A stretch of 64,000 bases of DNA from Dimorphilus gyrociliatus (taxonomy: Eukaryota > Animalia > Annelida), in NCBI GenBank assembly GCA_904063045.1, contig CAJFCJ010000006.1, positions 2,656,946-2,720,945 of the forward strand, written 5' to 3'. The stretch's first letter is position 1. Each line of letters begins with the position of its first letter. The notes beneath the pieces are model-generated. The model ran no database searches, had not been told where the DNA came from, and worked only from the letters and a program-made list of their open reading frames with translations. A program made the position numbers and the translations under genes. This document shows, piece by piece, positions 1 to 64,000 of the stretch.

Positions 1-282
1 AGTTTCTCTATACTTCATTGATTTTTCTATATTTTCTTACTATATTCATAATAGATCAATACTGATTAATAATAGCGCAGGTACATAGTAACAAGAACAT
101 TTCGTCCAAGGAAACGGAACTTCACTTTTTTAAAAACAGTGACATCTCTATTCCTCAATTAGAACTACAATTACGACTTGTTATGAAATTTTGAAAGGCC
201 TTGTAAATTGTATTCACAATATTAAAACACATTACAACACTTGTTAGTATAAATTGACCAACTTCACCTCAATTTGTTGAAA

Positions 283-941
283 ATGGCAGAATCTAACGAA
301 AGTTGCGATAATGGTGATAAATCCTTCAAAAGTGCAATTATTCTGATGCCACCGGAAACAGAATGGACACAAATACAGAATATAAGAGAGTAAGCACTTT
401 ATTTAAAATTTGATATGCCTTTGTTCTATTTATCTTGAATAGTTACGAACCTTACTAATTCCTTAGAAAGCACGACAAAGCTTACAACCGATGGATGCCT
501 CATATTAACTTAATATGGCCGTTTGTTCCTGATATGGATTGTAACTTCGATTTAGAATTTGTAAAAATTAGTCAAGCTCTTAGTAAATTAGCACCTTTTA
601 AAGTGAAATTCACGCAAAAATCATTCAGTTTTTTTGAGCACAAGCAATGCGTTTTGTGGTTAAATCCATTAGAAAATGATCATGATGACAACCCACATCC
701 TTCCGTTATAAAGCTACAGAAAATCCTCCAAAATCTTTATCCTAACTATTACGATGGAACAAAGGAATTTGTACCTCATCTTACCCTAGGAAGATTCCAA
801 AGGAAGCATATTAATAACGTACGAGAAAACTTCCAAAAGGATTGGAAGGATATTGAATTTGAAGTTAATAAAATTTATCTGATTAGTCGGAAAGGATTTG
901 AAGATCCTTTTGAAATTAAGAAAGAAATTAGCTTTAACTAG
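283..941 (+). CDS. 2H phosphoesterase / 2'-5' RNA ligase superfamily protein (LENG9 C-terminal-domain-like), 2 exons (283-389, 467-941)
   Basis: Splicing the GT-AG intron 390-466 gives MAESNE...SAIILMPPETEWTQIQNIREKHDKAYNRWMPHINLIWPF...PHLTLGRF. The two His motifs (PHIN, PHLT) and the 'IR..HD..Y.RWMPHINL..PF' signature match this family. Confidence 0.8.
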
Positions 942-1541
942 TTACTTTTTGTATTTTGTTATTATATTGTTTTGACGAATGTTTATTGAAACATTCTATA
1001 GAGATTATTCGATTAAATGTAAAAATTCAACAAGTCACCAACAATCAAGAATAAAGCTTTTTAAATATTCCATCTTACAAACATGTTCAATGAAAAATAT
1101 ATTAAAAATGCAAAAAAAAAGGAAACAAAAGCAAAACCAGCAAAAACGAACAAATAAATCTGCAAAAATTCTCATAAAAAAGCCAAGAATCTTTTCAAAG
1201 TATCACCATCATTATCTTCATAAGCGATTAAAACTGGAAGAGAATCTGTTAATTTTTCTCTTCCAAAATTAATTTGTTTAAAGAATAGATTATCAATTTT
1301 AAATAGATTATGTTAAACACAACTAAACGATTCAATTAAATGATTTTGTTTGTTTTTGAACATTAAAACATAAAAAAAAAATTAAGGTATCATTTGAGAC
1401 AAACTAGTTTTAAAATTAAATTAAAGAGAAGATTATTCTTTGGCAATGTTATTTTTTTTTGTTTGTCTTAAGGGAAGAAAGGGAAAGAAAAAGAAGGTAC
1501 CAGGAAATAGTTTCTTCATTCGTAAAATGACCAGAAAATTA

Positions 1542-2405
1542 TCACTTCGTAGCCGTTCCCACAAGTCCAAACTTCATAAAACGAACAAATATTGGGACAG
1601 GAACTCTGCATTGTTTAGTATCAATACTCGAGAAATCAGCTTCCTTAACAATTTGTTTTGTATCTGAAAACGTTCTGCAATGCCCAACTCTCCACCAAAG
1701 TCCTTTGATGAGATATTGACATAGTTTTGATAGTCCAGAGGGTGCGGCAACGTGTTCAAAAAAGTAAAAATTCCTTCCCTATGCAACAAACAAAGGCAAT
1801 AAATATAATTTATTACTTTATTACAAAAAAAGAATGCTGTTAAACTTATACGTACAAAATAATAACGTTTATTGATTACTCACAGGTTTTAGAATTCTCT
1901 TTATTTCAGCTAAACTTTGAGCTTGATCGTCTACGGAACAAAGTACTAAAGTGCAAACAACTGCATCAACTGAGCCGGTTTTTATTTTCCCCATATCCTC
2001 CGCTCTACCTATCACAAATTTTACTTTATCTTGCAATCTTTTTGGAAGATTTTCCCTAAAATAGGGATTAAAACAACCATTTGGCTCAACGCAAATAATT
2101 TCTGAATTATCTGGATAATATTTAAAATTAGCACCAGATCCTGCACCTATTTCCACTATTTTCAACTTTGATTCCGTCTTTGATAGATAGTGAAGTGGTT
2201 GGAAAAGGTCTTCTTTCAGGGTACTGACATATTTCGATTTATTCAGCGATAGAGCAATTCTATTCGTGACATACGCAACGATTTTATCATGAAATTTCGA
2301 AAATTGTATATATTTTCCAAAATATTTCCAACATATTATGATGATAAAAAGTGGTAAAACATATCTTATTAAATAAGACTGACAAATCAGATCAGATTCA
2401 CTCAT
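1542..2405 (-). CDS. METTL7A: METTL7/TMT1-like thiol S-methyltransferase, 2 exons (2405-1884, 1778-1542)
   Basis: N-terminal hydrophobic anchor, SAM motif I 'VEIGAGSGANF', 'VEPN', 'SVDAVVCTLVLCSV'. Exon 2 reads GRNFYFFEHVAA...GLVGTATK*. Confidence 0.85.
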
Positions 2406-2855
2406 GTCGCTGGCTGCTCAATAAAATAAAAGGAACAGAATCTCGATCTGATAAGGAAACAAAATCGTCCTTGACATTGCAATAACACCATATCACAAAG
2501 CTTTTAAACAACAATGAAAAAGAGTGGAGAAGAGAGGATTTCCGTTTCCTTTTCTCGCGTTCTCTCTGTCTTTTGCCCTTTCTGAAACAAATTACCACGC
2601 TATTCCACTCTATCCCCGCCAAAGGGTGATCGATCATCGTAGGTGTTTTTTTATTGATATATATAAATGCTATATCATTCTTCCCTTAGACCATTATAAC
2701 TATGAAAGTTTTTACGTTCTTTATAGTAATATAATAGGTAAAAAAGAATCAAAATATCCAACTTAATAAAAATGAAAACTATCTTCCAAACTTGCTAAAA
2801 ATGAGAATATTCCATTTGATTTTGTTAATTTTTCAATAACATAACATTAAAGTGC

Positions 2856-2858
<3 letters not shown>

Positions 2859-2892
<34 letters not shown>
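2859..2892. repeat. (AT)n microsatellite
   Basis: About 17 uninterrupted AT units. Confidence 0.95.
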
Positions 2893-2898
<6 letters not shown>

Positions 2899-3413
2899 GT
2901 TGAATATGGACTTTACATTCATACTTTATCATAATTATAGAAAATTCTTGATCAACTTGTTATTGCGCAAGTCTCTTAGTGCTATTAAGGAATTAAAAGG
3001 AAAAACAGCCCTTACTATTATTACTTGGGATTTTATACTACAAATAATAGCTTGATCCATTTTTATCTTGATTCTCTAATGTATGATATATATTTAAGCT
3101 ACTAAAAAATTCTTCTTGTATAGTTATAGGCCTATTTTGCACGCCAAGAACATTTTTAGTATTTGATTAACTGTGTGCCGGTAAATATCTGCCTTCAGAA
3201 GGAATTAGAAAATTAATTTTGTTATGGGCCTATGCTCGTTAAGGAAAATAAATAAAAATAGAAATTAATTTTAGATTATTTTTATTAAAATAGTAAATAA
3301 TTTGAATCCTTCATGAGTGATAATACCATAAGTTTTTGTTCTCGGCTGGGTATAAATTAATATAATAACCTGTAGGGGTTTATCTACCACGCAAATCTCA
3401 TTAAAAATAGAAA

Positions 3414-4953
3414 ATGATCAGACTGAAGAGAATGGCCGTCGGAGCAATTAGAAGTTTCTCCTCAAAGATTACTCCTATACCTAGAATTGCTATTATTGGA
3501 AGCGGACCTGCAGGATTCTACACAGCTCAACATTTACTAAAGTCAAATTCAAAGTTACATGTTGATATTTATGAAAAACTATTTGCACCCTACGGTTTAG
3601 TACGTTATGGAGTTGCGCCTGATCATCCAGAAGTGAAAAATGTTATTTCAACTTTTTCAAAAACAGCAATAAACGATCGTTGCAGATGGATAGGTAAGTT
3701 ATTAAACACAAAACAAAAAAGTCTGCTAAATTGTAAAAATATTGAAAAAAATCCCTTAAAATACTAGGAAATGTTGAAATTGGTAGAGATATAAGTATAA
3801 GAGACATGAGAAAGGCTTATAGTGCTCTTGTATTTTCATATGGGTGCCAAATAGATAAGTTACTAAATATACCTGGTGAAAACTTAAAGGGGGTGTATTC
3901 AGCAAGAGAATTCGTTGAATGGTACAATGGTTTACCGTCAGCATCAACTTTGAATCCAAATTTAGATTGCGAGGATGTTGTTATCTTAGGCCAAGGAAAT
4001 GTTGCCATAGATGTAGCTAGAATGTTTCTTAGCCCGCTTGATGAATTAAGAAAGACTGACATTTCCGAATATGCATTGGACAAAATTAGTAAAAGTAGAG
4101 TGAAAAGAGTTCATTTGGTAGGCAGGAGAGGTCCATTGCAGGCTGCCTGCACCATAGCAGAACTGAGAGAGCTAACAAAGTTACCAAATTGTTTTGGCAT
4201 AATTACTCACCAAGAGGTAGAATTCTTAAGAGAAAAAATCAAGGAACTCCCTAGGCCTAAGAAACGTATGATGGAACTTATGCTGAAAATTGCAGATTCG
4301 TCTATTGATAACAAAATAGACTTTCAAGTAAGTTTAGGATTGAATTATTTTATTTTATTCTTAACAAATCTGACCTATTTTAATAGAAACAATGGAGTTT
4401 ATCTTTTTTCAAAAGCCCTCTTGAATTTTTACCTAGTGAAGAAAATCCTGATCAACTTGGAAAAATCAGATTTTCTTTAAATAAATTAAAAGATAACATT
4501 GCCTATCCAACAGGAGAAACAGTTGAACTATCAACAAATTTAGCGTTTAGATCTATTGGGTATAGAGGAGTTGGTATACCAGGCCTTCCGTTTGACTCGG
4601 AAAGAGGATTAATACCCAATAAGAATGGGAGTGTAATTAATGAAAGAGGATTATACTGTAGCGGCTGGATTAAAAGAGGACCTACTGGTGTTATTGCAAC
4701 AACTATGAACGATGGATTTGAAACGGCAAAAACTATATTAGAAGATATTAATTCTTCTAGAATAGATATAACTTCTGACCAATTGGGTTTCGATGGCTTA
4801 GCAAATAGTTTGAAAGATATAAAAGTTAAACCTCTCAATTATCAAGATTGGTCAAAAATTGACATGATTGAAACACAAGTTGGGACTGCTAAGGGAAAAT
4901 CACGTGAAAAATTTGTAGATATTCAAGAAGTTTTCAAATTATTAGATCACTAA
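3414..4953 (+). CDS. FDXR: NADPH:adrenodoxin oxidoreductase (ferredoxin reductase), multi-exon
   Basis: Motifs '[19 protein letters not shown]', '[19 protein letters not shown]', '[13 protein letters not shown]', 'VGRRGPLQ', '[15 protein letters not shown]'; mitochondrial-type N-terminus; GT-AG introns join the ORF-track fragments. Confidence 0.95.
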
Positions 4954-5937
4954 TCCAAAATAAGATATTTTTTATCGATTACTTTCAATAATATGAAAAT
5001 CTATTCGTTATCTTTTTTCATCATGACTATTATTAATTTAACTTTTTAAAATGTCATATTGGGAATTTTTACTTAAAATTTATGGCTGTAAACTTTCTGA
5101 ATTTTTTATGGGTGAGAAAAGAATTGCATATTCCTCATATACTTAATTTAGTTTAGAATAACTTCTTGTATCATATCTTTCGAAGCGAATGTTAAATGTA
5201 TTAGATTTTTGAATTAACATAAAAATTCTTCAGTCGCTAATAACATCCTTAATAATTTTATAAGAATGACCATTTGACTATTGAAAAGTATTTTTATCGA
5301 CTGTAAAAATGTTTTGATAAACTAGCTCTTAAGTTTTGCTTTGATATCCGGTCGCTTATTTTTAAGTTTTACAAATGTACTAATATTAATTTAACAACAA
5401 ATAAATTTCAGAAAAATTTCGAATACGTCGATATAAGAATGCAACTATTGTAAAAAGAAACTTTTAAATTTAATTGTAAGGTTGGTAACAAATTTTACCT
5501 TGACCTTATGCTTCTATTTTAGAAAGCTTTTGAACAAGTAAAAGATATATTTCCGTTTCCTTTTCATAATGTAGGGAGCCTCATCTATTCCTTTCCGGCG
5601 CTACCCAATCATCTCCTGTCCTTCTCTGACGTGATACCAGTCGAAATAATTAGGAAGTTGTGCTTTCGGCTACAACGCCCTGCATAACCTCAAATTGCTA
5701 TATTTTAGCCCAGGTACTACTTTCAGCTAATACGCGAGGTATTGGATATTATTGATGACCGCAAATTGATTCTTAAATCCGATAACTTCTTTTTCAGACT
5801 TTGATCCCTCAGTAGACATCACCAAGGTAATTACATAATTAATTAGACAGTTTTACGGGCACGTTCTTGTTTGTTTTCTATTCTATTTTGTGCTAACACC
5901 TTTTTTTGTCGTCTCTACACTTTCAGTTAACAAAATT

Positions 5938-6162
5938 ATGGCTTTTCTGAACAATAAAAACAGAAATGCCGAATACCTAGATAGCATTAGGGAAGAGATA
6001 AAGCAAAATAAGGCTTACCTAAAGATGGAAAGAACAAAAGTTAGTCAAACGTTAAAAGATTTAGTGGAACACTGTGAAGAACACTGTCAATCTGACTTGC
6101 TTTTGAATCCGGTTAGAGATAATCCGTTCAGACCCAAGAAAAGTTTCTGTCAAATTCTATAA
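5938..6162 (+). CDS. Heterotrimeric G-protein gamma subunit (74 aa, CaaX CQIL)
   Basis: GGL-type 'LKMERTKVSQTLKDLVEHCE...DLLL...DNPFRPKKSFCQIL'. ATG at 5938 follows a 5'UTR acceptor (tttcag at about 5926). Confidence 0.88.
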   Translation: MAFLNNKNRNAEYLDSIREEIKQNKAYLKMERTKVSQTLKDLVEHCEEHCQSDLLLNPVRDNPFRPKKSFCQIL

Positions 6163-7179
6163 AACTTTCATGTGTTGGTTACAGCTTTTATTATTTGAAG
6201 AATTAGTAAACTTAATATTTTTATTTCAATTTTGAATCTTTTTAGTTTTAACAATACAGCTTAGACTTTAGTTTTTACACGTGTCTTTTGATAATGTTAA
6301 CCTAAATTTCCAAAACATTTTGTTGTAATTTTTTTTTAAGGTGAGTTTTTCATTTTTTTTTCTAGCTTGCTTTTTGCTTTTCTTTTCATGGCTTTTGTTT
6401 TCTTATAATTGTTCACAATTAATGGCCTCTTTATTCAACCATTATTACCTTAATTTGATAGTTTTTTTATTATAGGCTTAACGGTTCCCACAAGATATGT
6501 TGCATTTTTTAGCACAATGCATATATATATATATTTATTTTGTATTAGGCTAAATATATGAAGAATTGATAATTGCTAAAAAAACTAGGATGCTTTATTT
6601 AAAGTGCGAGTGGCTTAAGCACATCGCTTGTGAAATTTAACTAAATACATAGTTCTTTTGAAATCTATTTTTAAATGAATGAAGAAAATATATAGAATGG
6701 ACTATGCCTATAAATATTATATATAATTTTTATTCTAATTTTCTTCTCTTTTTACTTTTAATAGGTGACCTACTATCAAAATTTTATCGTCACAGTTATT
6801 AACAGGTAAGATATTGTAAAATGTTTATATAATCAGATATTTAGTATATTATGTACATGAGTGATGGTTTAGAAGCTTTATACCATAATATTAGAATTCT
6901 CTATTTTATAGAATAGAAAAGAGTACAAAGAACATAAAAAATAATCATTAACTCATTGGATACCGTTTATTGATATTAACTACACTAATATACTATCTAT
7001 ACTTATATTATATATATAAGCTAGTAGTGAGATTTTTTAAAGACTTTTTCGTTTATTTCTTCTTAAGGTCAGATTGAACTATTTCGTCGACAGACAGTGA
7101 TTTATTGGTTAGTATCTATATCCACTCTTCTTTGATTTTTTAGTTTTTATTCATTATAATTATTTTTTAGTCCATCGCC

Positions 7180-7380
7180 ATGTCGAATGTACAACAACAG
7201 AAAAAGATGGTAGAACAACTTCGACTAGAATGCTCCATGGAGCGAAAGGCCGTTTCACAGTGCGTGAAAGATATGATCGCATTTATGGAAGAAAATAACT
7301 CTAAGGATTATCTGGTCATTGGGTTTGCAAATAAGAAAGATAATCCCTATCAGGAGAAGAGTGGATGTAGTATTCTATGA
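7180..7380 (+). CDS. Heterotrimeric G-protein gamma subunit (66 aa, CaaX CSIL)
   Basis: 'VEQLRLECSMERKAVSQCVKDMIAFME...KDYLVIGF...DNPYQEKSGCSIL'. A 5'UTR intron (gtaag at about 6807, ttttag at about 7170) precedes a good Kozak context. Confidence 0.92.
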   Translation: MSNVQQQKKMVEQLRLECSMERKAVSQCVKDMIAFMEENNSKDYLVIGFANKKDNPYQEKSGCSIL

Positions 7381-8353
7381 ATTTGAACACATAAGCAAAG
7401 TGTCTCTTGTCTAGGTGTTGTGAAAATTTTCTGCCAGTTTCACACTTTTATGTCTTTTGCCGCATTTTAATCAAGCTTCGTAATATTTATGTGTAAAGGG
7501 GGCATTTATCGAAACCATTAATCAATAGGCCTTTAAAAAGAGGAGTTTATACTTTCTCAGTAAATTTTCAACGTAAAAATAAAATAGTAAAAATTTTAGG
7601 AGAAATGTCTTCTTTTTTTATAAAGCATCACCAGAAAAAAATAGGCGTATCTCTTTAAAAGTACTTCTATATAACGATTTCGGTACATTTTTGCACTTTT
7701 AAGGCTAACAAACGATTAATGATCTGCTTTCGATTTCTGGATGAAATTGGATACAAAAAGGATTTCCTTTACAATTGTCAATTAATTAGGTTAGATCAAC
7801 ACCTTAATAATATTCTAGATTATATAAAGCGACATGATCTAATTTCAAAATCATCGATTACTTTATTGAAAAGCTGTTAAAATTAAAATCATGTGAAAAT
7901 TCCATAGCTAACACATATTTTCAAAATTTTTAAATATTATAAACAAAGGTCGAATGAATCACATGGAAAATATGATTCAGAAACCTTTCGTCTCTATTAA
8001 TTGATCCTGATATTGTTTTATTTTTGGTAGATTAGCGCATTCGAATGAATAAACGAAAGGCGAACTTTTATAGTAACGTTTAGAGTATTTGAAATTGCAC
8101 CATATGACCTTCGGGTACTTGTGCCTAGATGTACTGCAATGTTATTGCGGTGCTTGACGCTATACCGAGGGTTATTGAAATTAGATACATCTAGGGATGT
8201 GATTAAGCAGGCTGTAATCCACTGACAAGATTAAGTTGGTTAGAAATATGAGGAATTCTGTGCCAGACTATACTTGTTGATATTTATTTTATTCTTGAGT
8301 AAAAAATTTTAGAAACTGGTAGTTTTCAGTTTTTGTGTGTTTTTATCGTCTAA

Positions 8354-10396
8354 ATGCCTTTAAACGTCGACAAATGGACAGTTTTTAGCCTTTTAGAGCA
8401 AGAATTTCTTGAAAGAATAAAGTTAGCCTGTGTATTTGGAAGCTCTGGTAATGAAGCACTTATTCTCACTGATGACGATCAAGTATTTGCGATTGGAAGC
8501 AACTGTTCTGGATGTTTAGGAGTTGGGGATACTGTATCTGGCTTGGAACCTCGAAGGGTGGACGTTCTTTGTGGAAAGAAAGTAAAAAAAATTGGTATGT
8601 AAACTTGCCACATTTTATTCCCTGTAAGATAAAGTTAAAATTCCTTTCTATAAAAAAATGTAACTTCAATACATAGCAAGTTTATTTTAACTTGTCATTT
8701 CTTTTAGTAATTGTAATACATGAACTTGAAACAACATATTGTATTCAAATAATATAGTGATCTTTGAAAAAAAAACAGTTAAAAAAATATGAAACAGCTA
8801 TCTGAAGAGATTGTAAGGATAACTAAGTAATTATTGCTTATGTTTATAAATTCAGCCTATGGATCGGGTCCTCATGTTCTAGCTGTAACAGGTGAGGGGG
8901 AATTGTATGTGTTTGGTCATAATGGTTATTGTCAACTTGGTAATGGATCAACAACCACTCTGCAGACACCGACACTTTTAGCAGCTGGATTTGCGGGCAA
9001 AAAAATTATAGAAGTAGCTGCTGGCAGTCATCATTCTCTTGCTCTTACGTCAGAAGGTGAAATATATGCTTGGGGTCAAAATAATTGCGGTCAAGTGGGC
9101 AATGGATCAACAAATAATCAGGTTATAATAATCTCTTCTATAGAATCAAAGTCTGAATATTGTCTGTCTATCAAGTTTTTAATCATTTCCTTGATAGAAA
9201 TGATAAAATTAATTTTTACTAATTGTAAAATATTTTTAAAAATGACAGTCATGCCCACGTAAAGTTACTGCTGGATTGGGTCAGAGAGTAGTCATTTCCG
9301 TTGCTTGTGGTCAAACCTCTTCAACAGCTCTAACTGATAATGGAGAAATTTTTTCTTTTGGTTATAATGGAAATGGTCAACTAGGTCTAGGGAATAACGT
9401 AAATCAAGCAAATCCTTGCAAAGTTGGTGGGCTGCTTACTGGGATTCATATACAACAAATAGTTTGTGGGTATGCTCATACTTTGGCTTTGTCAGATACT
9501 GGTAACCTCTATGCATTTGGAGCGAATAGTTATGGTCAATTAGGAACTGGAAATAAAGCTAATGCTGTCTCACCACAGCAAGTGGGTCTCGACAAAGGTC
9601 GCTGGACAGCCATTGCTGCAACTCATTACAACCATGTGTCGGTTGGTAGTATACAAACAGGGAAAATTATGATGTGGGGTCAATGCAGAGGTCAATCTGT
9701 TGTTAAACCAGTCGAAACTCGATTTGGAACTGTCCATGATGCGTTTGCCTGCTTTGCATCTCCTGCAGTTACATATAAACCTTTAGAAGTAGATGAACAT
9801 CACGAATTCAGGTAAGCTACTTAAGCGATATGATATAAAAATTTTTAGTTTGCTTTTATTACAGTATGCAAAAAATATTTGCTGCTGCATTTGACGATCC
9901 TTTAACGTCTGATTTGAAGTTTATAGTTGATAAGAAACCTATACATGTTCACAAGGCAATTCTAAGAATAAGATGCGAACACTTCCGATCAATGTTTAGC
10001 TCAACCTGGAAGGAAAATAAATCAGACTCAATTACAATTGATCATTACTCTTATGTTGTCTACTATGCTTTTTTGAATTTTTTATACACTGATAAGTTAA
10101 GCATTCCGGCAGAAGATGCTTTGGGTCTTTTGGATTTAGCTGATGCTTATTGCGAAAAACCTTTGAAACATGAATGTGAACAATTACTGAAATCATCTAT
10201 AAACGTTGAATTTGCGGCGTTGTTATATGCAGCCTCCGTAAAGTATAATGCTATAAACTTGCAAGAATTTTGTTTCAAATTTATTCTAAATCACTCAACG
10301 GAAGTATTCCAATCTCAAGACTTGGCTATGCTCGAGGGCGGCGTATTGAAGGACCTTATCAGAAAGTTAGCCGATCATAATGCATTTAAAAACTAG
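8354..10396 (+). CDS. RCBTB1: RCC1 and BTB domain-containing protein, 4 exons
   Basis: N-terminus 'VDKWTVFSLLEQEF...ACVFGSSGNEALI', several RCC1 repeats (GHNGYCQLGNG, GQNNCGQVG, GANSYGQLG), C-terminal BTB 'SDLKFIVDKKPIHVHKAILRIRCEHFRSMF'. Confidence 0.93.
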
Positions 10397-11100
10397 TATT
10401 CATCATTTCTTATTCATTATGTAATTAATAAATAGTTTGTGAAAAAAAATCCATTTAATGGCTTTTTTTTTCCTCTTTTCAATCTATCAACACTTTTAAA
10501 TATCTTTTTGTTTTTAAACTTTAACTAATGTTTCTTTTTAATCATTGTATTTTTGTTTCTACTAAAACGAGCATACTAAAGCAATTTGTAAACATAATAC
10601 TGACAATATCTTTCTTCAGATATCCTACCTTCCAATGATATTAATTTTTGGTAGCAAACTCCTTCAAATTTCGTGAAGTTATACTTTACTTGAAATGTCT
10701 GATTTAAGGATAATTTAATATATACCTATGAGACTGTATTTGATATCAAATGTTTATTTTTTTTAAATAAATTGGTATTCCTTAATTCTGAAAGATCAAT
10801 TACTAACCAATCCAAAAGTAAAGGCGCCAAAAAATAAAACCAGACAACATATAGAGCCATACTAAAAGAGTCTTTTAGTCCTTGACCTTGGTCATTTTTT
10901 AAGCGGTTCTAGAACGAATTTTGTAAATATGTACTTTCAAAAATTAGTTTATCACTTTAAAACAAGGTAAATTTTTATGATAAAAGATACATTATACTTT
11001 CTATAGCCTTATTAATAATTCTACGACATTTCTGAAGATTTTTTAAATCCATCAAAAGTGATCATTAAGATCATTCTTTTATTCTACGCTATCTCGCAAT

Positions 11101-13762
11101 ATGTCATCATTAACTGCTGAGCAGAAGAAAAGAATAGAAGAAAACCGGCAGAAGGCATTAGCCAAACGGGCACAAAGAGAATCGGCTGCTAAATCTGCAG
11201 CAAACACAGCCTTGACTAAAGATAAACTAGCAGCCATAGAGAAAAACCGTCAAAATGCTCTAGCCAAGAGAGCTGCACTTGAGGCCAGGGTTTCTAAATC
11301 AAATTCGACTCAATTAAAATTGAATTTCACTCCGAGTACTGGTAAAAGCACTTCTGGTCAAAGTTTATCAAAATTCGGATCTAACCCCCAAACGAGAACC
11401 TCTGTCGAATTATCACTGAAAAGTGATGATAGATTTGTTGCCACATTCGGATATGATAGCAGCATTATAAATATTCTGAAAGAAATTCCATCTAAGTTAT
11501 ATGATCAAGAAAATAGAGTATGGACATTTCATTTGTCTGATCATAGTTTAATATTGGAGAAACTTTCAAAGCATGGATATCAAGTAAAACCTCTTCCTAA
11601 ATGGATTGTAAAGACGTTTCCAATCAAGGACGAGAATATTACAATTGATTTAAGCTGTATTGAAGAAAAATTACTTAATACATTAATGCCATTTCAAAGA
11701 GAGGGTGTCGAGTTTGTTATTTCTAAAAATGGACGAGGAATTATTGCAGATGAAATGGGCTTAGGAAAGACTATTCAAGCTATAACCCTCGCAATATTTT
11801 ATAAATCAGAATGGCCACTTCTTGTTATAACTCCGTCGTCTGTTCGGTTTTCTTGGAAACAGGTGATAATCAATTTTGTATTTAATGTATTTCTCTTTAC
11901 TTTGAAGTTTACAGCAAATATTACAATGGTATCCATCATTAGACAAGGATGATATAAACGTTGCTGTATCAGCTAAGGATGATCCCACAAAAGGTCTGGT
12001 AAACATAGTTAGCTACGATTTGATGATAAGACATAAAATGGATTTCATTAGACAAGGTTTCAAAGTTGTTATTGTGGTAGGATATTATTTATTAAAGAAA
12101 CAGTAGGGTTTAAAGTCTTTTTTTCAGGATGAATGTCACTTAATTAAGAATAATAAGGCTATGCGTACACAGATAGCCATGGCTGTAATTCATGTAAGAC
12201 TGTAGAATAAAACTATAGGTATTTACCAATATACATTTATATTTATTGTTTCTAACACAACAGCAAGCTAAAAGAGCAATCTTACTGAGTGGGACACCTG
12301 CCTTATCGCGACCTGCGGAGTTATATACTCAAATTGCTGCAGTGAGACAAAATCTATTTAGCAGCTTTCCTGATTTTGCTTATCGTTACTGTGATGCGAA
12401 ACAATCCAACTGGGGTCTAGATACGTCTGGGTCTTCTAATCTGGGCGAGTTACAAATTCTTTTGGAGAGAACAATTATGATTCGGTTAAATTATTTATTA
12501 AATAATTAATAATATTAAATTATTATATACCCAATATACTTGTTTTCTTAACTGTAATATTTTCTAGGAGGTTAAAACGGAATGTTATGGACCAACTTCC
12601 AGCTAAAACCAGACAGCTAATTACTTTAGATAATTCAGCAGTTAAAATAGATAAAAGATTAAAAGAGGCGAAGGATAAGCTGAAAGTCACAAAAAATCAA
12701 GAGCGAAGAGGTGCTATAATGGAATACTTTCGTGCGACAGGAGCTGTGAAGATAAAAGCGATAACGTAGGCAAAGCCCCTCTAAATTGTCAAAAACAGTT
12801 CATATTATCAAACATAATAAACAATAAACTGTTTCAGTCAATATGTTAGTGAAATGTTAGAGATGGATAAGAAATTTATAATTTTTGCTCATCATCAAGT
12901 TATTTTAGATGCTATTGAAAATTCTGTTGTTGAAAAGGTTGGTGATCAGTTTCTAGACAAATACAAATAAAATTTTTCAATATTCTTTTGTATAAAGGAA
13001 AGAAAATACATAAGAATAGACGGTTCAACGAATCCCGAACAAAGACATTTTTTTGTTCAGCAATTTCAGAATGACGATAGCGTTAGAGTAGCAATTCTCT
13101 CGATAACTGCTGCAAATAGTGGTCTTAATTTAACAGCTGCATCTTTAGTAATATTTTCAGAATTATTTTGGAATCCAGGGGTCATATTTAATTGAATCAT
13201 TTCACTTGCCTAAATTAATTTCTGACAAATTCTTAAACAGATATTGGTTCAAGCGGAGGATAGAGCGCATAGAATTGGTCAAAAAGACTGTGTTAATATT
13301 CAATATTTAGTTGCTGAAAATACCGCTGATGACCTATTATGGTAAGCTGTATAAATATTATTGATACACTCCTAATCGAAAAACTTCTGTTAGGCCGATG
13401 ATTCAAAAAAAGCTCAACATTCTCGGTGAAATAGGATTAACAAAAGAAAATTTCTCATCAGCTAGTCGGCGAGATGTCGGAAATAAACAAAATGATCTTT
13501 TAAACTATTTCGAAACAGATTTCTTAACTGAAGAAAATAGTACAGCTGATAAAGCGAAGCCTGATGAGCAGACAACATGTAATAGTTGCGAAATTCTTAT
13601 GAAGGATAAAATATATCCATTTTAATTATCACAGCTAAGTCAGAAGATGCTAAAGATGTCAATAGATGGTTGGTTGACGATGAATTCGATGAGATACCAG
13701 AGTCAATGTTGCAATATGACGTTGAACCTTCCGAGAAAAAATTGAAATTGGAAAACAGCTAA
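11101..13762 (+). CDS. SMARCAL1: SMARCAL1 (HARP) annealing helicase, multi-exon, single HARP domain
   Basis: N-terminal RPA-binding motif '[20 protein letters not shown]', one HARP domain, and SNF2 motifs '[12 protein letters not shown]', 'DECH', '[15 protein letters not shown]', 'RIDGST', '[11 protein letters not shown]'. The last exon 13635-13762 ends [11 protein letters not shown]. Confidence 0.95.
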
Positions 13763-13769
13763 GTCAGAA
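13631..13769 (+). repeat. 15-bp direct repeat ACAGCTAAGTCAGAA bracketing the last SMARCAL1 coding exon
   Basis: Exact copies at 13631-13645 and 13755-13769. Confidence 0.9.
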
Positions 13770-13956
13770 ATGAACATTTTTTAAAGCGTATTACATTTAA
13801 TACTCAAATTGTAAAACGGAAATGTTTTGAATAGCATTGTAATTGTTTAGCACAGTGAACTAGAGCATTTTATATCGATATATGAAAAATTACTCAAGCT
13901 TTGTAATTATTTTGTAAGGACTAAAAATTTTATTGTCAAAAAAGTTATCTCTATTG

Positions 13957-14548
13957 CTATATATCTCTAAGAGATTTTATAGCATCAGCCAAATGTCTAA
14001 TGGTATCAGCTAATTGCAAAATAACTATAGGATCAGATTTGTTTGCCAAAAGTTGGGTCATTTCATTGATTTTTTGTTGCAACACTTGAATTGATGTTGA
14101 ATAATTGCCCGTTGAAGAGCCAGCCAGACAAACAGGAGCATTTGTTTCTTTTAATTTGTTTTCTTCTATCAAACTCTGCGCAGCTCTGTCATCTGTGGCT
14201 GAAATGAGATATTTTATTTGAAATAAGGCTAATGTGCTGCCGATGTACCTTTACCTGGATCATCTTTATCTGAATCTGACACTAAATCTATGCATGACAC
14301 GCAATGTTTTGTTTTGTCTTTGCTTTCTAAAAGGATGGTCTGTTGGGAAAAACATTTCTTAAATTTCTTTCAAGTATATAAAAGCACCAATTGCTCACTC
14401 CACAAGCTGGACATTCAGCATCTAACATTTTGTAGCCTTTCAGCAGATAAGATCCCATCGACTGACTAATCTTTGCAGATCTTTCTCGTCTCTTTTCCAG
14501 AACTTTACGTTCAGCTTCAGTTGGTGGTCGCCAATCGTCTTCAGACAT
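13957..14548 (-). CDS. ZNRD2: Zinc ribbon domain-containing protein 2 (SSSCA1), 3 exons
   Basis: 'WRPPTEAERKVLEKRRERSAKISQSMGSYLLKGYKMLDAECPACG' joined to exon 2 'TILLESKDKTKHCVSC' (CxxC...CxxC), with C-terminal helices 'LQQKINEMTQLL...LADTIRHLADAIKSL'. Confidence 0.92.
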
Positions 14549-15093
14549 AGCTAATTCTGCATATTCACATGGAATTTATATACATTATCGCTCTCAACAG
14601 TTATGAAATAGTACGTAATTGATAAAAAAGTTAATCTTAAGAATACGAATTTCTATATCGAATAGATATCGTAATGAAATTTAATAAGATAAGTAAGTCA
14701 ATATTAACAGACGATGAAAAACCTTAAATGTCTTGTTGAAACTAGTGATACGGTTAATATAGCCGGAACGAAGTAGTCTTAACTACCAGTTTTGCGAGCG
14801 AAATTTTACCTCACCTTAAACAGTTTGGCAACTTGGTTTTGTGTGTTTCTTAACATTATTCCATTGCTGAACAATCATTGTCATTATGAACATCTATATT
14901 CTATTTCCCATACAAATATCTAATAAATAATATTCTAAAAGAAAATTGAATAAGCATGATGATATCATCTCAAATTAAAATTTAGTTATTCAAAAGTAAT
15001 AGCAAACACTTTTCCAGCTGTAAAAAAGAGAAACCGACGCTTTTCTAGTTAAATCATTAAGGGGAAATTCACATTACATAACAATTTTTGAAA

Positions 15094-16205
15094 ATGACAC
15101 CGTCAGATGAAATATTCGGGGATGAAAAAGGGTAAAAATTCATATAAATGAAAAGGTTATTATCAGTAAAAAAGTTTAAAAATTATTATCTTTTTATAAT
15201 TATAGAAAATTATTTATTGGTGGTCTTAGTTGGCTTACAGAACATGATTCTCTTTATAAATACTTTGTTAAGTACGGTGAGATAGTCGATTGTGTCGTTA
15301 TGTATAATATAAGAACCAAGAAGTCAAGGGGTTTTGGTTTTATTAAGTTTTCTCAGGAAGAAGCGGCTGATAAAGTGCTTTTAGACGCTCCTCATATAAT
15401 TGACGATAAAGAAGTTGATGTTAAAATATGTAATCCTAGGCATTTGAATCAAGGACCAATTAAAAAAGATTTAGTAATGAGTAGAAAAGTGTTTGTAGGA
15501 GGTTTACCTTTGACTTGTTCAAGCTTACAATTAAAGAATGTTTTCTCTCAATATGGAAAGGTCAGTTCATTTTCTATCATTTAATATTATTACCTATTCT
15601 TTATGTCTTAGGTTGAAGAAGCTGTTGTTATAAATGATTCAACAGAAAAGTCAAGAGGTTTTGGCTTCATTACATTTAGAGATGTTACAGACGCCGAGAA
15701 GATATGTAAATTACATTTCTTTCAAATAAATGACAAACAAGTTGAATGTAAAAAGGCTCAAACTAAAAAAGATTTGATTAAATCAAAATATCCCACTGTT
15801 TCTCACGGTGGCGATGATGCAGGAAATTCGTCATGCTTACAACAATATCTACTAGCTTGTCATCAGTTTCAACTGCCCTATTATGATTATGGTAATTGTT
15901 AACTAAGTTCAAAATGTAGATTTATCAAAATCATTTAATCGATAGCTGCATCATCATTATCAGAAGCGAATTATCTGGGCCATGGTCTTCCTTGGTCTTT
16001 AAGTTCAGTTGGTCAACCCATGATGAACGCCGAATCGAATAGAATATATCAGTATCCATCAGAACCAATTTCGGCCTATGCAACACGTCAAAATGATTTT
16101 TCTGACTTCTTTCATATGTACAATCAACCTGACCTACTAGTTTCTCCTCACTTGACCTCATCATTACCGACAATAGTCTCAAAGAAATTACCTCACAGTA
16201 AGTAA
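15094..16205 (+). CDS. Two-RRM hnRNP A/B-Musashi family protein, DAZAP1/Hrb27C-like
   Basis: Spliced N-terminus MTPSDEIFGDEKG|KLFIGGLSW, RNP1 'SRGFGFIKF'. Second RRM 'KVFVGGLP...SRGFGFITF...VECKKAQ', then a low-complexity tail. Confidence 0.85.
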
Positions 16206-16403
16206 GTAGCCTTCATAGAAGAAAATTTATACCTCTAATTATACCGATCATCAAGATTGTAGCGTCTCTATGTAATTTCATATTTTTGCATATTTTATAA
16301 TATTATTAATTAAAATATATTCTTAGGAAAAGTTTAATTACTTAATTACTTAAGTAATTAGTCAATTGTGTTATTTTTTCAGTTTCTTTTTATAAAAGTT
16401 TAT

Positions 16404-17888
16404 TTAAGCATATTCCGTAAAGGATTCTTCGCCATCTTGAAGAATTGAACTAGATTTAATACTGAAATATATAGACATTGCTAAACAAAGAACAAATAAT
16501 ATAGCACCAATTGAATATAGTATTATTAGTTTTCTCCTCTCCTTTATATCCAGTTGAATTAAACATCCGCTTTTGTAGAAGCTATTTTCATCAACACCTT
16601 CAATTGAGGGAAAGAGCAAACATTACTATTGAACACTTATTAAAAAAATAATATATATATATATATACAATAGTATGGTTTGTTTTGTTGAAATTCTAAT
16701 GAAATATTTGAATATCCATGGCAACGTTCATTAGCCTTTTGAAAACAATTCCAAAATTCACACTTATTCACAGATTTTCCATTACAAAGCCAAAATTCAC
16801 ATCTGCACTCTATTTAAAAGAGAATTGAATAAATAGTATAGTTCTATAATAGACTTATGAGTTTTTACTTGAATTGCAAGTTTTTCTAATATATTCATTA
16901 ATATTCTCCATCTTTTCTTCGGAGAATTGATAATTTTTCAAGCATCTTGAATAATCTTCGTATAGATTACAAATCCTTTGAAAATTGTAACCCTTATTCA
17001 AAGAATTATTAATTCTTATATGATAAATCCAACATTTTGGACTTTTCTTTACTTTCTTTTTATAAATAGCTTCTTTTAGACGTTTTTCATAGATATTTCT
17101 ATATAAACAATGACTATTAATATTTATCATCCTTAAAATACCACTCTTATCATCTTCCTTGCATGAACTATTTCTAAAAGAAACGAAACGTTCGTCAGTA
17201 ATATTCCAAGCATTTAAAATATTCCTTGAACAAGTTTGCCGTAAACAATCATCACTAAACGATCTTTTACATTGCATTAATTTGCATATTAATTCTAAAG
17301 AATATTAATAAAACAATAACGTTTATTATTATAATTTATTCAAAGAATATTAATTAAATTTTTACTTACTTTTATTACAATGACTGATTGTAAATTTCTT
17401 TAAATCATTCATTTGAATTTGGCAATTATTTATCTTGTTTAAACAGTCTAATAAATATTCATATCCAGCACATTGTGCAATAGGATTTATAAAATGTTTA
17501 CTCTCTATTTTATAAAATGTATTAAAACAGAATTCTATAGAAGATCGACAAATTTGAGATTGAGTTGCTTCGTTTATAATGCTTAAGTAAAATTTTTTAT
17601 CGATAGTTTCATCTAGACCATAATTAAGACCTATTTTTGTATATATTATTATTACTTAATATAGGTTTAATTATTCTATGATTTAGCATTTCCAAACAGA
17701 AAAGTGAAGGTCAAATTAGATTACTAGACTATACAGATATTATTATTATAGCCCTATGAAAAGTAGCGAAATAGCCTCGAATCATAGAATAATAGGCATT
17801 TTTTATTATAAAAGATTAAATTCAAGTTAAAAAACTTACCAATAAAAACATTTATAGTAAGGAATATATTAAATTTCCCAATCATCAT
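16404..17888 (-). CDS. Orphan cysteine-rich type-I membrane protein, paralog 1 (exons 17888-17840, 17630-17370, 17294-16869, 16809-16669, 16597-16404)
   Basis: All junctions are GT-AG and phase 1, and the frame is open throughout. Short hydrophobic N-terminus MMIGKFNIFLTINVFIG, repeated Cys domains, C-terminal TM 'LIILYSIGAILFVLCLAMSIYFSI'. Confidence 0.75.
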
Positions 17889-18772
17889 TGTTTTCTTTTT
17901 TTTATTAATATCTTATTTATTATTGAATTATCTGAAAAAGAATAGAAATTCTGATATTTTATTTAATATATATATTTAAGAAATAGAATAATAAGATATA
18001 AAAATACATTAATCTTATATTGTTAATAGGCCATGCGCTTTGCACAATTCGTATTGCATTAGGGTTTTTTGTCTGGTTGAATGGAATATAAGTTAAGATA
18101 TATATATATATATATTTTTTAAAGTAAATATGCTAAGGGGAAAAGAAGAGAGGAAGATAAGAAAGAGAGAGAGAGAATGAAAGAGTTATTTACCTCCTTA
18201 TCAATAAAAGTATAATATAAAGGGTACCGTCTAACACATGTATCTATATAATTAATTTGATTTTCTATTATAACATGAAAGAAAAAATTGTACAAATGCG
18301 TTTATGTACTAAAATATACACTGTAAATATATTGCCGTTCACTTACCTAAAGTACTCAATTAGTAGTTACTCAGCTGAAGTATATTACAAATGACTCCAC
18401 AAATATAATCAATAAATTAATTTAGCTGTTAATACAGTATTGTTTTTAAATGTTTCTGTTTGTAGGATATAGTAAGTGATTAAACTTATAAACTATTCAT
18501 TAATCCTTTTCAATATCATATGGGTCATATAATTTTTGATTATTATCATATCATTTGATTGAAAAACATACTGTTTTATTCCACTATTTTTCTCTATTTA
18601 TAAAGATTTCAATATATGCTTAATACAATATACATTTTCCTATATTTTGATAAAATATTCAAATAATCTCTAAGGTGAATTATTAAAAATAAGAAAAAGA
18701 GGAAAATAGACGTAATCTTTACTGGTATTAACAATAAAGGTTTTTTTTAGACACTATAAACCTTGACAGATA

Positions 18773-18775
<3 letters not shown>

Positions 18776-18814
<39 letters not shown>
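18776..18814. repeat. (TA)n microsatellite
   Basis: TA run with one interruption. Confidence 0.9.
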
Positions 18815-18815
<1 letters not shown>

Positions 18816-19520
18816 CAGTTTTCTGTATATATTATATCTTTTACTATACAAAAAATACTTGTCTAAAGAACTGGTTGCAAGAAATGAAGTACAATCTTGG
18901 ATAAAGGCATCTTTTATACTCTTTAAAAACTAATATAAAACATCTTCTTTTCTGTTTTTAACCATAAACCTCTTATGAATTGTTCATAATTTCTTAAGTA
19001 TTTTTATATTAAATAATCAGATTGTTATAAATTTTTACCATCTTCTTTATATTATTAACATCTTTTGTGGATTTTTGTAAATTTATCGCAAAAAAAAGAA
19101 AACAAAACTAGGTTGAATGAGGTCTTTTGTAATATTAGGCCAGTTTGTTAGCCTTCAGAAAATTCTCCTTGTCTTTGTATTATTTAAAGTTACGTAATTA
19201 AATATAACGCAATACTAGACAAAAGTCTGTCTATAAATCCTAAAAAAAGAAACCTATTGTAAACTTATCCAAATCTCGAAAATAAAAACACTACATTTAT
19301 AAATCTTATTTTCCTTATATATAATATTTTTCTGTATTTTTATGTTTTTTTTTTAAAAACAAAATTATACTTTTTATTTTTTTTTCTCTACAAAAAAAAA
19401 ATGAAGTAATTAAAATCAATTTTGAAAAAAATATGAAGAAAAATAGATGAGTTTCATTTGTTTGATTTCGTTTAAAAATAATGATATAAAAGAAAGAAAT
19501 GGATAAGAGTTTTTAGTTTG

Positions 19521-20734
19521 TTACTTTTCAATTTGATCAACGAATCTTTTGAGTATTGCGAATATTGAGATCATCGTTGAAAATAAAAAAAAGAGTATAA
19601 TTGATGTATTTAGCGTTGATTCTTTACCCGGGCCTATAAAAAAAGAAAAGATAAAAGATTTAAAAACTGGTAATCTAAAATGAATTATACAGTATATATA
19701 TATACAGTATATACATACATTGTCGAATTGCTTTGCCATAACTTCTTTTAACGTGTGTAGTATAAGAATCGCAATCTTCAAAAGCATTTTTAAAGCAATA
19801 CCAAGTATTACAGCCATTAACGACTAGTCCGTTACATCTTTTCAAAACCGATTGACACTCTATTTTAGAATGAAACGATAAAATGATAATAAACAATACA
19901 ATTGTATAATAAATAATAAAATATTTACCTTTACTACAATAATCTTTAATATATCCTTTAACTACATCAAAATTTTCAATAATACAATCGTTTTGTAGTC
20001 TTTCAAGGCATTTCAATTGCATTTGATAAGATATACATACTTCTTCAGCGTCGTAATAACTTTTCATATAAAAATCAATGTGTTTCCATAAAAGTTCATT
20101 ACATTTCAATATTTCTCTTCCGCATTGTCTATTGTTTAAGTACGTTTTATGAAAATGTGGTATTTCTATTTCGTTTAAGGCGAAATTTTCGTAAAATTCT
20201 TTCGTAAAAGACATTTCTAAAAGGACTTAAAAATTATTTTAATAAGTTTTTCCATTTTTAAACAGTTTTTCTTTAAAAAAACAAAATAAGAAACTAAATT
20301 TTTCTATTACCAAAAATTTGACAAATTAAGAAGGTCCGATTCATTATTTTTTTAAATAGTAGATTAGAAATGAGACTATTTGAGTATTAGTGTTGCTAAT
20401 AAATATATATTCTTAAGTTATCCTTTCATCAAAGAAAGTAGGGAAGAAGAGGAGGAGTAGGAGGAGGAGATGAGGTAGACGAGAGGAATAAGAAATGAAA
20501 AATATTCCAAAATATGAGGGCAGAACAGTTTTGTGTAAAATGCACAAATGTACTAATTGATACTACTCAACATAAATACACCTTTAAATTTCGTATTATA
20601 CAATACATATTGAAATTAAAGCAACTTCTTTTTCTTTTACTATAAAAAATAAGGTCAAATTTTAGGTCAACGACGTAAAAAAAAACAAGAAAAAGAGAGA
20701 AGATATAGACAGACACTAAGCTAATTATCTTCAT
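19521..20734 (-). CDS. Orphan cysteine-rich membrane-anchored protein, paralog 2 (exons 20734-20641, 20216-19929, 19859-19719, 19633-19521)
   Basis: Signal-like MKIISLVSVYIFSLFLVFFY (exon 1 is tentative), Cys domains A and B, hydrophobic tail 'SIILFFLFSTMISIFAIL'. All introns are GT-AG phase 1. Confidence 0.72.
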
Positions 20735-21459
20735 TTTATTTTCATCCTTAATTTTACTTTTTCAAGTGCAAATGTAAAGGAAAAACAACAAATGCAAAAT
20801 TTTCTCATAAATAACGTAATTCGATATTTCAATTGTCTCGCTCACTTTAGAAATAGGAAGAGATATTTGGATTTTTTTCATTGATAATCTTCTACTTTTA
20901 TTTGAAATTAACATAAAAATAATCATAATTAATAGAGAAAAATGATAAAGATAAGAAAATGTATAAAATAAATCATAATGAAAGGGAAGAGAGGATATAT
21001 TTACATTTTATTTATAAACATTAAATAACCTCAAAAATAACCTTAAATACAATTATAATAGTAAAATAATAGGGAGCAGTCTTACAATCAGTCCTATGTA
21101 AAAATTCAAAATGTTGAACTGATATAGATTTTACACGTTGCATCATTCTTTTCCCCTTTAATTTAAAAAGGATGTTAACTTCCAATCCAATACTTCCTGC
21201 CAGTCTCGTCTCTTCCAAGAACTGGTTTAATATGTCAAACATAAATGAATTACTAGCGTTAGTTAGATAGCCTTTATTCAGGACACTATTATTTTATCTC
21301 CTTTGTCTTAAGTGTTCGAGAATTTTGTAATAAATAGAGGAAAATTTTACCATAGTAAACAGTTCTCAGAATATTTTTAACTGGTATATATATATATGTA
21401 TATATATCAGAAATTTTCATTCAGGCATCTTGGTAGATTTGATTTTTGACTCGTCAAAT

Positions 21460-22185
21460 ATGAAATTTTATTCAATTTTTATTGCAGTTTTTACGTTTTA
21501 TGGTAAGTTTTTTAATTCTTTTATTTTGTTTTTTTAAAAAAAATATTAAATAGTTAATATTTTAATACGATATTTTATTCGATAGTTTGCGAATTAATGA
21601 TGAACGTTAAAAGTGAAAGAATGATAGAAAGGAGTAAGTTATCACTCAAAATGAAATATGATTTGTTGAGAAGACAAAAAAGATCTTGGGCTGATAATCG
21701 ATGTAAGACACTTATCGATGACTGTACTAATGAAATGGTAAATGCATTTAATCAGCAAAAGTCGAATGGCTATAATAGCGCAAAATATTGTGATATTTAT
21801 CATGATCTTCAAAAGTGTATTAAGAATGTTGAAATAGAATATTCCTGCCAAATACACGGAAGGGAGCAAAGTTATAAGATAATTGATAAATTCTGTTCAA
21901 ACGGTATGTTCATCTTCATTATAGATTGCTTATACTATACATTAAATAAACTATGATTATAGGCTGTCAAAGGGAATTAGAAGATTGTCTGGGTCTTGAT
22001 ATAAATTCTTGCGAACTATTTTATTGTCGTAAAAAGTCTTTCAAAAAGTGTGGAGTGTTCAAAATTCCTGGAAGTAGAAAAATTTTTCTCGAAAAGAACA
22101 AAAAATGTAATAATACATATTATTATTAAATAAATAATAATAATAATAAACAAACTAAACAAACAAAACAGGTACAAAACATTAA
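21460..22185 (+). CDS. Orphan cysteine-rich secreted protein, paralog 3 (exons 21460-21502, 21586-21903, 21963-22106, tentative 22172-22185)
   Basis: Signal MKFYSIFIAVFTFYVC, furin-like RRQKR/S, Cys domains A and B. The tentative last exon gives C-T-K-H-stop; if unspliced the protein ends CNNTYYY*. Confidence 0.72.
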
Positions 22186-23121
22186 GAAAAAGGGAGAAAT
22201 AAAGCCCGTGAAAGAAATATCTCGGAATTTCCTATAATTATTGAATAACAATGGGATAAAGAAGTGATTATTTCTTGTGTTCTTCGTCTATATGTTTTGT
22301 TATATATTTTTATATTTTGACAATGTATGTGTTTACTTCTCGGGGCAACTTTTCTTCTGATTTATCTACTAAAGTATTCTATATTCTAGACTTTTAGCAA
22401 CTTTTTCGTATTAATACAAAATCTATAATATAGTAATTATTTAAGTTTCTCTAGAGTACTGTAAAAGACCTTGCGAAATGAAAGCACCATAATGGCAACC
22501 AGTTAAAGTTAATTCAATAAGCTATTATTATCAGTTGAATAATATCAACTTGAAATATCTCCTTTTCAAATGCGGATTAGAAATAGTACAATAGCTCAAG
22601 GTCACCCTTAAAAGCATGTGCATTAGTTTTCAAAGAAATTCTATACATTGTATTAAAAATCTCCTATCTATTAAGGTTAAGGAGAAAAGTTTTAATTAAT
22701 CTTTACAACTTACAAACGTGTTATTTATCAATGTAAGCTCATTCTTAAATAGAAAAAATCAACCAATAAGAAAGGAATAACTAAACAATTTACTTTTCCG
22801 AATAGGTCCTGGAAATGGTAAACCAATGCTCCCTACTGAAATCTCGTGCAGTAGAGAAAAATAATCAAAATATATCTAGTATTTAATATTTTTACCTTTG
22901 TTTATAATCTCTATATTCACTTCCGGTGCTTATAATACTTAATGCAGAACATGAAATATTAAAATATCTTGTTATGCAAGAAAATAAAAGTAAACAATTG
23001 AATTAGAAATTCTTTATGTTTGATTTCTGTTGTTCTATTTAAATTTGTTTTTATTAAAAGAAAGATTTACAGATTGTAATAATTAAAGTGCAGTAATATT
23101 TGCAATATTAGTGTAAGATAC

Positions 23122-23148
23122 GAGAAAGAGAGAGACAGAGAGAGAGAG
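23122..23148. repeat. (GA)n microsatellite, imperfect
   Basis: gagaaagagagagacagagagagagag. Confidence 0.8.
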
Positions 23149-24335
23149 CCAGAGTGATGTTATTTACCATTTTAAAGATATCTTTGGTACTTTGTGTATT
23201 TGAAATACAAGCTCTAAAATAGGTTAAGACGTAAAAAACAACCTTTATACACCTTTCTGCCTGATTTTCATTTAAATATGAATGAATATATTTCTCTTAC
23301 AAGAGCTGACTAACGGATGAATGACACAATGACCTTTAGTATTACCAGTACGGTGTTTTTTTCTACTTCTCATTAACCTAAATATATTAAGTTAATATAT
23401 ATATATTTTTCTCCTTCACTCTGCTTTTTAGAAGTCTTCCTTGTACTCTTTTCAATTTCCCCTTTTCATTCTTTACCAACCTACATGCTGAACTTTCCTT
23501 AAATAGACGCTTTAAATAGATAAAAGAGTTAAAATTCTGAGAGGTCAGAAAATTTGAATAACTAGAATGAGATCAATAATAGTCGTATCGTAGTTCAGCT
23601 AAGAAAAGCTGCAGAGTTTGTAGGATTAAAACTTTTATAAATACCAATCTCATTCGAATACTAATGCCATCTATTGGTATAGTATACTTGATTTACTTGA
23701 TCATTAAATTATTAACATTTAAGCATTCTTTATTATTTTTTATAAATTTCTAAGAAAACGACATTTTCAAGTTCTTTTCTTTTGAAAGAAGGTTAAATGC
23801 AATAAAAAAGGCAAGGGGTATGCATACAAAGTATTAAATATTATAATTTTGTCATATACAACTGTATACCTATCTGAAATGTATAAAAATGGCGACAAAA
23901 GCTAAATAACCACGACAAATTGAGCCGCAATGACAAAGGCGGTAAGTCACAACCAATAAGCAAGCAATGTGTACCTTTCGTTTGTTCAGCGCTGTCATTA
24001 TATTTTATTAGCGCGTTTGTCGTGCAGAAGAAAAGAGCCCATACCATCAAGTACTGGTCCAAATAGCACCAAATGAAGCCACTTAGAAGAGTGATGTATA
24101 GCCCATACTATCAAACGATTTAGTGAGTTATACTTTAAATTTGATCTTCTTATGTTTTAATAAACGAGAATTTATGGTGGTCGCCATATTAAATGTTTCA
24201 CGTGGTTAATAATTATCAAAGGAACTCGTTTCCTTTCATTCAGTAAAGACATACAGTGCTGAAACAAATGTTCCGTAAAACCGAATTTTTTTTATAAGGG
24301 CTATTTTGAAGGATAATAGGATTTTGGACAAGTAC

Positions 24336-25615
24336 TTATCTACAACCCCATGGCAGGAAAGTACAGTTGCAAGTGTTATGCTCCATATTAAACTTCACAA
24401 AGGTATATAATTCTCTATCTCCCTCACTCATCACAGATGAAAACAAGTGTTCTACATTGCAGAGAGGCATTAGTCGGACTCCAAATGGAATCCAAGGGTT
24501 CTTGTAACACAATGTCTCTATAGCACTGAAGTCTTGGTTTAATACCAAATGGCACTCCTGGAAATCTTTATTTGGCAATATCGACTGTATATTTGTAATA
24601 TTCCCCATAAAATATTGCAGTTGATTGAAGTCTAAAATTCTGCAGTATTCTTCAGACATTTGCTTAATAACTCTTATTGTTGACCTGTTTTCATTGTTCC
24701 ACCTATTCATGAATTCATCATCAGGATACTCTAGAGCTTCAATGATATAATCGGTGAATGGGATTATAAACAGCTTATCTCCTTTAAAATACTTAGGTTC
24801 TTTTTTACCCCATTTGTTCTTTAAATGTGTATATAACTCATTCAGACGGAGGCTTGGAATATTAATAATATCTGAGTAGAAAGCATATTCCAGTTTCATT
24901 ATAATATCGACGTATGGCAAGTGATCATTGATTTTGAAATGTTTATTTCCCAGGATTGTATACCCAATCACTTTATTATATATTGGATATATACTTCCTT
25001 TAATAACTTGAATTATATCATCGCTGTTTCTTAGAAGATGAACATCTAAAAGACGCTGTATACATGTTTGACGTTGAGGAATATAGACATAAATCAGTAG
25101 GAAATTCTGTTCTCCAATGGTTTGTATCGTAAATATGAGAAATAATCGAGAAGAACGATTCAAGAGTTTTCTGGTGTATATTTTATAATGATTGTAATAT
25201 CTTATAGCATATTCATGAAATTCTTGCATAAAATCTTCCTGTGTTATGTTCAAGTCCCGCAGTTTGGCTCTACAATTCGGAGAATTCAATATGTCAGATC
25301 CATATTCTGACATTTTTGTAAATAGGAAATCCCTTGAACTTTCTAATAGAAAATAAATACATTTTGCATATAAAATTTAGTTCGATCAAGTAGCATCAAA
25401 TATATTAATAGAATAGACATTTATATAAAGCACTATGATACAATTTTACGGCTGGAAAGAGCGCCATCTGTTTTAATGTAAAAGCAGTTGACGAAACGCG
25501 AAAAATTTTATTACGGATAATAGTATAAACATAAACTAAAGTTACCTGTAGATTCAAGAGAGTAGGACACTTCGGCGTGTTCTGCGGAGGATCTTAAGTC
25601 AATAGTACTTCCCAT
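24336..25615 (-). CDS. Hypothetical protein of unknown family, about 346 aa; probable exon 1 25615-25546 plus a large exon 25306-24336
   Basis: A 325-codon open frame in AT-rich DNA. The upstream exon MGSTIDLRSSAEHAEVSYSLEST(E) has a GT donor and a phase-1 match to the acceptor at 25307-25308. Confidence 0.6.
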
Positions 25616-27104
25616 ATTATTTTCTTAGAAGAATTACCGGTGTAGAATACTTTTGATTGCTGTTCAAATCGAGATTAAAGATAAGAATTTGATAAAATTT
25701 TCCACTGATGGAGCTAAATCTAGTTTTAGGCCGTTCTATATTGATTTTCTATTTCGGTTTCACAGAATTGTAGTGTTTATTTCAGTGTAAAGTAACTTTG
25801 ATATAACCCATTCCGAATGTTCTATTGAACGCCTTTGTTGTATTGATTTATTTGCAAGGCCATAGTATTGATTTGTCAAAAAACGAGTTCCTAATAGATA
25901 CTGAACATACCTTTTAGTTTTTATTTACTGAAATTTGTAATGTTTCTAGACTGTCAGAAGAATGTGTATCATCCGAGAAAGGACAATGCCAGATTCAGGT
26001 AGTTAGTCACGTGATCAGCTATTCCCTAAGGTTATTTGGCTCTTTTTTCTATTACAACAGAACTACCCACACTTAATTGACAAGTTTTACAACCGAAAGG
26101 AGATCATATTGTATTCATCGACGGTGAGTATTTTTGACTGAAATATTTATATATTTGTCGATTATTGAATTTGACCAATTAATAAATGGATTGCAGGTGA
26201 ACAAAGGATTATTGAAAATAATAAAATAATGAATAGAGCCGTTCATTTAATAAATACCATCCAACCCTCCAAGTTAATTACTGCTAATATGAGAAATAAG
26301 GAATTAGGTTAGTACGTTAATCAATGTTATTACTATTATTTCGTTAGAAACAAACTTGGATTCTGATCTATAGTTTAATAGGGCGTGAAGCAGAAATTTT
26401 GCAGTTCCTTTCTATTATTAGGTTACTCTTTATTTTGTCTAAGTTCTAAAAAATAAAACATAAGAAGAAAGAATTCAAAATTACCTACTAATTAGTTTGA
26501 GAGTGTAACCATCTTCACAAATTTAAATTATTAATATATCATCTTAGCATAAATTTTTCCGCAAGGTGTCTAGACTAGGTGGCTAGACTATGCAGTCTAG
26601 ATTATGAATGAAAAAGAAAATTATTCATCGATTGCTCGCTATTGGTTGAAAATATATTGAATATTCATATCACAATCACATGTCAATCATGCCACCTTTT
26701 GAATATTCATATAGAAAAATAGTGCCGAACGATTATGTCATCTACCATAAATCCTGAATGAGTAATTAGATAAATTTTATTTTAAATTTCTTAAAGTAAT
26801 TCACTAAAATTATATACCTTCACCATTATTTAAAACATAGTTTGACATAAAGATTTAACTGTTTAAAAGAAAATTAATCAAGTGTATTGGTTGGAATATC
26901 ATGGAAGAAGTAATGCTCCATCTTCAGATAAACATCTTTCCAGGCTTAAAGGTGAATCAATTTTAGAACGAAATAGAGTTTCTAATGTGAATGTAAATCG
27001 GTCGGACATCGCGATTTTGGAATGAATGAGAGGAGAAAAGCGAGCGTCCGTATTACTAAAAAGGTATTTCTAATAATTTAGTCCCTGGCTAAGTTCGTGT
27101 TTTA

Positions 27105-27670
27105 CTATTTTAAGAAACATATTAGACTGGTATGGGGTCTGGAATTATCATGCAGTAAAATAATTTGTTTTCCGGCCCTTATCCTATGCAGTCTCCTCCT
27201 TAGCCTCTTTAGGGTCTCCACATACTGAATGGAGTTGACTGTTTCACCATAATCCATAAATTCAACATGGATTAATCCTGAACGGTTCCAGAAAACTGTA
27301 CACATCAGTTTTTCAGATGATTTAGTCATTTTTAGCTTTTTTTCAGGTGGCGATGATGAGTGTTTGTAGGTTAGGGAAGCCCTCTTTGATTCAGGATCAT
27401 AGAGATGAACCCAAGATTCATCTCCAGTTACTATTTTTTCTAAAAATGCTTCTTTTTCTGCTGTGTATCTATCAAGTAGTTCAATGCAATGGCTCACCCT
27501 TACCTCTTTTTGATCCTGATTAAGATATTAGGGGATCCATTTAGCACAAATTTTTCTGTACCCCAGCTCCTTAATCATCTTCCCAATAGCCTCTTGACCA
27601 ATATCTAATTTTTTGGCAACTAACTGTCCTGAATTGTTATTAACCCCCTCGTTCTTGGTTGTCAATTCCA
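27105..27670 (-). mobile_element. Degenerate Tc1/mariner (mariner-type) transposase fragment
   Basis: 'LGYRKICAKWIP', 'IVTGDESWVHLYDPE', 'KLMCTVFWNRSG', 'ILLHDNSRPHT'. There is a frameshift/stop between ORFs 27528-27749 and 27105-27497. The third catalytic Asp region (YSPDLAPSD) and the N-terminal HTH are absent. Confidence 0.9.
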
Positions 27671-27749
27671 AGGCGGTCATTACAGTCTCCTTTTCGATTA
27701 TAGGAGCTTTCATCATCACGACCTTTTTGGCGTAGCAACAGTGTGGCAT

Positions 27750-28130
27750 ATAATTTTTTGCTGTTTCTCAGAGGGTGGGGCTTCTCGCAGGAGTAGCATT
27801 TCAGATCTTTCTTCTCTGAGCAGCTTTCCCTTCTTCTTTCATGTTGACTCACCCTTTGTTGTTGTCTTACCGCTCTTCTTGGTCCACCACTTGGCACATC
27901 TACAAAATCGGTCTTATCCCTGAGCGATGGTTTTCATATCGCTCTTGATAACTCAATCATTCCAATCAAAAGGAATCGGTACACTTCGACTTAAGTTCCC
28001 TCTGTTCTTAGGAATCTTATTGCGCTTTTATAGCCTTCCTTTGGGGAATATCGAAATCTTTTCACCTCTTTTTTATGTTGTTACCCAATTGATCATACAA
28101 TAACTCGAACTTTTCTCATGTCTTGCCACG
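27750..28130 (-). mobile_element. Possible LTR-retrotransposon gag remnant abutting the mariner fragment
   Basis: Broken frames read 'EKFELLYDQLGNNIKRGEKISIFPKG' (resembles gag capsid) and the Arg-rich 'RRAVRQQQRVSQHERRRE...KCYSCEKPH' (resembles a zinc knuckle). GC content is higher than in the flanks. Confidence 0.4.
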
Positions 28131-28408
28131 TAGACCTATTGCTAAACATCTGCAAAGAAATATAAGATTATTGCCTCTGCGTTCAAATATCACGTGACTA
28201 TGAGAATACGGCAGTTTGCAATATGAAGTCTAGCTGATTTAATTGTATTTCATCGAAAGAAAATACTATACAGTAAATGATATCATTCGTTTAAGCAAAT
28301 AAAAATATAAAGAACTACGAAAAGGTATTTTTTTCATTAGAAAAACAAAGAAATCGAAGATAGAAAGAAAGAAACAAATTAAAGAAAAATTATCATTGTC
28401 CCAACTTT

Positions 28409-31400
28409 TTATTCCGATATACTCTCAAGATCATAGAGTACCTCCAAGATACATCCAACACTCCACGCCTGGGCCATACAACTATCGTAACAAACTGATC
28501 CGTTGTGATTAGTTAACTCCGGCAATGATTTCCAATCAGACTTTTGTAAACTATTAAAATGATTAGAGAGAACAGATCTAATGTAAGCAACAGTTTCGCT
28601 GACTATTTCTGGTCTTTTATTTTTTATCTTTTTGGCAAACAGTAGCTTCGCTCTCAAGAAATATCCAACTGGCCACAGCCATTCCTATGAATTTAATAAT
28701 AGAGAAGAAAATATATTCTACTAATATATACTAATATATAAATATTTACCGGGCCATTATGATAATTATAACCTCGTGTTTCGTCGCTATTCACATAATC
28801 TCCATTATAGTTCCAATCTTGAGGGTCTAGTGTTTTAATACCGAGAGGACCCATTAAAACACTTTCAACCTGTACTAATGCCTTCCAAGCATTTTCTGGT
28901 GTAAACATTTCGGGTGCCAATACCATTGCAACGCAAAAGTTTGGTCTTAATTGATAATCTGCCCAATCTCTCGTAGCTCCAACAGTATCCTTATAGATAT
29001 TCCTCCTATTTACCAAACGTGGATTGATTGTATCCGAATTTCTTAATTCAATTTCATTTTCTGGTATAAAAAAGTACTTTTCGAAATTGTCATCAATCAG
29101 TTTTGTCCATTCCTTAAACGTTATCTTCTTTTTTGCAGGTGTTACAACGCCGTCGTACGGATAAATGGAATTTTCATTCATTTTCGCAAGCCACGATATT
29201 ACGCTCCTCTGTAATCCAACCAATTCGACGGCACTACCATCACGTGGCGTAGCTGGACGTCCTTTATTACTAGGAGCGCTTCCATTCTTATCCATCCACG
29301 TACCGCAATTTGAGTCGTTTCCACCGTAGACAAAGCCAGTTTTAAAGTTAACTCCAAACTCAACGATAAATCCAGCATCAGACATATCGTTGTCTAAACT
29401 AGCTCCGGCGTTTCTTTCGCGAAATTTCATACCTTTTGCGTGTTTTGTTAGACATTCTTGAATAACATCTTCCAAGGTCATTTCCTACGAAAATTGATAC
29501 ATTCATTATTAAGATGACAATTAAAATAAAAGTTTGAATGCTTACGCAATGTCCTGCCTCTTGAGCCGAAGAATCATCATTTGGGAAAATCCTCGAAACT
29601 CTATCTTTTAACAGTTGTTTTCCATTTGGAACATTATTGCAGTATTCTTGTATACATTGTAACCAAAACCATACTGCGTCTCTAGCGTTATATCTCGCTC
29701 CAATTCCGCCTCCCAATAAATTTGGAATTAGACCGTGTCTTACTGTTCCAGCGTAGGAAAGAATGTGAAATCTGGCAATATCCTCCCTTCCGGTCATAAG
29801 ACAAAGTCCTCTCAATGCTATAAAGGTATCTCTACCCCAATTTCGCCAAATTCCAACTGAAAAATGAGGAAGGCCTGCGGCAAGAGAAGGGCAAGCTTGA
29901 ATTTTTACACCACCGTGATTAATTGTTTGCGGTCTAGGTGTATCACAATGCGGAGAGAGAGTAGGAAGGGGAGCGGATTTAATAAAGCTAATAAATTGTA
30001 GAGATCCCATTGATAGTAATCTCACAAATGATGATCCTTTACGAACAAATTCGCCCATTTTACACCAAGTAACCTCTTCAACTAGCATTACAATCCCAGT
30101 AATTATTGCATCAAAATAAGACGGTACTAAATATCTTGGAACCTTTTCTATAAATTCAAATATTCTTTTTAGCCATAAACCAAACGGTTTTGTCTCTTCG
30201 TGACGAATTAGACGACTACACGAATATTCCAATAGCCAATTACCCTCTCTTATATTATTACAGAGTGGATGACCTAAATCATTTTTAGGTCTTATTTCGT
30301 TTAATATTGATAATATACCTTGTAAACCGCAATATGGTAAAACTCCCCATCCAGGTATATTATAACCTCCCGATTCTGGACAATCATCTCTTTCCTCTCC
30401 GTCGCATCTATACAATGTTCTACTTAAATCATTTAATGTCATTTTTGTTACAATTCTCTCTAATTCTGTATTACTCATTTCGGCAAGATTTCTTCCACTG
30501 TAGGTATGCATTCTATAACCAAATTGTGACAAAAACTGCCTTAATTGGAAAATAGCAGTTTTCGGTTCGGCGTTTAGACTAACTTTAAACGCTATAACCG
30601 ATCCAGGAGGAAATTTTGTAAAATTTACTAATTCCTTATCGGATAATGAATTTATCTCTACCATACTACTATTCTTTGGACTAATCCCTTCCTGAATAAA
30701 GCATTTATATTCTTCTAATCCGTTTATAAAGTTTTCATCTTTTTTATACGATTTAGCACCTTCAATCTTATCTAATCTACCTTCGTATAATATCTGCTGA
30801 ATTTTTCCAGATATTTCCATTGATGGAGCTTTTGGATAATCATGTGGCGGCTGTTTAAAAGCAGTGTATGCCACTAATATTATAGATTCGTGGCTAGTAG
30901 AATTGTGGCGTGTAACCGAAACAACGTTGGCGTCTCTTTGATCAACGTAAATTTGATTAAAGCCATTCGATCCTAACATTTGATGAACTTTATTTAATAT
31001 CTTTTTCGCAGCCAATATACCATCCTTAGGACCAATTTTTCCAATAGTTGTCTTATCGCCCAACGATTGATAAATTCTTTTTTCCGTAACAACGTTTATA
31101 TGATGTGGTACCAATTCGTCATAACCTCTATTGCTTCCCGAAGCGCAAGAGGCCATTGATACCAATGCTGCATTCGGTAGAACATCCCAAACAGTTCTCT
31201 TTTCTATTGGGCTATTGTTATCATGAGTTTGATCCATAAGAATAGCGTGCGCAGTAGTTGGAACAAGAGGACGAGCTGGTAACTGAATAAACGCCCCAAC
31301 GGGCTCTCCTCCGAATCTATGCACAAGGCCACCTTCGGCTTGCGCATCACTGGCTTGTAATGCTTCTCTTATCAATGACGTTAAGCCTAATCGATTAATA

Positions 31401-33148
31401 AAAATATTATCTGTCCATTCGTTACTGGTAAATAGTTCAGCAATAACATATAAATCGGGTCTAACTTTTCTGGCCTCGTCTAGAATATATTCAGCTACGT
31501 GAATAGGAGTACTGTGGCAGTTATCTAATCTAACTCCGTGGAAAATGGAAGCCATGAGAACTGCATAATTTTTCATATGTTGCCACAAAAACGGGCAATC
31601 CGATGGTTTACTACCATATCTTAACTTAACACTATCCCCCCAAGGGATTAATTCTCTTCTCAAGTAAACATTGGACCCAGATTCGGCAAAATTTCTCAAA
31701 GGATCATCGCCCATTACCCAGCCATTGTGAGCCATACAAAATTGTCCTTTAGATGTAAACATCATTTTCTCCTCCTCTTCAATTGTCATATCTTCCTTGT
31801 TCAACCTGAAATAATTCCACATTAACGGATTATCTTCGTCGACTTGTTTGCATTTTGGTCCATTAGGATCTAAAAATCTCCAATTGATATTGGCCAAAAA
31901 ATTTCGAACAGCAGCATTTAAGTGATCCTGAATAGTATTTCTCATTTCGGCGTTTAAACTCTGCAGCTTATTACTTAAATCATTAGACGCCTTTTTTAAT
32001 TTATCCTGAAAATCTTCACCATTATACCTAAATGGATTATATGCATTTAACGCCTTCGATATATCAATCGATGCCCTTAATCTTCTATATTCTTTATCAA
32101 ATACCAAGCGTATTTCTCCTTCAGTTGATTGTCTTTGTTCTCTTGCCGCTTTTTCAAATTCGCTAACAACATTTTCAATATTCATGAGGTAGAACTCCTC
32201 TAATTTGTATTTTGGAAAAATTTCATCCCTTATTACTCTTTCAATTATTTGAATGTGTTGATAAGCTGTTGGAACTTTTGGAATCTGTCTCATTTCCCAT
32301 AATCCTTGTCCAACTTCTAATCCAAACTTCCAAAGAATTCTATCGAGAAGATAAGCAGGTCTTAAATGCGGTGAATTCACAACATTGTAAGCGCATTCCG
32401 GATGATCTTGTAGCCATTCACTTTCATTTGCGGTATGATTCAAAACTAAATCAACTAGAGATAAGCATTGCCATTCATTTTTCATTTTTTCAATAAATTT
32501 TTTCATCTCCTGTACTGAGACTTTTCCAAACTCGGGATTAAATTCTAATTGATTACGCAAGCAATAGGCTGAATTTGATGCACCTAAACTTTGAACAGGT
32601 GTAAAGTGGACCATATTGTAAGAACATTCTTTAGCGACCTTCAATCGTTTTTCCCAATCGGAAAATTTTCCCAAATTCTTGGACAAGTAAGTTTGACAGG
32701 TAATTGAATCCAGAGGAAGACGTTCATCAAATTCGCCAACCTTAAGTATTGGATCAACCAAAAAGTAGCCTGATCCATCTTGTCTAATTAAAAATTAATT
32801 ATATTAATTCAATATTTTTTATAATTGTATGAAATACTAACTTTGAATCAACTGTGAAATAATAATTAAACGAACCAGAAATTGTCATTAAAACTTCTGC
32901 ATAATCATCATAACCGTCTGATTTAGTACCGCTATAACTTTGCCATGTAAGTTCTCTAATTTAAAATGATAAGTTCATACTATTATTTATTTAATTAATT
33001 ATAAATAATTGCCTATAATTATTTCTATTTGGTGCTTCCTTTCCAGATAAAGGATGATTTGAAAAAATTCGAATTTTCTTTCCAGCTAATGTTGGACCAA
33101 GAACAAAATGAAGTAGCCATCCTGATAAAATCAATAATAAAGTGTTTA

Positions 33149-33182
<34 letters not shown>

Positions 33183-33444
33183 TATACATATACATATATT
33201 AAGTTTCCAGGCCCTAAAGGTCAAAAGTCGTTAAAAGTGATTTATTTTCCTACTCTATCCCAAACTTAAATTTTATAAACAATAAAATACGCCATCTAGC
33301 GGTAAAAATTAAAATTTATGAGTAGATTTTTTATTGCAACTCGCCTTTTTCCAGCCTGAATATAGTAGATTCTCCATTTTGGCCTTCGTTTAAGGTTAAT
33401 AAACGAACTTGCCGAAAAGTATCAGACGCCAGACTTGCTGTCAT
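28409..33444 (-). CDS. AGL: Glycogen debranching enzyme (4-alpha-glucanotransferase / amylo-1,6-glucosidase)
   Basis: 'RLDNCHSTP' (transferase nucleophile), 'AELFT', 'QTHDN', 'WGRDTFIALRG', 'GTWMDK', 'RPNFCVAM', 'QAWSVG'. Exon 1 33444-33345 reads MTASLASDTFRQVRLLTLNEGQNGESTIFRLEK(G). Confidence 0.97.
33152..33179. repeat. (TA)n microsatellite in AGL intron 1
   Basis: About 14 TA units. Confidence 0.95.
33290..33302 (-). promoter_or_regulatory. CTCF core-motif match (CCGCTAGATGGCG) in AGL intron 1
   Basis: The plus strand reads CGCCATCTAGCGG, matching the bilaterian CTCF core consensus in otherwise very AT-rich intron sequence. Confidence 0.6.
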
Positions 33445-33793
33445 CTTCTAACTGTTGATAACAATAAATTTCAATGTTTTGTAATGTAATATGTGTTTTA
33501 AACTAGCAAAATGGTTACAGTTCATGTTAAGGTGAAGGGTTAAATAACGGAAAATTATTTTAAATATACACTTGTTAAATATATGCCTAGTTGAATACGA
33601 ACTTTGTATTAACAATGCAAATAATACTGTTAATTTGTATTTCCAAATGTTTTCGCTAGTTGAATAAGTTGACCTTGTCTTGACATAATAATAAAGTTTT
33701 TTCGAATTTTTTCTTAGTGCTTTCTAATTTAATTCCAAGTTATTTAGATAATGCAAGGTTTAATCAGTAGAAATAATTGCGAAAAATACGCCG

Positions 33794-33803
33794 GTCACGT
33801 GAC
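33794..33803. promoter_or_regulatory. Palindromic E-box GTCACGTGAC in the AGL/PEX19 bidirectional promoter
   Basis: Perfect 10-bp USF/MiT-TFE (CLEAR-type) palindrome, 33 bp upstream of the PEX19 ATG. Confidence 0.5.
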
Positions 33804-33835
33804 AATTAGTGCAGACTAATGGTCAAGGTCGCGCA

Positions 33836-34857
33836 ATGGCGGACGATAAAAATGTGACTGAGACAAAATCGGAAAACACTGCTGAGAATAAGGAACCAAC
33901 ACTGCAGAAAGATGTTAAAAATGACGCAGATGATCTTGACAAACTACTAGATTCCGCCCTAGGCGATTTTGAAGAAACCGCTACAGAAGAAAAACCTAAA
34001 CAAGATGTCTCAGAAAATGACAAGCAGGATAAGCGACCTCTTGAACACTTCGATCCTAATGCATTCGCTTCATTTTTCGGGGGTGGAGATCAGAATGCTG
34101 ACTTCCAAGCTCAAATGCATGACGCCATGAATCAATTCTTAGGACCAGGTCAGTTAAAATGCGTAAAATCCAACCGGCTAATATCTTCAAATCAAACCGT
34201 CACACATTATGATCCCTGACGCTACTTTCTAAAAGTGTTCATAAATTTAGAAAGCTCACCTATAGGAAAAAACAAATGATTAATTATAATTATGTATATT
34301 TTGTAGATCACGCAAAAGAAATGTTTGCCGAGTTTGAAAAAATAGCAGAAAGTACTATGGGAAAAGAAGAAACCCCTGAAGGAATTCCTGAAGGCGACTT
34401 CAACGCAGCAATATCAGAAACCTTAAACAATTTAGAAGCCAATACCGCAGACCTTAAAAACTTGAACCTTTCCGAGGATGATGTTAAAGGATTATTGGGA
34501 AATTTTAACGATAGCGAAATGTTACAAAATATGATGAAAACATTATTATCTAAAGACCTATTGTATCCTTCTTTAACTGAATTAAGAGATAAATACCCAT
34601 CGTGGTTAGTAGAGAACGAATCAAAACTTTCCAAGGAGGATAAAGACAGATTTAAAAAGCAATCGGACATTGTAAAACAATTAGTTGAGATTTACGACGA
34701 AGAAAAAGAGTCAGATAGTGATGAAATGAAGAAGCAGAGATTCGAAAAATTAATGAATTTAATGCAAGATATGCAATCTTGTGGCCATCCTCCAAAAGAA
34801 ATAGTCGGAGATGTGGATCCTATTGACTTGAGCGCAAACCAGTGTTCAGTGATGTAA
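33836..34857 (+). CDS. PEX19: Peroxin 19, 2 exons
   Basis: PEX3-binding 'DDLDKLLDSALGDF', 'MMKTLLSKDLLYPSLTELRDKYPSWL', 'LMQDMQSCGHPPKEIVG', CaaX 'CSVM'. Confidence 0.95.
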
Positions 34858-35050
34858 AGTTTCGATGAACATTCTTAAATTTAAGCAAAAATTTCTTTTT
34901 TTTTCTATTTTCATTATACCCAAAATGAGGCATGAAGAATTTATAAATAATTTTTAAGATTTTAGTCTCAAATTAAAAAGAATTAAAAATTAATTTAAAA
35001 AATGTCAACAAACAAAAAAAACAACTTCCTTGAATTATACAACTAGTCTT

Positions 35051-36071
35051 CTAAACGAAATCTATATAATACAAGCTATTTATACTAGAAGCCGATTCAC
35101 TAGATGATATTTGTGAATGTTTAAAATCTCTAAATTCATAATCATCCCAAAAGAAACCATCGTTCGTTTGCGAGGTCCTTTCGCCGAAATTCTGACACCA
35201 TCGGTTTCTAACGGCTTTCCATAGGTTATACGAAAGTCTTAAGAATGCTAAGAAGCAAAGTCCGGTTGCAATTGATAGACATATTGTACTCTTAAGGGTC
35301 TTGTTTCCTAGATTAAAGTATAATATGACAATCATGATATTTTCTGCTAAAATAATAGAGTACATAAAGTTGTTCTGTGAGCATGTCCAGTAGTGAGAAC
35401 CCCATTGTACAAGGAATTTTCTAATCGACGTATCTTCCTCAGCGTTCCGTATACAAACGACTAGCAGAGCAACTAAACTATGTAGAAATAATAAAAGAAA
35501 TATCCAATAGTTAGTCAATTCGGAAAATAATCCTAAACTGATTATTCTAACTGTAAAATCGCAAAGATCCCACAGGACTCTTACAAGAGTCCAGGTATTT
35601 TCCAATTGATTTATAGTTGAAATGAGAATTAACAATATCGTAAAAGATATTAATCTGGCTACGTGATTGTCGTCTTTGAGAAAAAGATAAAAAACTACTA
35701 AAATACTTGGCCAGTTTAAAGCATTTAAATACAAGTAATTTATCTTATTAGGCTTCTTCTCAATTAAGTAGAGTATCCGATTTGAGAGCAAAATTGCAGC
35801 CAAAAGATGAACTCTTAATTTCTCTCTAGTTATCTGATTGATAATAAGTAAAATTTCTAGTAGAGTTTCAACTAAGAGAATCCAAGTGATGAACACTAAG
35901 AAGTATTCCATACGATTAAGGCTGTTCAAGTGTAGAAGAATGAGTACGTACACAACCTGTTCAGCTAAAAAGCTGCATATTTTTATAAAGCGAAGTACAT
36001 AATCTGCAAAACAACACACTCATACATATATTTCGAAGATAAACGCTCTTTTTACCTTTTTCTGAAGGCAT
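35051..36071 (-). CDS. Divergent XK-related (Xkr) family multipass membrane protein; short exon 1 (MPSEK) plus one large exon
   Basis: Multiple TM segments. 'LWDLCDFTVRIISLGLFSELTNYWIFLLLFLHSLV' and 'YSIILAENIMIVILYF' resemble XK-family signatures. Confidence 0.55.
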
Positions 36072-36267
36072 TTTGCTGCAAATCATGAATTTCGCTCGTT
36101 CGCAAATACTAAATCGAACAGTTTTGAATAAGAACACGTACGTTCGACAGCATTGTAAATAAAGTCGGAGTGAAAAGATCTTAATACTTTTTAAGTGCGT
36201 TATATTTAGCAACTACCGAAAGAGGGGAAGAATGTAATGAAAAAAAAAAAAGCGTTCTTTTCAACAC

Positions 36268-38160
36268 CTAGCTCGTTCTTAGCTGGTAGTCGCCATTCTG
36301 AGTTATGTAACGAACCCAAGGTAGTGCTTGATAGCCAGACTTTTCGATAATCTTCAAATAACGAACCTGTTTTTAATTGGTATGTATTAGTCGACATGTT
36401 TACAATAGATCAATTCTTATAAAGCCTGAATACATATTTAATATACTGATTTTTTTTTCTTTCAATTCCAATTAAAATAAAAAGCAACCCTTCTTATTAT
36501 TACAAACTATTTATTCTATTACCTTAATGTTAGTTTTATTTCTTGATAGACATACATGTTTTAACGTGATAATTTGAAATCTATAGAATTTTTTAATCTT
36601 CAATATCTTTTAGTATTGTAACCGTTATACTACGGAATTACGGTAGAGAAAAGACGAAATCATATTAACGCAAAAAAGGGTAATGCTTTTTTTTTTTTCT
36701 TTAGTTACACATGTCGTAATTGAATATGAATAATAACCTGTATTCCGCTAACTGTAAAATACGGAATTTCAAATCGCACTTGAATGGGTGGTCTGCCTTC
36801 TGTATCCTCCCCTTGAACACTAGGTAAACCAAAATGGGCCCTTAGTAAATATTCTTTTCCACCCGGAAAACTCTTTATTGTCCATATCATAGCATTCTGA
36901 TCCGGTGTATATTTACAACTACCAACAGTTGACTTAAATTTTGGAGAATCAGCATCCGGTGGAACCGGAATTACAATTTCAACATTATTGGCCGTTGACC
37001 TCCTCTTGAACTGACTCTTGGCTTTGATCATGTATTCCACTCGAGAATGCGAATGACGTTCAATAACGCTCTCCACCCAAATAAGGGGTTTAACGTGTGT
37101 ATTCAATCTGTATGACATTAATTCGAATTCTCCATCGGGAGGTATAAAAGAAATTGTTCGATCGTTTTCGAAACGCGATAATCTAACACACTGATGAAAT
37201 TTGACATCTTCTAACTCAACGCTTTTAGACTTTCCTCTACCAGTTGACTCGAACAAAACTTTATCATTTAAACCCAATCTCAACTCTGGCATTCCGCTGA
37301 GATATACCCTCATTTTTATTGCACCTACTATCTCGGATCGGAGTACATTTCCTTGTGCCGAAACTAGAAGATTGACTGATTCAATAACATCAAGAAAAAC
37401 TTCGTTTTTCCGATATTTTACTCCCTCAGAACGCCAAGAAACGGCATTGGTTACTGCCATTGGAGGTTTAGGAGCAACATCCAACTTATGGCCCTCCTGT
37501 GTAATATACTCTTGAAGAATTTTTGAATCAGTTGTTTGGGGAAAACCAAAATCCATTAGTTCATCTAGAAGTTCATAAATAATGACGAAATTATCTCTAA
37601 TTGACTCTTCTTCCAACTCTTTAAAATATTCACAGAACACTTGAACTACCTGAAATTCATTTAATTCATCTATATTATAAAGTGATTTATGTACATTAAT
37701 TACAACAAATTTTGTTTTTCAACAATTATACAGATTTTAATCATATTTGATTTAGGTGGCTATCAATTATCTAATCTAAGAGATTTAATCATTCGATTAT
37801 TGGGAATTTATTAACAACAACAATTTAATAACGATAAAAGAATGTTTCTATGTTATTCCAATTGAAATGTTGTATATCCTATAACATATGTTAACATCTT
37901 ACCTTGTGAAGGAAAGCAAACACTAGAGCAACATTTGCATTCTTCCTTGTAATTGATACAAGATACAAGTTGTTGTATTTGATATAGATGTATGTATTGT
38001 AGCCGTGTTGAATGATGGGTGATTGAGAACCCTCTTCCTCTCTCTCCATTAACAGCGGCATAAACTTATCGATACAAGACATATCCATATCCCCACGATA
38101 ATTTCGGCAGACTAGAACTTTTCCCTTAACGTCCAGGATGTATAAAGCAGAGCAAGACAT
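36268..38160 (-). CDS. AP1M1: AP-1 complex subunit mu, 3 exons
   Basis: 'MSCSALYILDVKGKVLVCRNYRGD', 'YRKNEVFLDVIE', 'DVKFHQCVRL', 'EIPYFTVSGIQ'. The last exon reads VRYLKIIEKSGYQALPWVRYITQNGDYQLRTS*. Confidence 0.97.
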
Positions 38161-38593
38161 GACTGAGGGATTCACCTTATTATCATTAATAAAAAAATGT
38201 ATCGTCAATTCAAAGCTTATTCGAGTCAATTTTTTTGTAATTAAATACAGAAAATACCTGTCTTCAAGTTATTTTACAAAAGTACGTATAAAATGATGTA
38301 GTTCTGTTCTATTTCACAAAAATTTGCTAGCAATTACAATCCGCCACATAAGACGGAACCGGAAATTAAAAATCGAAATAAGAAAAGATCGGTTTGTATT
38401 CCTTTATTTTCGGCGGGATTTTCAAATATCACCAATAATTATCTCTAAAACTGGGAAATCTATTTTCTCAATGTTGTATCGTTTTATCGATGATCAACCC
38501 TGGAGAAGAAATCGTTCATAAACTAATAGGCCTACAACATAAAATTTAAAAACTTTTCACTAATTTAAAAAAAGAAATTGTCTTGTTTCTAAC

Positions 38594-41102
38594 ATGAATA
38601 AAATACTTGAACATATAGCTATAGTATATAACCTATTACTCGTACAAATCATACGGAGAATATTAAATATTGAAGATATTCAATTTTATAAAGTATTTAA
38701 AGATAATTTATTGACAAAAAACCAAGCTAATATTATCAAATTTAGTGTTGACCTCTTCTCAAATAAATTCGATATTTCAATAAAATCTAATTGTTCATCT
38801 ATAAATTCAAATTTGATCGGAAAAATAGGAAATAGAAAGATGAAAATGATATGTTACAGTGGCTACGTTGTCAATTCGACTGATATGGATAAGATAGGTT
38901 CATTAGTTTATGGTTCGTTGGTGAATAGGTCATTTTCCGGTTTAATTTATCTTAGAAACTATACTTTATTGTTGAAAAATTTTAACAATAAAGATTATTT
39001 ATCAAGCACAAAAAGTAGACGTTTCAAAAGGAATACAAAGAAGACTAAGAGAAGAGTTTGTACTGTTCATTTCTTCGCCGACCATCTTTTTTACAAGTTT
39101 CATAATTATGAATCCTCTAGAGTTCTAGCAGATATATTTTCTATGGTACACGATATTAATCATATTTATTCATTAACGGACTTTGATGAAGACGGTCAAG
39201 CTGATAGTATAGGCGTTTCTCTGGTTGGTGTGACGATTGTAACAGATCGCCAATCTAGAGAGGATAACTACGCTTTGAGCGGTAATTTAGAAATGGCCGA
39301 AGAATACTTAACAAGATTTAGCCTATATAATTTCTCTAACGTTTGCGCTGCAATAGCTTTAACCAATAGACCTTTTAAAGATCGTGTGGGTAATATTAGG
39401 ATAAAGTAGTATTAGTTTTTTGTTACTTTTAATACGCCATCTACTGTTTTAAGTTTAAACACACACTTATTTCTATATAGGAAACAGGGTAAATGGAGTA
39501 ACTTATAGAGTGGACCCTAATAATAAATATTTTAAGTTTTATGGAATTTGTGCTAAACCATTTCAATATTTGGGCCCAAGATATAAGAACGTCCTAGTTA
39601 CAACAGCAAAAAATACAAAATCCTTGAAGAGGATTGAAAGAACTGCCACAATAGCGCATGAATTGGGTCATATGTTTGGGGCTTATCATGACGATCCAAT
39701 GGACCCTCTTTGTTCGCCTGATACCGTAAACGGCTTTTATATTATGCATACCCATGCGATAAATGGCTATCTCTTTAATAACAATAAATTTTCTCCCTGT
39801 TCAAAGAGGAGAATGAGCAAAGTTTTGCAACTTCGTAGCGACTGCTTGAAAGAAGAGAAAACTGTTTGCGGTAAGATCTCTTCAACATTTCAAGTAGTTT
39901 ATCATAGATATTGTTTAATGAGGAAATTTTTTGCCAGGTAACGGAATTGTTGAAGAAGGAGAAGAGTGCGATTGTGGTACAGTCGACACATGCGACACTA
40001 TAGACAAATGTTGTACACCGTCAGACGTTCCACTCACTTCTTTAGATCGTCCTTGTTCAATAAGAAGTTCGGCTGGCTATTTATGCACGCCTTCTACAGG
40101 AACATGTTGTACTTTAAATTGCAAATATAAACCTAGAGGTGAGGTATGCGGATACTCCTCAGAGTGTAGAAAAACCCCAACTTGTACAGGGATTTCGAGA
40201 TTTTGTATGATAGGCGAAGCGTTGAAGGACGGAACGTTGTGCGCCAATGGCCATCAAAGTTGCAAACAAGGAGAATGCTCCCAAAGTCTATGCTTTGCGA
40301 AAGGACTAAGAGGTCAATAATTTATAACTTAACTTTCAGAAAGAATAAGAGTAAAGTATCATCACTAAAGATATACAGTAGATACAGTATATTATATTAT
40401 TATATATAGTTTGATATAACCCAAATACTGAAAAGAATGAATTGTTGATCTCTTTATCGTCTATTGGAAATATTAACAGATTGTGAATGTATTCATAATA
40501 AGTGTCTGACCTGCTGTATCACAGATGGCAGATGCAAGCCTATTATCCCCAAAGTTTACAAATTGGTAGGCAAGTCTTGCAACTATAGCTTTGGTTATTG
40601 CGATAAAAATCGTATATGCAAACGATTGAAAGTATCGTCAGATGTAATTGATGAGGAAATTGTAGGATCAAAAGTTATACTTATTATAGATAAAATAAAG
40701 AGAAATTGGATATACGTAGTCTCATCCTTCGTTTTAACAGTTCTAGTCATTTCGGCTGTCAATCATAATTATCTCTCGTCTAAAAATCGATTATCAACGA
40801 ATATCAGTGGTATAGAATTTGTAAAGAAGACTATATCTTGTAACAGTTTACAAGAAATGGAACAATTAGCTAAGGATGCCGTAAATGAGCTTGGGAGTAA
40901 ACTTATTAGCCTTAATACCGAATATAAGCGAATCTTGGTTATATTGGAATCTGAAAATATTTATAGGACAAGTGAAAAGGTTATCAAGAGGATCCATACA
41001 CTATTTCCTCTTATCTCAACGAAAAGGATTTCGGAGGATATAAAACGATTTTCTTCTGAAAGACTATTGATAGAATATTACCTGAGGGGTGATGCAGAGT
41101 GA
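38594..41102 (+). CDS. Divergent ADAM10/ADAM17-like metalloprotease-disintegrin, 4 exons
   Basis: Furin site RRFKR, zinc motif HELGHMFGAYHD, Met-turn 'YIMH', disintegrin 'CGNGIVEEGEECDCG', Cys-rich domain, TM 'WIYVVSSFVLTVLVISAV'. Confidence 0.9.
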
Positions 41103-42956
41103 CCATTTTACCTTCTCTTTTAAATTATTATAATATTAGCTAAAAAAAATTCGAATAATCCGATTTTGCATCACTCCTTTTTTTCTTCGTTTTCCTGAAG
41201 ATTGCCAATTTAAATTATTTACAATTCAGCCGGAAATAAACCAAATCTTATTCGACTCGAATACTATCCAGAACTATGATTATTCTAATATTCAATTTGA
41301 TCCTTGTACATTGCCTCAGTTTACAGAGAGATTGTTAATGAGAGATTCAAAATTTCATAAATATTAATATTGTTTTTTATTAGTAAGTAATAGTCTTAGT
41401 GTTCTATTTCAATTATTAAAGATAGTATTAAAAACTTTGTAATTAAAAAATGAACAACTATCCTATATTTTTCTTCTTTATCCTCTTAATTAGTCAAATA
41501 TTTATTTGTTTACTTTTTCTCTAATTACATTTTTATTGTATAGATTATTTATGAAGAATTATTGAATAATTTAATATTTTAATGTGTTTTTTCTTTATTT
41601 TTTTTTAATACGACTTTTAGAAAGTCTTTAATTTCTATAGTATTAATAATAATGATATTAATACTTTATAAATATCTATTAGCTAGATTGAAATGCCGGC
41701 TAAAGATTTAGCGCAACCTAGTGTCAAGAGTTACATATTTACGAAACAAGAAGATATGGTACCATCAGTATTTTCGTTTTTGATAGAGCGCACTTGAAAA
41801 GGAAATATTTATTATATATTACACTAGTGAGCATAGTTTATTATCTCTTTATCTCTCTCTCTCGTTTTTTCTTTTTGGTAATGTTATAGATAAATAACAT
41901 GAAATGATTTCCCAATTAGATGATGGAAAATAAACTATATTTACATATATATATATACTTATTTAATTCTTTAATAAAAATAGTAATTTTGCGAATACAA
42001 AGAACATTATATCTTTGTTTTCGTATCAAAATACTTAAAGAAATTATAAATTTAAACACGATGTTTTTTTTGTGAAAGGAGAATATTTAAGAAATACACC
42101 TTCTCCGATCATTATAGGATCTTAAAATAGTATTTTCCCATAGAAAAAACTGAGTATTATGTCATTGAAATAGATTTATTAGTTCGCAATTCTTTGAAGA
42201 TACTATTCGAGTTGATTATATTGAAGAAACCGAGGCAACACTTTAGTGCGATATCCTTTCCTTTTTCTTCTCTACGTCGGTATCTCGCTGTCTCAGTAAA
42301 TCCAATATTAAGGTTATCAGGATAAAAGGATAATTATAAAGAATTTTTTTTATTAAAGTAACTTATTTTAAACTTTGTGGTTATTATTAATATAGTAAAT
42401 ACTCTGGTTTTTTTTATAGAAAGACTTTATTAGAAGGACATATATACTGTATATGATCTTTTATATATTCTTTATACTAAAATATAGCACTTTGTCGGGT
42501 AATGAGTAGAGTAAGTTGTTCGATAAAAAAAATCTGGGGCGAGTGATGAGGGGGTGTAGAAATGGAAGTGAATATAGATATCAATACTCTTTCTCTATAT
42601 ATGGCACATATAAAGTCAAGAGTTAGGCGATGGACATTTTATAGTATAAAAATTGGAAATCAACTATTAGATTAGATATTCCAATCGGAAAAGATGAGAG
42701 AAAAGAACCAAATAAGCTCAATAGAACTTGTTACTTCCTATTAGATACTTACTTAAATTTTAATTAAAGCGATGATTGGCCAACCTAACATAACTCATAT
42801 TGGTCGATATATTTGCTTCTAGTCTTAAAACGTTACTGTTAATAAGAGTAAGAAGACTTTTGAATAAATAAAAAATACTCTTAATCCTAGCTTTATTAGA
42901 ACTTTTTCTCACAGGATACCTAAAGATATAATTTCGAGCGCCCTCTATTTATTACA

Positions 42957-43466
42957 ATGACTGGTGAGAAGTTTATACCAAAAATGTGCAGCGAAAAACA
43001 GACACGACATAGTAGACGTCGTAGATGCCATGAAACACCGAAAGACGTCGACTGCAAACCGTACGAAGACAAATTCATCGGCGGCACCCGTGATAATACC
43101 AAACTGAAACTGATGAGAAGTCTAAAACTTATACCTAAGGCTGAAGCCGAAGAGATGAAGAAAAGAAGGTCGAAACGTAGCACAGCTAATCCCCATTTTA
43201 GCTTTATCAGGGAGAGGTCATCTACTTTCTACTACACACTGAATTCAAGGTTGAAGAGCTTAGAGGAAGAGAAGAGTAGACTAAATGAAACTATCAGAAG
43301 GGATTATTTATGTTTGGAAATGAAAAAACAAAAGCGAGAAGAACTTAGAGAGGTTCTAAGAGACTTAGTCGAATCGAATGAAACAAAAAGAATTCAAATG
43401 GAAAAACTTATAAAGGTCAAGGACTTAAAGAATTTTTTATCTACCGAACTCTTTCCTAATCCATAA
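42957..43466 (+). CDS. PHF21A/B (BHC80)-like protein lacking the PHD finger, single coding exon
   Basis: 'KLKLMRSLKLIPKAEAEEMKKRRSKRSTANPHFS' resembles PHF21 'KLAFMVSLGLVT...[21 protein letters not shown]'. The C-terminal coiled coil contains 'CLEMK'. A 5'UTR acceptor lies at 42914. Confidence 0.6.
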   Translation: MTGEKFIPKMCSEKQTRHSRRRRCHETPKDVDCKPYEDKFIGGTRDNTKLKLMRSLKLIPKAEAEEMKKRRSKRSTANPHFSFIRERSSTFYYTLNSRLKSLEEEKSRLNETIRRDYLCLEMKKQKREELREVLRDLVESNETKRIQMEKLIKVKDLKNFLSTELFPNP

Positions 43467-44045
43467 TGGTGTTTTTTTTTTTAAAAAAATACCAAGTGCA
43501 AAATTAACTACATTAGCGCATTTTCTATTTGTTTGTGCTGGATTATTATTGAACTTAAAATAAAAAATCTATTCGAATTTATCTTTTCTTTTACAATTTA
43601 ATAAAAGAAGAATAAAGAAATGAATAAAACTAAGAAATAGATGGAAATTTTGATGACCTTTCAACAGCTATTGACGTCATTACTTATTGGTGATATTAAA
43701 TTTGGGGATTAAAGAATATTAAATAAAATGTATTCTATATAATTAAACTAAATAGAAAGTTAGAAGTCTTAGAAATGTCTTATTTATGTAAGTAAGATTA
43801 ATTAATTAAAAAAAAAACCAGATTCTAATTATATCCTATTAAGAATTGTCTCAATTGTTTTACTGGGCTTTTAAATCGTTTTTTCTCTCTTTTTAAGTCT
43901 TCCTCTCATTTCCCTTGTAGTTTAACAGAGATATTTTATAAATAATAGTTTGGTTTTGCTAGTTTATTTAAATTATAGGTTTCAGGAGCTTTTTTCTCTT
44001 TAAACAACATATAAAAATAGCTTTTACTCTATTAGACTAAGTTTC

Positions 44046-44978
44046 CTACGCATCTCTTTCAACTTTAAGATCCATACCAATTCTGTTAAAGAGAAAAATT
44101 ATAAAGATACAAAAAAAGCTTTATAGTATTGACTTACTTATGCCTTCCTTTATTTTTTCCCTTTTTTTGACTGCGAATTGGTCCACTTTGAGAGCCATGC
44201 TTATTTGAACTGGTATCTGAGAGCATTGAAGACAGGGAATTTCCTCCATTCTCATTGCCAATTTCTTATTGAAACAATATTAATAACAATAATAATAATA
44301 AAGACAAAATAATATATAAAGCGATTTTATGTAATTCTCAAAGTGATATTTTACCTCCTGAGTAGTCGACACCTGAACGACCATCACCACCTCCGGCGAC
44401 TAAAGATTATAAAAGATAACCAGGTAGTGTAAATTAATTATACTCACTTCTATCAAGTTGTTCCGCAATAGAACTTACAGCCTGAAGATATAAAAACGGC
44501 TAATTACACTCTGATTAAAGCTTAAAGAAAAAACATACAGCAGCAGAAGTGACAGAACTTTTCGAGAAGAGTCGATCAGCTTCCTTAAATTTCCTGTTTC
44601 TTTTATCTGCCTTACTATTAGTTGAATTTCGACTATGAAACGAGATAATATTTGTTAAAATTGTGATTGGCGTTGGCTCCTAAAATTTACCGGGCAACTT
44701 ACTTATTATTTGTTAGATAGCGATCCCATCCTCTGATAATGTTACCATATTGCTGAGTATCTTCTAAATAGCTTCCTTCAAATGCATAAATTTGCCGTTC
44801 TAGTGTTGCAAGAGAATCCTTAAAAAGAAATAGTGTACTATTATTTACAATTTTGAAAATAAACTTGAACATTGCATAATCATTAAAAAAATTAATTTCT
44901 TACGGCTATTTCGGCTCTCCGCTTTACAAGCTCGGTCAACTCTGCTCGTGTATCGACTATCTGTTGTGGCTTCGACAT
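44046..44978 (-). CDS. MEAF6: Chromatin modification-related protein MEAF6/Eaf6, 7 small exons (absent from ORF track)
   Basis: Hand-spliced: [25 protein letters not shown]|[38 protein letters not shown]|...[22 protein letters not shown]|...|[11 protein letters not shown]. Confidence 0.95.
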
Positions 44979-45040
44979 TATTTACAAATCAATTTGACGA
45001 GAAACAGTAAACCGAGATCAAAAACGTGAACAACCCATAA

Positions 45041-45260
45041 AAAATGGCGGCTAAACGATTAGCAGACGACCACTAAAATTAAAACTGCTCGCAAACCGCT
45101 AGAAAAGAGGGTAAATATAAAAATATTTATAAATTTAAAATATTCAATTATGAATACATTTTTAGGTAATTATGTACTTGAAAAAAGTTATGTAAATGTT
45201 CAGAGTTTGGACACTGTAGAATTGGAACAGAATTTCGTTTGGAGATGGCAGCCGCCATTT
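45041..45260. promoter_or_regulatory. MEAF6/CFAP418 bidirectional promoter with two opposed YY1-type motifs
   Basis: AAAATGGCGGCT at 45041-45052 on the plus strand and GCCGCCATTT at 45251-45260 (AAATGGCGGC on the minus strand). Confidence 0.5.
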
Positions 45261-45340
45261 GTAAACAAATATAAACACCACTTGACTACGTTCAGTTTTT
45301 ATCTATAGTAAATTTTGAAAAGGTAACAACTGATTCCAAT

Positions 45341-46307
45341 ATGGCAGATGATATAGATGACTTATTGGCCGAAGTTGAAAGTGAATATTTATCTGGAGGA
45401 AAAACTACCTGTTCGAAAGGAAAACCGTCCATAAAGAAATCAAAAGGCGATCATTCGTAAGATTAGTAGCTATAGCTTAGATAATTGTCTCTAAATAATT
45501 TTTCTTTCAAAAAAGATCGAGAACTGATGAATTAAATGACTTACTAGATGATTTAAAGATAGAGCCTATACCTGAAATAAAGCACAAAGTAATTATTTCC
45601 GAACCATTAAACAAATCTGGAAATTATTCCAAATGCATGCCAACTTGTATTGGAGGTAGTAATGATACAATTGGTCTTTCAACTGCACTCGAGAAAAAGT
45701 TCGTTTAATTTTTTAAAAAAAAAAAGATTTAGTATAGTATTATTATAGTGATGTTTGTTTTCCTACTGCTTCTTATAATTATATTGATTCTCCCCTTTTT
45801 TCAAATTAAATTAATTAATACTGTTATTTCCTTTTAGAATAATTTTAGATTAGAAAAGTGGCTTCTGTTTATATATACAGCTGATACTGCATACAATATA
45901 TAAGTTTTAATATAAAGAAATTGCCATAGAAACAATTAATATTTCTGATAAAGAAACTATTTTTCTAATATTTATCTTCCAGATGTTGCTCAAGATTGCG
46001 TTGCACGCATTGTGATTTCAACTTAATCATGGTAGACGATAGAGCATGGCATAAGAGTACAGATTATCTATTTCTAAGAAATAATATGCCCGACATTGAC
46101 AAAATGAAGACTAAGCTAGTTGTAAGAAAAGGTGGGATATATCCCTTTTATGTTTAATTGATCCTTGCTAAATATAAATACTATTGTTTATTAATACGAA
46201 ATATAGGGGGCCGAGCCTACGCCTGCCAGTGTCAATTTAGATCCGTAACCGATTTAGCAGATATCCGCCAAGATACATCGTTAAAATGGGTTTGTGGGAA
46301 ACATTAA
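45341..46307 (+). CDS. CFAP418: Cilia- and flagella-associated protein 418 (C8orf37), 4 small exons (absent from ORF track)
   Basis: 'MADDIDDLLAEVE', 'TCIGGS', 'LRCTHCDFN', 'DYLFLRNNMPD', 'GGRAYACQCQFRSV', ending 'LKWVCGKH*'. Confidence 0.93.
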
Positions 46308-47407
46308 ATGGACGAAGATAAAAAGATAATAACATTTAGAAATATTTTAATTGAAGTGTTCACTAATAGCCATATATTTTAAGGAGAAAAAATAATCAAT
46401 AATAGCAAAATTTTTATTCGTTCAGTCTTGTTTATAATCTAAAAATATCTTGTATTAATGATTAAGCTATATTTTGGATTCTAATCACAAGAATGTAAAT
46501 GAGTAATATGGTTTATTTTACAAATAAAACCTTTAATAGAAATACTAAATATTATATAAAGGTACTTTCTTTTAGATGTATCATTGTTAATTAATTACTT
46601 TTTATACAATTTTTGCAATACAGCAATCTGTCATATTTAAACTATTTGCAGACATTCTTTGAAAGTATTAACTGTCTTAGAGTTAATTGTTTATTCCAAT
46701 TTTTATAATAGCATTTAAATTGTTCGATATTTTTAATTACATTTAATAATGAAAACAGCAATGAAGTTTACAGTTAAGCTAAAGTTTTCTTTCATTTATT
46801 CTAATTGACTGATGTTTTATAACTGTTTACACTATTGTTTATCTTCTATGAAATATCTTAGAAAATGTACATATATATTATAAATGGTATTTACTACTAA
46901 TAACTACTATATGGAAGTAGCTATCTTAGCTAAGCTAATTATTAGTTTAGAGTATAATCAATTCTATTATTTAAAGAACCAAAGCAGAGAAACTTAAGAG
47001 AGATGGAAAGGATTATTCTTTTAGCTTGTTACAGTTTCTCCATTTTAGATTTCTTGTAGTCTAATGTAAGTCAATTACGAAAATTATATAAGAATCACAG
47101 AAAGTATTCCATATGGGAAACCATATTAATATTTTTCATTTGTTCTTTGTAACTATACTCAAATAAAGTAAATTTTTACTTTTAGAACTGCAATCGTATT
47201 GATTTTAACTTCAGTAGCCGAGCATTTAATAGAAATGATAGAAATACGAATGACTTTTCATTGTCGCATAGACTGCAACAACCGTTATGTGTTAGGCGAA
47301 AAGCTTAGAAGAGAGTTTTTAATTATTTCATTACAACGAAAAAATAGTTTAATGATGAATCAAAATTAAACATTTGTCCTACACAATAAAAATATAATAT
47401 GAAAAGT

Positions 47408-50325
47408 CTATCGTCCTTTTTTCTTTTTCTTCTGTTGTCTTCCCGTACCAGCTTTATACGATGTAGGCTTTGCTTGGGGAGGTGGCTGACTAACAGGTGA
47501 GGATTTTGCATCTGAAGCAGTTTTAGAGGCATCCCTAAAACAAGTAAAATTAAAAGAAAGTCGCTTTTGAAAAATATGGGCTCTTACAATTGGACTCCAG
47601 CAGCTGTAACTTGAGCAGCTGAAACACCTTGAGAGCCTTTACCAATTTCCTTCTTCTTGTTTCGTCGTCTACCCCTAAAGTAACTTCTTTCCCTCATTGG
47701 TAACCATCTTTCAGGATCAGGATTACCAGGATTATCAACTCCCTTTGGAAGTTTGGCTGTTAGAGATAAACATTTATTAAGAATATACTTTTATAACACA
47801 TTTCGAATAAGTAGAATATTTACTTTTTCGTTTTTTCTTTTTCTTCTTTTCGATTAATGCATCTCCAGATTTCGAGGCAGAGCCGATTCTCGGCGATTGA
47901 TCTGTTTTACTAGTTACCCTCTTGATATATTTATTACCAAAAGTTCCAACAGCAGCTTCCAGCTCTTTGACATCTATATCGTTGCCTTTTCCATCGTCAA
48001 TAGGTAGTTCCAGAGTTAATCTAGTGGGAAGCAGAGTGAAAGCATTTGAAAAATATACGGAAAGTAAACTTACTTTTTCGCTTTTTCATGATCGTATTTG
48101 GCATATGCAACAATGAGTTGAGCCAATATTTGTTGATTACGTGGGTTTTGTCTAAGTAAAAATCGAAATAAGATTCTAAAAATTCTGGAGAAAATATAAA
48201 CTGACTTTCTAACAAATTCTAATTGAGATGCCGCTTTCTGAGGGGAGTCGTGTTGCATATTAAAATTAGCCGATGTTGTTATTAACTCATTCAAAAAGGC
48301 GCCGTTGGGATCAATTTTTTTATAATGCTCAATGGCCTTATCCAAGACAGATGAAGCAGAATTGACATCTTTAATAGCTACGTATAAAGAAACAAGTGCC
48401 GATATCTGTAATAAGGAAATTTTTAATATTGATTATAATACGATTTATTGTTTAATATTCGAGTTAAAATTTGAGAACTCACAATTCCAGGCTTTTGGGC
48501 GATATCCATGTCACCAAGAACTTTACAGGCACTATTGATATCTTTAGTTAGCAACAACACTTGAGCTAGTGCCATTTTGATTTTCCTACTTCCATCTTTT
48601 TCCGCTTTGGTCTAAGTAATCAAAACGTTTATTTAGTGAATAATTAAAAAAGAAGTAAATAATCTTAATTTCTACCTTCAATAGTTCAACAGCCTTGTTT
48701 GGCTGTTTCTCCTTTAAGAGTGCCGATGCATGAATGAGAAGAGGCACATCACTGTCACTACGACTTTCACTCAGTGCAATGGCTTGTTTCTTACAATTCT
48801 CTAATTGATTTGTATGAAGCATTAACAGACATTGATTAGTATTAACATGCTTTTTTTGAGCAGTCGTAAGCTTTTGTTGAGGTGCATCCGAAGTAACAAT
48901 TTTTAACTTCTTCTTTGAATCAAAAACGTTCTGATCCTTATTTATACATATTATATTGTTGGCAGCAACAGCCATAACTTGCATATCATCAGGTCTTCAA
49001 AATTATAAAGTTCATTAGAATAATACACTTAATAACGCTTTAAAATTTTACTTACTTTTGCTTAATTATCTGATTATAAGTTTGTAGAGCTTCATCTACT
49101 TTTCCTAATTTTTGCAGAGCATAAGCATGTTGAACTCTGCATAATTTATATCTATTATTGTTGACTCGTCTAAAAATTAATATTATTTTACAACCTTATT
49201 GCAGCCACCTCGTTCTCGATTTCGTCAGGATCATCCTCAAATGCTTGTTGACACAACTCTATTAAAAATACAATTCAATTAATTGTCGAAGATTTAAATG
49301 TTTTAAAAACAAAGAAACTCAAGTTTACCTTCTGCTTCTTTCAGTTTTTCAATAGCATCTTCATATTTTTCGCATGCTGCTAAATGGCAAGCTTGATTAA
49401 AAACTGTTTCGTAGGTACCACCGTCAAAATCGGATATCTGATAGTTTAATTTAAATTTTATGTCAGAAAAATATTACCCGAAATGTTTCATCTCTTACCG
49501 GATGGTCTTGACCGGAAAATTGACATGCTGCAATTGCAGCAGTAAGATTTGTAAGTCTTTCAGCTTCAAATTCATCTTGACTATTCTTGACGAGGTCCTT
49601 GTAAATTTTATAACTATCGTTGAACATTTCCAATTTATATTGCTATGGAAAGAATTTATTTCTGTAATGTTGATATTATTTGAATCGGTATTCTACTCAC
49701 GATTTGAGCCAATAATTCTCGCTCTCTATCCGATGGATCCTCGGTTGATAAGAGGAGATTCATAGCTTCATTTGGCTTATTCAACCGATAGTAGCAGTAT
49801 GCTCTCTCGAAAACCAGTCCACTGTAATAGCATATTGAGCTCAAAAAGTTAATGTATTTTAAAAAATATTTACCCAATCTCAGATGTTAACTTATCATTT
49901 TTACCAATTCTTTCTAATGCTTCCTCAAATTTACTTTCTTGAATAAGGCAAACAATACGGCAGTGGAAAGCCTTCTTGTTGTGTGGTTCTTCATTCAAGA
50001 CTGGATATTTAAAAAAGAAAATATTTATAAGAAATCTTTTGCCCTCTAATGCAATTAAAATTATTTTTCAGATAGGCATGTTTATCTTTATCATGAGAGA
50101 AAATCAAGACTTCGTTAATATTAGATAATGATGTTGACTTCTCTTGAAATTGTGTGCCACGTGCTCAAATATGAATTATTAGAGCATTTTAACCGTAAAA
50201 AATTATGACAACTAACTTTTATTGCAAACTTTTAAAGCCTTGTTATACTGTTCGCTCTGTTCAAAGCGAATTAAATCGCTAAATAAGTTTTTAACTCGTG
50301 TTTCCTTTTCATCTTTATCTGCCAT
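47408..50325 (-). CDS. SRP72: Signal recognition particle subunit SRP72, many exons
   Basis: TPR-type N-terminus, 'FERAYCYYRLNK', 'VAANNIICINKDQNVFDSKKK', RNA-binding 'PDPERWLPMRERSYFRGRRRNKKKEIGKGSQG'. The last exon ends QQKKKKKGR*. Confidence 0.95.
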
Positions 50326-50420
50326 GTTGGCTTCTGTAAAACTGGTAAAGATTTGTCTTACAGTACCCCACAATACCGGATATAAATTTTTTAAATATAC
50401 TCAAGTTAGGCATACCGTTT

Positions 50421-50430
50421 GTCACGTGAC
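50421..50430. promoter_or_regulatory. Palindromic E-box GTCACGTGAC in the SRP72/DHX16 bidirectional promoter
   Basis: Perfect 10-bp palindrome inside a 355-bp head-to-head intergenic gap. Confidence 0.5.
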
Positions 50431-50680
50431 TCGACTGGTCTCTATGTTTGACCAATTTAATGTCTATAAAGCGTGTATAATGAAAGGATAACTGGTGCCT
50501 ATCTCGAATTGTCTCAAATATATTTTTTAAAAGTATATAAGTGATTTATTCTGCTGCATTATAATTAATACTAATTTGAAAAGGAACTAAAAGTTTCAGA
50601 AAAGGCTACCGGCCTCGGTGGATAAGTTCTTTCTTGAATTCTCTTTATTCCTATATATCGCTCAACGTCTAAACTTCGTT

Positions 50681-53600
50681 ATGTCGCAACTAGAAACTTG
50701 GGTAAATGATAAGTTGCATGATATTGTTGGAATGTCCAACAGACAGCTGACAGAATTTATGATTGGGCTTGGAAAACGAGCCGTTACTCCTGAAGAATTT
50801 ATTGAAAAGTTAAGAGATACTAATACAATAGCAATAGATGATGTTTCTTCGAATTTTGCTGTAGAACTTTGGCACAAGTTACCTCATAAAAATGTTGTAA
50901 AGCAGGCGAGAATTACCGAAGCTCAATCAATAGCTGAACAAAAACGCCAGAGAAGCTATCAACTTGTATCAGAGGATAGTGATGAGGATGAACGGCCCAA
51001 AGTTAAAAAATCTAAAAGAGAAAAATCTACAAGACTGACAAGAAATATACGGCGTCGAAAAGCTTCTAGCAGTGAAGAGAGTGAAGAAGAACCTGAACCA
51101 GTTCGATCTTCAAAACCGAAGAAAGAAGAATCATCTGAAGACGAATATGATAAATTGGAAAGGGAGCGTATACAAGATCTTAAGGAAAGAGATGAACTCT
51201 CAGAGAGAATCAAGGAAAAAGACAAAAATTCTACTCGTAATATTATGTCTAAGAGTGACAAGAAAGCATATGAAGAGGCTGCAAAACGGTTAAAAATGCA
51301 AAAGCAAGACAAACAAAAAATTGTACCGGAACTTCGGGACAAATCTCGTAAAGAGTATCTTGAAAAAAGAAGAAAAGAAAAGATTGATGATTTAGAGTTG
51401 CAAATTCAAGAAGAAGAATACTATTTTAAGGATACTAAATTAACAGAGAAAGAAAAGCAGCGCTTAATGGAGAAAAAACAACAGTTGGAACTAGCGAGAG
51501 GTCACCAAAGAGCGGCTGACATTATGAAAAGAGACCGCTACTATATTCCCAAAGAGGGAGTTAAACCAGACAACAGATATGTTGAGGAAACTGAAAAAGG
51601 TATTAACGAAATGGCCTTATGGGAGGAACAACATGTAAAGGCAGCTCTAACATCATATGGGTCTAAGGATGCAGCCGGGCAAAAAAAAAAAGAATATGAC
51701 ATGATAATGGACGAAGAAATTGAGTTTGTCCAAACTATAAAAATGCCAGGGACAGGTGGCAAAAAAAATAAAGTGCAACTAACTGAACAAGATATGAAGA
51801 AACTTTCAATTGAAGAAACTAAAAGGTCTCTTCCCATTTATCCATTCAAAGAATCCCTTATTGAAGCTGTTAGGGACCATCAGGTCTTAATCATTGAAGG
51901 AGAAACTGGATCTGGTAAAACAACACAAATTCCTCAGTTTTTACACGAAGCAGGTTTTACAGATAATAAAATGAAAATTGGATGTACACAGCCAAGACGA
52001 GTAGCCGCAATGTCGGTAGCAGCAAGAGTTGCAGACGAAATGAATTTTAAACTCGGTAACGAAGTCGGATACAGTATTCGTTTCGAAGATTGCACATCTG
52101 AGAGAACTTTAATAAAATATATGACTGATGGAATGTTATTGAGAGAATTTCTTTCAGAACCTGATTTAGGATCATATTCAGTTATGATTATAGATGAAGC
52201 TCACGAACGTACCTTGCATACTGATGTATTATTTGGTTTAGTTAAAGACATTGCCCGATTCCGACCAGATTTAAAATTGTTAATTTCTTCCGCGACTTTG
52301 GATGCTGAAAAATTTTCAGAGTTTTTTGATGATGCTCCCGTGTTCAGAATTCCAGGACGTCGATTTCCTGTAGATATATATTATACTAAAGCTCCCGAAG
52401 CTGACTATATAGATGCTGCCGTTGTTTCTGTCTTACAAATTCATAGTACACAACCTAAAGGAGACATTTTAGTTTTTATGACAGGACAGGAAGAAATTGA
52501 TACTGCAACGGAAGTTCTTATGGAAAGAACGAAACGTCTTGGATCCAGAATAAAAGAGTTAATAATATGTCCTATTTATGCAAATTTACCTAGTGATCTT
52601 CAAGCTAAAATTTTTGACCCAACCCCTCCTGAATCAAGAAAAGTTGTTTTAGCGACAAACATTGCCGAAACTTCAATTACCATTGATGGAATTGTCTATG
52701 TTATTGACCCAGGTTTCTCTAAGCAAAAAAGTTATAATGCCAGAACTGGTATGGAGTCTCTGATAGTTACACCGATATCTAAAGCCAATGCTAATCAAAG
52801 GGCCGGACGAGCTGGTAGAGTATCAGCCGGAAAATGTTTTAGATTATATACTGCTTGGGCATACAAACACGAATTGGACGAAAATACCATTCCTGAAATT
52901 CAAAGAACTAATCTTGGAAATGTTGTTATACTCTTAAAATCTTTGGGGATAAATGATTTACTTCATTTTGACTTTATGGATCCTCCACCACATGAAACTT
53001 TAGTCATAGCGTTGGAGCAACTTTATGCATTGGGAGCATTAAATCATATGGGAGAGTTGACGAAACTTGGTCGAAGAATGGCTGAATTTCCTCTCGATCC
53101 AATGCTCTCAAAAATGCTTATTGCATCTGAAAAATACAAATGTTCGGAAGAAATATTAACAGTTGCCGCCATGCTATCAGTGAACAATGCAATTTTCTAT
53201 AGACCAAAAGATAAGATAGTTCATGCTGATACTGCCAGAACAAATTTCTTTAAGCCTGGTGGAGATCATTTAACTCTCTTAAACGTTTACAATCAATGGG
53301 TTGAGACAAATTATTCAACTCAATGGTGTTTCGAAAACTTTATTCAGCATCGGTCGATGAAAAGAGCGAGAGATGTAAGAGATCAATTAGAAGGATTATT
53401 GCAAAGAGTTGAAATAGACATACTTTCCAGCACCGATTCAGTTGATATAAGAAAAGCCATAACTGCTGGATTTTTTTACCATACCGCAAGACTAGGTAAA
53501 GGTGGCCAATATAAAACTGTTAAACATCAGCAAACAGTTATGATTCATCCAAATTCATCACTTTTCGAAACTCAACCAAGATGGATTGTTTATCACGAAT

Positions 53601-53749
53601 TAGTATTTACAACAAAAGAATATATGAGACAAGTTTCAGAAATTGAAAATAATTGGTTGTTAGAAGTAGCTCCCCATTACTATAAACAGAAAGAGCTTGA
53701 AGATAATTCCAATAAAAAGTTGCCTAAAACAGTTGGCAAAAGTTGTTAG
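50681..53749 (+). CDS. DHX16: Pre-mRNA-splicing factor DEAH helicase DHX16 (Prp2), intronless CDS
   Basis: '[11 protein letters not shown]', '[13 protein letters not shown]', 'DEAHER', 'SAT', 'QRAGRAGR', OB-fold C-terminus. The ATG is at 50681; the ORF-track start at 50618 is a GTG. Confidence 0.96.
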
Positions 53750-54587
53750 CAGATTGATAAACAATAGAAGAGTTCAAGAGCATAGATGTCTAACCGAAGT
53801 TCAGACCTAACAAATATTGTTTTGCTAAATATTGATTGATATTTAGGAAAAGCTAGGATAAACGATGTCTGATAAAATTTATCATTTAATTTTTAGATGG
53901 ACAAGACGATGATGAGTTTTGTTGAGTTAAAAGTTAGACCTTGAATATAAGATATATGCTAAATTACAGGAAAGTGACATATATCATAGTTAATACTTTA
54001 TCATCAAAGGACTGTTTGGTGTAAGATATTTGATGCGTCGTCTGCTCTATTTTCCATTCAAAATCATGTAAATTAACTATTTTTATGTCTTCTCCATGAC
54101 AAAAAATAAAAACTAAATATCCAATTCAGTGCTTATTGTCTTTTAATATATAAAATGTAACTTATTTAGGCTTGTGTAACAACCGACTGTTACACTGATG
54201 GATTATAGAATATTGTGTCCAGAATGAGTATTTGATAAAATAGGGCGACAATTATTAAGTTAGTTTTAAATTGGTGTGATATTTCATTTATTCTTTATGT
54301 TTTTTATTGTTGATGTCCTAATTCTTTTATTAAAGTTTTTTTTTGACAAAAAACAAGTATGAAATTTTTACGGGGAAAAAAGCTGCTTACAAGTTATATT
54401 TTAAAAATGAAGTACGCTAATTTATCTATTACTTATTGTCTTTATAATTAATTAATATAAATTACTTTCTGAAGATAAACATACGAAAATATAAATTAAA
54501 ATATGAATTACGTAATATTCAACTAGTTGTTGCGCAATCCTATTATTATTATTTTTAATGATTTGAGACCTTACCGCATAAACTATC

Positions 54588-55971
54588 ATGTCCAAAGATA
54601 CAACTTGGTCTAAAGTAAAACTTACCAATTTAATTAAGGCTGTAAAGGACCACCCTTGTTTATGGCAGAGTAGAAATAGTTCTTTCAAAGATACAAGGGT
54701 TAGAAATGCAGCATGGTCTGAGATATCTGAATTATTTGAATCCTCGACTGGTAAGTAGTGCTATTTCCGGTATAATTTTACAATTTTACAATTTACAACC
54801 TAATTAAGCCTATTACAGGATTTACATATACTCTCTTAATTCATTATTTTAAGATTTAAAAACAAAAATCAAACATTTTTCTAAATATAAATCGTTATAT
54901 TACATAACAGCAAACTTTTTTATCATTAGCTTGAACATATAGCTTGACACGTGTAAAAATAGCTTTACTATTTATATGCTCTTAAAATATCTACTTTAGC
55001 TGAATTAACAGGTTCCTTTGGTCTAATATATATCTATATATATCTACATATATATTATATAATACAACAACAAAAAATACAACAATCGACAAAAAAAGAA
55101 TTACTATTCTTAGAAAACACATGCCCCATTTTCTTCCTCTATAAATCGGGGTTTATTATTTGACAAAAGTAATAAATAGGTCTTATTCTATGACTTCAAT
55201 TTGTTTATATAAATATACTTTAATATAGATGAGGTACAGCAACAGTGGTGTAATATACGGAATCAGTATCGTAGAACTAGGATAAGTGCAATTAAAAATG
55301 GAACATACTTTAGAGCCTACTATAACTATCATAAAATTTTGAACTTTTTGGACGAATCTGAGTTTAATTTGGAAAATTCGATGGATCAAGACATTACTGA
55401 TCTCGAATGTGCTAAAGCCAAATTATTCGAAATTCCCAAGTGTACAACACTATCGGTAGAACTGAATAAAGATAAATTTAAGACAGTAAAATCTATACCG
55501 ACAAATAATCTTTTCTCATCCATTAAAAATGAAAAATCTTCGCTCCCTACGAAATTTGGAAAGAGGGAGAAACCTAAAAACGTTAATAATATGAATAAGA
55601 AACTTATTGAAATTTTACCAAGGCAACAGCAGCAAAGTTTAACATCTCAAGACTCTAGACAACTTATTCAACCCGCTCAAAATCAACGTATTATCTTTAT
55701 TCCAAATTATTGCAATCGAAATCGAACAAATACTGTTACTGAAGCTCTAGAAAAACATAATATTACTCTAAATACGCTTACTACTAAAGTTGAAAAGACT
55801 GCTAATCCTCAAATTAAGGAGCAGGATTCGATAATAATTACAAAGCCTACTAGTATTCAAAAATTTATGCTTTCAATGGCTGACCAACTAGCTGATTTGG
55901 ATGGTGGAAAACAAAGAGAAGCAATGATTGGGGTTATCCAAACCATTAATAGTTTTTGTGATAACACTTAA
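54588..55971 (+). CDS. MADF-domain transcription factor with a C-terminal BESS-like motif, 2 exons (54588-54750, 55229-55971)
   Basis: 'LIKAVKDHPCLWQSRNSSFKDTRVRNAAWSEIS' joined to 'EVQQQWCNIRNQYRR...YYNYHKILNFL'. C-terminus 'KFMLSMADQLADLDGGKQREAMIGVIQTI'. Confidence 0.85.
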
Positions 55972-56253
55972 AAAACAACTTTACCTTTTTAAGTTATTCT
56001 TAAGAAATCTCTATATAGTGAAAGTTTAATTAGTAAATCGAGTCACAAATATTTTTATCGTTTTCTATGGAAAGTACTATTTAGGACTAATATTTGGTTT
56101 GGATCTAGATCATTTGGGCCTATAAAAGGTGGATTGTTATCACAGTAGCGAATAGCTGCCGTTGTACTATGTACTAAATCAAAATACGTGTCTGCTATGA
56201 AAACATTTTAAACTTGATTATTCTTATATTGTATTTTAGGAGGGAATTTGAAA

Positions 56254-57971
56254 ATGATTCTCTCTGTTTTTGTAACATCCTTTTTCTGTGTTATTTGTAA
56301 TACAACACCGATTGAAAAACCTAATATAGTAATGTTTCTTTCTGATGATTTTGGATATGGAGATTTGTCCGTTTATGGACATCCTAGTCAGGAGCAGACG
56401 ATACTTGATAAGATGGCACTTGAAGGCATACGATTTACGAGCTTTTATTCATCAAGCTTTTTTTGTACACCAAGCAGAGCGGCACTTTTAACTGGTAGAC
56501 TACCTCATAGAAGTGGAATAATTGGTGATATAGGAAAATTTTCTCTGCCCGTTCTCCTCCCATCCCACTCAACAGGTTTGCCTCATGAGGAATATACACT
56601 TGCAGAAGCTCTTCGAGACGGTGGCTACAAGACAGGAATAGTTGGAAAATGGCATTTAGGTATTTTGATGAATTTTTAACTGTTGAAACTAATTAAAAGA
56701 CACATGGTGAACCTATAAAGTCCCATTTACTTAGGTATTAATCAGTACAATCATAAGGATGGAACATTACTACCACATACTCACGGCTTTGACTATGTTG
56801 GCCATATACTTCCCTTCAGTCTTGAGCAAAAATGTGATGATATGGGTGTAAATATAAAATATAATTTTCTCTCTATTTTATCATATAAACTGCATTATAA
56901 TTTATAGCACCACCAAGCCAAACAAAATAGAAATAGATGTTTCGTTTATAAGAATGACACAATTGTTGAACAACCAATTAGGTTTGAAACGCTAAGTCAG
57001 AGATTTCTTGAAGATGCTCAATCATTTATTTATGAAACGACAATGGATAAAACGTCAAATAAGCCTTTTTTCCTATATTATTCATTACCACAGCCTCATA
57101 CGCCTATGTTTAATATGAAGAGATTCAATGGAAAATCAAAACGAGGTCATTATGGAGATCAAATTCTGGAAATGTCATGGCAGGTTGAAGAAATTGTAAA
57201 TTTATTAAAGGCGGAAAATCAGTTAAATAATACTTTAGTATTATTTCTAAGTGACCATGGACCCCATTTAGAAATATGTGGAGAAGGCGGAAATTCTGGT
57301 CCATTAAAAGGTAATTTTGATAATTGATTCTCCATAAAGCAACACTAATAATATTCCAAATAATAGGTGGAAAAGGAACTGCCTTTGAAGGTGGAGTGAG
57401 GGTACCTGCCATAGCATGGTGGCCAGGTAAATTAAAGCCTGCAGTATCAACCGAAATTTTCAACCTAATGGATATATTTCCTACATTGTTGAGTTTGGTA
57501 AATATATCTCTACCAAATATAAAACTTGATGGATATGACAATCATGAAAGTTTAATCAATTCTAAGAAAGCATCTAAAAGAGAAACAAATTTCTTCTATT
57601 GTAGTCATATATTAATGGCTGTACAGTACAGAAATTATAAAATTCATTATTACGAATTTGATAAAATAACAGAGGAGGACATTGCCAACAATTGTAAGAA
57701 TGGTAGATCAATAAGAGACTTTTATATGATGGGTTTGGATTGTGAAAATGCTAAAAAACTTGACACCGCTGCTTTGTACAATATTGATATGGATCCCGGA
57801 GAAGCGATGCCATTAGATATTGACGATCATCAAGATGTAATCAACAAGTTTGACAGGATTGTTAAAGAGCATAAAGAGAATTTAACATATAATACTATCA
57901 ATAGATTATCCAAGGATTATACTGATTCTAAACTAACACCTTGCTGTAGTCCACCATACTGTTTATGTTAA
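56254..57971 (+). CDS. Arylsulfatase (ARS/STS/GALNS-like type I sulfatase), 4 exons
   Basis: Signal peptide, 'PNIVMFLSDDFGYGDL', formylglycine motif CTPSRAALLTGR, 'GKWHLG', 'SDHG', 'GKGTAFEGGVRVP', C-terminal 'PCCSPPYCLC'. Confidence 0.93.
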
Positions 57972-58585
57972 CTAAAAAGAGAGAAAGTAGTTGGCAAAGA
58001 TAAATTAAAATTCCTAAAGCATTATCATTTCAGCTAGTAAAACATGAATGTTTATATACATGATATATAGATGAATATATTTCCATTAATTAATTATTAA
58101 AGTAGCTTTCAACAGATAAAGAAATCGTTAGTATTTTAATTAAACGACTCTGAAAGTATTACCTAATTTCCTTATTTGGTCCATATTTCTTTGTCTATAA
58201 AACAATTGTTCTAAATTGATTTTAACAAAACCTTATATAAAATTGACTTCTCGTTTAAACACATTTAGAGAAATGCATTCATTTTTATATCTAATCGTTG
58301 TATGTAATTAGCATATTTGTAATAATTACTTTTGTTACATTTTGATCTAATAAAATTGGAAATTTTCTTTTGGAAACAAATCGCTTATCGATGAAGATCT
58401 TTTATTATGATAAAATGAAATGTTAACGATTGACCAGTCTAAGACACAAGGAAATTGACTAATTAGAAGCAATAATTATTCAAGAATAACGCCAGTGTCG
58501 CTAGTGGAGCTTTTACATTATTCTTCCACTTGAATGATAGGATATACAAGTTACACTAGCATTGAAGAAACTCGAATCTGATGAT

Positions 58586-59539
58586 ATGAGCCCTTCCAAT
58601 ACTACTCAAACAACAAGTAATATAGAAGAAATGGCATTTCCATTAACCGTAGCAATTCTATTATTCTTATTTGGTTTACTTGGAAATTTAATTGTTATCA
58701 GTACAATTCTAATATCTAAGCACTTGAAACTTATTAATCAAGGTCTTATAGTTAGTTTGTCACTAGCGGATACAATGTTTCTAACACTTGCCTTTCCGTT
58801 AATAGTGGTGGCAATTATTCACAAGAAATGGATTTTTACCTATGAAGTTTGTGTATTCGAAGGATTTGTAACTGTGACAGTTTGTCAAATTTCGGTTTGC
58901 AATTTAACAGCAATTTCAATAAATAGATACATAAACATATGTCATTTGACTCTGTATAAAAGAATATTTAGTGAAAGGTATATTTTTCTGTTGGCTCTGT
59001 TAGCTTGGCTCTGTGGAGTTATTCCATCAGGGTTAGGACTATTAATGAACTATGCAAGAATAGCATATAGTCCAAAATTGGATTCGTGCGTCTACGAATG
59101 GACATATAGCATGAATTTTAATATTATCCTAGCAATCTTCTTTACACTTCAATTTATAATAATTGTTTTTTGCTATACAAGAATCTACTATACGTTTATT
59201 TCAAGTAAAAGAAGAATACATGGACTGAATCAGCAAAGAAATAGCCAAAGTAAAAGAAAGGAAGATAAAAGGCTTATTTTACAATTGTTTATTGTTTTCA
59301 TAGCATATTTGGCTTGTTGGTATCCTTATTTAACATTGGCCCTTTTTATAGATCCATATCATACATATCCAAGATACGTTTATGATATAACAGCTAATTT
59401 TATAGTTTTAAATTCAGTAGTAAATCCACCAATCTATTTCTTTTTTAATAAAGTTTTAAGGAAAGAAGCTTTAAAATTTTGGTCATTCGGATATTGGAAA
59501 GATACAAGTTCAATTTCTAATCAATTAACAATTGACTAA
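58586..59539 (+). CDS. Class A GPCR, NRY-type (melatonin receptor / Tre1-Moody-like), intronless, copy 1
   Basis: Seven TM segments, 'GLLGN', 'LSLAD', 'ISINRYINICH', 'CWYP', 'NPPIY'. Confidence 0.9.
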   Translation: MSPSNTTQTTSNIEEMAFPLTVAILLFLFGLLGNLIVISTILISKHLKLINQGLIVSLSLADTMFLTLAFPLIVVAIIHKKWIFTYEVCVFEGFVTVTVCQISVCNLTAISINRYINICHLTLYKRIFSERYIFLLALLAWLCGVIPSGLGLLMNYARIAYSPKLDSCVYEWTYSMNFNIILAIFFTLQFIIIVFCYTRIYYTFISSKRRIHGLNQQRNSQSKRKEDKRLILQLFIVFIAYLACWYPYLTLALFIDPYHTYPRYVYDITANFIVLNSVVNPPIYFFFNKVLRKEALKFWSFGYWKDTSSISNQLTID

Positions 59540-60156
59540 TTTATTATTTATTATGTATTATGTTATTACGTATTTGTTTAATATAAATATATTCAGTTGC
59601 CTAGTATCAGAGTTTTACGTGACAAACACTTATTTTCTAAGATTTGAGAGGAAAATAGCAAACTGTCGTTTAATAAAGTGTTTTAATGTGCTTTTAACAT
59701 TTCCTTTCATTTTGTTGGTGGGATAACGTAAAGCACTTAAAAATAAATTTAATGTGTATGTTGGAGATTTATAGTTGTTTGTCCCAGTTTCTTTTCCTTT
59801 TTTTCAGTTTTCACCATATTACAAGCATAATCAATTTTCCTCTTAGTCCTTAATGTGAACACAAGTTTTTAAATAAGTTATTGATGCATACTCTCAGTAC
59901 ATTGAAAGGTTTAAATTACATGCTTATTAGAGCCGTCGATTATCTTGTACGAGAACCGAAATATAATAGATAGTAAGATGAAATAATTATTCTGATCATA
60001 AGCAAATTGGAAAGATATAGATGGCACTCTTCTGAAATTTCTATCACTCATTCTTTCATATTAAGAGAAGAAGAAAGAGATATATTTGCAAGTTTGTGTT
60101 TATTCTTCATTTGTGTTTTTTTTTTGCTTTTCTTTCTAAAAGAATAATAAGAGAGA

Positions 60157-61158
60157 ATGAGCAATCTTTCCAATATAACAAAAACTCTTACTAATACAAA
60201 GGAACCTCCTCCATCAACTCTGGAATTGGTTATTATTCTTATTGTAGTTGTGATTCTATTAACATTTGGTTTAGTTGGAAATTTAAGTGTAATATGTACA
60301 ATCCTAATTTCGAAGAAATTGAAATTCATTCAACAAGGACTGATAATAAGCCTATCTATGGCAGATTTTATATTTTTAACATTGGGTTTCCCTATCATTA
60401 TTGTGAATGTTGTAAAAAATGAATGGATATTTTCTCATGGACTGTGCGTTTTTCAAGGTCTCGTAGTAACTACCACTACTTTAGTATCAGTTGGAAATCT
60501 TACAATAATATCTATAAACAGGTATATGAGTATATGTCAAATACCTTTATATAAAAGATTATTTACTTCAAAGTTTATATTAATTCTGTCAATTGTTGCC
60601 TGGTTGTACGGTATTATTCCTCCTTGTTTTTCAACACTTTTTGGTTGGACTACCATCAAATTTGAAACAAGTTTAGATAGTTGCGTTTATAATTTCGATT
60701 ATAATATCATTTTTAATATATCGTTATCGGTCTTCTATGGTCTACCTTTGTTTGTCATAATTTATTGCTATGTTATGATTTATCGAACAGTTTGGAATAG
60801 TAAGAAAAAAGTAGGTTTAATTGTTCAAACTGGAAACGGAAATGGGGGTGGTACTCAGGCGAAGAAACTTAAAAAGGAGGAGTTGCGATTGGCCCTTCAG
60901 CTATTTATAGTTTTCATTTCGTTTATTCTTTGCTGGTATCCCCTTTTGATAGTTGTCCTCTTCATTGACAATAAAATGGAATTACCTAGAATAGTTTACG
61001 ATATTACTGGAAATCTCATTGTACTTAACGCTGTCATTAATCCACCAATCTATTTCTTCTTTAATTCAACACTTCGAAAAGAACTGATCAGACTTATCAT
61101 CTGTAAGAAACCATCAGCTACTCAAATAACAGAAATATCATTAACTGGTACTGGCTAA
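60157..61158 (+). CDS. Class A GPCR, NRY-type, intronless, copy 2 (tandem paralog)
   Basis: Seven TM segments, 'GLVGN', 'LSMAD', 'ISINRYMSICQ', 'CWYP', 'NPPIY'; colinear with copy 1. Confidence 0.9.
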   Translation: MSNLSNITKTLTNTKEPPPSTLELVIILIVVVILLTFGLVGNLSVICTILISKKLKFIQQGLIISLSMADFIFLTLGFPIIIVNVVKNEWIFSHGLCVFQGLVVTTTTLVSVGNLTIISINRYMSICQIPLYKRLFTSKFILILSIVAWLYGIIPPCFSTLFGWTTIKFETSLDSCVYNFDYNIIFNISLSVFYGLPLFVIIYCYVMIYRTVWNSKKKVGLIVQTGNGNGGGTQAKKLKKEELRLALQLFIVFISFILCWYPLLIVVLFIDNKMELPRIVYDITGNLIVLNAVINPPIYFFFNSTLRKELIRLIICKKPSATQITEISLTGTG

Positions 61159-62097
61159 AAAAATGAATTAGTTTGAAAAAGACAACCACTTTGAACATAA
61201 TAACATAGAGCACAAATAAGAGACAATAGATAGCAATATTGTCCATAATAGAGGTGTGACAAAATGATGGAAAATGGCTTTAATAATAGTAATCTATACT
61301 GTTACTAACAAATTCTTGTGTTATTTTTTGTTTCTTTTTAAATCACTAACGGCGTCTCTGTTTCGTTATAAAAATAGAATGTCAATAGTTGTCTATTCTT
61401 CGTGCCAGAGTGACGCTGATTACAGGAAAAATGAAAATTGTTAAATATATCTGATGATGTCAAACGATCTTTTTCCCTTTCAGTTAAACAATCAGTTTTA
61501 ATCTATATATGAATATTAAAGAAGTTAATAATATAACAAAGTAGTGTTATATCTATAATATCATTAACGATTAACAATCGAAGGAAGATTCAATTTTTGA
61601 TCTTTGAATTATTTTTAAAAGGTCAAACATACGATGTGCCTACATGACACATTCCGTATTCTTTTATCCCTTAGGCTATCTATTAAAATCTCTAAAATAA
61701 ATAGCTTTATCTTATGAACAAGTTGAACGCTAAAACACAGCTTCATATAAAATACGCTATGAATTTGGTTTCATTGTTATTAGTTAATAATTACGATATA
61801 ATACGATAAAACCTATTGAAGATTCTTAATGGATTATCGATTATTATCTTTATGTTATCTTGTTTGAATTGATTTGTCAAACTGACTAAGCATTAATTCT
61901 GTTTAAATTTAGCGTATTAATATATTATCTTATCTTAAATGTAGTATATAACAATTGAGTTTTAGTAAGCAAAAGTAGTTTGTGCAAAAGTAGTTTGCGC
62001 AAAAATTTTTCACATTTTTTCAATTTTCCTCAGCGAATGAGCTAAATATAGATTTTTCTTCTTAATTCATTTAGAAAGATAAAAAAGAAAGGAAAAA

Positions 62098-63117
62098 ATG
62101 AAACTGTGGCATGCTAAGGTTATAGCGCTTTTTGTTATTTGCACAACACAAGCGATATTCGTTCATTTGCCTATTAAAATTGCTCCATATTTTTATAAAA
62201 AGGGGCAAAAAGGACAAAAGCTTATTCAATTTTTTCAATGTTTTGCCGGAGGTATTTTCTTTGGAATTTATTTGCTTCATATGGCGCCAGAAGTTAGAGA
62301 ACTGTTGGAAGAACAACTTCTAGACAAGCATAATATTGATTATCCTATTCCGGAAGTAATTATGGGAGGTGGTTTCTTTTTTGTCCTGTTCTTAGAAAAG
62401 TTTGTTCATGTTATATATTTTCGGTCGCAAAAGAACAAACAGGTATCGTCGATTGAACAGAGTCAGCAGGATGTTGAAAAGGAACCAAACGGAAGCATGG
62501 TAATGACGACTCACGGTCAAGAAAATCATACAGATGTTACTCACGATCATACTCATGCAGTTCAACCAGCTCATTCTCATGTACACTTCAGATCGATTCT
62601 TTTCCTTTTGGCTTTATCTCTTCATTGCGTTTTTGAAGGTATTGCAGTTGGTCTTAAGAAGACTGAAAAAGGAGTATGGACTATGATGGCAGCCATTTGC
62701 GCTCATGAAATTGTCGTCTCTTTTTGTCTTGGTTTAAATCTCTATAAAACCTATAAAGATAACATAAAAAGATTTGTCCTGTGTGGTATAATCTATTCTA
62801 TAGATTCACCAATTGGAGTTGCAATTGGTACCATTATCACAAGCACTGGCGGAAATCCAGATAAAGTTGATCTAATTAACGGAATTCTTCAGGGTATCGC
62901 AGCTGGAACTTTTATCTATGTTACATTTTTCGAAATCCTATACGGAAACCTCAATCACGATACACCGTTAGTTATGCTACTAGCAATGCTTGTCGGTTTT
63001 GGAGTTATGTGCGGATTAAAAGCAATTCCAGAAGGTGACGAGCCCGACACACCTGCAAATGCAACTGTAAAAGCTCTTTTCAATATGGACAACTCACTTT
63101 ACAAATTACAATTATAG
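62098..63117 (+). CDS. ZIP (SLC39A1/2/3 subfamily) zinc transporter, intronless
   Basis: 'CFAGGIFFGIYLLH', His-rich loop HTDVTHDHTH...HSHVH, TM4 'SLHCVFEGIAVG', TM5 'AHE' (ZIP3-like), 'GIAAGTFIYVTFFEIL'. Confidence 0.92.
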   Translation: MKLWHAKVIALFVICTTQAIFVHLPIKIAPYFYKKGQKGQKLIQFFQCFAGGIFFGIYLLHMAPEVRELLEEQLLDKHNIDYPIPEVIMGGGFFFVLFLEKFVHVIYFRSQKNKQVSSIEQSQQDVEKEPNGSMVMTTHGQENHTDVTHDHTHAVQPAHSHVHFRSILFLLALSLHCVFEGIAVGLKKTEKGVWTMMAAICAHEIVVSFCLGLNLYKTYKDNIKRFVLCGIIYSIDSPIGVAIGTIITSTGGNPDKVDLINGILQGIAAGTFIYVTFFEILYGNLNHDTPLVMLLAMLVGFGVMCGLKAIPEGDEPDTPANATVKALFNMDNSLYKLQL

Positions 63118-63352
63118 TTTTCTTTTTTTTTTTTAAAAAGAAAAAGAATAATTCTAATTCTCTATTAATTATTTAGGTCAATTTTGTAAATATTTTACTA
63201 TATTTATTTATATATAACTGTTATTTTTAAATGCATTAGTTTAATAAAACAAAAGTAGTTATTTAAATAAATTTTTCACACGACTTTACGTAAAGAATTC
63301 AAAGCTGAAACTCTTTTAAAATATCAACTGTTAACGTTAATGTAGTACTGAA

Positions 63353-64000
63353 ATGAATAATACTACATTTCTTAATCAAATTTTTAAGAATAATATAACT
63401 AATTCCAGTTCTGTAGGTCAGAATGATAATAGGGATTATGGATTAGATCATTTTTTCATAATACTATGTCTTCTTCCGATATCTGCATGCGTTAAACAGA
63501 TTATGGAGAAATTAATTATACCTTATACATTAATACTATTTATTGGCGGAGTGCTTATTTATCAATTCCTGAAAAACAATAATGAATTCCAAGATAGATT
63601 AGTATGGATTAGAGAAACACAATGCGATTTTCTAGGTTATATTCTTGTTCCTCCAATAGTTTGTATTAGTATTTTAAATATGAATAATCTTGATGGATTT
63701 AAGACAAAATACCAAATTATAACTCTGGGGGTGATAGGCTATTTTGCAACGTCGTTTATTGGTGGATTATTCGCAACGTATATGCTCAATTATACTTGGA
63801 CTGTTAAGGATGGGATTGTTTTTGGTTCGATAATATCGGTCATTGACCCTGCAAGTATAAATGATTCTCTAAAGAGAAACAATATCATGAGAAAGCATAC
63901 TATTCATATCTTAAATGGTGAAGTGTCCTTTCAGAATATAATTTGCTTGGTTTTATTTATTACCAATAATACGTTATCTCATAATCCAATCCATACCAGA
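63353..64000 (+). CDS. CPA1 Na+/H+ exchanger, SLC9C/SOS1-like, 5' part (runs off the window; absent from ORF track)
   Basis: Open frame from ATG 63353 to the window end: MNNTTF...'IPYTLILFIGG'...'ILVPPIV'...'YQIITLGVIG'...'FGSIISVIDPASI'...'ILNGEVSFQNI'. Confidence 0.75.
   Translation, partial: MNNTTFLNQIFKNNITNSSSVGQNDNRDYGLDHFFIILCLLPISACVKQIMEKLIIPYTLILFIGGVLIYQFLKNNNEFQDRLVWIRETQCDFLGYILVPPIVCISILNMNNLDGFKTKYQIITLGVIGYFATSFIGGLFATYMLNYTWTVKDGIVFGSIISVIDPASINDSLKRNNIMRKHTIHILNGEVSFQNIICLVLFITNNTLSHNPIHTR

Follow-up and report, generated by a model that had tools for sequence, protein, structure and literature searches.

Positions 16404-22185 of the window, by which we mean the whole 64-kb stretch of Dimorphilus gyrociliatus DNA analyzed (contig C6), hold three intact spliced genes with products of 356, 194, and 172 aa (Table 1). 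Their coding sequences of 1071 (gene 1), 585 (gene 2), and 519 nt (gene 3) are each divisible by three, and GC content is 27.7% in the exons versus 17.7% in the introns. The ten introns measure 59-209 nt, in agreement with the species median of 66 bp (PMC7854359). All three genes follow one exon order: a signal peptide exon, module A (~68 residues, six Cys), module B (47 residues, six or seven Cys), and a tail exon, which begins past an intron that cuts the last Cys codon of module B. The sequence-only reading, which had hand-spliced three paralogs at this locus, proved accurate in its particulars: every exon was found where it had been placed, with its frame intact; the quoted Cys patterns of both domains are present; the module B exons measure 141, 141, and 144 nt and split the last Cys codon as T|GT, T|GC, and T|GT; and all 10 introns are GT..AG and phase 1, at positions common to the genes. 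First exons described as signal-peptide-like are hydrophobic and, together with the transmembrane tails of genes 1 and 2, make the proposed cell-surface or secreted nature likely.

Table 1. Exons of the three genes, in window coordinates; E values are from profiles built outside the window.
Feature	Position	Strand	Content
Gene 1 exon 1	17840..17888	-	Start codon and signal-peptide-like hydrophobic stretch, 16 codons + 1 nt
Gene 1 exon 2	17370..17630	-	Module A, six Cys: C-x6-C ... C-x8-C-x6-C-x14-C
Gene 1 exon 3	16869..17294	-	Extra Cys-rich part (6 Cys), then second A-like module (4 Cys)
Gene 1 exon 4	16669..16809	-	Module B, 141 nt, 7 Cys including position-3 Cys; last Cys codon T|GT
Gene 1 exon 5	16404..16597	-	Stalk (one Cys), 22-residue transmembrane stretch, 19-residue tail, stop 16406-16404
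Gene 2 exon 1	20311..20344	-	Start codon and signal-peptide-like stretch, 11 codons + 1 nt
Gene 2 exon 2	19929..20225	-	Module A; A profile E 9e-16
Gene 2 exon 3	19719..19859	-	Module B, 141 nt, last Cys codon T|GC; B profile E 5.8e-14
Gene 2 exon 4	19521..19633	-	Stalk, 17-residue transmembrane stretch, 9-residue basic tail, stop codon
Gene 3 exon 1	21460..21502	+	Start codon and signal-peptide-like stretch, 14 codons + 1 nt
Gene 3 exon 2	21586..21903	+	Basic linker, then module A; A profile E 4.3e-12
Gene 3 exon 3	21963..22106	+	Module B, 144 nt, last Cys codon T|GT; B profile E 2e-12
Gene 3 exon 4	22172..22185	+	Finishes Cys, three residues, stop; no membrane anchor

The models were examined using leave-window-out HMMs, built from paralogs on other contigs only and used to scan every one of the window's 2,690 stop-to-stop ORFs. 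Matches of the A profile were confined to the four A-type exons (E = 9e-16, 4e-12, 8e-6, and 8e-5) and those of the B profile to the three B exons (E = 6e-14, 2e-12, and 1.4e-8), with no further match by either at E<=10 among these ORFs. Because such profiles pick exactly these exons, the three-gene structure exceeds chance, and the paralogy of the genes is upheld. The same three intron positions are used in the public models of paralogs. None of the three genes is present in the public protein collections searched, and at the level of sequence they are confirmed as real, spliced, unannotated protein-coding genes.

Gene 1 begins with the ATG at 17888. A GTAAGT donor at 17839 closes its first exon, in which Kyte-Doolittle hydropathy peaks at 2.30 (8 residues). 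The A profile matched exon 2, whose borders are GT..AG in phase 1, at E = 7.5e-5, and the C-terminal half of exon 3 at E = 7.6e-6. The N-terminal half of exon 3 has B-like spacing of its middle Cys, and its hhalign comparison with the B profile gave a non-significant probability of 1.6%. This 426-nt exon and its second A-like module were absent from the sequence-only account, as were the hydrophobic transmembrane exons that close genes 1 and 2. Exon 4 matched the B profile at E = 1.4e-8, and its GTATAT donor lies immediately past the T of the split codon. Hydropathy in exon 5 peaks at 2.8 (15 residues); the basic residues lie ahead of the hydrophobic stretch and not behind it, an uncommon arrangement in a stop-transfer anchor. 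The position-3 Cys of module B is paired with a tail Cys in gene 1, a co-occurrence seen in 13/14 family members; many family tails start C-P-G-x-G-G, and the tail exon itself appears to belong to the fold.

In gene 3, the first exon runs from the ATG at 21460 to a GTAAGT donor (maximum hydropathy over 8 residues, 2.84). The last intron and exon are the least certain part of the models. The exon 4 acceptor is the sole frame-continuing AG + G[TC] within 400 nt; with the 65-nt intron retained, the Cys is still encoded and the product stops six residues past it, at 22129. At a matching intron position, isoforms with and without splicing are known for the public paralog DgyrCDS8634/8635.

Gene 2 has an ortholog in the syntenic contig (L040) of a related worm. 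The start codon, 34-nt length, and G|GTAA donor of exon 1 are all kept there; the remaining donors, acceptors, and stop codon are conserved, and the introns are unalignable. Identity is 58-64% in exon 2, 89% in exon 3, and 69% in exon 4, with dN/dS of 0.22, 0.03, and 0.14, respectively, and 0.14 overall; a neighboring glycogen-debranching enzyme gives 0.05, at 84% identity, in the same two worms. Gene 2 is under purifying selection, and its module B is as constrained as that enzyme. The ortholog also served as a check on the splice junctions: the 85-nt last intron of gene 2 (window 19634-19718) is precisely missing from L040, whose open frame crosses the predicted junction (..Q-C-P-G-K-E..) and goes on to encode the same transmembrane stretch and tail, up to the same stop. 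Hydropathy in the gene 2 tail reaches 2.55 (15 residues).

Constraint was demonstrated in gene 2 alone, because the related worm's syntenic contig has no gene 1 ortholog (an extra gene is found instead) and the positional counterpart of gene 3 is only 28-37% identical. One could argue that only gene 2 functions, with one or both of genes 1 and 3 decaying or never expressed, their frames open by chance or youth. Neither has an ortholog of demonstrable constraint; both are missing from the public Dimorphilus gene set, which is transcript-weighted and was built using transcriptomes (PMC7854359); the second A module of gene 1 is short of two of its six Cys, and gene 3 lacks a tail. Decayed copies of the family, such as L015/L016 and loci with internal stops, are also known elsewhere in the genome. 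Absence from the annotation, however, is weak evidence, because the clearly constrained gene 2 is missing as well. Further, the five exons of gene 1 and four of gene 3 are all open, their seven introns are without exception GT..AG in the same phase, Cys counts are even (24 in the gene 1 ectodomain, 12 in A and B of gene 3), and gene 1 retains the covarying pair of Cys. We consider decay of genes 1 or 3 quite unlikely.

The genome contains about 33 loci of the family (about 30 genes); the cluster does not, as had been claimed, define the family. Five other members have uncharacterized public models: DgyrCDS1652 (CAD5112430.1), DgyrCDS8634/8635 (CAD5120052.1/CAD5120053.1), DgyrCDS14848 (CAD5126814.1), and DgyrCDS14378/14380. 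They are true paralogs: signal peptide, A, B, and tail follow one another as in the window genes, the three introns (that of the split Cys among them) fall at the same positions, and the Cys frame is shared. They lie on other contigs and are only 20-45% identical. Their tails end in a hydrophobic GPI-signal-like C-terminus or a short Cys-rich stretch, in contrast to the transmembrane helix and cytosolic tail of genes 1 and 2. We found no name, Pfam domain, or published study for any of them. The window genes are not mutual closest relatives within the family.

Among 1.84 billion representative proteins, only 17 matched the family. In its complete form it has been seen, by sequence search, only in D. 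gyrociliatus and a close relative (dinophilids); outside this group only module A was found, in uncharacterized gastropod repeat proteins from Patella caerulea (KAK6191880.1), Babylonia areolata (XP_076471641.1), and Haliotis rufescens (XP_046339575.2), with whole-library E values of 1.3e-9, 1.6e-6, and 7.3e-4, respectively, and hhalign probabilities of 69-89%. The gastropod proteins carry two to six tandem A-type six-Cys modules and hydrophobic GPI-signal-like C-termini. Unlike the Dimorphilus family, they lack the B module and the split-Cys tail exon, are much longer (269-562 aa), and combine their tandem arrays of A with mucin-like Thr-rich stalks.

We judge it probable, at somewhat better than even confidence, that these are three intact genes of a family seen in full only among dinophilids, encoding small disulfide-rich helical proteins that are secreted or membrane-tethered. 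Signal peptides and membrane anchors were assigned by hydropathy only. On that basis the tail exon, transmembrane in genes 1 and 2 and not in gene 3, apparently decides the protein's final location, the products of genes 1 and 2 being likely membrane-anchored and that of gene 3 likely secreted.

AlphaFold2 predicted all-helical structures for A and B together (mean pLDDT 84.6) and for module B of gene 2 alone (82.7). Module B is predicted to form a short helix and a helical hairpin without known counterpart. Modules A and B jointly could be read as one DUF19-type (nematode T20D4.11-like) domain, a resemblance suggested earlier from the sequence. DUF19 (PF01579) is a twelve-Cys extracellular domain similar in size to A and B, which together hold 12 Cys in ~118 residues and are helical, and the A module of the second gene at L004 matched DUF19 positions 94-148 at E = 0.023. 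That match, however, was the single weak one among ~45 scanned pieces and full-length members, and it aligns A with the second, C-terminal half of the DUF19 domain, yet A precedes B here. Over the whole genome, the DUF19 model matched no family locus. Membership, which we rate as highly improbable, was rejected on the isolated match and the genome-wide result.

[quoted passage not shown] Both are extracellular bundles of three helices and ~70 residues. Their six Cys share one spacing (C..C, then the C-x8-C-x7-C core, then a last C), and the final motif is C-S/K-(x)-G. The head of RGM clamps the finger region of BMP2/GDF5. Module A might accordingly be a true, diverged RGM-type domain, and the family tethered or soluble TGF-beta/BMP/GDF binders (co-receptors or traps). 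The predicted module superposes on RGMB (6z3m_C, 6z3j_C) with Z 7.1 and rmsd 2.6 A over 65/74 residues at 20% identity. None of the ten best-Z rows in either list has a lower rmsd, and no row at all a higher identity; the same Z, however, is reached by MIT domains and by other simple bundles of three helices. The Pfam RGM_N model aligned in register with two independent paralogs (E = 0.0015 and 0.01), matched the worm's own bona fide RGM no better (E = 0.011), and grazed the Babylonia A-repeat protein (E = 0.4). Against this, every RGM_N match falls below the 24.2-bit cut-off and none of the three window genes matches; profile-profile comparison of module A with the dinophilid RGM head gave non-significant probabilities of 17% and 2.6% and reached no further than the C3-C5 core; and the A profile matched no PDB sequence at E<=10. 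Further, the Dimorphilus family lacks the RGM_C/vWD domain and GDPH site of RGM, its module A leading instead into module B and a transmembrane or other tail, and the RGM contact residues are unmappable onto module A. True RGM descent is unlikely.

A second similar shape is that of neuritin/CPG15, a small secreted or GPI-anchored six-Cys protein whose C-x8-C-x7-C core is like that of module A. Neuritin is a language-model neighbor of one family member, and the NRN1 model (Pfam PF15056) matched the Haliotis A-type protein at E = 0.001; alignment of that protein with the A profile gave a probability of 89%. Neuritin, unlike the Dimorphilus family, has no B module, and the NRN1 model matched nothing in the Dimorphilus genome, family members included. 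The RGM N-terminal domain and neuritin are the nearest known shapes, both below threshold.

By analogy with these proteins, the dinophilid family would most likely supply binding modules tethered outside the cell. Once the signal peptide has been removed, A and B would take shape, within the secretory pathway, as rigid helical knobs stapled by disulfides and either shown on the cell or released; these might bind an extracellular partner as the six-Cys three-helix heads of RGM (BMP/GDF) and neuritin do; duplicates would have diversified in surface residues and anchor type.

The genes might instead encode fast-evolving recognition proteins (immunity, gamete recognition, adhesion), with positive selection driving the divergence of the paralogs. 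These have little in common save Cys and a few aromatic residues; cluster content varies between the worms, as seen for gene 1 and the extra gene; and the gene 3 counterpart is far below the 84% identity of the neighboring enzyme. In addition, the published genome account describes the expanded families of D. gyrociliatus as mostly immunity-related local copies (PMC7854359). The constraint on gene 2, with a module B held like a housekeeping enzyme, argues against this reading, which is quite improbable. Moreover, divergence among the paralogs is mostly old rather than ongoing, because five or six have clear 1:1 orthologs in the related worm. Rapid divergence, as proposed in the sequence-only reading, may hold for gene 3, the only one that looks fast-evolving, but not for gene 2; the large distances separating the three genes appear to reflect old duplication. 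That reading therefore stands for the genes, their paralogy, and their surface or secreted nature, but not for a family-defining cluster, uniformly fast evolution, or DUF19. Constraint was also evident in a second orthologous pair, L004/L043, in which exons are conserved, introns have diverged, and pN/pS is 0.22.

The cluster comprises three genes that are real and unannotated. Their models were built by reading three frames per strand and locating each junction, and all 10 of their introns are GT..AG and phase 1; intron sizes (59-209 nt) agree with the median published for the species, 66 bp (PMC7854359), and GC content is 27.7% in the exons versus 17.7% in the introns. The Cys patterns quoted in the sequence-only reading for an approximately 68-residue, six-Cys module (A) and a 47-residue module with six or seven Cys (B) were all found in these genes. 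Also as described there, each of the three has phase-1 introns, a B exon of 141, 141 or 144 nt (genes 1, 2, and 3, respectively), and a codon for the final Cys of B that is interrupted after its T. An additional exon of gene 1 encodes a second A module that is partly degenerate; a second B module in the N-terminal half of exon 3 of this gene was rejected, the comparison with B not being significant. In genes 1 and 2 the final exon codes for a hydrophobic segment (22 and 17 residues, respectively) and, after it, a polar tail, and gene 3 is without an anchor; signal peptides and anchors are predictions by hydropathy alone. The window has the base composition of AT-rich metazoan DNA (~30% GC), the genes flanking the cluster are ordinary, and no RNA family was detected with Rfam over positions 15500-23000. 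An (AT)n microsatellite occupies part of the spacer between genes 1 and 2.

Features of the window, with positions in window coordinates
Feature	Position	Strand	Product or remark
Gene 1 (exons)	17888-17840, 17630-17370, 17294-16869, 16809-16669, 16597-16404	-	356 aa
Gene 2 (exons)	20344-20311, 20225-19929, 19859-19719, 19633-19521	-	194 aa
Gene 3 (exons)	21460-21502, 21586-21903, 21963-22106, 22172-22185	+	172 aa
SMARCAL1-like gene	~11.1 kb		flank of cluster
Glycogen-debranching enzyme	28.7-32.8 kb		flank of cluster
Pex19	~34 kb		flank of cluster
(AT)n microsatellite	18770-18815		between genes 1 and 2
15-nt duplication	19686-19717		inside last intron of gene 2
Intronless ORF	24336-25313	-	325 aa
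Mariner-type transposase fragment	27105-27497	-	Pfam Transposase_1, E 3e-13
Rhodopsin-type GPCR, first of pair	58562-59539	+	7tm_1, E 7e-41
Rhodopsin-type GPCR, second of pair	60157-61158	+	7tm_1, E 2e-43

Paralogy of the three genes was demonstrated with profiles made only from loci outside the window. The A profile yielded E-values of 9e-16 for gene 2, 4e-12 for gene 3, and 7.5e-5 and 7.6e-6 for the two A modules of gene 1, while the B profile returned 5.8e-14, 2e-12, and 1.4e-8 on the three B exons. When A and B profiles from other loci were run against all 2,690 ORFs of the window, nothing was found at E<=10 besides the four A-type and three B exons; these profiles pick exactly the A and B exons of the window, and the paralogy is secure. 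A genome search with the A and B alignments located at least 15 other loci where A precedes B on the same strand. The combined profile gave 45 exon-level matches at E<=0.01, corresponding to approximately 33 loci: seven on contig C34, three each on C19 and C6 (the contig of the window), two each on C2 and C5, and the others single. Some of these loci form near-identical pairs that may be haplotigs, some carry stops, and allelic duplication is possible for those on small contigs, which makes the count of 33 approximate. The proposal of three real, paralogous genes thus stands, but the cluster is only part of a larger, partly deposited, and undescribed family. The Dimorphilus A+B family (DgyrCDS1652-like) has no Pfam entry, and no literature on the architecture was found. 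By pairwise comparison, genes 1-3 are not one another's nearest relatives, indicating an old cluster and no recent tandem burst.

Three phase-1 intron positions are common to the family: (i) after the signal-peptide exon, (ii) two to three residues past the last Cys of A, and (iii) within the codon for the last Cys of B. The T|GT split and short introns occur in at least 10 paralogs; in at least 10 paralogs the intron after the T measures 48-95 nt, and the next exon often begins C-P-G-x-G-G. Two pairs of loci depart from this plan. In L011 (G000:C330:4058-4939) and L018 (G000:C63:37057-37900), the B exon lacks the split-Cys intron and reads into an extension of ~230 residues that is common to both and has no Pfam match, constituting another architecture within the family. 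The near-identical L015 (G000:C212:27207-27536) and L016 (G000:C43:19129-19458) have A and B fused in one frame, with neither the last Cys of A nor the intron between the modules, and are probably decayed or aberrantly processed copies.

Support for the junctions in the window is indirect and comes from public paralog models, from a close relative of D. gyrociliatus, and from covariation with the tail exon. In the public D. gyrociliatus annotation, PASA transcript assemblies carried a tenfold weight and were the source of the isoforms (PMC7854359). Five models of that annotation (DgyrCDS1652, 8634, 8635, 14380, and 14848), when mapped to their loci, have the same three intron positions as the window genes, including the split Cys. 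DgyrCDS8634 and DgyrCDS8635 are isoforms of a single gene (L006, G000:C12:153861-154267), in which the split-Cys intron is spliced in one and retained in the other, and they end differently. In the related worm, a 25.5-kb contig (Logan assembly, run SRR23372228) is syntenic with the window, with the debranching enzyme and Pex19 at one flank and SMARCAL1 and RCC1/BTB at the opposite flank. Its gene 2 orthologue keeps exon 1 (start codon, 34-nt length, and donor), the donor and acceptor between A and B, and the stop codon, and the introns cannot be aligned. The 85-nt last intron of gene 2 is precisely absent in the relative, where the frame ..Q-C-P-G-K-E.. enters the same transmembrane tail; this intronless read is exactly the product predicted from the T|GC splice of gene 2. 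Within that same intron in D. gyrociliatus lies a 15-nt duplication. A second orthologous pair (L004/L043) retains all three introns, with exons conserved and introns diverged. Finally, a Cys at position 3 of B and a Cys within the first 25 residues of the tail occur together in 13 of 14 members, a covariation consistent with a disulfide between B and the tail; both residues are present in gene 1 and absent from genes 2 and 3.

We compared the family with proteins of other animals using an A+B profile of 117 positions. Among 1.84 billion representative proteins, only 17 matched at E<=1e-3: public Dimorphilus paralogs, exon-sized fragments from assemblies of the related worm, and three gastropod proteins; genes 1-3 themselves were not among them. 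The gastropod matches (Patella, Babylonia, and Haliotis) carry A-type modules in tandem, two to six per protein, and end in hydrophobic C-termini; hhalign supported their link to the family (probabilities of 89% and 69%). No B module was found outside Dimorphilus and its relative, although B alone falls near the significance limit of the search, such that distant homologues could be missed. In these sequence matches, the family is complete only in D. gyrociliatus and its close relative, and module A extends to molluscs. A word search with the stop-free read-through ORF of gene 2 returned no match, not even gene 2 itself.

The gene 2 read-through of A, the stop-free, in-frame intron 2, and B was modeled with AlphaFold2 from a 37-row alignment (mean pLDDT 84.6). 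Three helices are modeled for A (block-mean pLDDT ~85-97), which has six conserved Cys, and short helices for B; the helix assigned at low confidence to the 23 residues coded by the intron is to be ignored. Modeled alone (pLDDT 82.7), B is predicted to be a short helix and a helical hairpin. Foldseek searches of the PDB with A+B and with B alone found nothing at E<=0.001, and VIA-align returned only generic helical bundles for A+B (Z<=8.8) and generic TPR-like hairpins for B (Z<=4.8); neither method found a specific structural counterpart of B. Domain searches used the window exons singly, with public spliced paralogs in place of joined models, and no Pfam family reached threshold on the single exons or on ~45 family pieces and full-length members. 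The sole match of the A and B profiles to PDB sequences was a chance one of 12 residues to hemocyanin, and every ESM Atlas neighbor scored below 0.9, so that these serve as leads only, with no usable match for the B-plus-tail part. Both modules start C-x6-C-N and share N-A-x3-C-x2-Y, and MAFFT stacked A onto B; two alignments in which A was misplaced in this way (A6 and A7) were excluded. Descent of A and B from an old duplication was rejected as unproven, hhalign giving it no support (probability 3.8%).

The A model superimposed on the N-terminal domain of RGMB (Z 7.1, rmsd 2.6 A, 65 of 74 residues, 20% identity), one of the pure three-helix matches, with the lowest rmsd among the 10 of best Z and the highest identity in both lists, its Z being tied with those of MIT domains and other, unrelated three-helix bundles. 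It is through this domain, a bundle of three helices and three disulfides, that RGM binds BMP/GDF (PMC7354924). The RGM_N model (PF06535) had no match at E<=5 on the A exons of the window and scored 19.1 and 16.5 bits on the best family members, below its gathering score of 24.2 bits; it lies in register with two independent paralogs (E 0.0015 and 0.01). The worm's own RGM reaches only 16.4-20.1 bits and, at E 0.011, does no better than those paralogs; that gene (L038, at and around G000:C2:36336-36491) was confirmed by RGM_C (E 5e-6) and by human RGMB (E 1.8e-6). The same gene, like its orthologue in the related worm, has S-S-S-H where RGMs have the autocleavage motif G-D-P-H. Profile comparison by hhalign of A with the Dimorphilus RGM head (17%) and with a three-sequence dinophilid RGM alignment (2.6%) was not significant, and the A profile found nothing at E<=10 among PDB sequences. 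The architectures also differ: in RGM the N-terminal domain is followed by RGM_C (partial vWD) and a GPI anchor, whereas here A is followed by B and a transmembrane or other tail, and RGM_C matched no family member. Neuritin (PF15056) was touched by the Haliotis A-type protein (E 0.001, 19.7 bits versus a gathering score of 27 bits) and is also among the language-model neighbors; its model matches no Dimorphilus member and finds nothing in the whole genome. An RGM_N/neuritin-like, six-Cys, three-helix head is therefore taken to be the closest known shape of A on the modeled fold, a likeness short of established membership. The loose resemblance to DUF19 (PF01579) that had been suggested for these genes did not hold: it amounts to one match of 14.9 bits over positions 94-148 of 157, below the gathering score of 23.2 bits, and the DUF19 model recovered no family locus genome-wide and no full-length member.

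Conservation between the two worms is uneven across the family. Gene 2 is 68% identical to its orthologue overall (dN/dS 0.14), with values of 58% (0.22) for the A exon, 89% (0.03) for the B exon, and 69% (0.14) for the tail exon; the neighboring debranching enzyme is 84% identical (0.05), and synonymous sites in these comparisons are close to saturation. In the L004 pair pN/pS is 0.22, and B is again the most conserved part. Conservation is strong in at least two members, and the expectation of rapid evolution applies at most to gene 3, which is only 28-37% identical to its positional counterpart. Five or six A modules have well-supported 1:1 partners in the relative. The syntenic contig holds no counterpart of gene 1 and carries an extra family gene adjoining the debranching enzyme, where the window has a mariner-type transposase fragment. 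Taken together, these comparisons show a family evolving by birth and death, at very uneven rates.

The exon architecture is modular and phase-1 throughout: a signal peptide is followed by A, B, and a tail that varies among members, from a transmembrane helix to a hydrophobic, GPI-signal-like C-terminus, a short Cys-rich end, or nothing at all. Such phase-1 borders are classic for shuffled extracellular modules. We propose that the proteins would enter the secretory pathway, where A and B would fold into disulfide-stapled helical knobs, B being locked to the tail in members with the extra Cys pair, and that the knobs, displayed on or released from the cell, would engage a partner outside the cell. 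That B is so strongly constrained points to an invariant contact or to a structural role, and partner specificity may reside in A, to judge by its looser surface, which is specific to each paralogue. On a further and rather improbable extension of this scheme, A would be an offshoot of the RGM/neuritin-type head that dinophilid worms expanded, joined with the new B and interchangeable anchors, into ~30 proteins, tethered or soluble, that bind TGF-beta-family or other secreted ligands. Were it correct, the family would represent a previously unseen way to diversify morphogen co-receptors or traps in a strongly reduced genome and would offer tractable natural variants of the BMP-binding fold; A and B would each found a new domain family, with A shared across Lophotrochozoa. 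Were it not, the family would be an ordinary one, among the many lineage-restricted families of secreted Cys-rich proteins in animal genomes.

Three genes are added to the published set of 14,203, and the short, multi-exon, AT-rich genes of this family prove to be under-called, approximately five of the ~33 loci being represented in public protein sets. They define a two-module extracellular architecture with a swappable tail, in which one module is tightly conserved between species and the other extends to molluscs and resembles, in its predicted fold, the head with which RGM and neuritin bind their ligands.

Two further features of the window were noted. Between the Cys-rich cluster and the mariner remnant is an intronless ORF that matches no Pfam family at E<=1e-3 and may be transposon-related or an orphan gene. 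Further along the window, two rhodopsin-type GPCR genes without introns lie in tandem.
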